Source: a candidate division WWE3 bacterium UBA1401 (lineage in GTDB: Bacteria; Patescibacteriota; WWE3; UBA101185; UBA10185). Taken from it: 64,000 bases of DNA. Positions 1 through 64,000 of this stretch are shown here, piece after piece (position 1 is the stretch's first letter; each line of letters starts with the position of its first letter). Position numbers and translations under genes: made by a program. Under the pieces are notes generated by a model. It was not told the DNA's origin. It did no database searches and worked only from the letters and a program-made list of their open reading frames with translations. The DNA is taken from assembly GCA_002305115.1 (NCBI GenBank), contig DBQF01000003.1:1338-65337 (forward strand), in the 5' to 3' direction.

Positions 1-623
1 ATAGGTCCTATACATACTCGAGTCAGAGAAACAACTGTTAATTCAACAGCTTTACACATTTCCTTGATCTGTCTTTTTAACCCCTGTGTAAGAACAATTT
101 CAAAAGATTTATCACCTAATGGCCGAACTTTTGCAGGTAGTGTGATTGTGTCGTATATGTGAACGCCTTTTCTAAGCTGTTCCAGTTGCGCAGGTTTTAT
201 ACTTTGCTTTGTCTTAACAATGTATGTTTTTGGCACATGATATCTGGGATGTGTTAATTTGAGGGCGAGTTCACCATCATTTGTTAGTAACATTAAGCCT
301 TCAGAATTGTAATCTAGTCTACCTACGGGAAAAACTTTTTCCGGAACCTTTACATAATCTAGAACTGTAGGTCTACCCCAGTCATCACTAGTTGTACTAA
401 CTACGTTTAACGGTTTATTGAAAAGTATGTACCTGAACTTATGAGTTTTCACATCTACAAGTCTGTTGTTTACAAGTACAGTGTCTACTTCTGGATCAAT
501 TTTAGTAACTTCCGTTATTACTTTGCCATTTATGGTAACTTTACCCTGGGCAATAAGCTCTTTAGCTTTTCTTCTTGAAGCAAGCCCATATTTTGCTAAA
601 AATGAGTCTAGTCTTATATTCAT
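1..623 (-). CDS. pseudouridine synthase, RsuA/RluB family; C-terminus cut by window edge
   Basis: Own minus-strand translation from the ATG (revcomp of cat at 621-623). MNIRLDSFLAKYGLASRRKAKELIAQGKVTINGK is an S4 RNA-binding domain. FPVGRLDYNSEGLMLLTNDGEL and HPRYHVPKTY follow (catalytic-Asp loop and family motifs). Absent from the ORF track because there is no stop inside the window. Confidence 0.8.
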   Translation of the reverse strand, partial: MNIRLDSFLAKYGLASRRKAKELIAQGKVTINGKVITEVTKIDPEVDTVLVNNRLVDVKTHKFRYILFNKPLNVVSTTSDDWGRPTVLDYVKVPEKVFPVGRLDYNSEGLMLLTNDGELALKLTHPRYHVPKTYIVKTKQSIKPAQLEQLRKGVHIYDTITLPAKVRPLGDKSFEIVLTQGLKRQIKEMCKAVELTVVSLTRVCIGP

Positions 624-974
624 ATGGCGATAATACTAACTCCAAGATGCAACAATTGCTATAATAAAGCTGTGAAAAGGGCAATCTTCGTACTTTCTAT
701 AGTCCATACAGTTTTTATTAGTCTTTTTGCACTAGATTCCCTATCTGATCCGATAGGGTTGTTAATTCATTTGATTCCAACGTATTTGTTGATTGCGGCC
801 ATACTTAGTGCCCGAAAAAATATTAAGGCAGGAGCCATTGTATATAGTGTTTTGGCAGTTTTATCTTTTTTGTTCTTTAGAACGTATTCGGATTTGGTGC
901 CGTTTCTTTTGATCACTTTGCCTTTGATGTGTTTTGCTAGTGGGTATTGGTATTTGGTTTCAAGAAATAAGTAG
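624..974 (+). CDS. small integral membrane protein (3-4 predicted TM helices), function unknown; first gene of the 624-5393 operon
   Basis: Hydrophobic ORF ending 2 nt before rdgB. The ATG at 624 abuts the divergent gene's start. An in-frame GTG at 672, preceded by TGcTATAAT plus 6 nt, is an alternative leaderless start. Confidence 0.4.
   Translation: MAIILTPRCNNCYNKAVKRAIFVLSIVHTVFISLFALDSLSDPIGLLIHLIPTYLLIAAILSARKNIKAGAIVYSVLAVLSFLFFRTYSDLVPFLLITLPLMCFASGYWYLVSRNK
657..674 (+). promoter_or_regulatory. extended -10 promoter (TGcTATAAT, hexamer 660-665), 6 nt, then in-frame GTG 672
   Basis: Sequence read directly. Same -10/N6/start layout as many other genes in the window. Confidence 0.4.
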
Positions 975-976
975 AC

Positions 977-1537
977 ATGCATAAACTATTTTTCATCACC
1001 GGTAATAAGAATAAATTTTTGGAAGTAAAAGCGATACTTCCTGAGATAGAACAACTGGATATAGACCTTCCGGAAATACAATCTCTTGACCCACAAGAAG
1101 TAATCAAAGCAAAGCTTTTAGCTGCTAAAGAGCGCTACGATGGCATGTTTATTGTGGAAGATACAGGGCTTTATATTACAGCAATGAACGGGTTTCCAGG
1201 CCCTTTAGTAAAGTTTGTCTTAAAATCAGTTGGCATAGAAGGGTTAGCACAACTAGCACACGCTTTTGGGGATGGTGTAGCGGAAGCTAAAACTGTAGTT
1301 GGTTTGCTAGATGCTAGGGGAGAGGTGCACTTTTTTGTGGGTGTGGTTACCGGAAAGATTGTATTGCCAATGGGGGATAGTAATTTTGGATGGGATCCGG
1401 TCTTTATGCCCGATGGATATGACAAGACATTTGCGGAATTGGGGAGTGGCGTAAAAAATGAAATTAGTATGCGCCGCAAAGCCATTGACTCTCTAAAGGA
1501 CTTTATTGCAGATAAGGTATATAATTTTAACTTATAA
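977..1537 (+). CDS. rdgB: non-canonical purine NTP pyrophosphatase (dITP/XTP pyrophosphatase, HAM1/RdgB family)
   Basis: FITGNKNKFLEVKAIL, EDTGLYI..NGFPGP and FGWDPVF..G.DKTFAE...K...S.R motifs match the RdgB/HAM1 family. The length of 186 aa is typical. Confidence 0.85.
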   Translation: MHKLFFITGNKNKFLEVKAILPEIEQLDIDLPEIQSLDPQEVIKAKLLAAKERYDGMFIVEDTGLYITAMNGFPGPLVKFVLKSVGIEGLAQLAHAFGDGVAEAKTVVGLLDARGEVHFFVGVVTGKIVLPMGDSNFGWDPVFMPDGYDKTFAELGSGVKNEISMRRKAIDSLKDFIADKVYNFNL

Positions 1538-2052
1538 TGATTCAATCACATTGGATACATAAAGGCTTGCCTGTTAAGACAATCTGGCGTCAAATAGATT
1601 CTTACGAAGGTCTATCACCCATAACACAAGTTTATGGCGTATGTTTCACAAATGACAAAAAAATTATGGTCATTAGAAATCCCCTTGATAACGGGGAATT
1701 TACGCCCTGGAATTTACCCGGAGGAACTCCCGAAACTGGAGAAACACCTGAACAGACACTATACAGAGAAGTTGATGAGGAAGCCGACATATCAATAGAT
1801 CACCTGGAATTACTCGGTGCATCAGAGGTCTTTTTCCCAAATAACCCCAACAGAGAAAAAGGTGACCACTTTTATCAACTCAGATATTTTACATTGATCA
1901 AGGATATTAGGGACCAGACACCTGACCCCCACGACGGCAAAATGGTAGATAGGAGATTAATACCTGCAGAAGAATTTACGTCTTATATCGAGTGGGGAGA
2001 GGTAGGCGAGGAAATTATCAGATTAGCCTTAGAAAGATTTAAGAACATATGA
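1537..2052 (+). CDS. NUDIX hydrolase
   Basis: Nudix box GGTPETGETPEQTLYREVDEEADI (G-x5-E-x7-REUxEExGU pattern). TAATG overlap with rdgB. Confidence 0.75.
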   Translation: MIQSHWIHKGLPVKTIWRQIDSYEGLSPITQVYGVCFTNDKKIMVIRNPLDNGEFTPWNLPGGTPETGETPEQTLYREVDEEADISIDHLELLGASEVFFPNNPNREKGDHFYQLRYFTLIKDIRDQTPDPHDGKMVDRRLIPAEEFTSYIEWGEVGEEIIRLALERFKNI

Positions 2053-2411
2053 CCGAATCTTTTGAACTAGCCGAGGAATTCCTTGGCAAAAAAGTAACTA
2101 TCAAGATTGATAGGCCCTTAGGCAGCAAACACCCAAAAAGGGGATACATCTATCCTGTAAACTATGGCTATGTACCTGGTGTCATAGCACCAGATGGCGA
2201 AGAACTTGATGCATATTATCTGGGTGTAGATTTTCCATTAGATGAAGCAGAAGGCATCTGTATTGCAGTTTCCCACAGGCCAAACGATGACGATGACAAA
2301 CTAATTGTAGTTCCTGAGGGTACCTCTTTTACAGCCGAAGAGATTCGTGGGAGGGTTATGTTTCAGGAACCAAAATTCGATCCTGATTTCTATATCTTTG
2401 TAAATGCATGA
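2049..2411 (+). CDS. short inorganic-pyrophosphatase-like protein
   Basis: YPVNYGYVPGVIAPDGEELDAYYLG resembles the family I PPase core YP.NYG.IP.T...DGDP.D.LV. At 120 aa it is shorter than canonical PPases. ATGA overlaps on both sides. Confidence 0.5.
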   Translation: MTESFELAEEFLGKKVTIKIDRPLGSKHPKRGYIYPVNYGYVPGVIAPDGEELDAYYLGVDFPLDEAEGICIAVSHRPNDDDDKLIVVPEGTSFTAEEIRGRVMFQEPKFDPDFYIFVNA

Positions 2412-3067
2412 ACAATAGCACTAACCTTGACTACACAAAACAAACATATGAAGACCCAGATGTTGTAGCTGGGTATGTCCAGACAAATGCTATAAACCCA
2501 AAAATCCATGATATTTTAAGTGAATTCTCAAAACTAATTTCCGGAAAAAAAGTATTGGATCTTGGCTGTGGCCCAGGTCACGACAGCTATAAGTTTGCCG
2601 AGTTGGGTTACGATATTACTGGCTTAGACTATTCTTCCGAAATGATAAAACAAGCCAAAGTACTTAAGAATTCCAAGAAAAGACCAAAATTTGTAGTAGG
2701 TGACATCCTTAATCTGAGAAATCTATTTGAGCCTAACACTTTTGACGCAGTTTGGTCCTCCGCAGCCCTTCTTCATATTGAGGAAGAACAAATGCCCAAA
2801 GTATTACAAGACATCAAAGATATTCTAAGAAACGAGGACATGATTTATTTAAGTGTTCGTAGTGGCAACCAAGGTCCAATTGTTGTTAATGAAACAAGGT
2901 GTGGAAAGGTTTGGAGCCGAAAGTTTATTCTCTGGCACAAAGAAACATTCTTACAACAGCTTAGAGGCACTGGTTTTAGTATAGACAAGACTTGGGAAGT
3001 TGAAAGTAGGCCACTGAATAACACTCCTACAACTTGGTTACATTTTTTTGCTCACATAGAAAAGTGA
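2408..3067 (+). CDS. class I SAM-dependent methyltransferase
   Basis: Motif I VLDLGCGPGHDS, then a downstream acidic loop GLDYS and post-II VVGDI. Rossmann-type methyltransferase pattern. Confidence 0.8.
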   Translation: MNNSTNLDYTKQTYEDPDVVAGYVQTNAINPKIHDILSEFSKLISGKKVLDLGCGPGHDSYKFAELGYDITGLDYSSEMIKQAKVLKNSKKRPKFVVGDILNLRNLFEPNTFDAVWSSAALLHIEEEQMPKVLQDIKDILRNEDMIYLSVRSGNQGPIVVNETRCGKVWSRKFILWHKETFLQQLRGTGFSIDKTWEVESRPLNNTPTTWLHFFAHIEK

Positions 3068-3801
3068 ATATCCTTCAACAAAACTGCATCAGATTATATA
3101 ACGCTTATAAAGAAGGCAAGTTGGGAAACACAACCATGCCCGAAGATGCACATCCAGACTTTTCAAACACATCCCAACCACTTAAATTCGCATACTTTAC
3201 CCTTCCCATGGCCCTTAACTACCAAAGAAACAGCTACAAACTATGGGAGGCAGCAACTGCTGTCTTTCTAGACACAAAAACTAACTATTTGTTTGACATC
3301 GCGAACGTTCAAGACAAGACTGAAGATTTTATTCGATCTGATCTTGTTAAATACAAGTTAGCACTCCAACCATATAAGCATGCTAACACGTGGGTAAGAT
3401 TGGCAAAGACTTTCTATAAGTCGGCAGGATCTATTCCAAAATTTTTTAAGTTGCATAACTATGATGTGCTTGAACTTAAGGAGGTTATGCAGAAAAGGTA
3501 TAAGCAGGATTTTCCATACCTATCCGGGCCCAAGATTTTTAATTATTGGCTACATGTCATGGAAAGGTATTGCGCAGTAAGACTTACCAATAGGGAATTT
3601 ATTGAAATTGCGCCTGATACACATGTTATTCAAGCTTCAATTAGGCTTGGTGTATTGAAAAAGTCTGAAAAGACACTAGATAGGGAGAAGGTTTCAGCAA
3701 GGTGGAGAGAGGTTTTGGAAGGAACCGGAATTACCCCAATTGATATGCATTCGCCTTTGTGGTTTTGGAGTAGGGGCGGGTTTATACTTAATTTTGTATA
3801 A
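3064..3801 (+). CDS. HhH-GPD-superfamily DNA-glycosylase-like protein (tentative)
   Basis: FPYLSGPKIFNYWL (helix-hairpin-helix-like, with Lys) followed by IAPDTHVIQASIRLGVL. Compare endonuclease III V.VDTHV.R...RLG. Start moved to the GTG at 3064, which overlaps the upstream TGA (GTGA). Confidence 0.4.
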   Translation: MNILQQNCIRLYNAYKEGKLGNTTMPEDAHPDFSNTSQPLKFAYFTLPMALNYQRNSYKLWEAATAVFLDTKTNYLFDIANVQDKTEDFIRSDLVKYKLALQPYKHANTWVRLAKTFYKSAGSIPKFFKLHNYDVLELKEVMQKRYKQDFPYLSGPKIFNYWLHVMERYCAVRLTNREFIEIAPDTHVIQASIRLGVLKKSEKTLDREKVSARWREVLEGTGITPIDMHSPLWFWSRGGFILNFV

Positions 3802-3812
3802 TATATGTAAGT

Positions 3813-4235
3813 ATGCATCCCAATCACATACTGCAAAAATTATTAAGCCTAGAGCTGCCCGTTGACGATTATGCTGTATTTGGCTCTGCTATTATGCATT
3901 TTCGTGGCCTAAAGGATCTAGGACACGACATTGATATTATTGCCAGAAAGAAGGCATGGAAAAAGGCATGTTCTATAACACCCCCCGTAGTACCAGAGTC
4001 AAAAAAAGGTTTGGTGGTCAGACCATTTGGTGAGGAGTTAGAGATTTTTTCGGATTGGTATCCGGGTGAATGGAATATAGATAAACTTATCGATAATGCA
4101 GAAATTATTCATGGCATAAGAGTTGTAGGTTTTGAAGATGTTATTAAATGGAAAAAGCTTATGGGGAGAGAGAAAGACTTGTTGCATATAAAAATTATGG
4201 AGGAATATCTAGCAAATTCAGCACTACTTCTGTAG
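3813..4235 (+). CDS. minimal nucleotidyltransferase-fold protein (pol-beta superfamily), function unknown
   Basis: VFGSAIMHFRGLKDLGHDIDII fits the G-S-x(9-13)-D-x-D nucleotidyltransferase signature. Confidence 0.4.
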   Translation: MHPNHILQKLLSLELPVDDYAVFGSAIMHFRGLKDLGHDIDIIARKKAWKKACSITPPVVPESKKGLVVRPFGEELEIFSDWYPGEWNIDKLIDNAEIIHGIRVVGFEDVIKWKKLMGREKDLLHIKIMEEYLANSALLL

Positions 4236-4248
4236 TCAAAACAAGCTT

Positions 4249-4863
4249 ATGCTTAAAAAAGTCCTATACCTAATCCAACAATCGGGTGTACTAATGAGAA
4301 TGCCTAGAAACCATAACAAACACCTGGGCAACACTTTTGACACAGTTGCTTCTCACAGCCACCACGTAGCCGTCATAACCTACTGCCTATGCCGTATGGA
4401 AGGCATATCCCATGACCAAGCTCTTAAAACCGTAGCTATGGCAGTATTTCATGACATTCCCAAAGCAAGAACAGGCGACGTAGATTTTGTAGCTAAACAT
4501 TATGTTGCTGTTGATGAAACCACGGCGATTCAAGATAGCTTTAAAGGGCTAGAATTTTCCAAAGATCTGGAAAAGCTTCTGGAAGAATATGATACAAGAA
4601 CTTCATTGGAAGCAAAATGCGTTAAGGATGCAGATAGCCTTGAACAGTTGTACCAGGAATGGGTATTGATGTGGCAGGGCAATAAAATGGCAGAAAAATG
4701 GTTTGACTCAGATTTTAATGACAGAATTCCGGGGCTAAAAACAGAATCAGCCAAAAAGCTGGCATTTGCCATGAAAGACAGTAACCCACAAGAATGGTGG
4801 TGGTCTCAGTTTTTAGAGAATGATACTGTTATTGATGAAGAAAAATTAATCGGCAAAAACTAA
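4249..4863 (+). CDS. HD-domain phosphohydrolase (YfbR-like 5'-deoxynucleotidase family)
   Basis: SHSHHVAVI ... VFHDIPKARTGDVDF gives the H...HD...D ligand pattern typical of YfbR-type HD proteins. Confidence 0.7.
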   Translation: MLKKVLYLIQQSGVLMRMPRNHNKHLGNTFDTVASHSHHVAVITYCLCRMEGISHDQALKTVAMAVFHDIPKARTGDVDFVAKHYVAVDETTAIQDSFKGLEFSKDLEKLLEEYDTRTSLEAKCVKDADSLEQLYQEWVLMWQGNKMAEKWFDSDFNDRIPGLKTESAKKLAFAMKDSNPQEWWWSQFLENDTVIDEEKLIGKN

Positions 4864-5393
4864 TGCTATTGCCATACTATCCCATCCATTCACAACAACA
4901 ACTTGAAAACTACCTGAAGGTTTATATTCCATTGGTTTTTAACCAACTAAACATATATGGAGTAGACATAAAAGCCTTTGGAATTACAGGTGATCACTTT
5001 GGCTTGCAAGTTCTATCTGCAGAAGAATTTGATAAGTCTGATACGCTTTTGCAGACATACGCAACTTTAGTAAACGCAGGAGAAATGCACAACAGAAGAA
5101 ACAACATTTATAAACTGACAAGCTTTCCAAAGATTAACGACATTGAAATACAGTCAATTGAGATGTTCGAACCGAAGCCTGATGCAGACATTAATAAACT
5201 AAAACCAGGGATTGAACATATTGCACTAGTTGCTCAAAAATACGATGAATTACATAAATTCTTTATTGAGAAGCAACTTCCCATAGATAAATCTGCAGAC
5301 TTCAACGGCTCAAAATTCTTTAAGACAAAGTTTGTTAATTTGGTTGAAGTAGAATTCAGAAATGATTATCTCTGGCAAGCCATTCAACTCTAA
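4863..5393 (+). CDS. VOC/YecM-like fold protein (tentative)
   Basis: GDHFGLQV and GIEHIALV strands resemble paired beta-alpha-beta-beta-beta modules of VOC/YecM proteins. TAATG overlap with the HD gene. Confidence 0.35.
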   Translation: MLLPYYPIHSQQQLENYLKVYIPLVFNQLNIYGVDIKAFGITGDHFGLQVLSAEEFDKSDTLLQTYATLVNAGEMHNRRNNIYKLTSFPKINDIEIQSIEMFEPKPDADINKLKPGIEHIALVAQKYDELHKFFIEKQLPIDKSADFNGSKFFKTKFVNLVEVEFRNDYLWQAIQL

Positions 5394-5419
5394 GTTAAAC
5401 AATATTGTACAATTAACCC

Positions 5420-6133
5420 ATGCCTATAGATTTGGTACAAGCTAACATAACAGCGCTAAAAATTACGGACAAATACCAAACCCTTCACTATAACAACAGA
5501 ACAATTCCAGTCCCTTACTTCATAAACACAGCAGAACAACAGTACAAAAAAGCCATGGAAATGGCGGAACTTGAGGATGAAACAACAAGGAAAATTGTCA
5601 GCTTTATAAAAGAAGGCCAGACAGCTTTAGGTGCTTTTGGCGGTAAAGGCTCACCAGAAGAATTGCAGCAAGACATAGATCGCTTGATTCCAAATCTAAA
5701 AGAGTGGGGATATAACCCGCAGGATGATATTCTAATCAGAAAATGGCTTGCTACCATGCATATTGGCTTAGATTGTGCAGGTTATGTTTTCAATATTCTT
5801 AAGGCAATAGAACTAGACCAAAAAGTTGACATCATAAGCTTGTTAGCTTGGGCAGATCCCGAAAAAATTAAGCCGTCACACGCAGGCGTTTTCATATTTG
5901 ACTCGGAAAAGTTTGAGGAAATACCTAAGCATAAACTCCTTAGGCCTTTGGATTTGGCCGTTTTCAAAGACCATTCTCATGTGGGAATTATAATTGAAAA
6001 AAACAGGTCATTGTGTATCGCTGACTGTTCTATGAAGCTGGATGGTATAACAGTAAAGCCACTAGAAACCAGATCAACCTGGGCCAAGCGAGTAGAGAAT
6101 GGTGAAGTGGTTTTTAGACGACTACCTGCATAA
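5420..6133 (+). CDS. cytosolic NlpC/P60- or CHAP-like cysteine peptidase/amidase fold protein (tentative)
   Basis: GLDCAGYVF (catalytic Cys context) and HVGIIIE (His context), in the order typical of NlpC/P60. No signal peptide. TACAAT (5408-5413) plus 6 nt precede the ATG. Confidence 0.4.
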   Translation: MPIDLVQANITALKITDKYQTLHYNNRTIPVPYFINTAEQQYKKAMEMAELEDETTRKIVSFIKEGQTALGAFGGKGSPEELQQDIDRLIPNLKEWGYNPQDDILIRKWLATMHIGLDCAGYVFNILKAIELDQKVDIISLLAWADPEKIKPSHAGVFIFDSEKFEEIPKHKLLRPLDLAVFKDHSHVGIIIEKNRSLCIADCSMKLDGITVKPLETRSTWAKRVENGEVVFRRLPA

Positions 6134-6153
6134 ATTACAGATTACGGTACAAT

Positions 6154-7224
6154 ATGCACGTGAAAAAGATCTTCATTATACTTAGCTTGCTACTAGTTGC
6201 ATTGCTAGCCACTAATACAGCATATGCACAAGAACTTCCCGAAACTCAAAAATACAAAGCCAGGGTTGTAGAAATTATTGAGTCAACTGCCACAAACCAA
6301 CTTCTCAAAGTGAAACTTGCTACCGGTGAAGAAATAACCATCGATAACAACTTAGAATTATCCGCAAAAAACATCACATATAGCCAAGGGGACACAGTTA
6401 TAGTTGAAAGCATTAGTATAGGTAACGCGAAACCAATGTACATAATTACAGACTTCTACAGAGCTAATTCCCTAACTATAATTTTCATCGGGTTTGTTAT
6501 TTTGTCTATAGTTGTAGGTAAGAAGTACGGAGTATATTCTCTTTTAGGAATGGCCTTTTCTTTCTTAATGATCTTTAAATTTATCTTGCCAAACATTATT
6601 AAAGGAAGTAACCCAATTATTATCACCGTAATTGCAGCCTTGCTAATTGTGCCAGTAACATTTTATCTATCACATGGGTTTTCTAGAAAAACGCATATTG
6701 CCATTGCAAGCACACTGCTAACTCTTATTATCACCACAATCCTTACAGGAGTATCAGTAAATGCCGCAAAATTAACAGGGTATTCTTCTGAAGAGGCCAT
6801 GTTTCTACAAGTAGCAAACGAATCTATCAACATGAAAGGTATTCTGCTAGCAGGCATTATCATTGGCTTTCTTGGCGTGTTAGATGATGTTACCGTTTCG
6901 CAAGCAAGTGTTGTTACCCAGTTGCGCAAGACTAGACGTCATTATACAACCCAAGAACTTTATAAAGATGCTATGGAAGTTGGCAGAGACCACATTACTT
7001 CTATGATTAATACTTTAGTTTTAGTTTACGCAGGTGCCTCTATGCCTCTGTTGCTTTTGTTTGTGAATAATCCCCAGCCCTTTGGGGATATTGTTAATAT
7101 GGAAATTGTAGCCGATGAGGTTGTACGAACATTGGTAGGAAGCATTGGGCTGATCTTAGCAGTACCTTTATCAACATATATTTCAGCTTTGCTAAATGAA
7201 AACAGTGTACAGGAAATTACTTAA
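6154..7224 (+). CDS. YibE/F family membrane protein
   Basis: Signal/anchor, a soluble N-terminal domain, then multiple TM helices with GVLDDVTVSQASVV, characteristic of YibE/F. The true start may be the GTG at 6160 (TACAAT 6148-6153 plus 6 nt), giving V/MKKIFIILSLLL. Confidence 0.7.
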   Translation: MHVKKIFIILSLLLVALLATNTAYAQELPETQKYKARVVEIIESTATNQLLKVKLATGEEITIDNNLELSAKNITYSQGDTVIVESISIGNAKPMYIITDFYRANSLTIIFIGFVILSIVVGKKYGVYSLLGMAFSFLMIFKFILPNIIKGSNPIIITVIAALLIVPVTFYLSHGFSRKTHIAIASTLLTLIITTILTGVSVNAAKLTGYSSEEAMFLQVANESINMKGILLAGIIIGFLGVLDDVTVSQASVVTQLRKTRRHYTTQELYKDAMEVGRDHITSMINTLVLVYAGASMPLLLLFVNNPQPFGDIVNMEIVADEVVRTLVGSIGLILAVPLSTYISALLNENSVQEIT

Positions 7225-7804
7225 CCAGCTTGACTTGAAATGCAGTGTCCGGACTTCCATATAGGCCACTACAATGATCATCAAAGCTAACTCTTTCCTC
7301 TAGCGGAGCAGTTTTGCTCGGATCGTGTTTAATGAGGGTAATATCGCCATTCTCAATATCTACGCCGGAATAAGTTACGGCGTGTCCGTTTACTATGACC
7401 ATCGCAACACCACCATCAACCAAATGATCAACAAGTTGTTCAGGATGACCAAATTCATCAGTAACCTGGTAGCCCATGGATTTCAATAAGTCTATTGAAA
7501 CCGACAAGTTTAAGAATCCATCATTCTGTTCAAAAACAGAAGATTCTATGGAGTTAAGAACTAACTCTTCTGCATTGTCAGGGAGGTTTCTGCCCAAGGC
7601 TCTTGCACAGTTGAGCGCTGAGGCAAGTGTACAGGTGGATTTAACCATCTTATCATCATACAGCTGTTTAAATGGCCTTGATAGCGTGTGCCTCGGTACA
7701 ATTGTTTTGCCATAATATTTTTCCTTAGTTTCAGAAATTCTTTGTTCCACGCTTTTAGTAAAGATAGAGTGGATCAATTCACTGCTATTTTCTGGATCTG
7801 CCAT
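7217..7804 (-). CDS. hypothetical protein, possible papain-like (C39-like) cysteine peptidase fold
   Basis: KSTCTLASALNCARALG (Cys) and NGHAVTYSGVD (His). Start set to the ATG at 7804 because TATACT (revcomp of 7811-7816) plus 6 nt precede it. The longer ORF to 7882 would overlap the tspO start. Confidence 0.3.
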   Translation of the reverse strand: MADPENSSELIHSIFTKSVEQRISETKEKYYGKTIVPRHTLSRPFKQLYDDKMVKSTCTLASALNCARALGRNLPDNAEELVLNSIESSVFEQNDGFLNLSVSIDLLKSMGYQVTDEFGHPEQLVDHLVDGGVAMVIVNGHAVTYSGVDIENGDITLIKHDPSKTAPLEERVSFDDHCSGLYGSPDTAFQVKLVK

Positions 7805-7858
7805 ATGTAGAGTATAATTTAACAATAAACAGTTTGCCATCCAAAAATTTGGTAATTT

Positions 7859-8257
7859 ATGAATCAGTTTGAATGGTATCAAAATCTTGAAAAACCATCA
7901 TTTGCGCCTCCTGCTTACTTGTTTGGAATAGTTTGGGGCATTTTGTATCCAATAATTTTCATATCCTTTGGCTATATTGGCTATTTGTACTTTAAGAAGC
8001 GAATTCCAATTGGCGTGGTACTGCCTTTTATAATCAACTTAGTAGCGAATTTGCTTTTTTCACCCATTCAATTTGTACTGAGAAATAATATCTTGGCGGC
8101 AGTTGACGTTACTATAGTCGTGATTTCCCTTGTTTGGGCAATAACTAAAATATATCCTTATTCGAAATGGGTTGCTTATGCGCAAATTCCATATCTAGTA
8201 TGGGGCTTATTTGCAGCTATACTTCAGTATTCTGTGGTGTATTTAAATAACTTCTAA
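7859..8257 (+). CDS. tspO: TspO/MBR tryptophan-rich sensory protein
   Basis: WYQNLEKPSFAPPAYLFGIVWGILYP start and five hydrophobic helices are typical of TspO. Confidence 0.8.
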   Translation: MNQFEWYQNLEKPSFAPPAYLFGIVWGILYPIIFISFGYIGYLYFKKRIPIGVVLPFIINLVANLLFSPIQFVLRNNILAAVDVTIVVISLVWAITKIYPYSKWVAYAQIPYLVWGLFAAILQYSVVYLNNF

Positions 8258-8466
8258 TCTTTCTTGTGAAAATAGTATTTGTCCAGCAATAGATACGCAA
8301 TAGGCAAGATGCCCAATGTGTTAAAAACTAAAAGGGCTACAAACCAAACCTTCGCCTCATTACGGGCAGCTTTCCATAAGGCAAAACCCTTCCAGGCCAA
8401 TTCCCAAAAACCAATTAATACAAAGACATATGGAGGCACATTGCCTAAAAATTGTTCTATATTCAT
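8254..8466 (-). CDS. small two-TM membrane protein (DUF5652-like)
   Basis: WELAWKGFALWKAARNEAKVWFVALLVFNTLGILPIAYL matches my memory of DUF5652. Start set to the ATG at 8466, preceded by TGgTATACT (revcomp of 8473-8481) plus 6 nt. Confidence 0.5.
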   Translation of the reverse strand: MNIEQFLGNVPPYVFVLIGFWELAWKGFALWKAARNEAKVWFVALLVFNTLGILPIAYLLLDKYYFHKKD

Positions 8467-8560
8467 ATAAAAAGTATACCAAGCTTTTTGCCTAAAATTT
8501 ATTACGGCTTTCTTAAAACATTCCATTTTTACCTTAAATATGATTGGCTAAATTAGCAAT

Positions 8561-9115
8561 ATGGGGCAAGCTCTCATGAGAGTTCTTTTTGTAGTAATCT
8601 TGCTTTTAATCGTTGGTGTGGGTGCCTATTTTTTTGTTAGACAATCAAACATTACATTACCATTCACTGAAGGAACACCTATAGGCGGTACTCCCGCACC
8701 AAGTATAGAAGTTGAGCAGGAACAAGGCGATTTTACAACCAGCATCTTTCTTGTGCAGTTGGAAATATCAGACGACAATACAGTAAGCTGCAAAGATGAG
8801 CTTGTGGGTGTTGTAAAAAACATAAATACAAACCTGGAACTAAGGGATCAACTGTGGTCCTTATATCTGGAAATGCTTAATTTTGATGATAAAGTAATTG
8901 AAGAAAAACTGTTGTATAACCCTTTATACGAATCAAAACTTGATCTTGAATCTATTGAAGTAAAAGGAACCGAGGTAACAGTAGATTTTACCGGAGAAGA
9001 ACCCTCGGATAAGATTTGTGGTTCCAACAGAGCTTTGGATCAGCTAAAAGCAATTGCACTCCAATATCCTCAAGTAGAGACTGTTAGAATTTTTATAAAC
9101 GGGGAGCAAGTGTAG
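8561..9115 (+). CDS. membrane-anchored extracytoplasmic protein, GerMN-like C-terminus (tentative)
   Basis: N-terminal TM anchor. The C-terminal LDQLKAIALQYPQVETVRIFINGEQV resembles GerMN-domain ends. Confidence 0.35.
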   Translation: MGQALMRVLFVVILLLIVGVGAYFFVRQSNITLPFTEGTPIGGTPAPSIEVEQEQGDFTTSIFLVQLEISDDNTVSCKDELVGVVKNINTNLELRDQLWSLYLEMLNFDDKVIEEKLLYNPLYESKLDLESIEVKGTEVTVDFTGEEPSDKICGSNRALDQLKAIALQYPQVETVRIFINGEQV

Positions 9116-10603
9116 TTAATTTAGCTTATAGACGCTCGCGATACTATTACCGTCAACTACAAGTGTATAGACAGGTATTTTCCCACTGGCAGAAAGCTGC
9201 TTTGGCTTAGATCTGTGATCGATGAAATACGTTGCCTGAGAACTATCTTTTGTAAACACAAATTTTGTACCCCCCTCTGCAAGGTGCATATTGTATTCTG
9301 TAGAAAGATGCGTGCCTATAACGTACACTTGTTCTTCTGTAGCTACTTTGGCAAGATGCTCATATACCTGTTTGCCCGAATTGCCCCAATAATCAAGCTC
9401 AAAGTTTTCTTCAATTTTGCCTGGGAGCTTTGCTATCTCATTAAAGTACACATAGTGGTGCGGATGTAGTTTAGCCATTGTGATAATAACAAGCGCAATC
9501 TGGACAACAACTGCATAAGTTACTAGCTTTTTAGTTTTCACATTGAGGCTTTGCAGCCACGTCATTCCATAGATACTAATTAGCAATAGTGCCGGATAAA
9601 TGAAAAACATTTGTCGCCACCCGTTATAAAGTGTTGATTTGAAATATATAACAGCACCTAAAGGCAATACAAACCAACCAAAAATGGGAAGCATATAGAT
9701 TAGAAATTTGCGCTTAAATAAGGCTAAAACCGCAGCAACTATTCCTGAAAAAAACAAACCAATATATAAAACTGGTGTTGTAACAGCTATCCAACCTAAA
9801 GTATAGTGCCAAGGCACTTTAAAACTGGAAACACTTTTGCCAAAATAAAGCGTGGCAGTCTTCTGATTATAATTAGCCATAGTCTCGAAAGCTTCTTTAA
9901 ATCTATCAACAGGGTCTTCCCATAAGATCGGAAAGAAAATGTAGACAAATAGTGTATACAATCCCACAAATAGAACGCTTAGCGTAAGGACATGAACAAA
10001 CTTCTTGCTTTTTAGAGTTAACAGAAAAAAGGTTGCCAACCCCAGCGCAGGAATCATAAGTGCCATAATACGTATGTCGGTAGCAATTGCTGCGGTAAGG
10101 GCAAACAATATAATCGAAATATAGCTCTGTTTTTTTAGAAACTGGATCAAGAAATAAAAAGCAATAATACAGGCAGACATGAAAGCCAAATCTTTGGTGT
10201 TGTAAAACGAATGCGCAAAGATTCGGGGACTTAAAACCAGCAAAAGCGTACCAAGCAAGGCAAGCTTCCAACTGCCAAATAATTCTTTTACCAGAAAATA
10301 GAAACAGATAGTGCTTATGTAAAAAAATAGGAAGGTGAGCAGATGGCGAGTTTCGTAAATTTCCCTTACAGTTGATAACTGTAAGCTGTCTTCGGCAAGA
10401 AAAAGGATGTATTCAAAAAAGGGGCCGTAGTATTTGTCTTTGGATCTAAGCATTTTGGGATCCTGATGATGCACATAGTTGAAAACACGCTTACCCAAGT
10501 CTCTTTGCAACGGCTCATCCCAGCTAATTCCAAAGTCTTTGTAAAGCAACAAACCTACTATAAGCAAAACAATAAAAAAAATGACTACAAGTGCTTTTTT
10601 CAT
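9116..10603 (-). CDS. GT-C fold membrane glycosyltransferase (ArnT/PMT family 39-like)
   Basis: About 11 TM helices. First-loop acidic motif ISWDEPLQRD. Soluble C-terminal domain. Confidence 0.65.
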   Translation of the reverse strand: MKKALVVIFFIVLLIVGLLLYKDFGISWDEPLQRDLGKRVFNYVHHQDPKMLRSKDKYYGPFFEYILFLAEDSLQLSTVREIYETRHLLTFLFFYISTICFYFLVKELFGSWKLALLGTLLLVLSPRIFAHSFYNTKDLAFMSACIIAFYFLIQFLKKQSYISIILFALTAAIATDIRIMALMIPALGLATFFLLTLKSKKFVHVLTLSVLFVGLYTLFVYIFFPILWEDPVDRFKEAFETMANYNQKTATLYFGKSVSSFKVPWHYTLGWIAVTTPVLYIGLFFSGIVAAVLALFKRKFLIYMLPIFGWFVLPLGAVIYFKSTLYNGWRQMFFIYPALLLISIYGMTWLQSLNVKTKKLVTYAVVVQIALVIITMAKLHPHHYVYFNEIAKLPGKIEENFELDYWGNSGKQVYEHLAKVATEEQVYVIGTHLSTEYNMHLAEGGTKFVFTKDSSQATYFIDHRSKPKQLSASGKIPVYTLVVDGNSIASVYKLN

Positions 10604-10685
10604 ATCTTACGCTTATTTTACACAAAACTAACCCAAGTCAAAAACCAATGACATAAAGTGTCACAATGAAGGAGGTGATATTTTA

Positions 10686-11078
10686 ATGAATGGCAGACCA
10701 CAGACTTACGCCGACTACTACGGCTATTCCACAGCCTACTATCCAGCATTCTCCAGCTGGGCGCCTTGGATAGATACTACTTATTACGGGCCAATGTATG
10801 AATGGACAGATGAAGATATTGCAGACAATGTAATAAACAACATTGATTCAAACCCCTATATTTCCAGATCTTCCAAGGACAACATTGAGGTTGGCGTAAA
10901 AGATGGTGTTGTTACACTTAGTGGGGAGGTAAAGAACAGGCATGACCAATTTCTGGCTTATGCCGACGCGTTCTGGTCCTCTGGAGTAGTAGAAGTAGTT
11001 AACGAGTTGAAGATTAGAGAAGAACCTAAAAAGAGAGAAGAAGAGAAAAAGGCAGACAAAGAAAAAATGAAGAAATAA
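10686..11078 (+). CDS. BON-domain protein with Tyr-rich N-terminus and Lys/Glu-rich tail
   Basis: DGVVTLSGEVKNRHDQFLAYADAFWSSGVVEVVNELKI is a BON-domain pattern. Strong SD AAGGAGGTGAT upstream. Confidence 0.65.
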   Translation: MNGRPQTYADYYGYSTAYYPAFSSWAPWIDTTYYGPMYEWTDEDIADNVINNIDSNPYISRSSKDNIEVGVKDGVVTLSGEVKNRHDQFLAYADAFWSSGVVEVVNELKIREEPKKREEEKKADKEKMKK

Positions 11079-11089
11079 CGGAAGAATTC

Positions 11090-11114
11090 GCCTGTCTCCA
11101 CTCTGGGGACAGGC
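11090..11114 (+). terminator. stem-loop after the BON gene (GCCTGTC-N11-GACAGGC)
   Basis: Perfect 7-bp stem read in sequence. The trailing tract is A/T-rich but not a clean U-run. Confidence 0.45.
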
Positions 11115-11251
11115 ATTAAAATCTACAGATAATGTTTTTATGACAGCTAAAATTGGACTTTTTTATTTACAAAAATTTGGTATAATCTCCAAACATTACC
11201 CGAAGATTGGGAAAAGTACAAAGTTGTGGTTACAAGTTAACTGGAGGTAAA

Positions 11252-11836
11252 ATGCCAAAATTTAATTTAGAAGATTACGAACCCGTAGAAGACAGATTAG
11301 AAAGATTCCACAAAGAGTTCAAAGAAGGCAGAGTAGTAACTGAAATGGTTCAATACTCAGAAGATAGAGTTGTGTTTAAAGCATCTCTTTTTAGATCATT
11401 CGACGAAGATAAACCCTGGGCTACAGGATATGCTGAAGAAACCAGAGGTATGGGTGGATTGGTAAATACAACAAGTCACCTGGAAAACTGCGAAACTTCC
11501 GCCATTGGGAGAGCGCTCGCTAATGCAGGCTATGCACCAAAGGGCAAGCGGCCAAGCAAAGAAGAAATGCAAAAGGTTAGGTCTAGACTTACCGAAGTGG
11601 CTGCCTTGAAAAATGAGAAGAAAGTACAGGCAACCCTTGGGTTAGATATGGATGCTGCAAGGGAAATTAAGCGCCTATACGCAATAACTGCCAGGCTGCA
11701 TCCAAAAGCTCAGAATATTGGGCAGCGCGTAATGAAAATGGCCAATGATAAAGGTTACGAGTCCTTGAACAAAGTTCCAGCCGAGGTTATTAGAGAGCTT
11801 GCAGATGGGTTGGAGCAACAACTGGAAAGCAAATAA
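11252..11836 (+). CDS. conserved hypothetical protein, phage-associated-looking
   Basis: Start moved to the ATG at 11252, behind a GGAGG RBS. The motif HLENCETSAIGRALANAGY recalls proteins I associate with phage recombination or ssDNA-binding modules, but I cannot name the family. Confidence 0.4.
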   Translation: MPKFNLEDYEPVEDRLERFHKEFKEGRVVTEMVQYSEDRVVFKASLFRSFDEDKPWATGYAEETRGMGGLVNTTSHLENCETSAIGRALANAGYAPKGKRPSKEEMQKVRSRLTEVAALKNEKKVQATLGLDMDAAREIKRLYAITARLHPKAQNIGQRVMKMANDKGYESLNKVPAEVIRELADGLEQQLESK

Positions 11837-11837
11837 T

Positions 11838-12215
11838 ATGACTGAACTGACAGAAGAAGAAAAAGAGGTAATACTACATAAAAAGACTGAAATGCCTTTT
11901 TCCGGAAAATACAACGAGTTTTTCAAAGAAGGAACTTATGTCTGTAAACAATGTGGTAACCCTCTTTTTCCTTCTGCTGCTAAATTTAGGGCAGGATGCG
12001 GATGGCCAAGCTTCGACGAGCATTTTCCTGGAGCTGTAAGAAGAGTTCCAGACCCAAATGGTTTTAGAACAGAAATTATTTGCGCCAAATGTGGTGGGCA
12101 TTTAGGCCATGTTTTTGAGGGTGAACGTTTTACACCAAGAAATACCAGGCACTGTGTAAATTCTTTATCGCTAAGATTTATTCCTAAACAACCTGATAAA
12201 GATAAGCCCAAATAA
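11838..12215 (+). CDS. msrB: peptide-methionine (R)-S-oxide reductase
   Basis: CxxC pairs (CKQCGNPLF, CAKCGGHLGHVF), GCGWPSF and RHCVNS catalytic motifs. Start at the ATG at 11838, 1 nt after the upstream stop. Confidence 0.9.
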   Translation: MTELTEEEKEVILHKKTEMPFSGKYNEFFKEGTYVCKQCGNPLFPSAAKFRAGCGWPSFDEHFPGAVRRVPDPNGFRTEIICAKCGGHLGHVFEGERFTPRNTRHCVNSLSLRFIPKQPDKDKPK

Positions 12216-12815
12216 AAAACCTCCAACGTGTGCAAGATATGCAACGCCTCCGGTTCCAGGAAAATTAAGCTGTCCAATACCCGAAAACACTTGGATAGTA
12301 ATCCAGTAGATGAGCATTGCCTGTGCAGGTATTGTTATCTTAAAAAACAAAAAGCCAATGGGTAATATCGCATCTATTTTGTGTCTGGGAAAAAGCATCA
12401 GATAACCACCCATAACTCCGGCAATAGCGCCGGAGGCCCCTAGAACAGGTATTTCGGAACCAGGCTCAATTATAATTTGCACAAACGATGCAACAAAGCC
12501 TGAAAGCAAATAAAAGACGAGGAATTTTATACTGCCAAGTTCATTTTCTAAACTATCTCCAAAAATTTTGAGTGCTAGCATGTTACCAATTATGTGTATA
12601 AAGCCACCGTGAATGAAAATTGCAGTTACTAGTGTATACAAATTTTGCCCTTGAACGATCTCATTTGGTACAAGTGCATATGCTTGAATGAATTGGAATA
12701 GTTCAGGCTGGGGTCTTAATAACATCAAGACAAATACCACAGTGTTTATAACAATCAGTAGGTATGTAACCATAGCGACACCGTGTGGCGAGCTACGATC
12801 TCTTATTGGGATCAT
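12171..12815 (-). CDS. rhomboid family intramembrane serine protease
   Basis: HIIGNM, GASGAIAGVMG (catalytic Ser) and AHVGGFLFG (catalytic His) motifs. Start set to the ATG at 12815. The 3' end overlaps msrB by 45 nt, convergently. Confidence 0.85.
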   Translation of the reverse strand: MIPIRDRSSPHGVAMVTYLLIVINTVVFVLMLLRPQPELFQFIQAYALVPNEIVQGQNLYTLVTAIFIHGGFIHIIGNMLALKIFGDSLENELGSIKFLVFYLLSGFVASFVQIIIEPGSEIPVLGASGAIAGVMGGYLMLFPRHKIDAILPIGFLFFKITIPAQAMLIYWITIQVFSGIGQLNFPGTGGVAYLAHVGGFLFGLIFIRLFRNKS

Positions 12816-13011
12816 ACAGTTATTTTGACTGCAGGTAGTTAGCAAGCTGCTTGATTTTTGTAATATTTCGATAAGAATTCCTTGATTTTTTTAGGGGAGT
12901 GTTTACTATTATTGTATGAAGCAAAGTAATAATCTGAAGTATCAAGACACTTTAATACTTCTAGCTCTACTACTCACTACATTTTTAGTATTTATAGTAG
13001 TAGCCTAAAAA

Positions 13012-13070
13012 GTGCAGGGTCTGCCCTGCACCTCGCCTTGGCAGTAGGCCAGGTCTGCATGCTACAGACC
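13012..13070. terminator. two GC-rich hairpins between convergent transcription units
   Basis: GTGCAGGG-TCTG-CCCTGCAC (13012-13031) and GGTCTG-CATGCTA-CAGACC (13052-13070). Confidence 0.45.
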
Positions 13071-13098
13071 CGTGTATGGTCTAGAAGGTTTTATTGGT

Positions 13099-13662
13099 TT
13101 AGTTATTACCGCCCCAATTCCAATTTGTATCGCTGACCCAGGACCACATTTCTGGGTTAGCTAGTTTCTTGAGTTCCTCAATTTGGAATTCTTCAGAAAC
13201 ATTTCCGTTACCTCCAAAATTCCAAGATTCAGGATTGCTGCAATCTAGTGTCTGCATTTGAGACTTAAATTCCGAGAGTTTTGCAGTAAACTGCAATTTC
13301 ATATCTGCAGCTTGCTGTTCTAAATCTGGAACTTGAGCTCTTATCTTAGATGTATCAATTCCTTGAGCATCTAGTTGATCTAAAGCAGCCATGAGACGAG
13401 TTGTAGCGTCATTAATTCGCGTATCAGCGCTAGCAATTTTCGTGTCCGCATCCGCCATTCTTTGTTCAACTTGGGCCAAGACGCTTTCACATTTAGCCGT
13501 CATGTCTTGCTGAATGCTGCCCATGTTACTGCCAGTAGAGCCTAGGAAACCATTCCTAAAGCTACCAACAAAACTTCCGAATGTTTGCGCATTCGCAACA
13601 CCTGAAAGAGCATATACTGCAGTTGCTACAGCAACCACAGCTAGTTGTCTTGTTTTTAGCAT
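13099..13662 (-). CDS. secreted coiled-coil protein with Trp-rich C-terminus, function unknown
   Basis: Signal peptide MLKTRQLAVVAVATAVYALSGVANA-Q. Heptad-like ADTKIASADTRINDATTRL region. Strong SD AAAGGAGGTGA. Confidence 0.5.
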   Translation of the reverse strand: MLKTRQLAVVAVATAVYALSGVANAQTFGSFVGSFRNGFLGSTGSNMGSIQQDMTAKCESVLAQVEQRMADADTKIASADTRINDATTRLMAALDQLDAQGIDTSKIRAQVPDLEQQAADMKLQFTAKLSEFKSQMQTLDCSNPESWNFGGNGNVSEEFQIEELKKLANPEMWSWVSDTNWNWGGNN

Positions 13663-13766
13663 TTAATTCTTTCACCTCCTTTCAACACCATTTTTTGGTG
13701 TATCCACGAGGCTTTCCAGGCACCCGTGGTAATTTAATACACAGGCGCTTCCTGCTAAAACAGTGG

Positions 13767-13797
13767 ATTATAGCACAAGAGGTTATAGATTTGTCAA
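13767..13797 (-). promoter_or_regulatory. promoter for the 13099-13662 gene: TTGACA (revcomp of 13792-13797), TGcTATAAT (hexamer revcomp of 13767-13772)
   Basis: Consensus -35 and extended -10 read on the minus strand. The 19-nt spacer is long. It leaves a leader of about 100 nt. Confidence 0.5.
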
Positions 13798-13807
13798 TAG
13801 TGATTGG

Positions 13808-14314
13808 CTATGGGTGATGGCTTTGCAACTGGATCAGACAGGTTTCGATCGCACTCTTTAACCCCATCTCCCGTTGCTCTGGACTGCCAGAGTATAACTC
13901 CCAGGCGTGGATTAGGGCATTCCAAACTTCCAAAGTTTTTGTGTTGGTTGTTTTATTTTCCAGTACACGTGATTTAGTTTGCTTACTTATAATATTGCCA
14001 CTACCATAGCCAAAAAATCGGTTACCATCACTAGACACAAGGGCACACCAGGTCTCTTCACACAAATCAATGCCCCTTGTAGTGAGTCCTGTTTCTATTC
14101 CGATATAATAATCACAACCCGGTATGGTAGTTAAAGCATTCATTGCCCGATTAATGGCACCAGATTTTGTCTGAGCATCCCAAGGTGTGTTCGGTACACC
14201 AGAATCAACTACACTGTGGGTGACTTCAATAGCATGATTTGGAAAGTAGTAGGAAAACAGTTGTTTTACAAGCTCAACCTTTTTTGGATTTCCCGAGGCT
14301 ACATGTACTTTCAT
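13808..14314 (-). CDS. inosine/xanthosine triphosphatase-like NTPase (YjjX/DUF84 family)
   Basis: MKVHVASGNPKKVELV start and GVPNTPWDAQTKSGAINRA...YYIGIETGL fit the YjjX pattern. Start set to the ATG at 14314. Confidence 0.65.
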   Translation of the reverse strand: MKVHVASGNPKKVELVKQLFSYYFPNHAIEVTHSVVDSGVPNTPWDAQTKSGAINRAMNALTTIPGCDYYIGIETGLTTRGIDLCEETWCALVSSDGNRFFGYGSGNIISKQTKSRVLENKTTNTKTLEVWNALIHAWELYSGSPEQREMGLKSAIETCLIQLQSHHP

Positions 14315-14342
14315 GGGTTTATTGTATAACCAAGTCTGTTTA

Positions 14343-14990
14343 CTAATCAAAAGCTAGGCCTGCTTCTTGAAGGACCATTTTGCAGTTATGCCACTGACCA
14401 TCAAACACAAGATGTTCTTGCAACTCAGAGTACTTTACCCACTTAATGCTCCTTAGCTCGTCTTCTTGCATATCAAGCTCTTCTTTGTCGCCAGTAAACC
14501 TAACAATGAACTGCAACTTTTCTTGTCCGCGCCACCATTTCCCATACTTTCTAAAACCCAAATCTATATTTTCTTGAGGCCAATCGAATTTAATGATTAT
14601 TGGGCTTTGTTTTACTATTTGAAAGTCAGTGGAACCCAGCTCTTCGTGTAGTTCTCGTAAGATGCCTTGTTCGGGGTTTTCGCCATCTTCTAGGCCACCG
14701 CCCGGAAAATCCCACTCATTTTTTTTATATGAGTTTTTTTGCACAATAAGGAAGTCGTTGTCTAAATCAACTACTATGGCGTTTACTCCTTGTCTGTAAG
14801 GGAAATTAGCTGAGGGGGATTGCTTTTCCATTCGCACAGATTCTAGAACATCGAGGTTATGAAATTTCACCTGCACACCATCAGCAAGACGCAACTTAAG
14901 ATGAGACCAGATAGGCCTATTCGTGCTAGACAAATCCCACTCAAACTCTGCATACCTTGCAACTAAATCGTCATAAGACTCATTAATCAC
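14343..14990 (-). CDS. NUDIX hydrolase with a roughly 60-aa N-terminal extension
   Basis: Nudix box GGGLEDGENPEQGILRELHEELG. Confidence 0.8.
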   Translation of the reverse strand: MINESYDDLVARYAEFEWDLSSTNRPIWSHLKLRLADGVQVKFHNLDVLESVRMEKQSPSANFPYRQGVNAIVVDLDNDFLIVQKNSYKKNEWDFPGGGLEDGENPEQGILRELHEELGSTDFQIVKQSPIIIKFDWPQENIDLGFRKYGKWWRGQEKLQFIVRFTGDKEELDMQEDELRSIKWVKYSELQEHLVFDGQWHNCKMVLQEAGLAFD

Positions 14991-15005
14991 AAACTCCGCA
15001 TGCTC

Positions 15006-15314
15006 TCAGCCAGAATCACAAACCTGCTCAGTTTTCTGCTCGATTACTTCCAGCGCAATAAGAGCTTTATCTTTATAAGGAATCGGTTGTGAAACTTTAA
15101 TAATCCCAACCCTTCTGCCTCCAATAACGGATTCATTGAAAAATTCCCCAAACTTACTTAATTCACTAACTTTACTATCATAATCTTCGGAGGAAGAGGC
15201 CTGATATGCAACATGATCCATGCTGTAATTGGAAACATCTATGCCTTTGGCTTTTAGTAGCTCAAAGAAGTTATCTAGAAAGTTGTTTAAGCCTGGTATC
15301 TCGCTGATGTTCAT
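15006..15314 (-). CDS. YecM/VOC-like small protein (tentative)
   Basis: MDHVAYQASSSEDYD...GGRRVGIIKV...ALEVIE pattern. Start set to the ATG at 15314 (TATACT, revcomp of 15321-15326, plus 6 nt). Confidence 0.4.
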   Translation of the reverse strand: MNISEIPGLNNFLDNFFELLKAKGIDVSNYSMDHVAYQASSSEDYDSKVSELSKFGEFFNESVIGGRRVGIIKVSQPIPYKDKALIALEVIEQKTEQVCDSG

Positions 15315-15352
15315 ATGGTAAGTATACAATGGCTCAACAAAATCAAACTAAT

Positions 15353-15634
15353 TTAGCTTCCCAAATTTGTAAAAACACCCACCGCAAGCTCTGCCCAAAC
15401 CCAAAGAAATGCTAATGTGAAAACAATACCTAATGCAATTCTGTACTTTTTGTTTATTTTTCGGGCTATCAACACAAAGAAACTACCGGTACCAAAAATA
15501 AGAGTGCCCATAACAACAAAGTCACCTAGTGACCAATTCACCTCACTGCTAAATTGCATGGTGAGTAGGGGAATTAGCAGTAAGAAACCTGTCGCAAACG
15601 TAATCCAAAGGTATATTTTATTGCACATAATCAT
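15353..15634 (-). CDS. small membrane protein (3 TM), unknown function
   Basis: Hydrophobic ORF with positive-inside loops. No motif recognised. Confidence 0.4.
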   Translation of the reverse strand: MIMCNKIYLWITFATGFLLLIPLLTMQFSSEVNWSLGDFVVMGTLIFGTGSFFVLIARKINKKYRIALGIVFTLAFLWVWAELAVGVFTNLGS

Positions 15635-15708
15635 AGTGAAGTGATTATATACCAGAAAAATTTTCTAGCCCACGCTTCTATTTGTTAACCTATGTTATGA
15701 TAAAAACA

Positions 15709-15991
15709 ATGGATCTGCGGATAATTCAAAGAAACGTCGATAAAAGCACAGGCTCAGCTATTGAAGAATTCAAAGCTGTTCGCAATCCGCTATACCGCAG
15801 AAAGTCTAGACTTTGGCGTTTATTCCAATGAACACGACGGCGCACGTTTACCAATAGACTGCACATATTCGCTAGACAATACTATTTTTTATAGAAATCA
15901 GCCAATGCGGGTGGTTTTTGTGCATGGTTTGCGGGCTAATCAGCAGAGCCAGGATCACGATTGGGTTTCTTTAAAACATCAAACGGATTGA
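15709..15991 (+). pseudogene. probable gene remnant (two short frames; possible alpha/beta-hydrolase N-terminal fragment)
   Basis: A 40-codon ATG ORF (15709-15831) and the overlapping 15761-15991 ORF are in different frames. The latter contains MRVVFVHGL, like the start of alpha/beta hydrolases, but ends after 76 aa. Confidence 0.25.
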
Positions 15992-16376
15992 AAATAATAG
16001 TTTAATAATTCTCATATTAAACCGGTAGATAATAGAATTAAAACCAATACAGTAAAAACAGCGAAAACCCCTACAGTTTTAACGAATAAATTTACCGCAT
16101 CCTTTTTTCTCCCTTCAAGAAAAAATAGAACCGGTTGGTAGAAGAACAGAAAAGCCATTACAGTAACGGAGAGTGTAAGTACTGTAAGGATTTGATAAAG
16201 AAGTAATCATTTCCGTTCTAAATATAAAAGACAAAACAGAACAAAAAGAAATTTTTTCTAAGTATCTGAAAAGCTTTTATAGAGAAAGAGAAAAAGATTT
16301 TGAATATGTTAAAGACACGTATAACAAAATTTGGGCAGATAAATCTGACTACTTTTTTGAAACAATTACCAAATTA

Positions 16377-16856
16377 ATGGGAAACATAGATTGGAAATTT
16401 GACATCTATAGTTTCTTAGTAAGCTCTTTCTATTCTAAGGCATCTTGGGGTACTAGTAATCAGCTGGCTGTCTGGTGGAAAAGAGACCCCAAAACGAAAT
16501 ATTATATGAATGCCTATGAACTAATCTTGTCGCACGTATTTGAAACCGTTGACCATATTTATAATAAAAGACCTACTGAAGACGATAAGATTTGGGCGAT
16601 CGCTGAGATAACTGCATACTTTTATGTTTATAGAGAAGCTGATATGGTCAGTAATTTATGGCCCTGGCTTAAAGATCGGGTACAAAAAGAGACTGCTTAT
16701 GAACATTTTTACAATGGAAGTTACAAACAACTAGGAAAACCAGCTGAAGATCTCTATAATTTTTATACAAAGCAACTTCCTTATCAAGATTATCTAAAGG
16801 AGGCCATCCAGTATATTGATACCTATACAGTCGATTATTTGAACAACCCACTTTAA
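16377..16856 (+). CDS. hypothetical protein; reading frame stays open upstream to 16188 without a canonical start
   Basis: 159-aa ORF from the ATG. 63 further in-frame codons upstream (GFDKEVIISVLNIKDKTEQKEIFSKYLKSFYREREKDFEYVKDTYNKIWADKSDYFFETITKL) contain no ATG, GTG or TTG. Confidence 0.4.
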   Translation: MGNIDWKFDIYSFLVSSFYSKASWGTSNQLAVWWKRDPKTKYYMNAYELILSHVFETVDHIYNKRPTEDDKIWAIAEITAYFYVYREADMVSNLWPWLKDRVQKETAYEHFYNGSYKQLGKPAEDLYNFYTKQLPYQDYLKEAIQYIDTYTVDYLNNPL

Positions 16857-16949
16857 CTGTTTAGCTTAAGTATTCCTAACCTTACGATATTTTAGGCCAC
16901 ATTCCATACATCATGTGTCTTATACGGTGTTGTTATAGGAAGAAAACCC

Positions 16950-17023
16950 TGGCTGGGGGATAGGGATTCGAACCCCAATAGGCGGGACCAAAACCCGCAG
17001 TCCTACCATTAGACGATCCCCCA
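16950..17023 (-). tRNA. tRNA-Gln (anticodon UUG), CCA encoded
   Basis: Minus strand TGGGGGATCGTCTAATGGTAGGACTGCGGGTTTTGGTCCCGCCTATTGGGGTTCGAATCCCTATCCCCCAGCCA. I folded the cloverleaf by hand: 7-bp acceptor, anticodon stem GCGGG/CCCGC, loop TTTTGGT, T-loop TTCGAAT. Confidence 0.9.
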
Positions 17024-17026
17024 ATG

Positions 17027-17503
17027 TCAGCGCAGAAGCATTATATCAAAAAAATACCATAAAAACGGCAAAACAGTAACAAATTCAAACAATTTTCTAT
17101 TGAAACTGGGTTTTAGTACTGGAGAAAAATACCTTGCACTCCATGGCCACAACAATTGCTTCTGAGAAACTAGTGTATCCATAAGAATGTGAATACCAAG
17201 ACAAATGGCGGGAATTACTGACAAATTAAAGCCATACAAGATTAGCAATAGAATTAAGCATGTGATAGGCCTTTGCAAAAAGCTGTGATTCGGTAAGGTG
17301 TCAGGAACATAGTTAGTTTTTGTAACAGCAAGACTTCTCAATTGTTCCAGGCTAGTCTTTGGGTACAGCAATATGTGATCAAGGTCAATTCCAACACCTA
17401 ATGCATAAGAGAGCAGAACAGTGGAACTTGTAAGTTCAATGCCTGTTTTTTGTGCTATTAGTAGTATGCTCGTCGTAGCAACTAGATGTGATGTGATAAG
17501 CAT
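17027..17503 (-). CDS. membrane-bound metal-dependent hydrolase-like protein (YdjM/DUF457-like)
   Basis: Polytopic protein with a GIDLDHIL motif. Start set to the ATG at 17503 (MLITSHLV...). The stop lies 3 nt from the tRNA-Gln 5' end. Confidence 0.5.
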   Translation of the reverse strand: MLITSHLVATTSILLIAQKTGIELTSSTVLLSYALGVGIDLDHILLYPKTSLEQLRSLAVTKTNYVPDTLPNHSFLQRPITCLILLLILYGFNLSVIPAICLGIHILMDTLVSQKQLLWPWSARYFSPVLKPSFNRKLFEFVTVLPFLWYFFDIMLLR

Positions 17504-17575
17504 AGGTTTGAGACGGAAATTGGCTGTGCCATCCAGAGCACTAACAGAAATTGATAGTGTTATTTCCAAACTAGT

Positions 17576-17616
17576 CCTTCTTCGCTACGCTACGAAGGAC
17601 ATCCGCCTGCGGCGGA
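17576..17616 (-). repeat. GC-rich hairpin modules in the 3' trailer of tRNA-Val
   Basis: Minus strand TCCGCC-GCA-GGCGGA, then CTTCG-TAGCGTAG-CGAAG. It shares the words CCTTCTTCG, CTACGCTA, CGAAGG and GGCGGA with the 50-nt insert at 17771-17820, in opposite orientation. Confidence 0.6.
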
Positions 17617-17693
17617 TGGTGGGCTCCACAGGGCTCGAACCTGTGACCTTTCGGATGTAAACCGAATGCTCTAACCAACTGAGCTAGGAGCCC
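17617..17693 (-). tRNA. tRNA-Val (anticodon UAC), CCA encoded
   Basis: Minus strand GGGCTCCTAGCTCAGTTGGTTAGAGCATTCGGTTTACATCCGAAAGGTCACAGGTTCGAGCCCTGTGGAGCCCACCA. Full cloverleaf folded by hand. Confidence 0.9.
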
Positions 17694-17730
17694 AAGACGA
17701 TATTTGATACTTTATGAGGGCTTCATTATT

Positions 17731-17836
17731 ACCGAATGCCCTGCCTGCCGGCAGGCAGGTCTAACCAACTGCTTGCCCTTCGTAGTCCGCCGAAGCTTTA
17801 GCGTAGACGGACGAAGAAGGGAGCTAGGAGCCCAAG
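17731..17836 (-). pseudogene. tRNA-Val 5'-half pseudo-copy (positions 1-32) interrupted by a 50-nt hairpin insert and a 20-nt perfect palindrome
   Basis: Exact matches to the intact gene at 17821-17836, 17760-17770 and 17731-17739. Inserts at 17771-17820 and 17740-17759 (CCTGCCTGCCGGCAGGCAGG). No 3' half is present. Confidence 0.7.
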
Positions 17837-17877
17837 CTAACGTTGACATTTTATCAAGTATTTCAGCAAAAATCATT

Positions 17878-18393
17878 ATGGTATACAATAAAACCATGAT
17901 CAAAATCCCGGAAAAATACAGAACTGTTACCACCTTCTCCAAATGTGCGGCTTTAGCGCTGTTCGTAATGCTTCCGCTCATTGGATTTGTTGTTGGCATG
18001 AACTACCAAAAAACTTTATCCAGTGCCACTACAGCAAACACAGACTCGCCAGATATGGGATATCCAAAACAAATGATTATCGTAGATTACCCACAACCCA
18101 ACGATGTAATTTCCAACCCACTTACCGTAACGGGAAAAGCGCGTGGAAACTGGTTTTTCGAGGGAGACTTCCCTGTAACACTTTATTGCGGAACCATTGA
18201 TGGACCAATCCTTGTGCAATATTATGCCACAGCACAAGGGGAGTGGACGACGGAAGATTTTGTGGAATTCAGCTCAACACTAGAATTTCCTATGATCTGC
18301 CAAGAAACTGGGTTTTTGGAATTAAGAAGAAACAACCCCTCTGGCTTACCCAATCACAATGACAAGGTTTATATTCCAGTGAGATTTGACTAA
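17878..18393 (+). CDS. membrane-anchored Gmad2-type immunoglobulin-like domain protein
   Basis: TM anchor, then IVDYPQPNDVISNPLTVTGKARGNWFFEGDFPVTLY, typical of Gmad2 domains. Start moved to the ATG at 17878. The upstream part of the 17704 ORF is translated hairpin DNA. Confidence 0.6.
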   Translation: MVYNKTMIKIPEKYRTVTTFSKCAALALFVMLPLIGFVVGMNYQKTLSSATTANTDSPDMGYPKQMIIVDYPQPNDVISNPLTVTGKARGNWFFEGDFPVTLYCGTIDGPILVQYYATAQGEWTTEDFVEFSSTLEFPMICQETGFLELRRNNPSGLPNHNDKVYIPVRFD

Positions 18394-18449
18394 AACTAAC
18401 TAGAGCTTAAAACTTTCTAATACCTGCTTTCAAAAATAAATTCAGCAAG

Positions 18450-18467
18450 TGCTATACTTTTAGTATG
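18450..18467 (+). promoter_or_regulatory. extended -10 (TGcTATACT, hexamer 18453-18458), 6 nt, then ATG 18465
   Basis: Read directly. Leaderless layout. Confidence 0.45.
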
Positions 18468-19199
18468 ACATTTAAAAATAAAACAGCCATAGTGACCGGT
18501 GCGGGACAGGGTATAGGATTTGGCATTGCGTCCGCACTAGCCAGCCAAGGATGCAACATAGTTGTTACCGACATCAATGAGCAAACTGCCAAAGCTGCAG
18601 CTGAAGAACTCAAGGAGAGCACAGAAAATGTTCTGTACGTTGTTTGTGATGTCACCTCAGAGGCACAGACAAAAGATTTGGTATCTCAAACAGTGGAAAA
18701 ATTTGGGAGCATAGATATTTTGGTTAACAATGCTGGCATTTATCCTTTCGTGCCATTTGAGAATATGACACAGGAAGACTGGAATAAAGTGATGGACGTA
18801 AACCTTAAGGGAGTTTTTTTGTGTACACAACAAGTGCTAAAAACCATGAAAGCAGGCGGAAGAATTATCAATATCTCATCTATTGCATCAATGATAGGTT
18901 TTGAGGGATTGGTTCATTATTGCACTTCAAAAGGCGGAATTAACGCCTTTACCAGAGCGTTAGCACTGGAGCTTGCACCAAAGCAGATAACCGTTAACGC
19001 GGTAGCTCCCGGTGCCATTTCTACTCCAGGCGCTGCCATGGCAGATGATGTAAAGGAAGCAACAATTAAAGGTATTCCAGCCGGAAGATTAGGTGACCCA
19101 ATGGATATTGCGGGACTTGTAGTGTTCTTGGCATCTGATGTTGCAGGGTATATTACCGGGCAAGTTATTGCGGTAGATGGCGGTTGGACGCTTAGATAG
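18465..19199 (+). CDS. short-chain dehydrogenase/reductase (FabG-like)
   Basis: TGAGQGIG cofactor motif, NNAG, and catalytic S...YCTSK. Confidence 0.8.
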   Translation: MTFKNKTAIVTGAGQGIGFGIASALASQGCNIVVTDINEQTAKAAAEELKESTENVLYVVCDVTSEAQTKDLVSQTVEKFGSIDILVNNAGIYPFVPFENMTQEDWNKVMDVNLKGVFLCTQQVLKTMKAGGRIINISSIASMIGFEGLVHYCTSKGGINAFTRALALELAPKQITVNAVAPGAISTPGAAMADDVKEATIKGIPAGRLGDPMDIAGLVVFLASDVAGYITGQVIAVDGGWTLR

Positions 19200-19268
19200 A
19201 ACTTACTCAAATGCCGGAAAGTTTACGGTTATAACTATATGATTCTTTTTGCGAAAATTGGTTAGCTG

Positions 19269-20066
19269 ATGGACATTAATAACTACATAATAGACTGCAC
19301 AGATCTACTAGACATTGAACCGAAAATAAGAGATTTCTTCAAAGAAATTGGTAACAAACTAAAATTAATCAGAAGCTATGACAAGGATATTAGTGACATT
19401 GGGATTGCTGGGGGATTCGTACTAGATACTCTACTTAAGCTTAGCCCATCAGATATAGATCTTAAATATGCAATACGCGATAAGTTTGGAAATTTCGACA
19501 CTACGTGCAGATGTGACTATATTAAAACACTTGTAAACAAAACAGGTTTATCTAAATACGAAATTGATTTAGGAAACATTAAGGAAAATAATAATCATAT
19601 TTTTTCATCAGTCAAAGATAAGCATCTGGGAATTTTCTCTCATCATCCCGAATATATCTCTCAATTTACGCTTGATGAAGACGGAAGAATTTGGGGGAAC
19701 AGAGACTCACTAAATGATTATATTAATAAAGTTTATAATCCTCGAATAGAAGGATTACTAGCTTGGGTAACTCACGAGGGTAAGTCATACCACGAGGCTC
19801 TTGCACTTTTTCTAATAAGGGGATTTGGATACATTCGTAAGCGTGAATTAAGCATGGGGGATAGATTTAGATACTATCTGGAACGAGCACCTGAAATATT
19901 TAATATTTACTCAGGAGAAAAGCATGATCAGGAACGCATAGTTAAGTACTTTAACAAAAAGGTGGGTTCAATTGAAAATCTCTCGGACATGCTTGTGAAG
20001 CACGCAATTTATAACAAAGAAATTATTTTGGAACCAATTGCTAATTGGCTAAGGGTACACAACTAG
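19269..20066 (+). CDS. divergent nucleotidyltransferase resembling the CCA-adding/poly(A) polymerase head domain (tentative)
   Basis: IAGGFVLDTLLKLSPSDIDLKY resembles GG.VRD.LLG....DID. The later ALFLIRGFGYIRKREL resembles the LR.LRA.RF helix. At 265 aa it is much shorter than class II CCA enzymes. Confidence 0.35.
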   Translation: MDINNYIIDCTDLLDIEPKIRDFFKEIGNKLKLIRSYDKDISDIGIAGGFVLDTLLKLSPSDIDLKYAIRDKFGNFDTTCRCDYIKTLVNKTGLSKYEIDLGNIKENNNHIFSSVKDKHLGIFSHHPEYISQFTLDEDGRIWGNRDSLNDYINKVYNPRIEGLLAWVTHEGKSYHEALALFLIRGFGYIRKRELSMGDRFRYYLERAPEIFNIYSGEKHDQERIVKYFNKKVGSIENLSDMLVKHAIYNKEIILEPIANWLRVHN

Positions 20067-20075
20067 GGTTTTAGT

Positions 20076-20855
20076 ATGCTTATATCTTTATTAGTATCAT
20101 TACCCAGAGAATCCAGATACTTCTTTGAACAGCTAAATTTTAAAGAAGAACAAAAGGCCAATAGGGTATTTTACACAGCCAAATATAGGGAACATGAAAT
20201 TATTTTGCTCCATACCCATTGTGGGCCTGTAAACGCAGCAGCTTGTACCGAAGCAATTATCCAAAATTACCAGCCAGATATAATTATTAAAACGGGAAGT
20301 GGCGGCGCACATAGACCAGAACTTTTGCCAGGAGATGTTTTAATTGGCACAAATTTCAGAATAATGTATAACCCCGCAGAGTTTGCAGATACGCTAGATC
20401 ACGCAAAAATGCCTAAATTGATAAGATTTTATAAGTATCAGGAAGATGTTAAGTTTGATGAACTTACAACGTCTGCAGAATTAACTGCTCTACTTGATAA
20501 ATTAACTGCAACTAAACTAGGACCTATATACACGCAGGATAATTGGCACACTGATACTAAATACAGGAACCCAATTATCAAGGTTGGAACTGTCGGCTCA
20601 AATGAAGCCTGGACGACTGACGCTGGCTTGATATCTAGGAAGCGTGCGTTGTTTGGGCAGGATGTGGAAGATAAGGAAAGTGCTTATATTGCGCAAGTTT
20701 GTAAGCTGCATAAAGTACCTTTTTTGGCATTTATTGGGGTTTCTGATAATGAGTTGATCTTTAAACAGACAAATCGGGATGCTATTAGACAGGCTATTGA
20801 AGATGCAAGCAGAAACGCTGCACTAGTAACATTGGAGTTTATAAAAGCATTATGA
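20076..20855 (+). CDS. nucleoside phosphorylase superfamily protein (MTA/SAH nucleosidase Pfs-like)
   Basis: CGPVNAAACTEAIIQNYQPDIIIKTGSGGA, GDVLIG, VEDKESAYIAQVCKLHKVPFLAFIGVSDNE. These parallel the Pfs motifs GKVNAA / TGSAGG / EMEaAAiAqVC / R.ISD. Confidence 0.65.
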   Translation: MLISLLVSLPRESRYFFEQLNFKEEQKANRVFYTAKYREHEIILLHTHCGPVNAAACTEAIIQNYQPDIIIKTGSGGAHRPELLPGDVLIGTNFRIMYNPAEFADTLDHAKMPKLIRFYKYQEDVKFDELTTSAELTALLDKLTATKLGPIYTQDNWHTDTKYRNPIIKVGTVGSNEAWTTDAGLISRKRALFGQDVEDKESAYIAQVCKLHKVPFLAFIGVSDNELIFKQTNRDAIRQAIEDASRNAALVTLEFIKAL

Positions 20856-21505
20856 AACTATTTGTTTGGGATTTTCACGGGGTACTCGAACAAGGCAACG
20901 ACAACGCTGTCCTGGAAATATCAAACCGCGTTCTCAGGGAATTTGGCTATACAATACAATTCACCAGCCAAGAATGCACCAACCTCTCTGGCCTAAAATG
21001 GCACGAATACTTCCAGTACCTCCTACCAGACGAACCACACATCAACCATATTTACTTGCAGGAACGCTGCTTTGAGCTGGCAGAATGCGAACCAGAAATA
21101 ATAGCAAAGCACATCAAGCCTAATGACAATGCGTACGCGGTTCTACATACAATAGAAGAAAGCGGTCACTCCCAGATAGTAATTTCAAACACAAAACCAA
21201 ATGCACTTACCATGTTCCTGAAAGTAACAGGGCTAGACACTTTTTTCTCCGAGCGGCATGCATTTGCCGCGGATGCGCACAAAACCAATATTCGTAAAAC
21301 TAAAAAAGATATCTTAAAAGAATATATTCAAGACAAAAAATTTGACAGCTTTGTAATAGTGGGTGACAGCCCTAGTGATATAGAATTGGGAACTATTGTA
21401 AACGGCACTACTTATCTTTACGCGCATAATACAAGGGAATTTAAAGATTGTGCAGCCCATTATAAGATCAGGAATTTGTTGGAAGTTTTAAAAGAATTAA
21501 CATAA
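20852..21505 (+). CDS. HAD-superfamily hydrolase with atypical motif I (D-F-H instead of D-x-D)
   Basis: FVWDFHGVL (motif I), ISNT (II), Lys-rich region (III), VGDSPSDIELG (IV). ATGA overlap with the upstream gene. Confidence 0.65.
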   Translation: MKLFVWDFHGVLEQGNDNAVLEISNRVLREFGYTIQFTSQECTNLSGLKWHEYFQYLLPDEPHINHIYLQERCFELAECEPEIIAKHIKPNDNAYAVLHTIEESGHSQIVISNTKPNALTMFLKVTGLDTFFSERHAFAADAHKTNIRKTKKDILKEYIQDKKFDSFVIVGDSPSDIELGTIVNGTTYLYAHNTREFKDCAAHYKIRNLLEVLKELT

Positions 21506-21594
21506 AGCCGAGTAGAGATCTTGCAACATGGGTTGCGATATAGGCTATCATGCGTTCAACTGAACATAATGTTTAAATTAATAAGCAAACGACA

Positions 21595-23307
21595 TTAATG
21601 TAGACCTCGCTTCTTTTCTTTTATAAAACTGCGCCAACCTTCCAAAAAACTCATAAAAACAGAAAACGGATAATCAACCAGCGCCCCAAACAAAATACTA
21701 ATAACATTGTATTCCTTCCATTTTGTTGATAACCACAACCCTAGCCTCGCCATTGGAGTAGAAAACGGCTCAATAAGAACATCCAGTACATTCTCCCTGT
21801 CAAGCATAGTAAGCTCGTTAGCACGCTGTTTAATAAGCATAGCAGCAAAAACTACCATAGCAACATTCGCGGTGTTAATGTACAAAGAAGTCCAAGGAAC
21901 ATTTGCCAATTTAAAAATCCAATAAATAAAATACAAAGCCACTAGCCCTCCCGCAACGTAAGCTACTGTGAAAATAAAAGTTTGAACCTTTGCAGCTCTT
22001 TTTTCCAGAAACAACTCATAAACCTCAAGAGCTGATGAAGCCAAAACAACACTACTTACAGCATTCTTCAATGCCACCAGATTATCCTTTGAAGGCAATC
22101 TTATAATACTTACAAGCAAAAACATAAGCACTGTAGGAATAGCTAGGTCTGCAACAATGGCCCACGGGCTAAAGTAACCGCGTACTAGGCTGGCAATTGG
22201 TATTTCAAATAACAATAAACTTGCGGCACCTGCCACAAAAATAGACAGAGTAGAGAAAACGGCAATTCCATAAAGCCGCTTTCTAAGTGTGGCCAGCCTC
22301 TCGGAGTAGACTTCTTCAACAGTAGCAAGTAATTGCGGAATAACCTCAACACTTTCTGTTAACATATGTTGGTCTTGCCAAAGCCTATCCATAGCATCTC
22401 CCAAGAGCAAGTATGCAGCGTCGTACTTTTCAGCAACAGCATAAAATTCGGAGGCACTTGAGGATTTCAAGTCAGCAGTAAGTTCTTCACAAATAGTACG
22501 CACATCAAGATTTGTAGCGTTTAGGCCAAAAAAGTCTGGGTACTTCACACGCATAAGGTCAAATGTGATTGTCGGGTAGTCACATTTAAACAGCGCTTTT
22601 CTGACCGCAATAAGCATCTGAATCCTTTTGGCTTCGGTACTAAGCTTACCTTCAGGTCTAACCTGAATCATCCGATCAAGGTTCGTTACCATTAGCTCAA
22701 GCAAAGCATATTCTTTATGCGAAGGCACAAGTACATACTCTAGTTCACATGAGGCTAGCTCAAGTAACCATCTGTAGAAGCTCATCTGCCTTTTTATTTG
22801 GGTTCTACGTTCTTTTCCAGGCGCAGCTTCTTCACCTAAACGGTTGCTGTTTAAAATTGCTACATACTTCTCCAAAACTGCCTGTACAGTTGCTATCTTA
22901 GCTCTTGGGATGCTGCCATTTTTAAAATACCCGCCTAAAATCAGTTCATGTACAAGAGATTCGGCAGTGGCCGCAGTATCAATGGTAGGAGAAATGCTAA
23001 TCCCGTAAATCTTATTAACGAATTTGCGTCTTAGGATGCGCTCAATAACACTTCGTCTGACCAAGTGTTCTTCTTTCCAATCGATGATTCTGCGCAGTGC
23101 CTCGTAAGCTTTAGCTACTTTTGAAACTATCGCGTCAACGTAGACAGGGCTGGCAACGGGTTTTTCTTCTGCCAGAGAAGCTTTTTTGTAAGCAGCAACA
23201 TATTGAACAAATGCTTCAGAAAGTTTGGATCTATTATTGTGTGACGTGTTTTCTAGAGGAATAACACCTTTCATTCTAGTATTATACCGTTTTTTTATTG
23301 CAGCCAT
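21595..23307 (-). CDS. large membrane protein (about 340-aa soluble N-terminal part plus about 6 C-terminal TM helices), function unknown
   Basis: Long uninterrupted ORF with coding-like composition. No motif recognised. Confidence 0.5.
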   Translation of the reverse strand: MAAIKKRYNTRMKGVIPLENTSHNNRSKLSEAFVQYVAAYKKASLAEEKPVASPVYVDAIVSKVAKAYEALRRIIDWKEEHLVRRSVIERILRRKFVNKIYGISISPTIDTAATAESLVHELILGGYFKNGSIPRAKIATVQAVLEKYVAILNSNRLGEEAAPGKERRTQIKRQMSFYRWLLELASCELEYVLVPSHKEYALLELMVTNLDRMIQVRPEGKLSTEAKRIQMLIAVRKALFKCDYPTITFDLMRVKYPDFFGLNATNLDVRTICEELTADLKSSSASEFYAVAEKYDAAYLLLGDAMDRLWQDQHMLTESVEVIPQLLATVEEVYSERLATLRKRLYGIAVFSTLSIFVAGAASLLLFEIPIASLVRGYFSPWAIVADLAIPTVLMFLLVSIIRLPSKDNLVALKNAVSSVVLASSALEVYELFLEKRAAKVQTFIFTVAYVAGGLVALYFIYWIFKLANVPWTSLYINTANVAMVVFAAMLIKQRANELTMLDRENVLDVLIEPFSTPMARLGLWLSTKWKEYNVISILFGALVDYPFSVFMSFLEGWRSFIKEKKRGLH

Positions 23308-23344
23308 GACTCATAGAAAATAAGTGACTAGTGCATTAAGCGAA

Positions 23345-23386
23345 AAGCCGCCTTAGGTATGTGGGGTTCACACCATAAGACGGCTT
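23345..23386 (-). terminator. rho-independent terminator of the GC-rich gene
   Basis: Minus strand AAGCCGTCTTATGGTGTG-AACCC-CACATACCTAAGGCGGCTT (imperfect long stem), followed by TTTCGCTT. Confidence 0.55.
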
Positions 23387-23391
23387 TACAG

Positions 23392-24357
23392 TTATCTCTG
23401 CAGCAGGTTCTGCAACATGATGCAGAGGTTTCGGAACGAGATTTCAAGAGTGTCCTCTGGCCGGTCAGTGTAGTAGTCTGCAGGACCAGAGCTCTCAAGC
23501 ACAAACGTCACACCTCGGCCATGGCGCAATCTCAGAATGTACCGAAGTACCTCTTCTGTTGCGGCATCGTCGGGGAAGATTGGGCTATGCTCGGCAATTA
23601 GAACGTCGCCTTCTGGGCTAGTAACCAATTCCCGAGTCTCAAACCCGTTTCCAACAATGTGGTAGACATCAGCATCTAGCAGTCCAAGTTGCCCCCTGAT
23701 GTCAGCAACCTCTAAGTCTCCTAGATCAACAAGTGTTTGCAGTGCAAACACTAGATGCTCGATATCAACCACGATCCCACAACCAGTGGCACCCACACTA
23801 GCGAGAATGTCGATTGCCAAAGTGCCAATCCGAAGGTCTAAATGGGTTGGGGGAACCCACTTTCCATCTACCAGAAACTGGTTGGAAAGTGACACATTTT
23901 CCAACCTGACTGGGATTCCCATACCCATCAGATCGCGGATCATATCTACCGTGCGATCGAGTGCTGCAGCGTAATCTTCCATGGTTCCCTTGTACAGAAA
24001 ACTATCGGAAGCGTATGGCGTGTACGTCCTGCCAGCTTCTACACTGGGACCATGAAGAACCACATACTGAGGTGCGTTTGCACTTCTACAAATCCGAGCA
24101 ACTGCTTTTACCAATTCCCTGGGTCCTTGCATTCCTGCAAGCCAGTTATTGGCAAACTGATTGGGCAGATGGATTCCATACGGAATGCCCATGCTACGTA
24201 GAAGATCCACTACTTCTACCAGATCTGGTAAATCTTTGTACTGGATCTTCAACTCAAATCCAAATACAAAAAATCTTAGGAGGTCTAGTGTCCTAAACCA
24301 CCCACTACGCTCTTCTACTTCCCGCAGCCCTGCAGGAAGAAAAACCTGAACCTTCAT
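23392..24357 (-). CDS. orphan TIM-barrel-like protein (xylose-isomerase-like / DUF692-like motif series), encoded by a roughly 50% GC gene
   Basis: Ordered motifs YGIHLP, VVLHGPSVEAG, ASDSFLY, VRLENVS, VVDIEHL, VYHIVGNG, IAEHSP, FVLES. AAGGAGG SD. Sampled lines count 30/60 G+C. Confidence 0.45.
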   Translation of the reverse strand: MKVQVFLPAGLREVEERSGWFRTLDLLRFFVFGFELKIQYKDLPDLVEVVDLLRSMGIPYGIHLPNQFANNWLAGMQGPRELVKAVARICRSANAPQYVVLHGPSVEAGRTYTPYASDSFLYKGTMEDYAAALDRTVDMIRDLMGMGIPVRLENVSLSNQFLVDGKWVPPTHLDLRIGTLAIDILASVGATGCGIVVDIEHLVFALQTLVDLGDLEVADIRGQLGLLDADVYHIVGNGFETRELVTSPEGDVLIAEHSPIFPDDAATEEVLRYILRLRHGRGVTFVLESSGPADYYTDRPEDTLEISFRNLCIMLQNLLQR

Positions 24358-24407
24358 CTTCTCCCTCCTTCAGGGATTATTGGCTAGACATTAACCTCTA
24401 GTATTGC

Positions 24408-24416
24408 ATTATACCA
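24408..24416 (-). promoter_or_regulatory. extended -10 TGGTATAAT for the GC-rich gene, overlapping the GIY-YIG stop codon
   Basis: The revcomp of attatacca at 24408-24416 lies about 45 nt upstream of the ATG at 24357. Confidence 0.4.
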
Positions 24417-24660
24417 AACTTTGGATAAGCTGCTCTTTCTCCTGCCTGGAAAGCTGCTTGATTTCAAACTCACGCTTAAGTGCCAGAGACCTAGAAGATA
24501 CAATTTCCGAATAAACCAACTTTACAGGTCTGCGTGCTTTGATATATTTTGCTCCAACCTTTGCATTATTATGTTCCTCAATTCTGGACACTAAGTTCTT
24601 AGTGTAACCGCAGTAATAAGTTCTATCAGCACATTCAACTATGTATACATAATAGTTCAT
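24409..24660 (-). CDS. GIY-YIG nuclease superfamily protein (stand-alone, UPF0213/YhbQ-like)
   Basis: YVYIVECADRTYYCGYTKNLVSRIEEHN gives the GIY-YIG core. 83 aa. TATAAT (revcomp of 24667-24672) plus 6 nt precede the ATG. Confidence 0.8.
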   Translation of the reverse strand: MNYYVYIVECADRTYYCGYTKNLVSRIEEHNNAKVGAKYIKARRPVKLVYSEIVSSRSLALKREFEIKQLSRQEKEQLIQSLV

Positions 24661-24759
24661 ATATCAATTATATGATGAAACATTGACAGTTTTAATGGTT
24701 CTATTAGTTCTATAGAGAGTGTAAGTGAAGTTGAAGATAGGTTTTGATAGAATTCGGAA

Positions 24760-25247
24760 ATGGGAACTTCAACTATTTTCTTGGATGAATCTGGTAGACC
24801 AGAGGTGTATTCAGCTAAAGGCATAAATCTAGTTCATAACAGAACCGCTTCAAAGTACCTTGTAATTGCAGCTGTACGAACAAATAATCATCTAGAGCTG
24901 TTGCAACAAGGCACTGAGTTCAAAAATGAGCTTCTTAATTTTCAAGAAAGGACAGTAAATTAAAGCTAAGAACTGAAATGCAGGCAGAGGTTGATCGCTT
25001 AAGACTAGAGTTCCTCGGGAGTCACCCCGCATTACAGCAAGATGTTCAAGTAAGCTATCAGCATAATCCTCACTATACACATACAGGGTTACAAATAGCA
25101 GATTATGTAGCATATTCAGTTTTTCAACACTTCGAATTTGGAAAGCACTGCTATCTTGAATTAATAAAGAACAAAATCGGACACATACACGATATTTGCA
25201 ACAAAAAACACTTCACTCGTAGCAACCCGCTTCAACTATCCCAGTAG
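24760..25247 (+). pseudogene. DUF3800-family gene, frameshifted and shortened
   Basis: The N-terminal FLDESG motif ORF (24760-24963) and the C-terminal GLQIADYVAYSV motif ORF (24978-25247) lie in different frames. An intact paralog is at 31958-32746. Confidence 0.5.
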
Positions 25248-25396
25248 GGAAGTGCGAACTTCGCACGTATCATTAAGCGAACTGCTACAAATGAAGTGTT
25301 GTTACCCTAGCCCGTGTGCTATGTGTATAGGATACGGGGTAAATCTTGATTTGTCAAAGATATGTAACTTTAAAACCACAGTTGTGCACCCAGGTC

Positions 25397-25424
25397 TTGC
25401 CACCCTACAAACCCACGGTATAAT
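25397..25424 (+). promoter_or_regulatory. hisS promoter: TTGCCA (25397-25402), 16 nt, TATAAT (25419-25424), 10 nt before the ATG
   Basis: Read directly. No SD is present between the -10 and the start. Confidence 0.5.
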
Positions 25425-25434
25425 GTAACAAGCT

Positions 25435-26766
25435 ATGGCTAACACAATAAACACCAAAACCATGCCCGGATTCATGGAACTGCTTCCAAACGAGCAGAGA
25501 CTCTTTAATTGGATGAAAAACACAATTCAGAAAGGCTTTGAGACCTTTGGCTTTACACCAATAAACACACCGATCATGGAAAGAGCAGAAGTGATACTTG
25601 CCAAAGCAGGTGGTGACACCGAAAAACAAATTTATACAGTAAGTAAACTAGCTACCAAAACAACCGAAGACATTGCCCTTCGCTTTGACTTAACCGTTCC
25701 ACTAGCACGCTACGTAGCAGACCATTTTTATGAGCTTACTTTTCCATTTAGAAGATATGCTATTGGCAAGGTTTACCGCGGTGAAAGATCCCAAGCCGGC
25801 AGGTTCAAGGAATTCTATCAAGCAGATATTGATGTTGTTGGCAACAAAGAACTTAGTTTTAGGTACGACGCGGAACTTCCCAGCGTTATCTACACTATTT
25901 TTAAAAAGCTTAACATTGGAAACTTCACCATTCGCATAAATAACAGAAAGGTTCTAAATGGCTATTTTGAGTCTTTGGGACTAAGTGAACAAGCTACATC
26001 GGTACTGCGCTCATTAGATAAGCTTGAGAAAATAGGGGAAGATGGGGTCAGGAAAGAGCTGGAAGCCCTAAAACTTCCAGAAGATGTCATAGCTAAGATC
26101 TTTGAATTTACACAAATAAAAGGTAATGCTTCTGAAGTCATTAGGTGCCTAAAAGCTTTAGATATAGCTAATGATACTTTTGCCCGGGGCGTAGACGAAT
26201 TAAGCCAGGTTATGGGTTTTGTAAGAGAGTTTGGAATTCCCGAAGACTATTACACTATTGATCTGAAAATTGCCAGGGGCCTTGATTATTATACGAGTAC
26301 CGTTTATGAAACAACGCTAGATGCTTACCCCGAAATTGGCTCAATCTGCTCCGGCGGCAGGTATGATAATTTGGCAAGTTATTTTATAGACAAAGAACTC
26401 CCGGGCGTGGGAATTTCTATTGGATTAACTAGAATGTTCGACCAATTGCTGGCTAGAAATATTATTAGACCGGAAGCGGCAACACCCACTAATGTACTGG
26501 TTATCCCTTTGGAAGATCAGTTTTTATCAAAGGCTATGGATCTTGCAAATACTTTAAGAGCTGAAAATGTTCCAACAGAGGTTTCGTTTGAACAGGGCAG
26601 TTTGCGCGATAAGCTTGAATATGCAAATAAGCTTGGTATTCCGTATGTGGCGTTTATTGGTGCTAATGAGGTGGAGAAAAATGTATTCACACTTAAGGAT
26701 TTTATCTCAGGCACACAGGAAGAACTTAGCACAGAACAATTGATATCAAAACTTAGAAGAAGCTAA
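25435..26766 (+). CDS. hisS: histidine--tRNA ligase
   Basis: Class II motif 2 FRRYAIGKVYRGERSQAGRFKEFYQADIDVVG, GGRYDNL, and a C-terminal anticodon-binding domain. 443 aa. Confidence 0.92.
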   Translation: MANTINTKTMPGFMELLPNEQRLFNWMKNTIQKGFETFGFTPINTPIMERAEVILAKAGGDTEKQIYTVSKLATKTTEDIALRFDLTVPLARYVADHFYELTFPFRRYAIGKVYRGERSQAGRFKEFYQADIDVVGNKELSFRYDAELPSVIYTIFKKLNIGNFTIRINNRKVLNGYFESLGLSEQATSVLRSLDKLEKIGEDGVRKELEALKLPEDVIAKIFEFTQIKGNASEVIRCLKALDIANDTFARGVDELSQVMGFVREFGIPEDYYTIDLKIARGLDYYTSTVYETTLDAYPEIGSICSGGRYDNLASYFIDKELPGVGISIGLTRMFDQLLARNIIRPEAATPTNVLVIPLEDQFLSKAMDLANTLRAENVPTEVSFEQGSLRDKLEYANKLGIPYVAFIGANEVEKNVFTLKDFISGTQEELSTEQLISKLRRS

Positions 26767-26859
26767 TGGTTACGGAACCATAACCTTGTCAATAGGTAAA
26801 TTCATTGTACTACAGTCATCAGTAAGCGGATTACACAATACATATTATATAATCCTGGC

Positions 26860-27105
26860 ATGCCGGATAAAGCATCCCTCTTAAAAAAACTTAAAAAGTA
26901 TAACCCCAAAGTACTTGAGGAACCCAGTGTTATTGCCAAAGCAATCAACAAAAAATGGGACCTTGAGATTTTAATGGAACACCTGGACTTTGAAGATCTA
27001 ATGTTTGTACCAGAATGGAACCTTAAAGATTATGAAGGTATTTTTTGCTTGGAATATGAGAACTATGTGTGTTGGCGAGAAGATCAGTTGCATAAGTGGG
27101 TATAG
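26860..27105 (+). CDS. hypothetical small protein
   Basis: 81-aa ORF with TATAAT (26848-26853) plus 6 nt before the ATG. No motif recognised. Confidence 0.4.
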   Translation: MPDKASLLKKLKKYNPKVLEEPSVIAKAINKKWDLEILMEHLDFEDLMFVPEWNLKDYEGIFCLEYENYVCWREDQLHKWV

Positions 27106-27150
27106 AAATGAATCAATGTCTTTAAGGCGCAGAAGTACTATAATCACAAC

Positions 27151-27442
27151 ATGACTTGGTTACTATTTGCAGGCGGATCTGTCCTCTTCTTTACAACATT
27201 AAACCTATTGCAAAGAATAATTGCTACAGATAGCAGGAACGAAAGAGCAATGGCAATAGTATTCAATGTTATAGCAGGGATTATTGCACTAATCCTATTT
27301 ACACTCACAGGCTCTTATAGTACAAACTTCAAGCCTAATCACTGTGGCATTGGGCATTCTTATACTTAAAGAAAAAGACTATGTATATCGTAAAGTTATC
27401 GCAGGCATGATGGCTTTGCTCGGTGCTTATTTGTTGATATGA
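27151..27442 (+). pseudogene. EamA/DMT-type transporter remnant (internal deletion plus frameshift)
   Basis: The N-terminal TM segment ORF (27151-27369) changes frame into QTSSLITVALGILILKEKDYVYRKVIAGMMALLGAYLLI, a typical EamA C-terminal helix pair. The total is about 97 codons. Confidence 0.45.
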
Positions 27443-27484
27443 TCATAACTCCTTTGGTGTGGGAGAAACCGTAAAGTAATACGG

Positions 27485-27499
27485 TATAATTGGCATATG
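27485..27499 (+). promoter_or_regulatory. TATAAT (27485-27490), 6 nt, then ddl ATG
   Basis: Read directly. Leaderless layout. Confidence 0.45.
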
Positions 27500-28693
27500 A
27501 CTACTAACTCCCAAAAAAAGAACCTCATCGTTATCTTCGGCGGCATATCCCCAGAACACGAAGTATCCGTAATCACGGGCATACAAGTACTGGCTAACGC
27601 TGATACTGCCAAATACAACGTTATACCAATATATGTGACCAAAACAGGCAAATGGTATACAGGAAACAACCTTTTCAGTGCAGAAACCTATGTGAATTTG
27701 GAAGCCATTCCGGCTATAACACAAGAAGTCTACATAAACCCTAACGAACAAGGCTATCTAAAAACAAAATCAGCCGGGTTATTTAGTAAGGAACAAAAAC
27801 TTAAGATCGACGTTATACTCCCGTGTTTCCACGGGGGAGTAGGGGAAAACGGCGCCTTCCAAGGGCTATTTGAGATTGCTAACGTGCCATATGTAGGCTC
27901 CAATGTTTTGGGATCGTGTTTAGGCATGGACAAGGTTGTCATGAAACAAATACTTTTGCAAAACAATATTAACGTTGCACCTTACGCCTACTTCTATAAA
28001 ACAGATTGGGCTTCAGATAAAACAAAGATAATTGAGGGCTTGGAAAAGTCACTAACATACCCTATGTTCGTAAAACCTGCTAACTCTGGTTCAAGCATAG
28101 GAATAACAAAAGTTAATTCACAAGATAACCTTGCAAATGCAATCGATGTTGCTTTTGCTTTTGACAGAAAAGTTATCGTGGAATCGGGTATACAAGAAGC
28201 CCGGGAACTGAATATTTCCGTTATGGGTATTTCAGGAGAAAACCTTGTTGTTTCTGAAATTGAGGAAGTTTATGCGTCTAAAGAATTCTTGAACTACGAG
28301 GACAAATACGTGGGGGAAGGAGGTAAATCTAAAGGCATGGCATCTACTAAAAGACAGATTCCTGCAGCTATATCAGAAGAAACTAAGAATATGGTGCAAA
28401 CTATCGCCAAAAAAGCTTTTGCAGTGCTTAACGCAGGGGGACTTGCACGAATAGATTTCCTTGTAGATGAAGAATCTAATACTTACTATCTAATTGAAAT
28501 TAACACAATTCCAGGAAGTATGAGCTTTTACCTGTGGGAAGCTACAGGTCTGCAGTTTTCAGCACTAATAGACAAGCTGATAAATATAGCCGAAAAAACA
28601 CATGAGTTAAATGCCGAGAGAACTACAACATTTCCCAACAACATCTTAAAAAACTTCAAGCCCTCGCTCAAAGCCCCCAAACTAACAGGTTAG
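27497..28693 (+). CDS. ddl: D-alanine--D-alanine ligase
   Basis: IVIFGGISPEHEVSVITG start, ATP-grasp core (FVKPANSGSSIGI), EINTIPG. Confidence 0.9.
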   Translation: MTTNSQKKNLIVIFGGISPEHEVSVITGIQVLANADTAKYNVIPIYVTKTGKWYTGNNLFSAETYVNLEAIPAITQEVYINPNEQGYLKTKSAGLFSKEQKLKIDVILPCFHGGVGENGAFQGLFEIANVPYVGSNVLGSCLGMDKVVMKQILLQNNINVAPYAYFYKTDWASDKTKIIEGLEKSLTYPMFVKPANSGSSIGITKVNSQDNLANAIDVAFAFDRKVIVESGIQEARELNISVMGISGENLVVSEIEEVYASKEFLNYEDKYVGEGGKSKGMASTKRQIPAAISEETKNMVQTIAKKAFAVLNAGGLARIDFLVDEESNTYYLIEINTIPGSMSFYLWEATGLQFSALIDKLINIAEKTHELNAERTTTFPNNILKNFKPSLKAPKLTG

Positions 28694-30087
28694 TAGTTTT
28701 CCGGCAGATCATTTTCAATAAGGACAACAGGAAGTTCAAGCTGCAGTTTCGCTAAAACAGCAGGAAGTTCCTTTATAGAATTGATAAACTGTACTTTGTC
28801 ATGCGCAACTGCCAAAGCCAACCCCTCTGTCCGAGAACTATGGCCTACCAAAATTACAAAATCACAAAGCCCATTAGCCAGGGTACCTAACTCTTTGTGT
28901 ACCACTTCTGTCTTACGTCCTAGCTCCACAATACCCGGTGTAACTAAAACTTTAGGCCTGGTTGTAAAAGAACTCAAGTAATTAAGTGCAACTTTGAACC
29001 CATCAACATTACTACTATAGGCATCATCAACAAAAGTAGTGCCATTTGGATAATTAATCAACTCTAATCTGTGAGGACTAGGTTTTAGCAGCCGCAAAAC
29101 CTCGGAAACAGTACCTGTAGGAACGCCTAGCTTAGCAGCCAAGGAAGCCGCCGCCAAAGCATTTGCAATATTTCCTTCACCACAAAGTGAGAGTTCTAAT
29201 GTTCCCAGTGAGTAATCGCTAAGAACAAAGTCACACACAGCCTTACCGTCAATATAATTCAGGTTTTTGTAGTAATTATCCGGAGAATTCTTCCCGTAAA
29301 AAAGAGCTTTAGCTGTATAGCTCTTATAGTTGTGCGCAATGTTGGTGTTATCTACATTTAGCAATTTAATACCGTTTTCCGGAATTGCCTGAATAAGTTC
29401 AAACTTTGCTTTGATTATGTTTTCAATAGAACCGAACCTTTCCAAGTGCTGCTCGTTTATACCAGTAAGAATTCCGTGATCAGGAAGTACTACATCGCAA
29501 AGCTCCTTAATTTCACCCCGGCAGTAAGCACCCATCTCACAGATAAAAAAGTCATAACCTTCATAAAGTTCAAGATCTATAACCTTATAAATACCAAATA
29601 AGGTGTTGTAACTTTCTGGTGTTTTTAGTACCTTATATTTAGTTTTAAGCATTTGATACAGGTACTCTTTGGTTGTTGTTTTGCCATAGGAACCAGTAAT
29701 ACCAATAACCTGCAAACCTTGCTGCTTAAGTTTTGTAATTTTCTTTTTTATCAAGCGCTTAACCCTCATTCTATTAGCAAATTCATAGGGCTTTAGGGTA
29801 GCTAACCCAGCCAAAAGAAAGGTATAGGGTTGTGTAAACAGAGTAAGACCTAGTAATAAGCCATACAGTCTTAGAGAAGTTACTAGCAATACAAATGCCG
29901 CAAAGGCGTAACATACAGCAAGGTAGTAAAGTAGCTTGGCTTTACGAGTCCAGACCAAAGGCTTTTTTTCTTCTATCGTCCTTACAAAGTAATTAGTAAT
30001 TACCCACTTAAGAAATCTGATAGAAGAATAGCCCTCAAGTTGAAAAACGTGTAGATACAATTTTAGAGGAAACAGCTTATTTAGCAT
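28690..30087 (-). CDS. murF: Mur ligase, MurF-like (UDP-MurNAc-tripeptide--D-Ala-D-Ala ligase), with a hydrophobic N-terminal extension
   Basis: GITGSYGKTTTKE P-loop, CEMGAY, a DDAYSSN-type C-terminal domain. The first 110 aa or so contain 2-3 TM-like helices. Confidence 0.75.
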   Translation of the reverse strand: MLNKLFPLKLYLHVFQLEGYSSIRFLKWVITNYFVRTIEEKKPLVWTRKAKLLYYLAVCYAFAAFVLLVTSLRLYGLLLGLTLFTQPYTFLLAGLATLKPYEFANRMRVKRLIKKKITKLKQQGLQVIGITGSYGKTTTKEYLYQMLKTKYKVLKTPESYNTLFGIYKVIDLELYEGYDFFICEMGAYCRGEIKELCDVVLPDHGILTGINEQHLERFGSIENIIKAKFELIQAIPENGIKLLNVDNTNIAHNYKSYTAKALFYGKNSPDNYYKNLNYIDGKAVCDFVLSDYSLGTLELSLCGEGNIANALAAASLAAKLGVPTGTVSEVLRLLKPSPHRLELINYPNGTTFVDDAYSSNVDGFKVALNYLSSFTTRPKVLVTPGIVELGRKTEVVHKELGTLANGLCDFVILVGHSSRTEGLALAVAHDKVQFINSIKELPAVLAKLQLELPVVLIENDLPENY

Positions 30088-30811
30088 CTAAAAATTCCAT
30101 AACGATATTAATAAAATCAGTGGGTTTATCTAGGTGAGGGTCGTGCCCGGCACCCCATATTATACGAACAACACAATCAGGAATAGCGGATTTGAAGAAT
30201 GTAGTCATATCAACAGGTAAAACACTATCGTTACTTCCCCAAACTACAAGCGTTGGCTTGGTAATTTTAGGAAGAACAGGTGACAAATCCTCATTTACAA
30301 TTTTAACAAGGGTCTCGCGAAGCTCACCTGCAGCATTATAGTCAGCACTACCCAACATAGTCTTAACTTTTCTAACAACCTTCAAAGGGAATAACTTTGC
30401 CATAAGTTTGGCTACCCGCAGAAATGCTTTATAAGCTATTTTCTTCTTTTCAATGCCCGCACTATCAACAAGAATAAGTTTGGAAACTAGGTTTGATGTA
30501 CCTAGGACAATAGCAATTCTGCCTCCAACCGAGTGCCCCACCAGTGTACAGTGCTTAATAGATAACTTAGCTAAAAGACTTTCTATGAAATGGGCATAAT
30601 CCACAACACCATAGGGCTCTTTAGGGGCTACTGTACCCCCAAAACCAGGTAAATCTACTAAAACTAGTTTGTAGCTTGATGCTAAGTAATCGGCTACACC
30701 TTCCCATTCTGTTAAAGATCTACCCCAACCGTGTAGAATTACCACAGCCTGGTTGTTTTCCTCACCATATACTTTGTAGTTAGTTAGCAGACCATTGATG
30801 ATTGTTTGCAT
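30077..30811 (-). CDS. alpha/beta hydrolase
   Basis: VVILHGWG, nucleophile elbow GHSVGG, C-terminal GAGHDPH. Confidence 0.75.
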   Translation of the reverse strand: MQTIINGLLTNYKVYGEENNQAVVILHGWGRSLTEWEGVADYLASSYKLVLVDLPGFGGTVAPKEPYGVVDYAHFIESLLAKLSIKHCTLVGHSVGGRIAIVLGTSNLVSKLILVDSAGIEKKKIAYKAFLRVAKLMAKLFPLKVVRKVKTMLGSADYNAAGELRETLVKIVNEDLSPVLPKITKPTLVVWGSNDSVLPVDMTTFFKSAIPDCVVRIIWGAGHDPHLDKPTDFINIVMEFLDAK

Positions 30812-30847
30812 AAAGCAATTTTCTCACGCGGAAAGTCAAAACTAAAA

Positions 30848-31936
30848 TCAGTTTTTACATTCTTTATCCAAAAAGTCTACCATTGCCACCAAAGCCAATG
30901 GCGGAAGCCAGGTAATATACTGCGGAAAAATCACCGGATTGAAAATCGCAAATACCATTAATCCCACAAATGCATAAGCAAATTTTGGAATCTTCCTAAG
31001 TAAAAGCATTACAACCGCAAACAAACTTGCTATAAGCAAAGGTAATCTTGGTGTTAGCTGCTGCAATAAAGTTCCTGTATTAAACCCAGGGTTATAAGTA
31101 ATAAGAAGACCACTGTAACCAAACAGAATTTCCGAACTAAACGGCGCTCTAGTTAAACTGAACAACATAGATTTATAAAAACTTACTGCGTTATCTTGCA
31201 AAAAGGGTAGTGTGGGGATAAGAACAGTTGCAATCAGTAGCGCCAAATTTGTACCAAACTTTTTAGGTGAGTCTTCTTTAAAAAGTAGGGGAGTAAGGTA
31301 AAGTGGTGCCACAAAAATTCCAATGTGCTTAATACCAAGAGATAACCCATACAAAACATAGGCAAGCCATCTTATTTTAGAGTCCCTAAAAAAATAAAGC
31401 GAGAACAACAAGAGAGCAATCGCAATCATGTCCTGCTTTAAGAAAAGAAAGCTATTGAGCGTCCAAACATTAAACATATAAAAAAGTGCTGCACTTAAGC
31501 CAATAAACTTTTTGTTAATTCGGCGAAAAATCAAGTAAATTGCAGCTCCGCCGAGCAGTTGGAACTGGAATAAAATTACCCGGAATTTCTCGATAAAACC
31601 ACTAAATTCGTGATTTGCCAAGGTTTTTATATAAGAAAGAAAATAGAAATATAAGGGAAATTGGGTGGCGTATTTGTCATTTTCCAGCATGTTACTTTCC
31701 AGAATTCTGTTGTAGGGGTTTTCACCTTCCTGAAGTTGTTTGGCAGCCTGGTATTCGTAATAGATGTCTTCTTTTTTGAAGTAGAATTCTTCATCGTAAT
31801 CGGTGCTAAAGTCTACTTGATAGACAAGGAGAGCTGTTAGCAGTATTAGTAATATTTCCAGGTTAAGATTGGTGAAGAGTTTTATTTTAGGCATGCAGCC
31901 TATTGTAGCATTCATCAGTTTATACAAAAACAACAA
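30848..31936 (-). CDS. polytopic membrane protein, GT-C-like glycosyltransferase (tentative)
   Basis: About 9-10 TM helices. First-loop acidic cluster DFSTDYDEEFYF. Start uncertain (31936, 31915 or 31894). Confidence 0.45.
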   Translation of the reverse strand: MLFLYKLMNATIGCMPKIKLFTNLNLEILLILLTALLVYQVDFSTDYDEEFYFKKEDIYYEYQAAKQLQEGENPYNRILESNMLENDKYATQFPLYFYFLSYIKTLANHEFSGFIEKFRVILFQFQLLGGAAIYLIFRRINKKFIGLSAALFYMFNVWTLNSFLFLKQDMIAIALLLFSLYFFRDSKIRWLAYVLYGLSLGIKHIGIFVAPLYLTPLLFKEDSPKKFGTNLALLIATVLIPTLPFLQDNAVSFYKSMLFSLTRAPFSSEILFGYSGLLITYNPGFNTGTLLQQLTPRLPLLIASLFAVVMLLLRKIPKFAYAFVGLMVFAIFNPVIFPQYITWLPPLALVAMVDFLDKECKN

Positions 31937-31957
31937 ACCACATGATAAAATTACAAT

Positions 31958-32746
31958 GTGCGTAAGACCATCTTCATAGATGAATCAGGTATAGCAGACT
32001 TAACTGATTATACCTATAGAAATTTTGTACTAACATCAGTGACAGTAGATAATTCGGAACTGGAAACTATATATGGCTACTTTTCTCTTATAAAACGTAA
32101 ATATGGCTTAACACTAGATGAGCCTTTTCACACCTATGACCTGCTTGAAAACCCTGCAAAAAGATTATCCCCCGAACAAGGTAAATTATTCATTAGGTCC
32201 ATGGTCGAATTTATTGAACTCGTGCCCATGGAAATAACTGCCATATTCGTGGATAAAGTAAAGTTTAGAAAGATATTTAGCGTAGATAGCGATGACCTTA
32301 GGGGCTCAAGGGATAATAAAGAAAAAAGAGGGATTATCTACTATTTGGCAGCGCTTAAGCAACTTCAACTTTTTACAGACAAGCTCAGTGAAACAGGCTC
32401 AATTGGGTACATACACGCAGATTCTAGAACTTATCAAGACAGAGACCTTCTTGAGGCGTTCTTACATATCAAACAGAAACTACTACGGGGAAACCTAAAT
32501 AATTTGTACTACTCTGAAGCAAAAAGACGATTGGTTTCAATTACATTTGCTGACAAAGAAGCGCTATCCAATGGCATACAACTAGCGGACTTTGCTTCGT
32601 TTATAATTTTTGCGTACCTTCAAAAACAAATCTCACTTTTCGATGACATAAAACTAAGAACTATCTGGAGAAAAATAAAACCAAATATTAAATTGATTGA
32701 ACTCGTTAAAAGTACTGGTAAAGAAAGAGTTAAAAAGTATTTATAA
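31958..32746 (+). CDS. DUF3800 family protein
   Basis: IFIDESG at the N-terminus and GIQLADFASFIIFAY near the C-terminus. GTG start preceded by TGaTAAAAT (31946-31951) plus 6 nt. Confidence 0.6.
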   Translation: MRKTIFIDESGIADLTDYTYRNFVLTSVTVDNSELETIYGYFSLIKRKYGLTLDEPFHTYDLLENPAKRLSPEQGKLFIRSMVEFIELVPMEITAIFVDKVKFRKIFSVDSDDLRGSRDNKEKRGIIYYLAALKQLQLFTDKLSETGSIGYIHADSRTYQDRDLLEAFLHIKQKLLRGNLNNLYYSEAKRRLVSITFADKEALSNGIQLADFASFIIFAYLQKQISLFDDIKLRTIWRKIKPNIKLIELVKSTGKERVKKYL

Positions 32747-32935
32747 TTTATAGTCAGATGAAGTTTACAAAATACCCTGATAGAAATAATAGGATACTTT
32801 GTGAACTTCACCTAATGGTGAAGGTTCACTGTAAACAGTATACGAAATAATGCTAAAAAGTCAAAAGTTTCTCTGGCAGGTTTGATAACAACATAAGAAC
32901 TTGCCAATAACAGCAAAAACCACATATAATCCCCT

Positions 32936-33898
32936 GTGACCAACTTTTGGCAAACACTACAAAAACCAATAACAGCTCTTGCACCAATGGATGACGTAAC
33001 AGACTTCGCGTTCAGAGAGATCATTGCCCAAATTGCCAAACCGGCAGTGCTTTTCACCGAATTCACGAGTGTAGACGCATTATTTTCCAAAGACAGTGAA
33101 AACATGCTTAACAGGTTAAAATTCAGCGAGTCTCAGCGGCCAATAGTAGCCCAACTTTGGGGAACAATTCCGGCAAACTACACAAGAGCAGCAAACTTAA
33201 TTGCGGATTTTGGTTTTGACGGCATAGACATTAACATGGGTTGTCCGGACAAAAACATTATGAAAAGAGGCTCGGGTGCCGCGCTCATTAATAACAAACC
33301 GTTAGTAGCCAATATCATCAAAGCTATACGGGAAGGCGCCCCAGATTTACCAATTAGTGTGAAAACCCGGCTTGATGTAGACGAACAGTCCACTGAGGAA
33401 TGGCTTAAATTTCTGCTAGCCCAAGGCATACAGGTTGTAACTTTGCACAGTAGGGAGGCGGCAGCCATGTCTAAAGGCCAGGCAAACTGGGAAACAATAG
33501 GTAGGTTAGTGAAATTAAGAAATAAGATAAATCCTAATATTCTCGTTATGGGAAATGGTGATGTGAAATCTTTACAAGAAGTTCAAGAAAAGTACAAGAC
33601 TTATGGTGTTGATGGCGTAATGATAGGCAGAGGCATTTTTTATAACCCTTGGCTTTTCGAGCATGCACAGACAAAGCATACCAAAACAGACTATCTAAAC
33701 TTATTGGAAAAACACGCAGAGCTTTTTCACACAACTTGGGGAACTTCCAAAAATTTCCAAATTATGAAAAAGTTCGTCAAAGTTTATGTAAAAAGCTTCA
33801 AAGGCTCAGCGGCAGTAAGACAGAAACTAATGGATAGCCGTAACTACGAAGAATTTATCAACATACTAGGGTCACTAGGTCCTCATACAACTCTCTAA
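32936..33898 (+). CDS. dus: tRNA-dihydrouridine synthase
   Basis: LAPMDDVTDFAFREI, DINMGCPDKNIMKRGSGAAL (catalytic Cys), VTLHSR. GTG start 5 nt after TATAAT (32925-32930). Confidence 0.85.
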   Translation: MTNFWQTLQKPITALAPMDDVTDFAFREIIAQIAKPAVLFTEFTSVDALFSKDSENMLNRLKFSESQRPIVAQLWGTIPANYTRAANLIADFGFDGIDINMGCPDKNIMKRGSGAALINNKPLVANIIKAIREGAPDLPISVKTRLDVDEQSTEEWLKFLLAQGIQVVTLHSREAAAMSKGQANWETIGRLVKLRNKINPNILVMGNGDVKSLQEVQEKYKTYGVDGVMIGRGIFYNPWLFEHAQTKHTKTDYLNLLEKHAELFHTTWGTSKNFQIMKKFVKVYVKSFKGSAAVRQKLMDSRNYEEFINILGSLGPHTTL

Positions 33899-33948
33899 CA
33901 AAAAATTCACAACACTTACACACAAACTTGGTAAACAGATAACAGCCT

Positions 33949-35382
33949 ATGAGAAGTATAGCCAAAAACTTATATAGCCACAGATATAACCTTGTTCTGG
34001 CATTTATCATACTTGGGGCTTTTATAGTGCGAATTATAAACCTTAATTACAATTCACCCTTTAATGACGAAGCAATATACATAGTTATAGGAAGGATGGG
34101 ACTTTTTGAAAACGATTTTTATACCTACAACGCAAGAAGCTGGATGGCGGGTGTCCCATATATCTACCCGGTGATTACGTCTTTGGCATATTACATGGGC
34201 AATATCGTAGGATCTAGATTGTTAAACATTATCTTTGGAGTGTTGATAATCGAACAGATATACATATTCACCAAGTCGCTCAGACTCTTTAACACACATA
34301 CAAATATTGTCGCGGGGATTATAGCGTCTGTGATTGTGGGCTTTGCGGGTGTAGGTATCTATACAAGCAGACTAGCTACATACGATATACTCAGCTTTTT
34401 GCTTTTTTTCCTTGGCATTAATTCTTATATTAAAGCAGTTCACCATAACAGTAGCAAATACTATTTTCTGGCAGCACTAGGCTTAATGCTGGCATTCTAT
34501 ACCAAACTCATTATTGGGGTATATTTACCATTTTTACTAATGCTTTCCTTTTTTATCAACTTGAAAACTACCACAAATTATTGGCGCATTTACTTTTTTG
34601 GAACTTTCATAGTACTTGCAGCAATCTATATAGTGTTCAACTATGACGGCGTATACGTCTTTCTGCACGATAACGTTGCCAATGAATATACCTCCGCCCA
34701 AAACATACTGGGTGTCATTACCAAAAACACTGCTACTATATGGATGACGGGAGTATTATCTGCAGTTGTGCTAATGGCAAGGAAAAAGCGTATACCCGTT
34801 CTAGTGTTAGGCGCCTTTGCAGTACTGATCCCAGGAATTCATTTTGCAATTCATCGCGTTGCCACCATAGAAAAACACCTGTACCTATCTGTACTCTTTC
34901 TAAGCCCGCTTATCGGTTATGCAATGGCATCAATGCTAACGTTAAAAAGTAAACTAAACTATATAACTACACCAATATTAATACTGGCACTGGGGTTTTA
35001 TAGTTTGCAATATCGTGCCATAACCAAACAGTTAGAACAGGAATGGGTTGATACCACAAGCCTAGATGCTTTCTTACGTAAACATGTGCAACCCAATGAT
35101 AGAGTTTTGACCGAGATAGGCGCATCTACAATTCTAGCTTTGTATGACAAGACCTTCCCGACTAATATCACAACTTTTGACTGGATAGACTACTATGGTG
35201 ATACTTCGAAAGACGCATACTTAAGCTCAATCAGAGATGGCTTTTACGATTATATAGAAATTGACGGCACTTTTAGAGATGTAGAAAACCTTAGGAAACA
35301 AATTATAGAAGCTACTTCCCAAAATAACTATTCAATTGTCTTTACAGAAGGGAATATAGTGTTATATGCAAAAGCCAGATGA
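33949..35382 (+). CDS. GT-C fold membrane glycosyltransferase (ArnT/PMT_2-like)
   Basis: Multi-TM protein. First-loop motif SPFNDEAIY. Soluble C-terminal domain. Confidence 0.6.
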   Translation: MRSIAKNLYSHRYNLVLAFIILGAFIVRIINLNYNSPFNDEAIYIVIGRMGLFENDFYTYNARSWMAGVPYIYPVITSLAYYMGNIVGSRLLNIIFGVLIIEQIYIFTKSLRLFNTHTNIVAGIIASVIVGFAGVGIYTSRLATYDILSFLLFFLGINSYIKAVHHNSSKYYFLAALGLMLAFYTKLIIGVYLPFLLMLSFFINLKTTTNYWRIYFFGTFIVLAAIYIVFNYDGVYVFLHDNVANEYTSAQNILGVITKNTATIWMTGVLSAVVLMARKKRIPVLVLGAFAVLIPGIHFAIHRVATIEKHLYLSVLFLSPLIGYAMASMLTLKSKLNYITTPILILALGFYSLQYRAITKQLEQEWVDTTSLDAFLRKHVQPNDRVLTEIGASTILALYDKTFPTNITTFDWIDYYGDTSKDAYLSSIRDGFYDYIEIDGTFRDVENLRKQIIEATSQNNYSIVFTEGNIVLYAKAR

Positions 35383-36226
35383 ACAGTCAATTCCAAAGCA
35401 CTCTTTTCTTTTCTGGCTCGTAATACCATGCATTGTGGTTTGGCTGGCCTTCAATTACGTAAGAGCCGCAACAGATACTAACTACAGAGTAGCACCCGTA
35501 GAGGCCAAAACTACAGAATCTAATATTGAAGTGTTTACAAGAGAATTTCCAGACCCCCCAGAAAACATAAACGGCTATGTTACTTTATGGTTTGATGATG
35601 CGTGGATGTCACAGTACACAACGGCCGCGCCACTTCTTAAGGAATATGGCTTTGTAGGAACAATGGCAGTGCCAACAAAGGCGATAGAGACACAGGATTA
35701 TGCTAACTGGGGGCAGGTTCAAAGATTACAAAAAGAAGGATGGGAAATTACAAACCATAGCCAAACACATGACTGCGAGATGCACAACTGGTCAAAAGCA
35801 GATATAAAAAATGAATTTATCAGAGCAACTTTAGAACTTTGGAGTAAAGAACTTACATCAGATATTTTCGTGTCGCCTTGCGGAGTTACCAGTGCCACTT
35901 TAGTCAGGGAGGCCAAAACCCATTTTGCGGCATTTAGAGGAGTTAGTCCTGGAATAAATGACTTAGCAAACCTAGATCCGTACCAACTTTCCATTAAAAA
36001 CATAGATATGAACACAACTCTAGACGAGCTAACACACTTATTGGTAAGCACGAAGCAAAGCAAAGGCTGGCTCATTATTGTGTTCCATAAGGTAGGAGAA
36101 GATGTAGAAGCAACCGAAGACGAACTATACAATATAGAACTTGAAGATTTCAAACTGTTGCTAGAAGAAATTAAACTAAGAGAAATTCCGGTGGTGACAC
36201 CCTCGCAACTACTAAAAAGTTTATGA
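35366..36226 (+). CDS. polysaccharide deacetylase (NodB homology domain), membrane-anchored
   Basis: TLWFDDAW (motif 1), NHSQTH (H-S/T-x-x-H motif 2). N-terminal TM anchor. Confidence 0.75.
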   Translation: MQKPDEQSIPKHSFLFWLVIPCIVVWLAFNYVRAATDTNYRVAPVEAKTTESNIEVFTREFPDPPENINGYVTLWFDDAWMSQYTTAAPLLKEYGFVGTMAVPTKAIETQDYANWGQVQRLQKEGWEITNHSQTHDCEMHNWSKADIKNEFIRATLELWSKELTSDIFVSPCGVTSATLVREAKTHFAAFRGVSPGINDLANLDPYQLSIKNIDMNTTLDELTHLLVSTKQSKGWLIIVFHKVGEDVEATEDELYNIELEDFKLLLEEIKLREIPVVTPSQLLKSL

Positions 36227-37287
36227 CAAAGCAAAAAGTAGCCATCTTAGTGCCAGCGCATAATGAGGCAAAGGTAATAGATCATACCCTAAAGGCAATC
36301 CGCCAACTGAGCTTTGCTAAACATATCTACATAGTTGATGATGGTTCAACAGACACAACCAGAAAGCAGGCACTAAGCTATACAAAAAATGTTTTAACAA
36401 TTAAAAATAGAGGTAAGGCAGAGGCACTAAATATTGCAATAGAACATTTTGCACTTACCGAAAAGTATAACTATATCTTGTTCATGGATGCGGATACCTT
36501 GCCACAACCTGATTTTCTGGATTATGCTATGCCAATCTTTGCTGCAGATAAGCAATGTGCAGTTACGTGTGTAGTGGGAAGAGTAGAGGGCTACGGGCTT
36601 AACTGGATAGAAAAGTATAGGCAATGGGAATATCAAGTTTCTCATTTCATTTACAAGGAAGCACAGTCGTTTACAAAAACCGTACTGGTTGCTCCTGGTT
36701 GTGCCACAGTCTACAGAAGCAGTATTTTTAAAGAGCTGAGAATCCCAAAAGGCACGCTAACCGAAGACATGGATTTCACATTTATCTTACACAGAAAGGG
36801 CTACTTTAACATGGTGTTTGAAGAAAAGTGCTGTGTCTTAACTCAAGATCCCAGAACTATCAAAGATTATGTTAAGCAAATTAGTAGATGGTATACAGGA
36901 TTTTGGCAAAATGTTGCTAAACACGAAATACCATGGCATGGGCAAAAACTAGATTACGAAGTTACTATCTTAGCTCTGGAAGGTCTGTACAATGGACTGC
37001 TTGTTATGCTGTTGCTTGTTTTCTTTGTACCATTGGCGTTACACAAGCATCTATCTATTCTATGGTACCCATTTATGTTTGATTTAACCGTGTTTTTTCT
37101 ACCTACACTCATATGGACTGCAGTAAAAAAGAAGGATATCAGTACATTTCTGTTTATACCGTTATTTTACGTATTGCGGTTGCTTTCCAGCCTTATTTTT
37201 CTACTTAGTTACTTTAAAGCCAATATCAGTAAGAAAGAGAACTTTAATTGGTCTACTAATAGATATTTGCTTAACAGAAAGGAGTAG
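36223..37287 (+). CDS. family 2 processive beta-glycosyltransferase (NodC/PgaC/chitin-synthase-like)
   Basis: ILVPAHNE, IVDDGSTD, FMDADT, LTEDMDFT, QISRWYTG (QxxRW), C-terminal TM helices. ATGA overlap with the deacetylase gene. Confidence 0.75.
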   Translation: MTKQKVAILVPAHNEAKVIDHTLKAIRQLSFAKHIYIVDDGSTDTTRKQALSYTKNVLTIKNRGKAEALNIAIEHFALTEKYNYILFMDADTLPQPDFLDYAMPIFAADKQCAVTCVVGRVEGYGLNWIEKYRQWEYQVSHFIYKEAQSFTKTVLVAPGCATVYRSSIFKELRIPKGTLTEDMDFTFILHRKGYFNMVFEEKCCVLTQDPRTIKDYVKQISRWYTGFWQNVAKHEIPWHGQKLDYEVTILALEGLYNGLLVMLLLVFFVPLALHKHLSILWYPFMFDLTVFFLPTLIWTAVKKKDISTFLFIPLFYVLRLLSSLIFLLSYFKANISKKENFNWSTNRYLLNRKE

Positions 37288-37389
37288 AAATGTCTTTGAC
37301 ATCACCAAAATTAGGAGGCATAACTCTGATAATGCATATAGCTGTGGCAGCAATTTCAAGAGGGAAAAAAGCATTACAAAAACCGGGTA

Positions 37390-38454
37390 CTAATGATCAA
37401 AAAGTGTCACATCCATCCCACCAAGGCTCCAAATAACAAATCTTGTTAAACCAAGCGAATGCGCAAGTTTCATCTTCAGTAATATAGATTCACTGTCAGA
37501 AAGCCAGCCATGAAAGCTATCCGATACATAAATAAGTTCTCCCGACAGGGGATCGCGCCTGTGTGAATAATAGCCGGGGTCATAGTTATCAACAAGATAT
37601 TTGGTGAATTCATCGTACTGAAAAGAATGAGTAACACCGGATGTTTCCCATAAATAGCCATAAGAAGGCAACCCGACTACAAGTTTTTCCCGGGGAATTT
37701 TTTTCAGACTGTGCGTTAGTACCTGTAGCATCCAATCGTATGGGGCAATGGCGCCGGCATCGGAAAACTTGCCGTGGCGGTCATAGATCATGACACGAAC
37801 TTCGTCGGCAAGCTTGGCAATTTCTTCCAAGTCTTGGCCTTTTGATATTTCACTGTCATAGTTGCCTGTTTGGGCATGAACAGTTACTACTAGCTTTAAG
37901 TTTCTACTAACTAACAGAGTGCGAAGTTTTTCCAAAAACAGCGTAAAGTCATTTCTGTTATGAGATTTAATACCTTCTAAATCTATATCTATACCATCAA
38001 CGTTAAGCTCAACCAATTTAGCAATTAAAGTCTGCTGAAAAGTTTCCGCATAACCGTTTTCAGGATCAAGAAAGACAGATAAATCATCTCCAGTTAAATC
38101 TGAGGCAAGCGTGGGTATAAGTTCCAGTCCTAATTCTTTAATCTCAAGTGAGGCAAGCGTTTTGGGCCTTGCAGATCTACCTCGTTCTTCCAGTTCATAG
38201 TTTACATCAACATAAAACCACATCGGCGAAATAGAAGTGAATTTTGTTGGATAGGCGGCAATAAGTGTGTATGCCTCGTCTTCTTTCCACCAAGGAATCC
38301 AGCCGGAAATTTGGATAGTGTTTAGGTCAAACTTGTCGGTTATGGTTGTAAAATCAGTACAGTTTTTGCGGGGAAAGCATGGGTTGTTATTGAGTAGGTG
38401 AATACCAGCTGCTAGTGTAAGACCAAAAATTGTAAGGGCAATAAGATATTTCAT
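37390..38454 (-). CDS. glycoside hydrolase family 18 (chitinase-like), signal-anchored
   Basis: Catalytic DxxDxDxE motif VDGIDIDLEG. N-terminal hydrophobic anchor. Confidence 0.75.
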   Translation of the reverse strand: MKYLIALTIFGLTLAAGIHLLNNNPCFPRKNCTDFTTITDKFDLNTIQISGWIPWWKEDEAYTLIAAYPTKFTSISPMWFYVDVNYELEERGRSARPKTLASLEIKELGLELIPTLASDLTGDDLSVFLDPENGYAETFQQTLIAKLVELNVDGIDIDLEGIKSHNRNDFTLFLEKLRTLLVSRNLKLVVTVHAQTGNYDSEISKGQDLEEIAKLADEVRVMIYDRHGKFSDAGAIAPYDWMLQVLTHSLKKIPREKLVVGLPSYGYLWETSGVTHSFQYDEFTKYLVDNYDPGYYSHRRDPLSGELIYVSDSFHGWLSDSESILLKMKLAHSLGLTRFVIWSLGGMDVTLFDH

Positions 38455-38547
38455 TATGTGTATTGATGTATTTTATCATGAGCTTTTAATTGTCAAGAGT
38501 ATAATGGGCAGTTGAGCCAAAACTCCCAAACCTGTATAATCTATAGA

Positions 38548-39123
38548 ATGGTACAACTATTAGAGGCCATACATTTTGCTACCATACGCCATGGCAACCA
38601 GCTTCGTAAAGATGGGAAATCGCCATACATCACCCACGCGCTTGCAGTAGCACTTCTTATTTCCAAAATCACTAAAGATCAAGACCTTGTAATTGCCGGT
38701 ATCTTGCACGATCTGATCGAAGACACTGATACTTCCTATACAGATATATGCGCAAAATTTGGCAACAAAATAGCAGATATTGTAGCCTCGTGCTCCATAA
38801 AAAATAGCGGAGAAAACTGGTTAGAGCGTAAGCAAAGGGCTTTGGATAACATAAAGCGCATGACTTTTGATGCAGCTCTAGTAAAGGCTGCGGATATACT
38901 TCACAATACATATGAAATGAGAGTCAACGTAGAGAACTTTGGAATTGAGTATTTGGAGATCTTTAGCATAGATGCCCAAACAAAAATAAGTTATGAAAGA
39001 AAAAGGCTAGAGGAGCTTAAGTTGTATCACGGAAATATCCACTTGCTTAAAGATATCGAGGAAAACCTAAAATTTTTAGAAGCTAGTGTAGTAGCATCGT
39101 CAACTACAATAATTGGGGCTTAA
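38548..39123 (+). CDS. HD-domain (p)ppGpp-hydrolase-like protein (SpoT/Mesh1-type small alarmone hydrolase)
   Basis: AIHFATIRHGNQLRKDGKSPYITHALAVA...GILHDLIEDT. Start set to the ATG at 38548 (TATAAT 38535-38540 plus 7 nt). Confidence 0.7.
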   Translation: MVQLLEAIHFATIRHGNQLRKDGKSPYITHALAVALLISKITKDQDLVIAGILHDLIEDTDTSYTDICAKFGNKIADIVASCSIKNSGENWLERKQRALDNIKRMTFDAALVKAADILHNTYEMRVNVENFGIEYLEIFSIDAQTKISYERKRLEELKLYHGNIHLLKDIEENLKFLEASVVASSTTIIGA

Positions 39124-40100
39124 CCAACCTGAAGAACACCCTGTTCGGGCTGCCAAACACTTTTCGTTCCCAGCGATAGGCATAACTCCTGCATTTTAGT
39201 GACTATACCATCAACTCTACTACTAGGTGCAAGCTGCGCCTGAAAATCTGCAATTAGTGTTGGAAATAGAGTTATACTATTAAGTCTAGTTGGATTTGGC
39301 ATAAGATCTAGCATAAAAATAAAGGATTCATCATTGCGCTCTAACTCGTCAACCGCATAATCGTCAATAAAATCCCCAGTGGAATATAGGATGGGTTTAT
39401 CCTTATAAAGTTCAATGCCTCTAAAAATATGAGGTGAATGGCCGTATACAATATCAACCCCTGCATCAATAAGGGCATGAGCAAAATTTACATGTTCTGG
39501 AAGGGGATTATACCCCCAATTTGGCCCCCAATGCGTGGATATTATTAAGATATCAACATCATCTCTTGTCAGGGTTATCAACTCAAAAAGCCTCTTTGCT
39601 CGCGTATCTGCTATGTCAACCGGTACATAAAACACGCCCGGGCTCATTTCAGTTGCTTCCCAACTAGGTTCATTATCTGTAACAGCAATCATACCTACAG
39701 TTACGCCATTAGCTACGTATTCCCCAACTGTTGATGCATCAAGATAGCTAGCTCCAGCCCCCGCAAAAACAATTTGGGCATCAGTTAGCACTTTAGTTGT
39801 TCGAGCCAAACCTTCATAACCGTAATCGAGCACATGGTTATTGGCAAGAGCAACCATGTTGATAGGTGGATTTACAAGAGTGGTTACATTCTTTTCATCT
39901 GAACGGAAGTGAAAAATTTTTGGTGTTTGGCTCCAAGGTTGCCCATAATCTGTTAGGGCACATTCCAAATTACAAATACGCATATCAGCACTTCTAAGTA
40001 TTGACAGAGTATCCCCCCAAGGATAATTGGACGGTGCCCATTTTAGCAGTTCATTAACCAACCTACCAAGCATTACATCGCCTACAAACGCAAGTTTCAT
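39120..40100 (-). CDS. CapA/PGA_cap family metallophosphoesterase-like protein
   Basis: KLAFVGDVMLGR, NLECAL, ANNHVLDYG, STHWG, GHSPH. Start at the ATG at 40100, giving an ATGA overlap with the upstream gene. Confidence 0.75.
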   Translation of the reverse strand: MKLAFVGDVMLGRLVNELLKWAPSNYPWGDTLSILRSADMRICNLECALTDYGQPWSQTPKIFHFRSDEKNVTTLVNPPINMVALANNHVLDYGYEGLARTTKVLTDAQIVFAGAGASYLDASTVGEYVANGVTVGMIAVTDNEPSWEATEMSPGVFYVPVDIADTRAKRLFELITLTRDDVDILIISTHWGPNWGYNPLPEHVNFAHALIDAGVDIVYGHSPHIFRGIELYKDKPILYSTGDFIDDYAVDELERNDESFIFMLDLMPNPTRLNSITLFPTLIADFQAQLAPSSRVDGIVTKMQELCLSLGTKSVWQPEQGVLQVG

Positions 40101-40762
40101 AGGTGTCGCTTGAACCAATCCTTTGCGTAAATGGCAACGGTTTCCAAAGTACCGGGTTCCTCAAACAAATGTGTAGCACCGGAAACAAGAACAAGTTCTT
40201 TGTCATCAACGTCTGTGAGCTGATTCATAGCCATTTTGTTTAGATCTATTACTTGATAATCTTTACCACCAACTAATAAAAGTGTGGGAATAGTTAGCTT
40301 TTCCAAAAACTTCTCTGCCAGATCCGGTCTACCACCTCGTGACACTACTGCCTTAATTTTGCTATCTTGAATTTTCACAGCAGCAACAATTGCTGCAGCG
40401 GCACCGGTGGAAGAACCAAAGTACCCAATAGCCAGGTCTTTTGTAGAAGCATCATTTTGCACAAAGCGCGTGGCATAAACTAATCTACCTGCCAAAAGTT
40501 CTATATCAAATCTATATTCTCTTGTTAATATATCCTGCTCTTCCTCCTGAGGGCTTAAAAGATCAATAAGTAACGTAGCAATATTATCCTTATTTAAAAC
40601 CTCCGCCACATATTTATTACGTGGGCTGAACCTACTGCTACCACTACCGTGTGCGAAAATTACAACGCCATGGGCATTTTCTGGAATTATCAAGTCACCG
40701 GTAATAGTCACACCTTGTGCATTAACATGTATCTCTCTGGAGTAATGTGACTTATTTTTCAT
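40097..40762 (-). CDS. dienelactone hydrolase family alpha/beta hydrolase
   Basis: VVIFAHGSGSSRFSPRN, GYFGSSTGAAAA nucleophile region, GATHLFEEPG. Confidence 0.7.
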   Translation of the reverse strand: MKNKSHYSREIHVNAQGVTITGDLIIPENAHGVVIFAHGSGSSRFSPRNKYVAEVLNKDNIATLLIDLLSPQEEEQDILTREYRFDIELLAGRLVYATRFVQNDASTKDLAIGYFGSSTGAAAAIVAAVKIQDSKIKAVVSRGGRPDLAEKFLEKLTIPTLLLVGGKDYQVIDLNKMAMNQLTDVDDKELVLVSGATHLFEEPGTLETVAIYAKDWFKRHL

Positions 40763-41426
40763 TTCTTGCCTTCCTAAGTAAAGCTAAGACTTCAGCATCT
40801 GTGACCTGGCTAAATTCCCTGTACCATTGGCCCACAGCAACAAACTGTTGGGGCGATGCCAAACATATAAGAACATCGACCAAAGAACGTAAATTCTCTG
40901 CAGTATCATAGGCACAAACCGGGGCAGCAAATATCAGCTTTTTTGGATTAGCCTTTCTAATTGCCTCTATTGCCGCAATAGCTGTGGAACCGGTTGCCAC
41001 TCCGTCATCAACCACAATTACAGTTTTATCTCGTAGCTCAGGAAGAGGTGCACCATTTCTATAAATATCAATTCTACGCTGAAGTTCTTCTCTTTCCTCA
41101 GCTATTACCTGTGCTAATGCTTCTTGGGGAACACCTACAAGTGCAATAGTATCTTCATTCAATACTTCCACCCCGTTTTCGCTAATGGCACCTAGACCGA
41201 ATTCTCTATTACCGGGCATGCCAATCTTGCGGGAGATGATGACATCAAAAGCGGCATTAAGCTTTTTGGCTAGTTCAAACCCGACTACAGCGCCGCCCCT
41301 GGGCAAGGCAAGAACAACAGTCTCCTCGTCTGTTATTTGTTCAGAAACACGCTCTGCAAGTTCTTGGCCTGCTTGCTGTCTGTTATCAAACAGTATCATG
41401 TCATTTTCCCAAGGGGCTATATTCAT
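40752..41426 (-). CDS. phosphoribosyltransferase-domain protein
   Basis: PRPP-binding loop VIVVDDGVATGST. F.DR..AG..LA start region. Confidence 0.8.
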   Translation of the reverse strand: MNIAPWENDMILFDNRQQAGQELAERVSEQITDEETVVLALPRGGAVVGFELAKKLNAAFDVIISRKIGMPGNREFGLGAISENGVEVLNEDTIALVGVPQEALAQVIAEEREELQRRIDIYRNGAPLPELRDKTVIVVDDGVATGSTAIAAIEAIRKANPKKLIFAAPVCAYDTAENLRSLVDVLICLASPQQFVAVGQWYREFSQVTDAEVLALLRKARNEK

Positions 41427-41487
41427 ATTTTCGCATTTTAGAGAACCAAGTAGGGTTTTATGTGGGAATTAGACAAGAAAAGGTTAA

Positions 41488-41658
41488 GAGCTTTTTATAT
41501 TAATTTACAGTAGTTTCGTAAACTGGGACTCTGTAGACAAGTCAACTAAATTATTACATGTTTATGTTAAAGAACCAGCTAAAGAGAATAAGGCAAATTG
41601 CGCTGTTATAGCAGTATTAGCCAAATACTATGCTGTCAGAAAGCTAGCATTAGCTTAG
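41488..41658 (+). pseudogene. possible DUF167/YggU remnant without a canonical start codon
   Basis: A 56-codon open frame ending KEPAKENKANCAVIAVLAKYYAVRKLALA resembles the GKAN..li.flak core of DUF167. No in-frame ATG, GTG or TTG near its 5' end. Confidence 0.25.
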
Positions 41659-41742
41659 TACATGGTGAAAAATCCAAGAGTAAGGTTTTCGAAATCAGCA
41701 ATATTAAATAACTCCTATGTAAATTGGTATAATGCAATCTAC

Positions 41743-42426
41743 ATGAAAATACTGATCATCGAAGACGATAAAACGCTTGCAACTAACCTCAGCAGAACAC
41801 TTTCCGGCGAGGGCTTTGCTGTTGATACGGCTTACAACTATAGTCAGGGGATTGAACACATAGATATCAACTCATACGATACCATCGTGCTAGATATCGG
41901 GTTACCCGACGGCAGTGGATTTGAACTTTTAACCACTATTAGAAACCTTGGTAATGAAACTCCTGTAATTATTGCTACAGCAAGAGGAGATACCGAAGAC
42001 AGAGTAAAAGGCCTAAACTTAGGAGCAGATGACTATGTGCCCAAACCGGTTGATACACAAGAGCTTATTGCCAGAATCAGAGCCGTAGTTAGAAGAAATA
42101 GCGCAAACGCACTACCCGTAATTACAATCGGGAATTTAGTAATTAAGCCAGCGGAGCACTATGCAGCAGTGAACAACCAACCTCTTAGTTTTACAGCCAA
42201 AGAGTTCGCTGTACTGGAGTATTTAGCACTACACAGCGGCCAAATTGTAACCAGAGCTATGTTGATGGAGCACGTGTGGGGAAGTGATTTTGAGAGTTTC
42301 TCCAATGTCATAGATGTATACATAAAAAATCTCCGAAAAGCACTTAGTAAGCACACAGACAAAAATCTAATAATAACTATCAGGGGCAAGGGGTACATCT
42401 TGGGAAAAAATGATCAACAAACTTAA
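41743..42426 (+). CDS. OmpR-family response regulator
   Basis: MKILIIEDD receiver start, the phospho-acceptor D in VLDIGLPDG, and a winged-helix C-terminus (IRGKGY). TGgTATAAT lies 9 nt upstream of the ATG at 41743. Confidence 0.85.
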   Translation: MKILIIEDDKTLATNLSRTLSGEGFAVDTAYNYSQGIEHIDINSYDTIVLDIGLPDGSGFELLTTIRNLGNETPVIIATARGDTEDRVKGLNLGADDYVPKPVDTQELIARIRAVVRRNSANALPVITIGNLVIKPAEHYAAVNNQPLSFTAKEFAVLEYLALHSGQIVTRAMLMEHVWGSDFESFSNVIDVYIKNLRKALSKHTDKNLIITIRGKGYILGKNDQQT

Positions 42427-43771
42427 AGAAAGAGTAACAAAAACATTAAGGGGACAACTTACACTTTGGTATGTCGCAACTGTGTCAACAATATTTGTGC
42501 TGTTCTCAGTTTTAGTGGGTTTTTTGTTTTGGCGTACTCTTAATCAGCAGGTGGATCATCATCTGCACATTGTATTAAGTGAAGCACAAGAAGTTGTTTC
42601 CCAATATAAAGGAACTGCGCAACAAACACTCATAAGAAATCTTGTGAGCGCACAAGGCATGATTGTAGTTGTACTTTCTCCTGATGGCTCTCCCATATTA
42701 GAAACCGCAAGCCCGGATGTATCTTTAGTGGCAGAACATGAGCTACAGCAGATCTTGGCTATAGCGAATTTGGACAACCACAACCCAATTTATTTTACTC
42801 TGGACGATAGTAGATTTGCGGCAGCTCCCGTCTCACTAGCTACAGGTAGGGGTATAGTTGCAGTGGGTTATTCAACAAATATCTTTAAGGATTCGGTTTA
42901 CAGATTACTAGCTGTTACTATTGGGAGTTTAGCACTGCTAGTACTCCCGCTGACTGTTTTGGGACATATTCTGCTAAAAAAGCAACTGCAACCTCTAGAA
43001 AAGCTGGCGCAAAAAATGGGGGAATTAACAGACTTTTCTGCCCTTTCGGAAAAGCTTACCATCTCTGCAAATACCGAAGAGTTATCAACTATTCAACACG
43101 CTTTCAACACTATGACAACCAGGCTTGCACATGTATTTGCTATAGAAAGAAGATTCTTCCTAGATGCAGCACATACTCTAAAAACTCCTCTAGCTGTATT
43201 AAGATCTCAAACGGAAGCCGTGGAACTAAAAGCAGTTCAAAAGCAAGAAATGTTAAAAACAATAGATAATGCTACCGAGACAATTCAAAATTTGCTGTTG
43301 CTAGCCAAAGTTGGTAGCCTTGACTATCCCAATGAATCAGTTGACTTAACTTGTATCCTAAAACAACTAGTTGAACTGGCGTCAGTCCTTGGGCAGGAGA
43401 AACATTTACAGATACATTCGTATATCCAAGAAAATGTAACGCTGACTGCTAATAGCAGTTTAATTACAAGAGCCTTGAGCAACGTTATTATTAATGCAGT
43501 TAGGTATAACAAAGAAAGTGGTTCCGTAATCATCAAGCTTGAGATGTCTAGTACCAAAAAAATAATTACAGTTACAGACACCGGTGTAGGTATACCATCT
43601 TCGGACAAAGAGAAAATATTTACCAGATTTTTCCGCGCATCCAATGCTAATATTCCTGGTGCGGGACTGGGTTTGGCAATCACAAAAGAAGTGGTGGAGC
43701 TTTTTGGTGGAAATATTTCTTTTAACTCTGAAAAAACCAAAGGCTCTGTATTTACTATCGAATTTCCATAA
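42410..43771 (+). CDS. sensor histidine kinase (two TM helices, extracytoplasmic loop, HisKA plus HATPase_c)
   Basis: H-box FFLDAAHTLKTPLA, N-box NAVRYN, G-boxes DTGVGI and GAGLGLAI. Confidence 0.85.
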   Translation: MINKLKERVTKTLRGQLTLWYVATVSTIFVLFSVLVGFLFWRTLNQQVDHHLHIVLSEAQEVVSQYKGTAQQTLIRNLVSAQGMIVVVLSPDGSPILETASPDVSLVAEHELQQILAIANLDNHNPIYFTLDDSRFAAAPVSLATGRGIVAVGYSTNIFKDSVYRLLAVTIGSLALLVLPLTVLGHILLKKQLQPLEKLAQKMGELTDFSALSEKLTISANTEELSTIQHAFNTMTTRLAHVFAIERRFFLDAAHTLKTPLAVLRSQTEAVELKAVQKQEMLKTIDNATETIQNLLLLAKVGSLDYPNESVDLTCILKQLVELASVLGQEKHLQIHSYIQENVTLTANSSLITRALSNVIINAVRYNKESGSVIIKLEMSSTKKIITVTDTGVGIPSSDKEKIFTRFFRASNANIPGAGLGLAITKEVVELFGGNISFNSEKTKGSVFTIEFP

Positions 43772-43813
43772 CTTCATGTTCTCTTCATCTTCCATTTGCT
43801 ATTGTTTTCAAAT

Positions 43814-44764
43814 ATGGAAGAACAAGATAATTCCAAGAAAAAACTGAAAGAGATGCGTTTCTGGAAATTCAGTGCGATCTTTCTACTTGTAGTATTTGTA
43901 CTAAGCCAGTTTATTGTAATATCAATTTCAGTTAAGTCCCCATTTGGCAAAAAAGAAAAACCATCATCAGCGCAGTTAGCCCCAACTTCCTCACTTGAGA
44001 GCTTTGCTGGGTCTATTGCGGAAACCGTATTACCTTCTAAAGGCATTAGGTTACCAATTGAATGGAAAGATCTTGGAATCAGAATGGTGGCGGATGGCGT
44101 TATTGATGAACAGAAACTACGTAATCTTTTTAATGACAGTTTAACCGAAGCGGAAGAACGGATACTTACAGGAAATATGACATCTCCAATCATACTGACC
44201 GATCAAAATAGCCACTTTTTGCTCGACATGCTGTGGGCTTTTGGCCTGGCAAATAAAAACCCAATTCTAGATAACGGGGAAATGTCAGATAATAAATATG
44301 GCGGTCCGGGGAACTTTGCTTCTACAGGAGGCTGGACATTAGCTAAAGGAACCGGCCCTGATTACTACAGCAAATTCAGCTATATTAACTTAACACCTGA
44401 ACAACAAGCATTAGTTGCTGAAGTAGCTAGCAATATCTTCAGACCTTGCTGTGGAAACTCCACACACTTTCCGGACTGCAATCACGGCATGGCTATGTTG
44501 GGCTTATTGGAATTAATGGCCAGTAACGGAGTTACAGAAAAAGAGATGTATAAGGTGGCGCTACAAGTCAATGCCTACTGGTTTCCACAAACATATATCG
44601 ATCTTGCGACTTATTTCAAAGAACAAGGTACAGACTGGCAAGATGTAGACCCCAAAACTGTTTTAAGTGCACAATACTCAACCGCTCAAGGATATCAGCA
44701 AACCAAACAGCAAATTAGAAGTATCCCTCAACCGCAGGAGGGCAGCGGAGGTTGCTCAGTTTAG
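43814..44764 (+). CDS. membrane-anchored extracytoplasmic protein with a Cys/His cluster (RPCCGNSTHFPDCNHG), family unknown
   Basis: TM anchor FSAIFLLVVFVLSQFIVISI followed by a soluble domain. I did not recognise the motif. Start uncertain (TTG 43796, ATG 43814, ATG 43856). Confidence 0.4.
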   Translation: MEEQDNSKKKLKEMRFWKFSAIFLLVVFVLSQFIVISISVKSPFGKKEKPSSAQLAPTSSLESFAGSIAETVLPSKGIRLPIEWKDLGIRMVADGVIDEQKLRNLFNDSLTEAEERILTGNMTSPIILTDQNSHFLLDMLWAFGLANKNPILDNGEMSDNKYGGPGNFASTGGWTLAKGTGPDYYSKFSYINLTPEQQALVAEVASNIFRPCCGNSTHFPDCNHGMAMLGLLELMASNGVTEKEMYKVALQVNAYWFPQTYIDLATYFKEQGTDWQDVDPKTVLSAQYSTAQGYQQTKQQIRSIPQPQEGSGGCSV

Positions 44765-44782
44765 TTATTTTGAAAGGGTTAT

Positions 44783-45331
44783 ATGACTAAAGATTGTTGT
44801 GAAAAGGAGCAAAAAAAGATAGATTCAGGTAAATTTACTGTTGATCCATTTATCCTAGTAGTCGCGGCTATAACGCTAGTGGTACTTGTAGGAACAATAT
44901 ACTTTGGGGGCAAGGCAGGTAAGGCTACTCAGGTTAGTGCAGACTCAAATGTAGAGTTATCAGTTGAGTCAACCAACCATTCCTGGGGCACCATAGAATA
45001 CGATGGCGGAACTGTGGCAAAAACCTTCAGTATAGGAAACACGGGCACAGAAATAGTTAGACTATATGATGTCGTTACTTCATGTATGTGCACCACCGCA
45101 CAGCTAATTACACCTGAAAAATCTTCAGGCAAATTTGGTATGCACAGCAGTTCTTCAGAGATATATGAACTAAAGCCAGGAGAGTCTGCAGAGCTAAAAA
45201 TAGAGTTTGATCCTGCTTATCACGGCCCAAGTGGAGTTGGGCAAGTAACTAGAACGGTAGTTGTAAAAACAAATGCTGCTAAGCATCCCCAGTTAACTTT
45301 CCAGCTATCTGCACTGGTAGTAAAGAATTAA
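44783..45331 (+). CDS. DUF1573-domain protein, membrane-anchored
   Basis: WGTIEYDGGTVAKTFSIGNTGTEIVRLYDVVTSCMCTTAQL matches the DUF1573 pattern with its C-x-C motif. Confidence 0.6.
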   Translation: MTKDCCEKEQKKIDSGKFTVDPFILVVAAITLVVLVGTIYFGGKAGKATQVSADSNVELSVESTNHSWGTIEYDGGTVAKTFSIGNTGTEIVRLYDVVTSCMCTTAQLITPEKSSGKFGMHSSSSEIYELKPGESAELKIEFDPAYHGPSGVGQVTRTVVVKTNAAKHPQLTFQLSALVVKN

Positions 45332-45334
45332 AAA

Positions 45335-46177
45335 ATGGACACATTATTTCAACTTTCATTAATTGCAGCATTTATAGCAGGAATGGTAGCACTGTTTGCA
45401 CCCTGTTGTATAAGTTTCTTATTACCTGCGTATTTCGCCAATATCTTTAAAGAAAGAAAACGGGTTGTTCTAATGACATTTATATATTCTCTGGGAATCT
45501 TCACCGTGATGTTGCCAGTTGTGTTAGGAGCTAGAGCTTTATCCCAGTTCTTCTTTCGCATGCATGATACCACTTATATTATAGGGGGAATGTTCCTAAT
45601 ACTTGTAGGTTTTTCAACCTTACTTGGGCTTAAATTGCCCATGCCACACCTGGAACTTGCAAAGAACTCAGACGATCCCTTATCAACCTACCTATTAGGG
45701 TTAATTTCAGGTATAACCAGCGCCTGCTGTGCCCCCGTTCTGATAGGAGTAATGGCTCTGTCATCATTCAGCCCCACTATGGTACAGTCTTTGCTGGTGG
45801 GCTTTTTCTATGTCTTGGGGATGGTAACGCCATTATATCTTGCAAGCCTACTTATAGATAAGAGAAACATTTTACAAAAACCCTTATTTAGAAGGCCTGT
45901 CAGGGAAGTTAGCATTGGTAAATCTTCCCATATGATTTTTGTTTCCAATCTCATTTCGTTTGCCACTTTTACATCCGTAGGACTTATTACAATATTTCTG
46001 TCACTTTCCGGAAAACTCGCTATGCAAGCAGGCGAAAACAGTGTAGCACAAACAATTCAACAAGTTGCTATGGCAGTTACCGTATTTGTCCACAAAATCC
46101 CTGGTCTAGACTTCTTTTTCTTATTGCTGGCTGTAGGGGCTCTTTATAAATTCGCTAAAATCATCAAAAGTAGATAA
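45335..46177 (+). CDS. CcdA/DsbD-type thiol-disulfide transporter-like membrane protein
   Basis: Two pseudo-symmetric TM Cys pairs, LFAPCCISFLLP and ITSACCAPVLIG. About 7 TM helices. Confidence 0.6.
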   Translation: MDTLFQLSLIAAFIAGMVALFAPCCISFLLPAYFANIFKERKRVVLMTFIYSLGIFTVMLPVVLGARALSQFFFRMHDTTYIIGGMFLILVGFSTLLGLKLPMPHLELAKNSDDPLSTYLLGLISGITSACCAPVLIGVMALSSFSPTMVQSLLVGFFYVLGMVTPLYLASLLIDKRNILQKPLFRRPVREVSIGKSSHMIFVSNLISFATFTSVGLITIFLSLSGKLAMQAGENSVAQTIQQVAMAVTVFVHKIPGLDFFFLLLAVGALYKFAKIIKSR

Positions 46178-46178
46178 A

Positions 46179-48365
46179 TTATTTTGAAAGCTTAAGTCCT
46201 GCCTTGCGCAAAGACATAGCATTTATAACCACAATAACCGAAGACAAGCTCATCAAAAGAGCTCCGATGGCAGGGGATAGCCTGAAGCCAAGAGGAATAA
46301 ATAGGCCAGCTGCCGCAGGAATGGCTAAAATATTATACCCAAGAGCCCAAAAGAGATTTTCAAGCATTTTTCTGTAAACCCTCCTGGATAGGATTATTAA
46401 CCTAACTAAGTGTTGAGGATTACTTTGTGTAAGCACTATGTCGCCAGCTTCTACTGCAACGTCAGTCCCGGCACCAATAGCAACCCCCACGTTAGCTTGG
46501 GTTAAGGCGGGGGCATCATTAACTCCGTCTCCGGCCATTACTACAATATTACCTTTATCCTGCAATTGCTTTATATATTTATATTTATCTTCAGGTAGCA
46601 CTTCTGCAAAAACAAGATCGATACCCAATTGGTTTGCTACATAGGAGGCAGCTGCTTTACTATCACCTGTGAGCATAGCAACTTTCATACCTAGTGCGTG
46701 TAATTGCGCGATTGCTTGTTTCGACTCTGTCTTTATTTGGTCACTTAGACCCAAAACGCCTAAAATTTTTGCCTCATCGGCTATAAACACTGGAGTTTTA
46801 CCTTCAGTGGCAAACTGGGTAAGCACTTGGGTTGCTTTGTCGGCTAGAAGATTGTGTTCCTGCATAAGCCTCTCATTACCAATCAGGTACTTCTGGCCAT
46901 CCACCACACCTTCCATACCTCTACCAGCTAGGTTTTTAATATTTATACTTTCGGCTAGCTGTACATTTTGGCGTTTGGCATAGTCAACAATTGCGGTGCC
47001 AAGCACATGCGAAGAATGACTTTCAATACTCGCGGCAACCTTCAACAAGGTTTGAGCATTAGTGCTAAGCTCAGCAATATCTGTAACACCAAAGTCTCCT
47101 TTAGTTAAGGTGCCGGTTTTATCAAAAACCACATAATCTGCCTGCTTAGCAATTTCAATCTTGCCCATATCTTTAATAAAGACGCCGTTTTTCACAGCTA
47201 ATCTAGTTGCAATAGTAGAGACAGTGGGAATAGCTAAGCCCAATGCGTGAGGGCATGCGATAACTAAAACAGTAATAGCAAGAGTAGCTGCGAATATAAA
47301 CGGATAACCCAAAAGAACAGACCAAATTAGCAAAGCGCTAATAGAGACAGAAAGAGCAAAAAAGGTAAGCCACCTAGAGGCTCTATCTGCTAATTTTTGA
47401 GCCGAGGGTTTTGTTTGTTTAGCCTGTGAAATGAGTTTTTGTATCTGACCTATGGTGGAAGAGGCTCCAACTCTACTTAACTGTACTTCCGCAGAACCAT
47501 CGATATTAATTGCGCCAGCCACAACTTCATTTCCAACAGTTTTAGGCAATGGGCGGGATTCACCTGAAATATGAGACTCATTAAAATTGGCTTTACCTTT
47601 GATGATCTGGCCATCCGCGGGCACTTTCTCACCGGCTTTAACAAGTACGGTGTCACCTGCCCGTAGCTTTTCTATAGCCACATCCTGTGTTCCCTGATCA
47701 GTTACCAGGTGTGCCTCTTTAGGCAATAATTTGGCTACCTCTTGTAAAGCGTCACCTGCCGCAGTAGACGATTTCGCTTCAAGATAATGCCCAAAAAGTA
47801 GTACCCAAATTAAGGTACCTACTTCCAAATAAAATTCGGTACGTAGCTGAGGTATAAATGTTGCTAAGACAGAAAACAAATAGCCAGAACCAATCCCTAG
47901 TGAGACTAAAGTCATCATGCCGTACTGTTTCATGCGAATTTCGTGGCTAGCGTGCTGGAAAAAAACCAGACCAAAGTAAAAGATAACGGTAGCAATCCCA
48001 AATTCTATTAACTCTCTGTAAGGAAAGTTGGATATTCCTAGTAACCTAATGCCTGGTTGGGAAAAGATGGCAAGAGGTACCAGTAAGGCTGTAACTATAA
48101 AAAATCTGCTCAGAAAGTCAGCAGCAGCTTCGGGACTTGACATCATACTTGCATGATCATGCTGCGTATGGGCGTGATTATGGCCAGTCTCAACTTGGTG
48201 CAGCATATGAGCTGATTTGTCACCGGGATGTCCCCCTCCATCAGACAGCACCAGATCCATGCCACATTTTGGACATTTACCTGATTCAGGCTGCTCTACT
48301 TCAGGATGCATTGGACAGGTGTATAGTGGCCCATAAGTATTAGAATGGCTTTCGCAACAGTTCAT
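46179..48365 (-). CDS. copB: copper-translocating P1B-type ATPase (CopB-like, CPH motif, His-rich N-terminus)
   Basis: N-terminal YTCPMHPEV...GKCPKCGMDL metal-binding module, His-rich HNHAHTQHDH, TM CPH (IACPHALGLAIP), DKTGTLT, GDGVNDAP. Confidence 0.9.
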   Translation of the reverse strand: MNCCESHSNTYGPLYTCPMHPEVEQPESGKCPKCGMDLVLSDGGGHPGDKSAHMLHQVETGHNHAHTQHDHASMMSSPEAAADFLSRFFIVTALLVPLAIFSQPGIRLLGISNFPYRELIEFGIATVIFYFGLVFFQHASHEIRMKQYGMMTLVSLGIGSGYLFSVLATFIPQLRTEFYLEVGTLIWVLLFGHYLEAKSSTAAGDALQEVAKLLPKEAHLVTDQGTQDVAIEKLRAGDTVLVKAGEKVPADGQIIKGKANFNESHISGESRPLPKTVGNEVVAGAINIDGSAEVQLSRVGASSTIGQIQKLISQAKQTKPSAQKLADRASRWLTFFALSVSISALLIWSVLLGYPFIFAATLAITVLVIACPHALGLAIPTVSTIATRLAVKNGVFIKDMGKIEIAKQADYVVFDKTGTLTKGDFGVTDIAELSTNAQTLLKVAASIESHSSHVLGTAIVDYAKRQNVQLAESINIKNLAGRGMEGVVDGQKYLIGNERLMQEHNLLADKATQVLTQFATEGKTPVFIADEAKILGVLGLSDQIKTESKQAIAQLHALGMKVAMLTGDSKAAASYVANQLGIDLVFAEVLPEDKYKYIKQLQDKGNIVVMAGDGVNDAPALTQANVGVAIGAGTDVAVEAGDIVLTQSNPQHLVRLIILSRRVYRKMLENLFWALGYNILAIPAAAGLFIPLGFRLSPAIGALLMSLSSVIVVINAMSLRKAGLKLSK

Positions 48366-48601
48366 TAGTGTTTATTAGCTTTCTTAATAAAATAGTAAGC
48401 TCCGGCACCTAAAAATACAACTATTGCAATACCTATAATTATTCCTACTAAACTGTACCCACCATACGTACCATATCCATGGTGCATAAAGGGCATGTGA
48501 TCCACATAGTCATTGCCGTATTCCGTATGAGCATAAGCCACACCAGAATTTAGTAGCTTATTTGATATTGTTGAGAAACCTGTTTTAAGAATAGTATTCA
48601 T
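48365..48601 (-). CDS. small secreted or anchored His/Met-rich protein (candidate extracytoplasmic metal-binding partner)
   Basis: Signal-like N-terminus ending VAYA-HTEY, then HTEYGNDYVDHMPFMHHGYG, then a C-terminal TM helix. TAATG overlap with the copB start. Confidence 0.5.
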   Translation of the reverse strand: MNTILKTGFSTISNKLLNSGVAYAHTEYGNDYVDHMPFMHHGYGTYGGYSLVGIIIGIAIVVFLGAGAYYFIKKANKH

Positions 48602-48627
48602 TTTAGTACTCCTTACAGAACTAAGTA

Positions 48628-48900
48628 TTAACTATTTCTCTGTTTCTTTTTAAAAACTCTCAATAGCTCTTTTACTGCTTTATCTTTATTAGAACTAAAT
48701 TGCTCAGCCACATGCATGTTTAGATGCCTTTCTAAAATTAAAGCATCTAGGCTTTTTAGGGAGTTTTGGATAGCTAAGCTTTGGTCTAGGATGTCTGTGC
48801 AGTAAACATCGTTGTCAATCATTTTGTATAAACCGTCTAGTTGACCTTTGATGATATTAATTCTTCTTTGAGCTTGTCTCTTAATAAGTTCAAAATTCAT
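48628..48900 (-). CDS. csoR: CsoR/RcnR-family metal-sensing repressor
   Basis: RINIIKGQLDGLYKMIDNDVYCTDILDQSLAIQNSLKSLDALILERHLNMHV matches the CsoR (DUF156) core with its Cys/His ligand positions. Start set to the ATG at 48900. Confidence 0.8.
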   Translation of the reverse strand: MNFELIKRQAQRRINIIKGQLDGLYKMIDNDVYCTDILDQSLAIQNSLKSLDALILERHLNMHVAEQFSSNKDKAVKELLRVFKKKQRNS

Positions 48901-48910
48901 ACATACAGGG

Positions 48911-48929
48911 TATACCCCCGTGGGGTATA
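48911..48929. promoter_or_regulatory. CsoR-type operator: TATACCCC-CGT-GGGGTATA, perfect 8-bp inverted repeat
   Basis: It lies between a minus-strand TTGACA (revcomp of 48930-48935) and the csoR ATG. GC-tract inverted repeats of the form TACCC-N-GGGTA are the known CsoR operator type. Confidence 0.65.
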
Positions 48930-48980
48930 TGTCAAATATATATATAGTACACAAGGAATATGTCATAGTATTTGCAAACC

Positions 48981-49202
48981 CTATTTATTGTCCTGGCTCT
49001 TTTGCAACCAACCTTCGGAAAGTAGCACATCTGCATAACCTACAGCTACACTTGCTTCGTAATGATAAGTAGTCGGGCAGATGTCACAAGCCTGGCAAAC
49101 CATTGCGTCGCACTCTACTCTTTCGGATGAATATACTGCTATACCTTTTTTGGCATAATGGGAAGTTATCTCTTCGCATTCTCCCAAGGGGGTTGCTGGC
49201 AT
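48981..49202 (-). CDS. hypothetical Cys-rich small protein (C-x4-C-x2-C-x2-C-P cluster)
   Basis: 73-aa ORF with VECDAMVCQACDICP. No family recognised, and coding status is uncertain. Confidence 0.3.
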   Translation of the reverse strand: MPATPLGECEEITSHYAKKGIAVYSSERVECDAMVCQACDICPTTYHYEASVAVGYADVLLSEGWLQKSQDNK

Positions 49203-49394
49203 TGCATAGGCTGATAGGTAAAAGTTAACAGTGTTAGTGGAGGTCCTGGGAAAAAAGGCACCGGAACGTTTTTACTGTCGATAGGTCACACAAATTTATA
49301 AACAACTAAACCACTAAAACTAAGGGTAATAAAAGTAGAAACAATTTTTTAGGCATATAACAAGTATATTAGCAGGCGCCTAAAATTAAAGCCC

Positions 49395-49432
49395 TTGAAC
49401 ATATGTACATTTTGTACTAATATAAATCTATG
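49395..49432 (+). promoter_or_regulatory. phd-vapC promoter: TTGAAC (49395-49400), 17 nt, TAATAT (49418-49423), 6 nt, ATG; the spacer holds a TGTACA-TTT-TGTAC repeat
   Basis: Read directly. The repeated TGTAC words in the spacer are a plausible antitoxin operator. Confidence 0.5.
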
Positions 49433-49708
49433 ACAATAACCGTTTCAATAAGTGATCTAAGAAATAATATAGCTAAATACCTCGAACAAGCCGCTAACGG
49501 TGTAACTATAATTGTTCGCGACGAAAAGAAAGATAAAACCATAGCTCAAATTGTAGCGGCAAATACATTTGATAAAAACCGTTACGAAATGGTTTTAAGA
49601 GACTCTGCAGGTGCTCTAGGTGATGAGCATACTGAATGGAAGAATGAAGAAGCAATCAAGGAATGGCTAACAAAAAGCAGACAAGATAGTGAAAGGACAT
49701 TTTACTAG
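49430..49708 (+). CDS. type II antitoxin, Phd/YefM family
   Basis: MTITVSISDLRNNIAKYLEQAANGVTIIV is a typical Phd/YefM N-terminus. TAGTG overlap with the PIN gene. Confidence 0.75.
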   Translation: MTITVSISDLRNNIAKYLEQAANGVTIIVRDEKKDKTIAQIVAANTFDKNRYEMVLRDSAGALGDEHTEWKNEEAIKEWLTKSRQDSERTFY

Positions 49709-50100
49709 TGTTTCTTATCGATACAGATATCTTGATCTGGGCACTGCGTGGTAACAAGGAGATTGTTGATAGTCTATCTGCGCTAAAAGACAGAAGCCCC
49801 ATGGCCATATCTATGATTACAATTGCTGAAATATACAAAAACGTTTACCCAAGAGAGCTTATAAAAACAGAAAGATTAATTAATGAACACATTAAATTCA
49901 CTGTTACAGAAGAGATAGCAAAAAGTGCCGGATTTTACTGGCAGGAATTCAACAAACAGTACAAAGGCATGAGTATACTTGATTGCATAATTGCAGCCAC
50001 AGCAAAGAGCAGTGGGTCTATCCTAGTAACTCTAAACACTAAACACTTTCCTATGAAAGACATTAAAGTTCTCAATCCAGCCAATAAAAAAACCGGCTGA
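49708..50100 (+). CDS. vapC: type II toxin, PIN-domain ribonuclease VapC
   Basis: FLIDTDILIW (first acidic residue), ITIAEI, ILDCIIAATA, LVTLNTKHF. This is the PIN acidic quartet pattern. GTG start. Confidence 0.8.
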   Translation: MFLIDTDILIWALRGNKEIVDSLSALKDRSPMAISMITIAEIYKNVYPRELIKTERLINEHIKFTVTEEIAKSAGFYWQEFNKQYKGMSILDCIIAATAKSSGSILVTLNTKHFPMKDIKVLNPANKKTG

Positions 50101-50124
50101 AATGCCTTAAGGTATAATACCTGC

Positions 50125-51060
50125 ATGCAAATATCAAAAGTATACTTCCACCCAATAAACTCACACGAAACAGACACACAAATAATTGCTGAGATAAGCA
50201 AAAAACTACTGCAAAAACTAATTTCTGAAAACAATATAACCCTACCTAAGAAACTGCCCATCAAGGTCCACACAGGCCAACCGGGCAACATTACCTTCAT
50301 TAAACCGGAAAACTTTACCGGCATGATCAACTTATTAAAAGAAACTGGTTCAGAACCCTACTACACCGAAACAAACATGCCTGGAGGCCCCAGATCATCG
50401 GAGAAAGGTAGCACTAAAGTCGCAAAAGAGCACGGATTTACCCAAATTCCGTTTTTGGTAGCAGATGGGGATGGTTACGACCACACGCTAGTACCAATTT
50501 CCGGGGGTAAGCACTTTACTGAATGCAAAATCGGCTCAAAGTTAGCCGATAGCCAGCGAGTTCTGGTAATCAGCCACTTTAAAGGCCACAGCATGGCAGG
50601 GTTTGGCGGCACAATCAAGCAATTAGGCATTGGCTTTGCTTCTGCCAGAGGAAAAGTTGAAGCACACGCAAAAGTAGCTATTCCGGAAGGTGAAGGCATT
50701 GACTGGGGTAGAGCAATGATAGGGGAAGGTTGGAACGAAGATTATGTATGGGCAGGAAAAGACTTTATGGAAAGAACTGCTGAATATGCGTTAGCTGCGG
50801 TAAATAGCAAACAATATTTTTATATACAATATGCGATAAATATAACACCCGATTGTGATTGTGATGGTAGTCCTATGCAACCAGTGTATAAAGATGTGGG
50901 CATCTTTGCTTCTCTAGATCCAGTAGCAATTGATAAGGCTAGTTTTGATGTATTAGCAAAGCGTGAAGGCAAAAAGCCTTTTGAGGGTGATTATATTTGT
51001 GAATATGGTGAAAAAATAAGTCTGGGTGCACAAGACTACGAACTGGTTGAAATAGATTAA
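50125..51060 (+). CDS. DUF362-domain protein
   Basis: LPIKVHTGQPGN..FIKPE start and the later CDCDG region resemble DUF362 proteins. TATAAT (50113-50118) plus 6 nt precede the ATG. Confidence 0.55.
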   Translation: MQISKVYFHPINSHETDTQIIAEISKKLLQKLISENNITLPKKLPIKVHTGQPGNITFIKPENFTGMINLLKETGSEPYYTETNMPGGPRSSEKGSTKVAKEHGFTQIPFLVADGDGYDHTLVPISGGKHFTECKIGSKLADSQRVLVISHFKGHSMAGFGGTIKQLGIGFASARGKVEAHAKVAIPEGEGIDWGRAMIGEGWNEDYVWAGKDFMERTAEYALAAVNSKQYFYIQYAINITPDCDCDGSPMQPVYKDVGIFASLDPVAIDKASFDVLAKREGKKPFEGDYICEYGEKISLGAQDYELVEID

Positions 51061-51083
51061 TTTTTTTAGAGTAGACACGAAAG

Positions 51084-51122
51084 GGAGTGCCACCAGCTAA
51101 GTTTGTTAACTGGCGGCACCCC
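51084..51122 (-). terminator. 13-bp stem-loop downstream of the second GC-rich gene
   Basis: On the minus-strand RNA, GGGGUGCCGCCAG-N13-CUGGUGGCACUCC pairs fully, with two G-U pairs. On the plus strand the same positions are A-C mismatches. No clean U-tract follows. Confidence 0.4.
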
Positions 51123-51135
51123 GCAAGACGACAGG

Positions 51136-52173
51136 TCAGAGCAGATGCTCCTGAAGGTATTGGAAGGCAATAAAATCTGCCTGATAACCTTCTGGATATA
51201 TATGCCCTCCATCCTGCTCCACCACGACCCACGTATCACCAATGGCATAGAAGTCACGATGAGAGGCCAGATCGCGAATCATCTCCAAGATGAATGTCCA
51301 AGGCATAATCGGATCATTCCACCGGAGATTCGGGGTCACGTGACGATCGGGTGCCTCCATTTGAGAAACGTGAAACGTTATGCTCCCCCTAAATTCATAG
51401 AGTAGAGCGAACTGTGCCTGATACGTAAGAAGGTCATCAGCAGCCAGTGACTCAGGCATACTTGGATAAGCAGGGTTGTTGAGACAATGGAGTGCCATTG
51501 CTAGATGCTGCAGATCCACAGTTAGTCCCCAACCATCCGGTAGATTAAGTAGCATCTCCTTGATGGTCCGATTGCCCATGTGTGTAGCCGTAGCGAAACG
51601 ATCGTTAGTCGTAGGCTCGTTCTCGACACATAGATCAACGTCGGCAACCCCATGCAGATCTAGAAGTGCACATAGTGCAGATCTTCTGTCAAGTTCCAGT
51701 TGCCACAGGATACTCTGTAGTCTGGCACGCTCGTTAACCGCAGGCTGTTTGGAAGACGGCCACATGAGAAGGGGATGGTAGGACAAACCGACTTCTAGTT
51801 CTGATGCATCAAACAGATCCTGAAGTACGCAACATTCAAACACCGCAGGGAATCCCATGTCAGTGTCGATGTAAACCGACCCCCCTATATCCACACCATC
51901 TGACGTGGGTTGTGAAAGCAAAGGCCAGCACAAGTGCGCAAAACTGAGCCGTTTCAATGGTGCCCCCACTTGCAGGAATTCATGGGCACGGTGTGCTAAC
52001 CTTTCAAGTCCAGTCTGGGTTAGATCCTGCTTGAGCAAGATGTCCTGTACGCCCTCTATGAGAACACCATTTTCCCCTAGATATGCCAGCTTGGAGGGTT
52101 TTCCCCCCTGCTGCTCGGGGGCTTCTCCAAGAAGGGTCACAGTATCGCCCAAAGCCATAAACCTGATACTCAT
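51136..52173 (-). CDS. orphan TIM-barrel-like protein, distant paralog of 23392-24357, encoded by a roughly 50% GC gene
   Basis: Ordered motifs SFAHLCW, LCVENEP, TATHMG, LTVDLQHLAMAL, ITFHVSQ, PDRHV, WVVVEQD parallel those of the first island protein. Sampled lines count 31/60 G+C. Confidence 0.45.
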   Translation of the reverse strand: MSIRFMALGDTVTLLGEAPEQQGGKPSKLAYLGENGVLIEGVQDILLKQDLTQTGLERLAHRAHEFLQVGAPLKRLSFAHLCWPLLSQPTSDGVDIGGSVYIDTDMGFPAVFECCVLQDLFDASELEVGLSYHPLLMWPSSKQPAVNERARLQSILWQLELDRRSALCALLDLHGVADVDLCVENEPTTNDRFATATHMGNRTIKEMLLNLPDGWGLTVDLQHLAMALHCLNNPAYPSMPESLAADDLLTYQAQFALLYEFRGSITFHVSQMEAPDRHVTPNLRWNDPIMPWTFILEMIRDLASHRDFYAIGDTWVVVEQDGGHIYPEGYQADFIAFQYLQEHLL

Positions 52174-52244
52174 CTCTCTCTGTCCTCTCTGCCCTTTTGG
52201 GCATTATATTTGGTCTGGTGAAGATTTTACCATGCCTATAGTAT

Positions 52245-52689
52245 TTATAACAGCGCTAACACAATTACTAGAACTCCAAAAGCAAAAACTGCAAGCTCTA
52301 TCACAAGCACCCAACTTCCGGACAAATAAATTTTCCTAAACCAATCTTCATCCCCGTATTCTTGTCTAGTCTTTTCCAGCTCTTTGGGAGTCCAACTTAC
52401 AATAAACTTGTTGAATGAAAATTTGCCGGTTTGCTTGTTGGCAAAAAGCATGAATTGTTTTCTAGACCACGGCCATAGCCATTTTAAACCCCAACCGGGA
52501 TAAAAAGTGTCATGCACTAAATGGGAAAAGATATTTATGGCAAATAGGCTGGTCCAAAAACTTCCAAAAAATATAAACACTAAAACTGTGATAGGCAGAT
52601 AGACGATAGGGTAGTGTGTAAACTCTCTGTGAAACCCATCTTCTTTACATCCTAACTTGCCCCGGCTCAGAAGCTCAACAACTATCCAT
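52245..52689 (-). pseudogene. YdjM/DUF457-like membrane hydrolase gene lacking its 5' part
   Basis: The track ORF starts at the GTG at 52580. The frame stays open to 52689 and encodes GFHREFTHYPIV (compare the GHRGFTHS motif of YdjM-type proteins). There is no canonical start, and the N-terminal helices are absent. Confidence 0.4.
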
Positions 52690-52749
52690 CATCACACTGC
52701 AATTCTAGCAGAATAGTGACAGCGTAGTCTGATATAATCGAACGTAGCT

Positions 52750-54369
52750 ATGAATTACAACCGAGATCAAAAAATTGCTTACTTCTCTATGGAAATAGGC
52801 CTCTCATCTAAAGTTCCCACCTACTCTGGTGGTTTAGGCATACTAGCGGGAGACACCCTTAAAGCTGCTGCCGACATGCAATTTCCCATAGTCGGAGTTA
52901 CACTCCTACCAACCAAGGGCTATTTCTTTCAAAAAATTTCAGACAAAAAGCAAGAAGAAAAACCCATGGCCTGGCACGTAGATGACTTTCTTGAACATGC
53001 ACAAGCTAATGTTCAGGTTGAAATAGCCAATGAATCGGTAAACATAGGTTGCTGGGTATATGAAATTATAGGTCCGGATGACTTTGTTGTACCAATATTG
53101 TTTTTGACCACAGACCTTCCTGAGAACAGTGACCACGCCAAGGAATACACTGCTGAACTTTATGGCGACGGTAAAGATTGCCGTATAGCCCAGGAAATCA
53201 TTCTTGGAATAGGTGGCGTTAGAATGCTAAGAGAAATGCAATTTAATGCCATTCAGAAATATCACATGAATGAAGGGCATTCCGCATTTATTACCGTAGA
53301 ACTTCAGAAACAAGGAAATAATCTGGAACAAGTGCGGAACAAATGCTTATTTACAACCCACACTCCAGTACCGTCCGGCCACGACAAATTCCCAACCTAT
53401 CAAGTTGAAAAGTACTTAAGCACGGAGCTATTTGACTTGTTACCACAAAGAACAAGAGACACCGGCGAACTTAATATGACTGAACTGGCACTCGAACACA
53501 GCGGATTCATAAATGGGGTAGCTAAACAACATACCGAAGTTTCAAAAAACATGTTCCCGAATTTTCCTATACAGTCGATTACCAATGGCGTACATGCGCC
53601 TACTTGGGTCTCACCATATTTTGAAGACCTGTACAATAAATATGCACCAGGCTGGCAACAAGATCCAAGTATGCTGGCTAAAGCAATGGATATTCCATTG
53701 TTTGAGATTCAGGGGGCCCATAGGCAAGCAAAGAAGAAAATTATTGACTATGTAAATGCCACGACCAACGCAGGCTTTGATTACGATATATTTACACTTG
53801 GGTGGGCAAGAAGATTTACGGCATATAAAAGACCGGAATTTTTGTTCGCTGATAAAGACAGGCTGCTACAACTTACAGATAAAGTAGGCCCAATTCAAAT
53901 TATATATGGTGGCAAGGCACACCCCTCAGATGAAGAAGGTAAAAAACTTATTAGTGAAATTATACAGCTAAGCGCTGAGCTTGACGGCAAAATTAAACTT
54001 GCGTACATCACAAACTATGACATGTACTTGTCTAAATTTATGACTTCCGGCGTTGATGTCTGGTTGAACACCCCTCTACCTCCACAAGAGGCTTCGGGAA
54101 CCAGCGGCATGAAATGCGCTCTAAATGGCATTCCACAAGCGAGTGTACTTGACGGCTGGTGGGTGGAGGGTTGCAGAGAAGGGGAAACCGGCTGGTCTTT
54201 TGCTAATCCTGATGAGCTATATAAGCTGCTAGAGCATAATATTATGCCGGTTTTTTATAACGAACAGGAAAAGTGGGCTGAAATTATGCAAAAGAGTATT
54301 GCGATAAATGGCTCGTATTTTAATGCAAATAGGATGTTTAAGGAATATATTGAGAAAGCCTATTCATAA
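52750..54369 (+). CDS. glgP: alpha-glucan phosphorylase (GT35, short maltodextrin-phosphorylase type)
   Basis: IAYFSMEIGL..PTYSGGLGILAGD start and the PLP-Lys motif EASGTSGMK. Confidence 0.85.
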   Translation: MNYNRDQKIAYFSMEIGLSSKVPTYSGGLGILAGDTLKAAADMQFPIVGVTLLPTKGYFFQKISDKKQEEKPMAWHVDDFLEHAQANVQVEIANESVNIGCWVYEIIGPDDFVVPILFLTTDLPENSDHAKEYTAELYGDGKDCRIAQEIILGIGGVRMLREMQFNAIQKYHMNEGHSAFITVELQKQGNNLEQVRNKCLFTTHTPVPSGHDKFPTYQVEKYLSTELFDLLPQRTRDTGELNMTELALEHSGFINGVAKQHTEVSKNMFPNFPIQSITNGVHAPTWVSPYFEDLYNKYAPGWQQDPSMLAKAMDIPLFEIQGAHRQAKKKIIDYVNATTNAGFDYDIFTLGWARRFTAYKRPEFLFADKDRLLQLTDKVGPIQIIYGGKAHPSDEEGKKLISEIIQLSAELDGKIKLAYITNYDMYLSKFMTSGVDVWLNTPLPPQEASGTSGMKCALNGIPQASVLDGWWVEGCREGETGWSFANPDELYKLLEHNIMPVFYNEQEKWAEIMQKSIAINGSYFNANRMFKEYIEKAYS

Positions 54370-54372
54370 CAA

Positions 54373-54394
54373 CCGGGGCCTATGCAGACCCCGG
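54373..54394. terminator. hairpin CCGGGG-N10-CCCCGG between convergent genes
   Basis: Perfect 6-bp GC stem read in sequence. Confidence 0.45.
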
Positions 54395-54422
54395 CAAGTG
54401 CGCGTGGACTAAACTTATACAT

Positions 54423-56279
54423 CTAGAACTTCACATCTAGAGTTTCATCTTCTAGCTTTTCACCATCTTTGTCTTTGGCAATTATCGTTACTTTCGCTGA
54501 ATCCTTTTTCCTAATCTTTTCCGGCACCTCATGCTCATCAAAATCAATTTCTAATTCTTTACAGTCATCTTTACCATCTTCCATCTTAATTGGTTCTTCT
54601 TTTTCTAACTGCCAATACATATCGTAGTGTTTTGGATCTGCATCTTTAATGCATGCCCTAAACTTCACCTTACCTTCCATCTTTGAGTCTTTTTCCGGAT
54701 CAAGAATTGTAACCTTAATTTTCTTTGGCATGCCCATGTCATCTTTATCATCCTTTTTACCGTGATCCTTTTCTACCACCTCTACTTTAGCAACATCCTG
54801 GAACCACTCAATAAACTCCCAATCCTTGGTAAAAATACCTACCTTAACAGTGTATTCGCCCTGTTCAGCAGGTTTTACCTTAAACTTAGCTTTCTTCCAC
54901 GAATTACGCTCTATATCGGTAAGTTCAATAATCTCTTGATGTACCTCTTTACCGTCTTTGTCGTAAAATACAACACTAGCAATCAGCTTATCAACATCTT
55001 CCGAAGCCTTTACTTTAAGCTCACCCTTAATATTCTCATCACGCTTAACTTTGTCATCATCAAGCTTGACCTTAACCTGCAGCTCCAGTGGCTTTACCTC
55101 AGGCTTGTCTTTTTTAGTTTCTGTAGTTTCGTCCTTTTGCTCCGTAGCCTCATCCTTAACCACTTCGTCTTTGCGCTCCTCAACTTTTTCTTTCACTTCA
55201 TCTGGTTCTTTCTTGCCACCAAAGTAACTGATTAAAACTGCTTCAGCAGGTTTGTTCTGCGGGGTAAAAGAAGTACTGCCTTTACCTCCGGCGTTCGGTC
55301 TTGATTCCCACTCCCACCAGTACACTCCTTCAACATAATCTTTGGAACCCCAGTAAGACAGTAACGCCTCATACAGCTTGGCTTGCATGTCTGCATCTTC
55401 TTTGCCGTCTCTTTTATATTGATATGGGTCTTGGTTAGATTCTTCCAAGCTTCTATAGCCAACTTCTGTAAAAACAATAGGTTTCTTAAATTTGTCATAC
55501 AAAGGCTTAATTGTAGATTGTTCAATTTCAGACCAAGCCCGTTTTATTTCTTCCAAAGTTGGGCTACTTTCGTACTTCACAAGGGGGAAATATGCCGAAA
55601 GCCCCATGTGATCCAACTTGTCCCAAAAAGCAATATTAAACTTCTCGTCAGATTTATCACTTTCACCATCACCAGACCATTGGGCACTGTAAGACAGTTT
55701 CCCGGAGTATTTGGACCTAACATTGTCAATCAGTTTATTCCAGTGCGCTGTATTATCCGAGTGATATTTGTCACTTGATACCTTGCGCAATTCTGTTCCA
55801 ACCACAAGTTCCGAAACACCCTCTTGCTCACAAAGCTCAGCAAGCTGATCCATGATGTTTCCATAAGCACTAAACCAGGCATCCCTATCAGCAGGATCTA
55901 TGTTGCCGCGCCAACCTTTGTTATTTAGCTCGGGATGGGGCTTTACTACTACGTGCAGCCCTAAAGATTTACAATATTTGATTGCGTCTGATAGAGCCTC
56001 GGCGGATGGTGTAGCTCCTCCTGGCTTCAGATCGGAGCTAGTGTAATCGCTTTGATAGTATGGAATAACTAGCGTCACATAGTTAGCCCCGGTATCTGCC
56101 ATCTTTTTGACAGATTCTCTAAAAGAAGTACTTGCGAAATCATCTTTGCTTTTAGACTCAATACTGAAAGACTTTTGCCAGGAGTCTATTCCAGCTTGAG
56201 CTTTAGTGGGAAAAGATAAAGTAACTAGGGTAATTAGGAGATATATAAGTATGTTAGGCAATTTTGTATGTATGTTCAT
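54423..56279 (-). CDS. secreted TIM-barrel glycoside-hydrolase-like protein (clan GH-A-like) with a Lys/Glu-rich linker and C-terminal beta-sandwich-like repeats
   Basis: Signal peptide. GANYVTLVIPYYQ, HVVVKPHPE and IVFTEVGYRS (nucleophile-Glu context) in the N-terminal half. KEPDEVKEKVEERKDEVVKDE linker. Confidence 0.45.
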   Translation of the reverse strand: MNIHTKLPNILIYLLITLVTLSFPTKAQAGIDSWQKSFSIESKSKDDFASTSFRESVKKMADTGANYVTLVIPYYQSDYTSSDLKPGGATPSAEALSDAIKYCKSLGLHVVVKPHPELNNKGWRGNIDPADRDAWFSAYGNIMDQLAELCEQEGVSELVVGTELRKVSSDKYHSDNTAHWNKLIDNVRSKYSGKLSYSAQWSGDGESDKSDEKFNIAFWDKLDHMGLSAYFPLVKYESSPTLEEIKRAWSEIEQSTIKPLYDKFKKPIVFTEVGYRSLEESNQDPYQYKRDGKEDADMQAKLYEALLSYWGSKDYVEGVYWWEWESRPNAGGKGSTSFTPQNKPAEAVLISYFGGKKEPDEVKEKVEERKDEVVKDEATEQKDETTETKKDKPEVKPLELQVKVKLDDDKVKRDENIKGELKVKASEDVDKLIASVVFYDKDGKEVHQEIIELTDIERNSWKKAKFKVKPAEQGEYTVKVGIFTKDWEFIEWFQDVAKVEVVEKDHGKKDDKDDMGMPKKIKVTILDPEKDSKMEGKVKFRACIKDADPKHYDMYWQLEKEEPIKMEDGKDDCKELEIDFDEHEVPEKIRKKDSAKVTIIAKDKDGEKLEDETLDVKF

Positions 56280-56507
56280 GCCCCTATTTAACTAAACCTA
56301 AAACAGAAAGCTTTGAGAGTATTGTAATATCAATGTAAACAAGTACTAGCAGTCATCTTGGGCACTCCTAACGTGAAATGGTGATGTTAGCTAATAAAAT
56401 TTACACTATTCTTACAGAGAGCTGAGTTGCATAGCGGCATTCAAATAGTGGAATTCTATAAGCTGGAAGTGTATACTCATGTAATTTATTTCTGCTCGTG
56501 AGAATTT

Positions 56508-57527
56508 ATGGAAAAATTAAATGCAGCATTAATTGGATATGGTTATTGGGGTCCTAACTGGGCTAGGGTAATTGCTGAATCTGACAATTGTACATTAGCT
56601 TATTGTGCGGACACCAACATCAGAGCCAGAGAAGATATTAGTAAAAAGTACCCCTCCACAAAAGTCACGGCAAACTATAAAGAAGCGTTAGCAGCTAGTA
56701 CAGTTGATGCTGTATTTGTTATCACGCCTACCAAAACCCACTACACAATAGTTAAGGATGCCCTTAAAAGCGGAAAACATGTTTTTGTTGAGAAGCCTTT
56801 GACCTATACCGCAACAGAGGCTAATGAACTGGTACAACTTGCAAAAGCTAACGATGTAAAACTTATGGTGGGGCACATTTTTCTATTTAATCCGGCGGTG
56901 AATTTTATAAAACAGACTATTGATGACGGCACACTTGGAAAAATCAGGCATATGTTCTTTCAAAGAAGAAATTTAGGACCTATCAGACAGGATGTTAATG
57001 TGTTATGGGACTTAGCGCCACATGATATTTCCATGGCGTTACACTTCATCGGGCAAAAACCAGTTGCAGCAGTAGCAACCGGTATCAGTTACCTACAAGC
57101 AGGGGTACACGACGTTGTATCCGCAACCATAATATTTCCAGACAACATTTTGGTAAATATGCTTCTAAGCTGGATTGATCCCATTAAGATCAGAGATGTC
57201 ACTATAGTAGGAGATAAAAAAATGGTTTTATTTGATGATGTGCCAGCCACAGAAAAAGTAAAAATATTTGATAAAAACGTTAATATTATGAAAAGTAAGC
57301 AAGATGGCAGCTTCGGAGAATATCAGATATCACTTAATTCGGGAAATGTAGTAATTCCAGCCATTCAGAACAAAGAACCGCTAAAAGAGGAATTTAATCA
57401 CTTCATCAAAGCGCTTACGATTAATGAGCCAATTTTATCTGATGGCGCAAACGGGCTGGTTGTTGTGCAAGTGCTAGAAGCGTTGCAAGAATCTCTGGAG
57501 CATAATTCAAAAATGGTAAAGTTATAA
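56508..57527 (+). CDS. Gfo/Idh/MocA-family NAD-dependent sugar-nucleotide oxidoreductase (WbpB-like)
   Basis: LIGYGYWGPNWARV Rossmann start and the EKPL motif (FVEKPLT). Confidence 0.8.
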   Translation: MEKLNAALIGYGYWGPNWARVIAESDNCTLAYCADTNIRAREDISKKYPSTKVTANYKEALAASTVDAVFVITPTKTHYTIVKDALKSGKHVFVEKPLTYTATEANELVQLAKANDVKLMVGHIFLFNPAVNFIKQTIDDGTLGKIRHMFFQRRNLGPIRQDVNVLWDLAPHDISMALHFIGQKPVAAVATGISYLQAGVHDVVSATIIFPDNILVNMLLSWIDPIKIRDVTIVGDKKMVLFDDVPATEKVKIFDKNVNIMKSKQDGSFGEYQISLNSGNVVIPAIQNKEPLKEEFNHFIKALTINEPILSDGANGLVVVQVLEALQESLEHNSKMVKL

Positions 57528-57528
57528 T

Positions 57529-57993
57529 ATGGAAATATTAAATAGCAATACCAACAAAAAAACTATCAGAGACATTAAGGTAGGTAAAAACGTTAAAATC
57601 TATGATTTTGTAAATCTATATGAGTGCGAAATTGGCGACGAAACTCTGATTGGCACATTTGTAGAAATCCAAAAAGGAGTGAAAATAGGGAACAAGTGCA
57701 GGATTCAGTCCCATACTTTCATTTGTGAAGGAGTTACTATAGAGGATGAAGTTTTTTTAGGCCACGGCGTAATTTTTATTAATGATAAGAAACCATCAGT
57801 GCAAAAAACACTCGCCAAAACCTGGGAAAAGCAACCAGTCGTTGTTAAAAAAGGTGCCACAATAGGCAGCGGTGCAATCATAATGGCAGGCGTAACAATA
57901 GGCGAAAACGCATTTATAGGCGCAGGGGCAGTTGTAACTAAAGATGTACCAGCCAATACTACAGTAATTGGTGTACCTGCCAGAAAGCTTTAG
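57529..57993 (+). CDS. left-handed beta-helix (hexapeptide-repeat) acetyltransferase (WbpD-like)
   Basis: Hexapeptide repeats IGDETLIGTFVEIQKGVKIGNKCRIQSH ... IGSGAIIMAGVTIGENAFIGAGAVV. Confidence 0.75.
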   Translation: MEILNSNTNKKTIRDIKVGKNVKIYDFVNLYECEIGDETLIGTFVEIQKGVKIGNKCRIQSHTFICEGVTIEDEVFLGHGVIFINDKKPSVQKTLAKTWEKQPVVVKKGATIGSGAIIMAGVTIGENAFIGAGAVVTKDVPANTTVIGVPARKL

Positions 57994-57999
57994 CTCCTT

Positions 58000-59109
58000 A
58001 TGAAGGTAAATTTTGTTGACCTACAAAAACAGTATCAAGATCACAAACAAGAACTCGATGCTGCGGCGCTGGAAGTTTTTACTAAGTGTAATTTTATCCT
58101 TGGTAACCAGGTGGAGGAATTCGAAACTAATTTTGCTGCTTTTTGCGAAACAGCTCACGCCATTGGAGTGGCCTCAGGAACAGATGCGCTGGTACTTGCC
58201 CTAAAAGCTTTGGATATAGGACCTGGGGATGAGGTTATTACTGTTCCAAACACATATATTGCCACCGCGCTAGCAATTTCCCTTGTAGGAGCAACACCGG
58301 TTTTTGTAGACATAAATCCGCAGACATACAACATAGACACAAACAAAATTGAGGCGGCTATTAACCCAAGGACAAAAGCTATTGTACCAGTACACCTGTA
58401 TGGCCAACCTGCAGACATGGACCCGATCGCAGCCATTGCTAAAGAATATAAGTTATATGTAATAGAAGATGCCTGCCAAGCACATGGAGCACGTTATAAG
58501 GGTAAAAGGGTTGGGGGACTTGGCGATATTGCGGCATTCAGCTTTTACCCAGGAAAAAATCTAGGTGCTTACGGTGACGGGGGCGCCATAACTACAAACA
58601 ATATGAAACTGGCTGAAAAACTTAAACTATTAAGGAACTATGGCCAGAAAGTAAAATATCACCATCTGATCAAAGGTCATAATTCAAGACTTGATACAGT
58701 ACAAGCCGCAATACTAAATGTTAAGCTTAAGTACCTGGAAGAATGGAACCGCAAACGAAGAGAACACGCTCTTAAATATAAGCGACTGTTAAAGGAAAAG
58801 AACTTAGTAAAACCATACGAATTGCCAAGTACGGAACCGGTTTATCACTTGTATGTCATTCAAATAGCAAAAAGAAACGAGCTTCTCAAATATTTTGCAG
58901 AAAAAGAAATTTCTGCAGGTATACATTACCCAGTGCCAATTCATTTGCAGCCGGCATATACTGAATTAGGTTACGCTAGGGGATCCTTTCCACATACAGA
59001 AACTTATGCAGAAAAGATAATCAGTTTACCTATGTTTTCAGAGTTAACAGATGATCAGATTGAGTTTGTTTGCAACGAGCTAGCAAACTTTCAAAAAAGT
59101 ATTGCATGA
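58000..59109 (+). CDS. DegT/DnrJ/EryC1/StrS-family PLP-dependent sugar aminotransferase (WbpE-like)
   Basis: [42 protein letters not shown] (PLP-Lys). Confidence 0.85.
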
Positions 59110-60578
59110 TTAGCCCTACAAAGCATACTGCCCTAAACTGGATACTTATTACTTTACTTATAGCAGCAAGTCTAGTCCTTAGGCTACGCAATTTAGGTTA
59201 TTCAGAATTCCAAGATGATGAAAAAAAGGCCATTATCAGGCTTGCAGAAGGTGAGACGGTAAAAGACTTTTTGCTAAGCCAGCGCAAAGGACCTATGCAG
59301 TTTTTAGTAACTCAGGCAGTACTCACAATTACGCGGGATCCCCGCAACGAGCTGATGCTACGCCTGCCGTTTGCTCTCATCAGTTTAGGCTCAATTGCAG
59401 TTTTTTACCTAATATTGACAAAATTATTCAAATCCAGGCTTGTAGCCTTTATTGGCACATTTCTCTTTATGGTAAATGGCCTCATGGTAGGATTTTCCAG
59501 AATAGCCCAATATCAAAATATAAACATACTGTTTTCTCTTTTGACTATATATCTATTTATTAAACTCACTGAAACCAGGAAAGTGTACCAAGTCTCGTTA
59601 CTGGGAACCACAGCATGGTGCATATCGTTACTCGCTCATTGGGATGCTATATTTGTGTTGATCCCATTTGCATACTTTTATATTAAATTCTTACTGCGCA
59701 AAGATATTTCCAGAACACCAAAAATCAAAATAACACTGGCAAATTTTGTGTTAGGGTGCCTATTGCTATTGCCGTTCTTAATTCCATATATAAAAACACA
59801 AGTTAACAGCACAGCTAACATGGAATACTTTGATAGACGTGTGGGAGTTAGCGAATATACATGGGACAAGCACAAGTTTATTTTCGAACTATATAACCCA
59901 CATGTCACATTAGTATTTTTGGCAGTACTGGCATTCTTTGGGTTACTAAATATAAAAAGACACCCAATGCTTATTGTTTGGTTTACTTCAAACTTCCTGT
60001 TGATTAGGTATTTCATGGAAAAACCGGGCACACATATTTACAACTATGTCATTCCTGCCATCATACTGGCGGCCTCGGGCATACAATTTCTGATGAAGTT
60101 CAAAAATACTTTTTACGTGGCATTACTATTGCCTATATTTGTGCTATGCGTATTTTTGTATTTCCAGGCTTATATACTTTTTGTAGACCATTCAAAAGAA
60201 TATCCATGGGATACCAACGAAATACTTACAACCAAGAATATTGTGCTCCAAACCGAAAGATATAAAGGCAAGGAAGTACTTACTTTTGGCTTTCCCCATT
60301 ACAGAAACTGGAAAAGAATAAACGAAATTGTAGCTTCGGACCCGGATAAGTGTACATATATAACAAACGAGGGCAAAGAAATTTCACAGATTTATATGGA
60401 TAACAAGTACGGAATCATGGAAAACAGGCCTTGTTACTACATTGTTGATGTAGCAAGACCTTTTATTACCAGAGGAACCGGCGCAGTTTTTGCCAAAGTC
60501 CAAAATAAAGAACCTGTATACACATATAGTAAAGATGGCAAGACACTTGTAAAGCTGTACAAAATAAATACTAATTAA
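59106..60578 (+). CDS. GT-C fold membrane glycosyltransferase (ArnT-like)
   Basis: Start at the ATG at 59106 (ATGA overlap with the aminotransferase gene). First-loop [11 protein letters not shown]. About 11 TM helices and a soluble C-terminus. Confidence 0.6.
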
Positions 60579-60579
60579 A

Positions 60580-61089
60580 CTATTTCTTGGTATAAAACGA
60601 GACTACCAAATCTTCATTTATTGTTTGATCTATCTCTTCTCTGGTTGGTTTCCTTTTCATATAGCCTGCTGTGCCTTTTACTTCAAGCCAATCGGGAATT
60701 TTCTCAACTTCGCGTAAAATATCCTGGAAAAAGGGGTTTTCAAATAGTTTTGGGTTTAGAGCAACTTTTTGACCTGGCCGAACTTGATAAGAAGGAATAG
60801 TTACAGTGGAATCATCCACTAGGATATGACCCTGACTTACAAGCTGACGGGCTTGGCGCCTGGTACGGGTTAGCCCTAATCTATAAACTACATTATCAAG
60901 CCTGCTTTCCAGCTTCTGCAGTAACGCAACCCCGGTAGCTAACCCTGGTGTAGTGCGCGCCTCACGGGCAGCCTCAGTATAAAACCGCCTAAACTGCCTT
61001 TCTCGCATTCCGAACATACGCTTTAACTCCTGCTTTTCCCTTAGCTGCTTACCAAATGCAGATTGAGGACGGGATCTCGGCTTTTGCAT
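60580..61089 (-). CDS. rpsD: 30S ribosomal protein uS4, N-terminally short form
   Basis: GKQLREKQELKRMFGMRERQFRRFY, LESRLDNVVYRLGLTRTRRQARQLVSQGHILVDD (S4 domain). Start set to the ATG at 61089 (TATAAT, revcomp of 61096-61101, plus 6 nt). The 27 extra codons of the longest ORF do not resemble uS4. Confidence 0.85.
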   Translation of the reverse strand: MQKPRSRPQSAFGKQLREKQELKRMFGMRERQFRRFYTEAAREARTTPGLATGVALLQKLESRLDNVVYRLGLTRTRRQARQLVSQGHILVDDSTVTIPSYQVRPGQKVALNPKLFENPFFQDILREVEKIPDWLEVKGTAGYMKRKPTREEIDQTINEDLVVSFYTKK

Positions 61090-61095
61090 AACATA

Positions 61096-61164
61096 ATTAT
61101 AGAAACGCACAGTTTGATTAACAGTGAGAGCATGGTAAAAACTAAGTAAGAAATACTTTATAAT
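61096..61164. promoter_or_regulatory. back-to-back divergent -10 boxes: TATAAT for rpsD (revcomp of 61096-61101) and TATAAT (61159-61164) 6 nt before GTG 61171
   Basis: Read directly on both strands. Confidence 0.45.
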
Positions 61165-61170
61165 AAGCAA

Positions 61171-62469
61171 GTGCCTAAACTCATCAGAAGAAATAAAATA
61201 CCATTACTGCTAGCCTTCTTTGTATTTATCATCTATCTGGCAAACCTACCCATAGACTATACTAAAGACCTAAAAAACGGCCTTTACAGAAGGATGGTTC
61301 CTTCGGATGATGTTATTCCAAATACTTTCCTGCCATATCTTGTGGTTAGAGAAAAAACTTTAGTTTTTGACAAGATATTTAGTACGGTAAATTTCTTTGA
61401 TGACCCCGAGCACAAGCCAAATCCATATTTTTTAGTTAAAGCTACGGGAGGCTTTATTTGCGCATACCCAATAATTACCGGAATCATGGCTACACCAATC
61501 TATTTTGTACCATTATTGCTAAATAAGATTCCTGAGGTTACCTATCATGAAAACATTATCAAAATCGCGGCTCTTGGAAGGGTAGCAGCAGCCTTCTATG
61601 CTACAATTTCGGTGTTTTTGTTTTACAAAACAGGGGAACTAGTTAGTAGCGATAAAAAGAAGCTAGCGCTGTTCACTATCTTTTACGCACTAGGCACAAA
61701 TACATACACTGTTTCAAGTAGGGGATTGTGGATGCACACAACAGCACAAGTATTCTTTTCGCTTATTTTGTATTTGCTTTTATTAGCAGAGACCAAAGGA
61801 AAAAACTACTTCACACTAATTGGGTTACTCACAGGGTTATCTGTAGTTAACAGGCCAACGGCTATCGTTATAGCCTTTATGGTCTTTGGTTACGTGGTGC
61901 TATTCAAAAGAAAACAGTTAATCCCATTTTTGTTAGGCGCCACTCCTACAGTTATTTTCCTGGCAATATATAACTGGGCCAATTTCGGTTCACCCTTTAT
62001 AGAAGGCTATGCGGCAAGAGGTGCCGCAAACGACTGGGGGGCAAACCCGTTGATTGGCATGGCAGGTTATTTTATAAGCCCGGCTAGAGGTTTTTTATTC
62101 ATCTCCCCTCCATTACTTTTGGCGTTTGTAGGCATGTATCAAAAAATAAAAGCGCAAGACAGACTACAGACGATGCTGGCATTGGGTGTTTTGGGCTCTA
62201 TGATTATGATGGCCAGGTGGGATACCTGGGATGGAGCCAATGCCTTTGGCTGTAGAATGCTAACTGAGTACTTACCCTTTTTCGGATTATTTGCTTATAC
62301 GGTATTTATAAAACTTCCTAAAAAACTTATACTACTCATGCTTGTCCTTTTCATCTATTCTTTTTATGTACACTTTAACGCAGTGTTTAACAGGAAATCC
62401 CGCTGTGAAGGAAACGATAACTGGAATTTTTACTGCCTGAAATTCCCAACCAAAAAAGCACAGTACTAG
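61171..62469 (+). CDS. polytopic membrane protein, GT-C-like glycosyltransferase (tentative)
   Basis: About 11 TM helices. Early loop RRMVPSDDVIPNTF. GTG start. Confidence 0.45.
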   Translation: MPKLIRRNKIPLLLAFFVFIIYLANLPIDYTKDLKNGLYRRMVPSDDVIPNTFLPYLVVREKTLVFDKIFSTVNFFDDPEHKPNPYFLVKATGGFICAYPIITGIMATPIYFVPLLLNKIPEVTYHENIIKIAALGRVAAAFYATISVFLFYKTGELVSSDKKKLALFTIFYALGTNTYTVSSRGLWMHTTAQVFFSLILYLLLLAETKGKNYFTLIGLLTGLSVVNRPTAIVIAFMVFGYVVLFKRKQLIPFLLGATPTVIFLAIYNWANFGSPFIEGYAARGAANDWGANPLIGMAGYFISPARGFLFISPPLLLAFVGMYQKIKAQDRLQTMLALGVLGSMIMMARWDTWDGANAFGCRMLTEYLPFFGLFAYTVFIKLPKKLILLMLVLFIYSFYVHFNAVFNRKSRCEGNDNWNFYCLKFPTKKAQY

Positions 62470-63179
62470 ACTTGACGCAGCTTATATAGCACAATACCGG
62501 CAGAAACCGCCAAGTTAAGGCTATCTACCGCGGTACTCTGAGGAATAGCCACTTTCTGACCTACAGCCTGGGCATTTCTAGATAATCCGGCACCTTCGTT
62601 GCCAAAAACCAAACTGTAGGGTGCTGAAAATTCAATAGTATCAAACGTTTTGACACTATCAGTAACAAATAGATAAAGAGCATGCTTAAACTGCTTCCTA
62701 TAATCTTCCAGTCTATCAAAATAGCTAAAATTTAATTGAAAAATAGCCCCCATAGAAGCACGTATGGTTTTGGGATTAAAAATATCAACAGCCGGTTTGA
62801 TCACTGCTAAATCTTTAAAGCCAAAAGCAAGCATAGTTCTGCAAATAGTACCCAAATTGCCTGAATCATCAGGGTTAACCAAAGTAACGTGATTTGCAAT
62901 ATCAGAAATATCCGGAAAGTATTTTGAAAATACTCCTACCACATAAGCATTGTCTGCTTGTGCAAGCTTACCAACAGTAGTATCACTATAGATAAAAGGT
63001 ATGTTATGTTGTTCACATAAGGACTTTATTTTTATCACGCCTGTATTAGTTGAAGCTTTATTACTTATAAAAACCATCTGTGTCTGCCCGGGTTTGTGCG
63101 TTAGAAGCTCAAGCGTGGGAAACACACCAATAGTATAAGAATAATCTAAAGCTTTTTTATAAGGTCTGATTTTGGACAT
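62466..63179 (-). CDS. TrmH/SpoU-family RNA 2'-O-methyltransferase
   Basis: SPOUT motifs LVNPDDSGNLGTICR, LVFGNEGAGLS, SLNLAVSAGIVLY. Confidence 0.8.
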   Translation of the reverse strand: MSKIRPYKKALDYSYTIGVFPTLELLTHKPGQTQMVFISNKASTNTGVIKIKSLCEQHNIPFIYSDTTVGKLAQADNAYVVGVFSKYFPDISDIANHVTLVNPDDSGNLGTICRTMLAFGFKDLAVIKPAVDIFNPKTIRASMGAIFQLNFSYFDRLEDYRKQFKHALYLFVTDSVKTFDTIEFSAPYSLVFGNEGAGLSRNAQAVGQKVAIPQSTAVDSLNLAVSAGIVLYKLRQV

Positions 63180-63207
63180 ACTGCGCTATTTTAACACCTA
63201 ACAAACT

Positions 63208-64000
63208 CTAGTAAGGTTTTCTGACAGTCTTGCAAACAAAAACAAAGGCTAGTAGAGAAAACAAAAAACCAATATAAATATATGGGTTTATATATACTAA
63301 TTCAACCCATTCTCCTGGCCTAACCCCTTCTAGCACAAGGTAGCCAAAGGTGTTTTGTGATAACTTGTAATCTGTGTTAGTTGACCACCAAAACGGGGAA
63401 TAGTTTAGGGCAGTAACAAGCTTGTTGTCTACAAAATTATTGGTTCGTGCATCAAAACCAAAACGGGTGGGATGGGTATCAAGCTTTTTTACGGCACTCA
63501 CAGAAGATTCTGCCGTAGTGTAGATACGCAAAACGCCATCCCAACCACCATGAAGATGTAAATCCCTAATATGAGGCGCATACAAACCAACGGCCATATG
63601 CTCAAAATCATCAATAGCAAGGTACTCAACCTTCCCGGCCATAGGTAATTCAAGATCAAAGGGAGAAAGTATATAGCTTGAGTACGTGCAAATATTTTGT
63701 ATTTTCGAAGCATCCAGCTTTTGGTAAGTGTACTGGGCACTTCCAAAGACTTCATCGTACTGCGCAATAGCTTCATTCATGTTACTGCCAAAAAAGTAGG
63801 TATAACCATTTAGAAAATATAAATCTGATAGGCTTGCTGCATAAGGATACAAATAATATCTATAAGGTTCGGATACATATATTAGCCCCTCTGGCATACC
63901 TGCAAGGGCATTGTAGTGTGGAAAACGCTTCACTTCGGCAATGGGCGCTTTTTTGAAATTAAAAGTATAAGTATCACTTCCTAAAGCAGGGTAGCCAATT
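63208..64000 (-). CDS. C-terminal part of a larger protein (extracytoplasmic domain plus terminal TM helix; possibly YfhO-like); 5' end beyond the window
   Basis: The frame remains open from the track's GTG at 63933 to the window edge (…IGYPALGSDTYTFNFKKAPIAEVKRFPHY…). It ends with the TM helix YIYIGFLFSLLAFVFV. Confidence 0.35.
   Translation of the reverse strand, partial: IGYPALGSDTYTFNFKKAPIAEVKRFPHYNALAGMPEGLIYVSEPYRYYLYPYAASLSDLYFLNGYTYFFGSNMNEAIAQYDEVFGSAQYTYQKLDASKIQNICTYSSYILSPFDLELPMAGKVEYLAIDDFEHMAVGLYAPHIRDLHLHGGWDGVLRIYTTAESSVSAVKKLDTHPTRFGFDARTNNFVDNKLVTALNYSPFWWSTNTDYKLSQNTFGYLVLEGVRPGEWVELVYINPYIYIGFLFSLLAFVFVCKTVRKPY

Follow-up and report, generated by a model that had tools for sequence, protein, structure and literature searches.

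A half-copy of tRNA-Val split by GC-rich palindromes in a candidate division WWE3 genome, read as a possible derivative of a recurrent tRNA-gene element

We analysed a 64,000-nt stretch of the genome of the candidate division WWE3 bacterium UBA1401 (GenBank assembly GCA_002305115.1, contig DBQF01000003.1, positions 1,338 to 65,337), hereafter the window. On its minus strand lies an intact gene for tRNA-Val(UAC) with an encoded CCA end, which ARAGORN and Rfam call alike and which is the functional copy at this locus (Table 1). Just upstream, on the same strand and matching the gene in sequence, is a partial copy, or stub, comprising tRNA positions 1-32 and 3 nt of 5' flank. A repeat finder resolved it into three exact, collinear segments of the tRNA-Val 5' part (direct repeats D1-D3), which are separated by two GC-rich insertions. 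The copy stops at position 32, at the start of the anticodon loop, where the next base is unlike the tRNA, and the stub has no 3' half. An AT-rich spacer separates stub from gene, and two further hairpins lie in the 3' trailer. The gene call, the extent and truncation of the copy, both insertions and both trailer hairpins had been proposed in a sequence-only reading of this DNA, and all of them held when re-examined.

Table 1. Features of the tRNA-Val locus and of the nearby nuclease gene, in window coordinates
Feature	Position	Strand	Evidence or remark
Intact tRNA-Val(UAC) gene, CCA encoded	17617-17693	minus	ARAGORN; Rfam tRNA model, 71 bits
Stub segment A: tRNA positions 1-13, preceded by 3 nt (CTT) from the 5' flank	17821-17836	minus	Direct repeat D1, 16/16 identical
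Imperfect GC-rich hairpin, 50 nt, ending CAAG(C)	17771-17820	minus	Fold -19.1 kcal/mol, z = -2.4
Stub segment B: D-loop and start of D-stem 3' strand, AGTTGGTTAGA, positions 14-23	17760-17770	minus	Direct repeat D2, exact
Perfect 20-nt palindrome, CCTGCCTGCCGGCAGGCAGG, at TAGA^GC (position 23/24)	17740-17759		-13.9 kcal/mol
Stub segment C: GCATTCGGT, positions 24-32	17731-17739	minus	Direct repeat D3, 9 nt
AT-rich spacer, 37 nt, stub to intact tRNA	17694-17730	minus	Last 3 nt (CTT) repeat the stub flank
Trailer hairpin TCCGCC-GCA-GGCGGA, directly abutting CCA	17602-17616	minus	Fold
Second trailer hairpin, GUCCUUCG-UAGCGUAG-CGAAGAAGGAC	17574-17600	minus	Inverted repeats I3, I5, I8, I12
Stand-alone GIY-YIG nuclease gene, 83 aa	24409-24660	minus	tblastn with L040 nuclease, E = 9e-12; Pfam GIY-YIG, E = 8.7e-18

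This arrangement is real at the positions listed in Table 1. Chance is excluded both by the 20-mer, whose expected count in shuffled sequence is zero, and by the 16-mer, 12-mer and 9-mer repeats, which lie collinear in a span of 106 nt. In Logan, SRR5321237 has been assembled separately; this assembly, which probably rests on the same reads as the source genome, is identical over 17591-24199, and its contig stops at 17591, inside the second trailer hairpin.

The boundary of the 50-nt hairpin is ambiguous by 1 nt, which places the insertion at tRNA position 12/13 or 13/14; direct repeat D2 as called is 12 nt long (17760-17771), its first base being ambiguous with the end of the insert. Both insertions are clean, with no deletion and, since removal of either insert restores the tRNA sequence exactly, no target duplication. 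The 50-nt insert and the trailer have words in common in inverted orientation (repeat pairs I3, I8 and I12), as the sequence-only reading had observed; the second trailer hairpin is related to the insert but is shorter and inverted. Folded together, the two trailer hairpins reach -22 kcal/mol (z = -4.0), and in the minimum-energy fold of the whole region the 50-nt insert pairs with the trailer around the tRNA (z = -3.7). Dispersal of the REP type was looked at within the 64 kb of the window, where each hairpin module, the 20-nt palindrome included, occurs once and has no further copies. The 37-nt spacer contains no ORF, no internal guide sequence (no GCCAAC), no intron core and no recognisable nuclease remnant, and its similarity to the sequence upstream of the stub is not significant (p = 0.35). 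A permissive-threshold Rfam search of 17400-18000 returned tRNA only and no intron. Among the neighbouring genes, the closest homologues of a short-chain dehydrogenase (~72% identity) do not share the gene neighbourhood, and a 180-aa protein matches only itself.

Several candidate identities for these features were rejected. A terminator role for the 20-nt palindrome fails for want of a T-run after it. A MITE bounded by CTAG is incompatible with the sequence beyond the right end, which is not tRNA, and a MITE with terminal inverted repeats and a target-site duplication was dropped given that no duplication is present in the window or in 29 aligned stubs. An archaeal split or multi-intron tRNA with bulge-helix-bulge motifs was set aside on the grounds that the neighbouring proteins are those of Patescibacteria, and hence of a bacterial host, that the stub has no 3' half and that an intact gene follows.

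The 20-nt palindrome matches exactly the consensus of a larger family, CCTGYCTRYCGRYAGRCAGG. The exact 20-mer occurs in 35 stretches of IMG/VR, a public viral-contig collection, and a degenerate form of the pattern in 76. At least 120 metagenome contigs carry the palindrome just after the D-loop motif AGYYGGT, a motif that the scan demanded, so that the site preference in this set is partly built in. These listed contigs gave 110 distinct instances; among the matches listed, about 70 are clear tRNA 5' fragments that end in the anticodon arm, 27 have a context that is not obviously tRNA and 15 lie too close to a contig end to tell. The same 20-mer is found in contigs of 30% to 70% G+C. In related loci the insertion is always clean. 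Most insertions have the register TA^GAGC; the second register, TAGA^GC, is that of the window and of seven other loci (L093, L111, L115, L118, L121, L158 and L165). The 2-nt offset would fit the 2-nt overhang reported for the GIY-YIG nuclease SegB (PMC2330249), a hint that a nuclease of this kind may cleave element-free alleles at or near the insertion site.

The palindrome is not confined to the D-arm. It also occurs in the variable loop (L033), at position 38/39 (L135) and in the T-arm (L054, L105 and L224), and within larger repeats at three loci (L029, L063 and L066). Its viral-contig copies mostly lie outside tRNA fragments, and only two of those loci have a nuclease; the palindrome can therefore exist, and perhaps move, alone. 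A variant with a single change is mostly found in the orientation that is G-U-compatible on the tRNA strand, by about 5 to 1 in clear tRNA contexts. A BLAST search of cultured phages and plasmids with the palindrome and its surrounding tRNA sequence gave no match, though the low-complexity filter may have hidden one, and the tRNA-Val 3' end had no match in the viral contigs.

The layout of stub and gene recurs along with the palindrome. Among the matches listed, 43 instances have an intact downstream tRNA that matches the fragment; they represent 14 isoacceptor types and include four Val-UAC. Copies in these 43 listed loci break off within the anticodon arm or slightly beyond it, between positions 25 and 48; the window's end point at 32 falls within this range. 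The gap between stub and tRNA is 6-94 nt in 27 of the 43 listed loci (37 nt in the window) and 222-347 nt in the other 16, the latter being the size of an ~80-aa GIY-YIG nuclease gene. Short spacers without a gene, like that of the window, are found in L149, L154 and L158, and tandem units in L133, L155 and L222 fit repeated insertion at one site. It had been suggested that the stub is a decayed tandem duplicate of the tRNA gene. In its simple, whole-gene form that suggestion is not borne out by these data: at least 43 related loci also stop at positions 25-48, and removal of the palindrome gives a full-length tRNA in only 2 of 133 cases. The palindrome was removed before this test, as ARAGORN cannot model a 20-nt D-loop insertion. 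L221 and L198 have the palindrome within tRNAs that are otherwise intact and full-length, and tRNAs of this kind may be tolerated or processed.

The family is associated with small nuclease genes. Among the matches listed, 21 GIY-YIG genes start no more than 130 nt after the palindrome. Starting from the protein side, a palindrome-tagged tRNA fragment lies beside three of four viral relatives of one nuclease (L040, L045 and L046) and beside all seven GIY-YIG homologues taken from a protein database (L211, L216, L221, L222, L224, L226 and L229), which were chosen by protein similarity with no use of the palindrome. The source names of these seven are Paceibacterota, Magasanikbacteria, Chitinophagaceae, Bacteroidia and Salibacteraceae. 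The nuclease reading frames often extend into the tRNA 5' part and acquire the tail SSVG from AGCTCAGTTGG, which ties the nuclease gene to the tRNA 5' segment. The proteins, of about 80 aa and with at least 717 homologues, consist of a bare catalytic domain with no DNA-binding domain, which leaves sequence-specific homing activity uncertain. Between the stub and the tRNA of the window there is no GIY-YIG gene, nor does any ORF fit the 37 nt, as is the case in 27 of the 43 listed loci. A stand-alone gene of the same small nuclease family lies 6.7 kb from the locus, with no adjoining tRNA or palindrome (Table 1); it is context rather than part of the locus, and its product is a possible nuclease acting in trans.

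At three tRNA-Asn loci (L114, L134 and L138) the palindrome is joined to a group I intron. Here tRNA positions 1-21 occur once and are followed by the palindrome and then by a group I core (Rfam E = 2.6e-4; nhmmer), and the D-loop pairs with an internal guide sequence to form a P1 helix that covaries between loci (GUCGGU/GCCGAC and GCUGGU/GCCAGC). Only these three loci combine a ribozyme core with P1 pairing; the window does not, and the intron core motif had no match in the viral contigs. ARAGORN overlooked intron-bearing tRNA-Asn genes in L040, L114 and L134 and, in L221, put the beginning of a tRNA-Asn that carries the palindrome in the wrong place. Neither the GIY-YIG link nor the D-loop group I intron link had featured in the sequence-only reading.

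Other hairpins of the locus have relatives to differing degrees. The first trailer hairpin belongs to a TCCGCC-N(2-7)-GGCGGA family that is counted 18 times in 588 kb of related loci, where chance would give about 0.2; several of these hairpins are located within or next to tRNA fragments, as in L117 and L165. Hairpins at tRNA position 12/13 are also found in L100, L211 and L229, with a different sequence each time, and L094 has a 46-nt insert at 9/10. Two of these loci, L100 and L229, share the window's layout of a stub with two insertions, at 12/13 and at the D-loop boundary. The words of the 50-nt insert recur only in the window's trailer and in L007. In a genome-collection scan they picked out that one related contig and one apparent chance match (L008), in 1.3 Mb of related loci they occur at chance frequency, and in viral contigs the hairpin pattern gave coding-sequence matches only. 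Apart from L007, the 50-nt insert and the second trailer hairpin thus have no family beyond the locus.

On balance we lean towards reading the locus as a gene-less relic or non-autonomous derivative of a recurrent tRNA-gene element that some viral contigs carry as well as Patescibacteria and Bacteroidota. In the direction of the tRNA, the full form comprises the old tRNA 5' end with a few flank bases, up to the D-loop; the conserved 20-nt GC palindrome, set cleanly where D-loop and D-stem meet; the next 2-25 tRNA bases; a nuclease gene encoding the ~80-aa GIY-YIG protein; and a complete, uninterrupted copy of the same tRNA. This layout, its recurrence and its associations are observed; the mechanism set out below is inferred. 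The window version has its 37-nt spacer in place of the nuclease gene; its stub would have gained a second hairpin at 12/13, and two more lie in the 3' trailer. The nuclease may cut uninterrupted tRNA genes near the D-loop, with repair then copying the element, as in homing, and the tRNA sequence on both sides would allow homing into the matching tRNA gene of other genomes in any surroundings. With the whole tRNA carried or regenerated downstream, no splicing would be needed, and the upstream part would be a long 5' leader for RNase P to remove; at the three intron-bearing tRNA-Asn loci, the group I ribozyme may stand in for this leader removal. The palindrome would mark the insertion point and interrupt the duplicated stub sequence, and a stub so interrupted would block re-cutting and prevent the direct repeats from deleting the element. 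In the window the stub most likely has no function beyond that of a transcribed leader. The intact downstream tRNA keeps the presumed target, for which a homing reading would need some other protection.

A wider proposal, which we put forward tentatively and at somewhat less than even confidence, is that of a cross-phylum, homing-type family at the tRNA D-arm that combines the 20-nt palindrome with a minimal, ~80-aa GIY-YIG nuclease. In such a family the downstream tRNA copy would let RNase P replace splicing, the rare D-loop ribozyme forms would be intermediates connecting free-standing nuclease genes with mobile introns, and the window would hold a gene-less, hairpin-collecting derivative. 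A literature search for the palindrome sequence and for the stub architecture found no description; the family is apparently undescribed.

The palindromes might instead be autonomous small elements, of the REP or mitochondrial GC cluster type, that favour tRNA-like DNA and survive in dispensable copies, in which case the half-tRNA would be an ordinary partial duplication and the GIY-YIG genes would be adjacent for a separate reason. Such elements would readily explain why the palindrome is common in viral contigs with neither nuclease gene nor tRNA, why it sits inside larger repeats and at other tRNA positions, and why several distinct hairpin families occur together in related loci. They explain less well why all seven nuclease genes sampled by similarity adjoin a tagged tRNA fragment, and the constant strand, anticodon-arm end and matching downstream tRNA are too regular for random colonisation; moreover, each hairpin occurs once in the 64 kb and no REP-moving transposase is found among the ten neighbouring proteins scanned. 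The sequence-only reading had named small palindromic, REP/MITE-like elements nesting at the tRNA among its possible explanations. Its nesting component is borne out by the large family to which the 20-mer belongs, by a second, trailer-hairpin family and by the recurrence of hairpins at 12/13, whereas the REP/MITE nature finds no backing in the lack of target duplication, the single copy of each module in 64 kb and the shared insertion site across many tRNA species. We consider autonomous elements an unlikely account, though one to be kept in view. We think it improbable, and distinctly more so, that stub and hairpins together act in cis as a functional RNA structure within the precursor of tRNA-Val, in which a leader-trailer stem would aid processing or stability and 5' hairpins would protect the transcript. 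The 50-nt insert and trailer can indeed form about 25 bp around the tRNA (at the z-score given above), the hairpins are strong, a UUCG loop is present and the palindrome variant is biased towards the G-U-compatible orientation. Yet two inverted near-palindrome copies give such complementarity automatically, leader-trailer complementarity is not seen in analogous loci (L100, for one, lacks trailer hairpins), nothing comparable accompanies the neighbouring tRNA-Gln, and no relatives of the window locus were found in which the stem could be compared for covariation.

Integration classically targets tRNA genes and leaves direct repeats of part of the tRNA as its signature, so the half-copy could in principle be the scar of a lost integrase element that used tRNA-Val as its attachment site. 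This is very improbable: only 37 nt, with no element in them, separate the repeats; the duplicated part is the 5' rather than the 3' part of the tRNA, as the sequence-only reading had rightly pointed out; no integrase or mobile-element gene lies within about 5 kb; no relative with an integrase-bearing island between the two copies was found; and what accompanies the layout elsewhere is a nuclease gene of about 250 bp rather than an integrated element. Least credible, to the point of being negligible, is an assembly or library artefact. Assembly graphs can break at palindromes, and the Logan contig does end in a trailer hairpin, but two assemblers produced the identical sequence, the same palindrome stands at the same tRNA position in over 100 contigs whose samples and sequencing centres are unrelated, and the flanks continue in the same orientation, unlike those of a fold-back chimera.

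If the reading as a homing-type element is correct, it bears on how nuclease genes exploit tRNA genes. Homing nuclease genes have so far been known as passengers of introns or as free-standing genes; a third strategy would be that of an element which enters a structural RNA gene yet preserves its function through an entire copy left behind downstream. The variants with a ribozyme could reveal how introns and nuclease genes unite. The bare GIY-YIG domain, linked to a 20-mer that is conserved over 30-70% G+C, may be a candidate for a compact nuclease specific for DNA structure or sequence. For annotation, tRNA finders overlook the stubs and are blind to palindrome-carrying tRNAs, so the tRNA sets of CPR bacteria and Bacteroidota may be miscounted.

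Among known systems, SegB, a free-standing GIY-YIG homing endonuclease of T-even phages, comes close: it is reported to cleave within tRNA genes, to occur alongside them in many phages and to provoke segmental duplication that depends on recombination (PMC13096335, PMC2330249). As in the family described here, its GIY-YIG gene is lodged among tRNA genes. SegB is nevertheless a full-length protein where the family has a bare catalytic domain of about 80 aa, neither a conserved palindrome nor a regular 5' tRNA stub is reported for it, and its locus has a nuclease gene where the window locus has none. Within the same bacterial group, CPR rRNA genes contain GIY-YIG genes in insertions that are not introns of either group I or group II (PMC11270868), a further case of GIY-YIG genes in structural RNA genes. 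That site is in rRNA, however, its authors place the insertions outside homing, and no palindrome or exon duplication is described (PMC11270868).

Integrative elements that restore the tRNA gene resemble the family in that they supply the displaced part of the tRNA and leave an orphan fragment beside an intact gene. They encode an integrase, usually provide the 3' part and span kilobases, whereas the family provides the 5' part in a unit of 90-350 bp, and no integrase lies near the window locus. Group I tRNA introns with homing endonuclease genes, including those of 'collaborative homing', share with the family a site in tRNA genes, clean insertion and a nuclease gene, and in L114, L134 and L138 a genuine intron, with a P1 that pairs with the D-loop, begins with the palindrome. 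To our knowledge, known bacterial tRNA introns lie in the anticodon loop, not in the D-loop; most members of the family, including the window locus, have no ribozyme and have a second full tRNA copy downstream instead. Yeast mitochondrial GC clusters, Rickettsia palindromic elements and REP sequences are short GC-rich hairpins in AT-rich DNA that form several families, nest and enter genes, RNA genes among them. The hairpins described here are likewise short and GC-rich, fall into several families and nest, but the family palindrome differs from those elements in its fixed site in many tRNA species, its constancy as one 20-mer across contigs of 30% to 70% G+C, its link to a nuclease and its single copy in the window.

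Upstream of tRNA-Val lies, as the sequence-only reading had claimed, an exact copy of the 5' half of the intact gene; it consists of three collinear pieces on the same strand (hereafter the stub), and the 50-nt hairpin and 20-nt palindrome described inside it were both confirmed in place. In sequence comparison, taking out either insert leaves the exact tRNA sequence, so the insertions are clean, without target duplication. The inverted relationship proposed between the words of the 50-nt insert and the trailer, the sequence 3' of the intact tRNA, was likewise borne out: the second trailer hairpin is a shorter, inverted relative of the insert (inverted-repeat pairs I3, I8, and I12). Folding of the region, a check suggested at that stage, gave stable hairpins throughout, with the 50-nt insert and the second trailer hairpin pairing around the tRNA (z = -3.7). 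Positions 17591-24199 are identical in the Logan assembly of SRR5321237, a separate assembly probably made from the same reads. One of its contigs, SRR5321237_8 (L001), starts at 17591, inside the second trailer hairpin, a break that points to disturbance of the assembly graph by the palindromes or by some repeat elsewhere in the genome.

Features of the tRNA-Val locus, its surroundings, and intron-bearing tRNA-Asn loci (window positions unless a locus is named)
Feature	Position	Strand	Basis or remark
tRNA-Gln, CCA encoded	16950-17023	-	
180-aa YdjM-like membrane protein	17027-17569	-	between tRNA-Val and tRNA-Gln
Second trailer hairpin	17574-17600		stable fold
Trailer hairpin TCCGCC-GCA-GGCGGA	17602-17616		directly after CCA; stable fold
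Intact tRNA-Val(UAC), CCA encoded	17617-17693	-	ARAGORN and Rfam
AT-rich spacer, 37 nt			between stub and intact tRNA-Val
Stub piece, tRNA positions 24-32	17731-17739	-	exact copy, repeat comparison
Perfect 20-nt palindrome CCTGCCTGCCGGCAGGCAGG inside stub	17740-17759		separates copied pieces; stable fold
Stub piece, tRNA positions 14-23	17760-17770	-	exact copy, repeat comparison
50-nt imperfect hairpin inside stub	17771-17820	-	separates copied pieces; stable fold
Stub piece, CTT plus tRNA positions 1-13	17821-17836	-	exact copy, repeat comparison
Stand-alone 83-aa GIY-YIG gene	24409-24660	-	small-nuclease family; 6.7 kb from tRNA-Val
tRNA-Asn with predicted D-loop group I intron	L114 9118-9460		minus-oriented
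tRNA-Asn with predicted D-loop group I intron	L134 262-600		
tRNA-Asn with predicted D-loop group I intron	L138 about 1320-1512		

The window has ~39% G+C, and homologues of a neighbouring dehydrogenase carry the names Patescibacteria, Paceibacterota, and Parcubacteria; the nearest have a different gene neighbourhood, and close relatives of the locus were not found. No integrase or transposase was seen among the neighbouring proteins scanned, tRNA-Gln lacks hairpins of this kind, and the YdjM-like protein matched nothing but itself in the protein database. Neither a tRNA fragment nor a palindrome adjoins the stand-alone GIY-YIG gene.

The earlier suggestion of a small-palindrome family at this tRNA holds for the 20-mer, which is widespread; within the 64-kb window, no hairpin module has a further copy. 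In the public viral-contig collection IMG/VR, 35 stretches hold exact copies and 76 the degenerate form CCTGYCTRYCGRYAGRCAGG; because the contigs carrying the palindrome range from 30% to 70% G+C, the count far exceeds chance expectation. A metagenome scan for the palindrome 0-5 nt from the D-loop motif AGYYGGT returned at least 120 contigs, a set in which the site preference is partly built in by the required motif. The matches listed are mostly AT-rich contigs, many from groundwater samples. Among their 110 distinct instances, 43 have the matching intact tRNA downstream (14 isoacceptor types, including four Val-UAC), a further 25 have a tRNA-like left flank, 27 have a context that is not obviously tRNA, and 15 lie on contigs that end too early for judgement. 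Insertion is clean in all, mostly as TA^GAGC (the caret marking the insertion point), with TAGA^GC the register shared with the window. The partial copy stops at positions 25-48 in related loci among these matches, and the gap from stub to intact tRNA is bimodal (6-94 nt in 27 loci, 222-347 nt in 16). Once the palindrome is deleted, only 2 of 133 instances read as a full-length tRNA. The common single-change variant (L091-L210) mostly places G-T (G-U), not an A-C mismatch, on the tRNA-sense strand, by ~5 to 1 in clear tRNA contexts, which hints at a constraint acting on one strand or on RNA.

Some of these units contain a gene. At L040, a 5' tRNA-Asn copy has the identical 20-mer in its D-loop and is followed by an 88-aa GIY-YIG gene and the real tRNA-Asn. 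Two relatives by protein similarity carry a tRNA-Arg fragment with a variant hairpin between positions 9 and 10, then the gene, then tRNA-Arg (L046), and a tRNA fragment with three hairpins (L045). In the metagenome matches listed, 21 GIY-YIG genes, each encoding about 78-94 aa, begin within 130 nt past the palindrome. A protein-similarity search at E < 1e-8 gives 717 homologues of the small nuclease, from sources named Patescibacteria and Bacteroidota. As an unbiased check, seven homologues were chosen without reference to the palindrome, and all seven adjoin a tRNA gene, with the palindrome or a derivative in a tRNA pseudo-fragment: L211 (Paceibacterota), L216 (Chitinophagaceae, whose D-loop differs from AGYYGGT), L221 (Magasanikbacteria), L222 (Bacteroidia, with an expanded 18-nt palindrome loop and tandem units with and without the gene), L229, and L224 and L226, both in mirrored order (tRNA, gene, 3' fragment). 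Many nuclease frames have no stop of their own and continue into the downstream tRNA 5' part (L094, L113, L125, L155, and L156); SSVG-type tails are encoded by its AGCTCAGTTGG, and the L125 frame passes through the palindrome itself.

In three tRNA-Asn loci, L114, L134, and L138, positions 1-21 are single-copy. Next come the palindrome and a brief repeat of 22-32, after which a ~230-nt group I core (Rfam 24.6 bits, E = 2.6e-4; nhmmer) leads into positions 21/22-76. Bases 15-20 of the D-loop pair with the internal guide sequence, U20 through a U-G pair, and this P1 pairing covaries (GUCGGU/GCCGAC in two loci, GCUGGU/GCCAGC in one). The predicted 5' splice site follows U20, in the D-loop and not the anticodon loop. 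Given the core, the covarying pairing, and, in L134, a G directly before A21, these appear from sequence to be D-loop group I introns that start with the palindrome; the expected 3' splice site of L114 lacks the G. Separately, at L040 855-1420, the real tRNA-Asn after the nuclease gene has an anticodon-loop group I intron (Rfam 86 bits) with a Cys/His-rich ORF that we take, by eye, to be a candidate HNH-like protein; in that case a single tRNA gene would house nuclease-type elements of two kinds.

Additional hairpins also recur. One lies between positions 12 and 13, upstream of the main palindrome, in L100, L211, and L229, and L094 has a 46-nt insert between 9 and 10; the sequence differs in each, and the window is most closely matched by L100 and L229. 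The trailer hairpin TCCGCC..GGCGGA represents a second family (18 copies in 588 kb versus ~0.2 expected), several copies lying within or adjoining tRNA fragments. At L165 (minus-oriented, 11868-12120), an intact tRNA-Thr(CGU) splits an old tRNA-Thr into 5' and 3' parts; on one side of it stands TCCGCC-AGA-GGCGGA and on the other the exact inverse, TCCGCC-TCT-GGCGGA, a pair resembling terminal inverted hairpins. Genome, viral, and related-locus searches found no family for the words of the 50-nt insert beyond the window trailer and one contig, L007 (CAYTGV010000043.1, binned Planctomycetia, 43% G+C), which shares CCTTCTTCG, CTACGCTA, and CTACGAAGGGCAA within 1-274; these 274 nt form a tandem repeat of ~196 nt.

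The window stub exemplifies an architecture that is widespread and regular and is linked to small GIY-YIG genes and, in rare cases, to a ribozyme. Such a unit would spread by a homing-like route, through nuclease-made breaks in tRNA genes and their repair; the tandem units of L133, L155, and L222 are consistent with insertion recurring at a single site. Because an intact tRNA lies downstream, the stub, hairpins, and gene would be a mere 5' leader, removable by RNase P. We infer that the window unit is a decayed copy or gene-less derivative; the stand-alone nuclease encoded at 24409-24660 may work in trans.

A serious rival is that the palindrome is an autonomous palindromic element, since most viral-contig copies lie outside tRNA fragments and two copies, in L221 (1500-1595) and L198 (~780-900), sit in otherwise intact full-length tRNAs. 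Some viral contigs carry the palindrome 3-6 times, away from any tRNA or nuclease gene. Larger repeats or nested hairpins hold it in L029/L036/L037 (one 29-kb viral contig), L063/L066, and L086. A third intact tRNA with the palindrome is found in L033 (2239-2330); in these Asn (L221), Ala (L198), and Met (L033) tRNAs it occupies the D-loop or variable loop, and a cell with no other copy of such a gene would have to tolerate the hairpin or excise it from the RNA.

In the openly accessible literature, we found no description of the palindrome sequence or of the tagged-stub architecture. In CPR rRNA genes, GIY-YIG genes lie inside non-intron insertions (PMC11270868). The nearest precedent is the phage GIY-YIG enzyme SegB, which cleaves tRNA genes, lies clustered among them, and promotes duplication (PMC2330249, PMC13096335).
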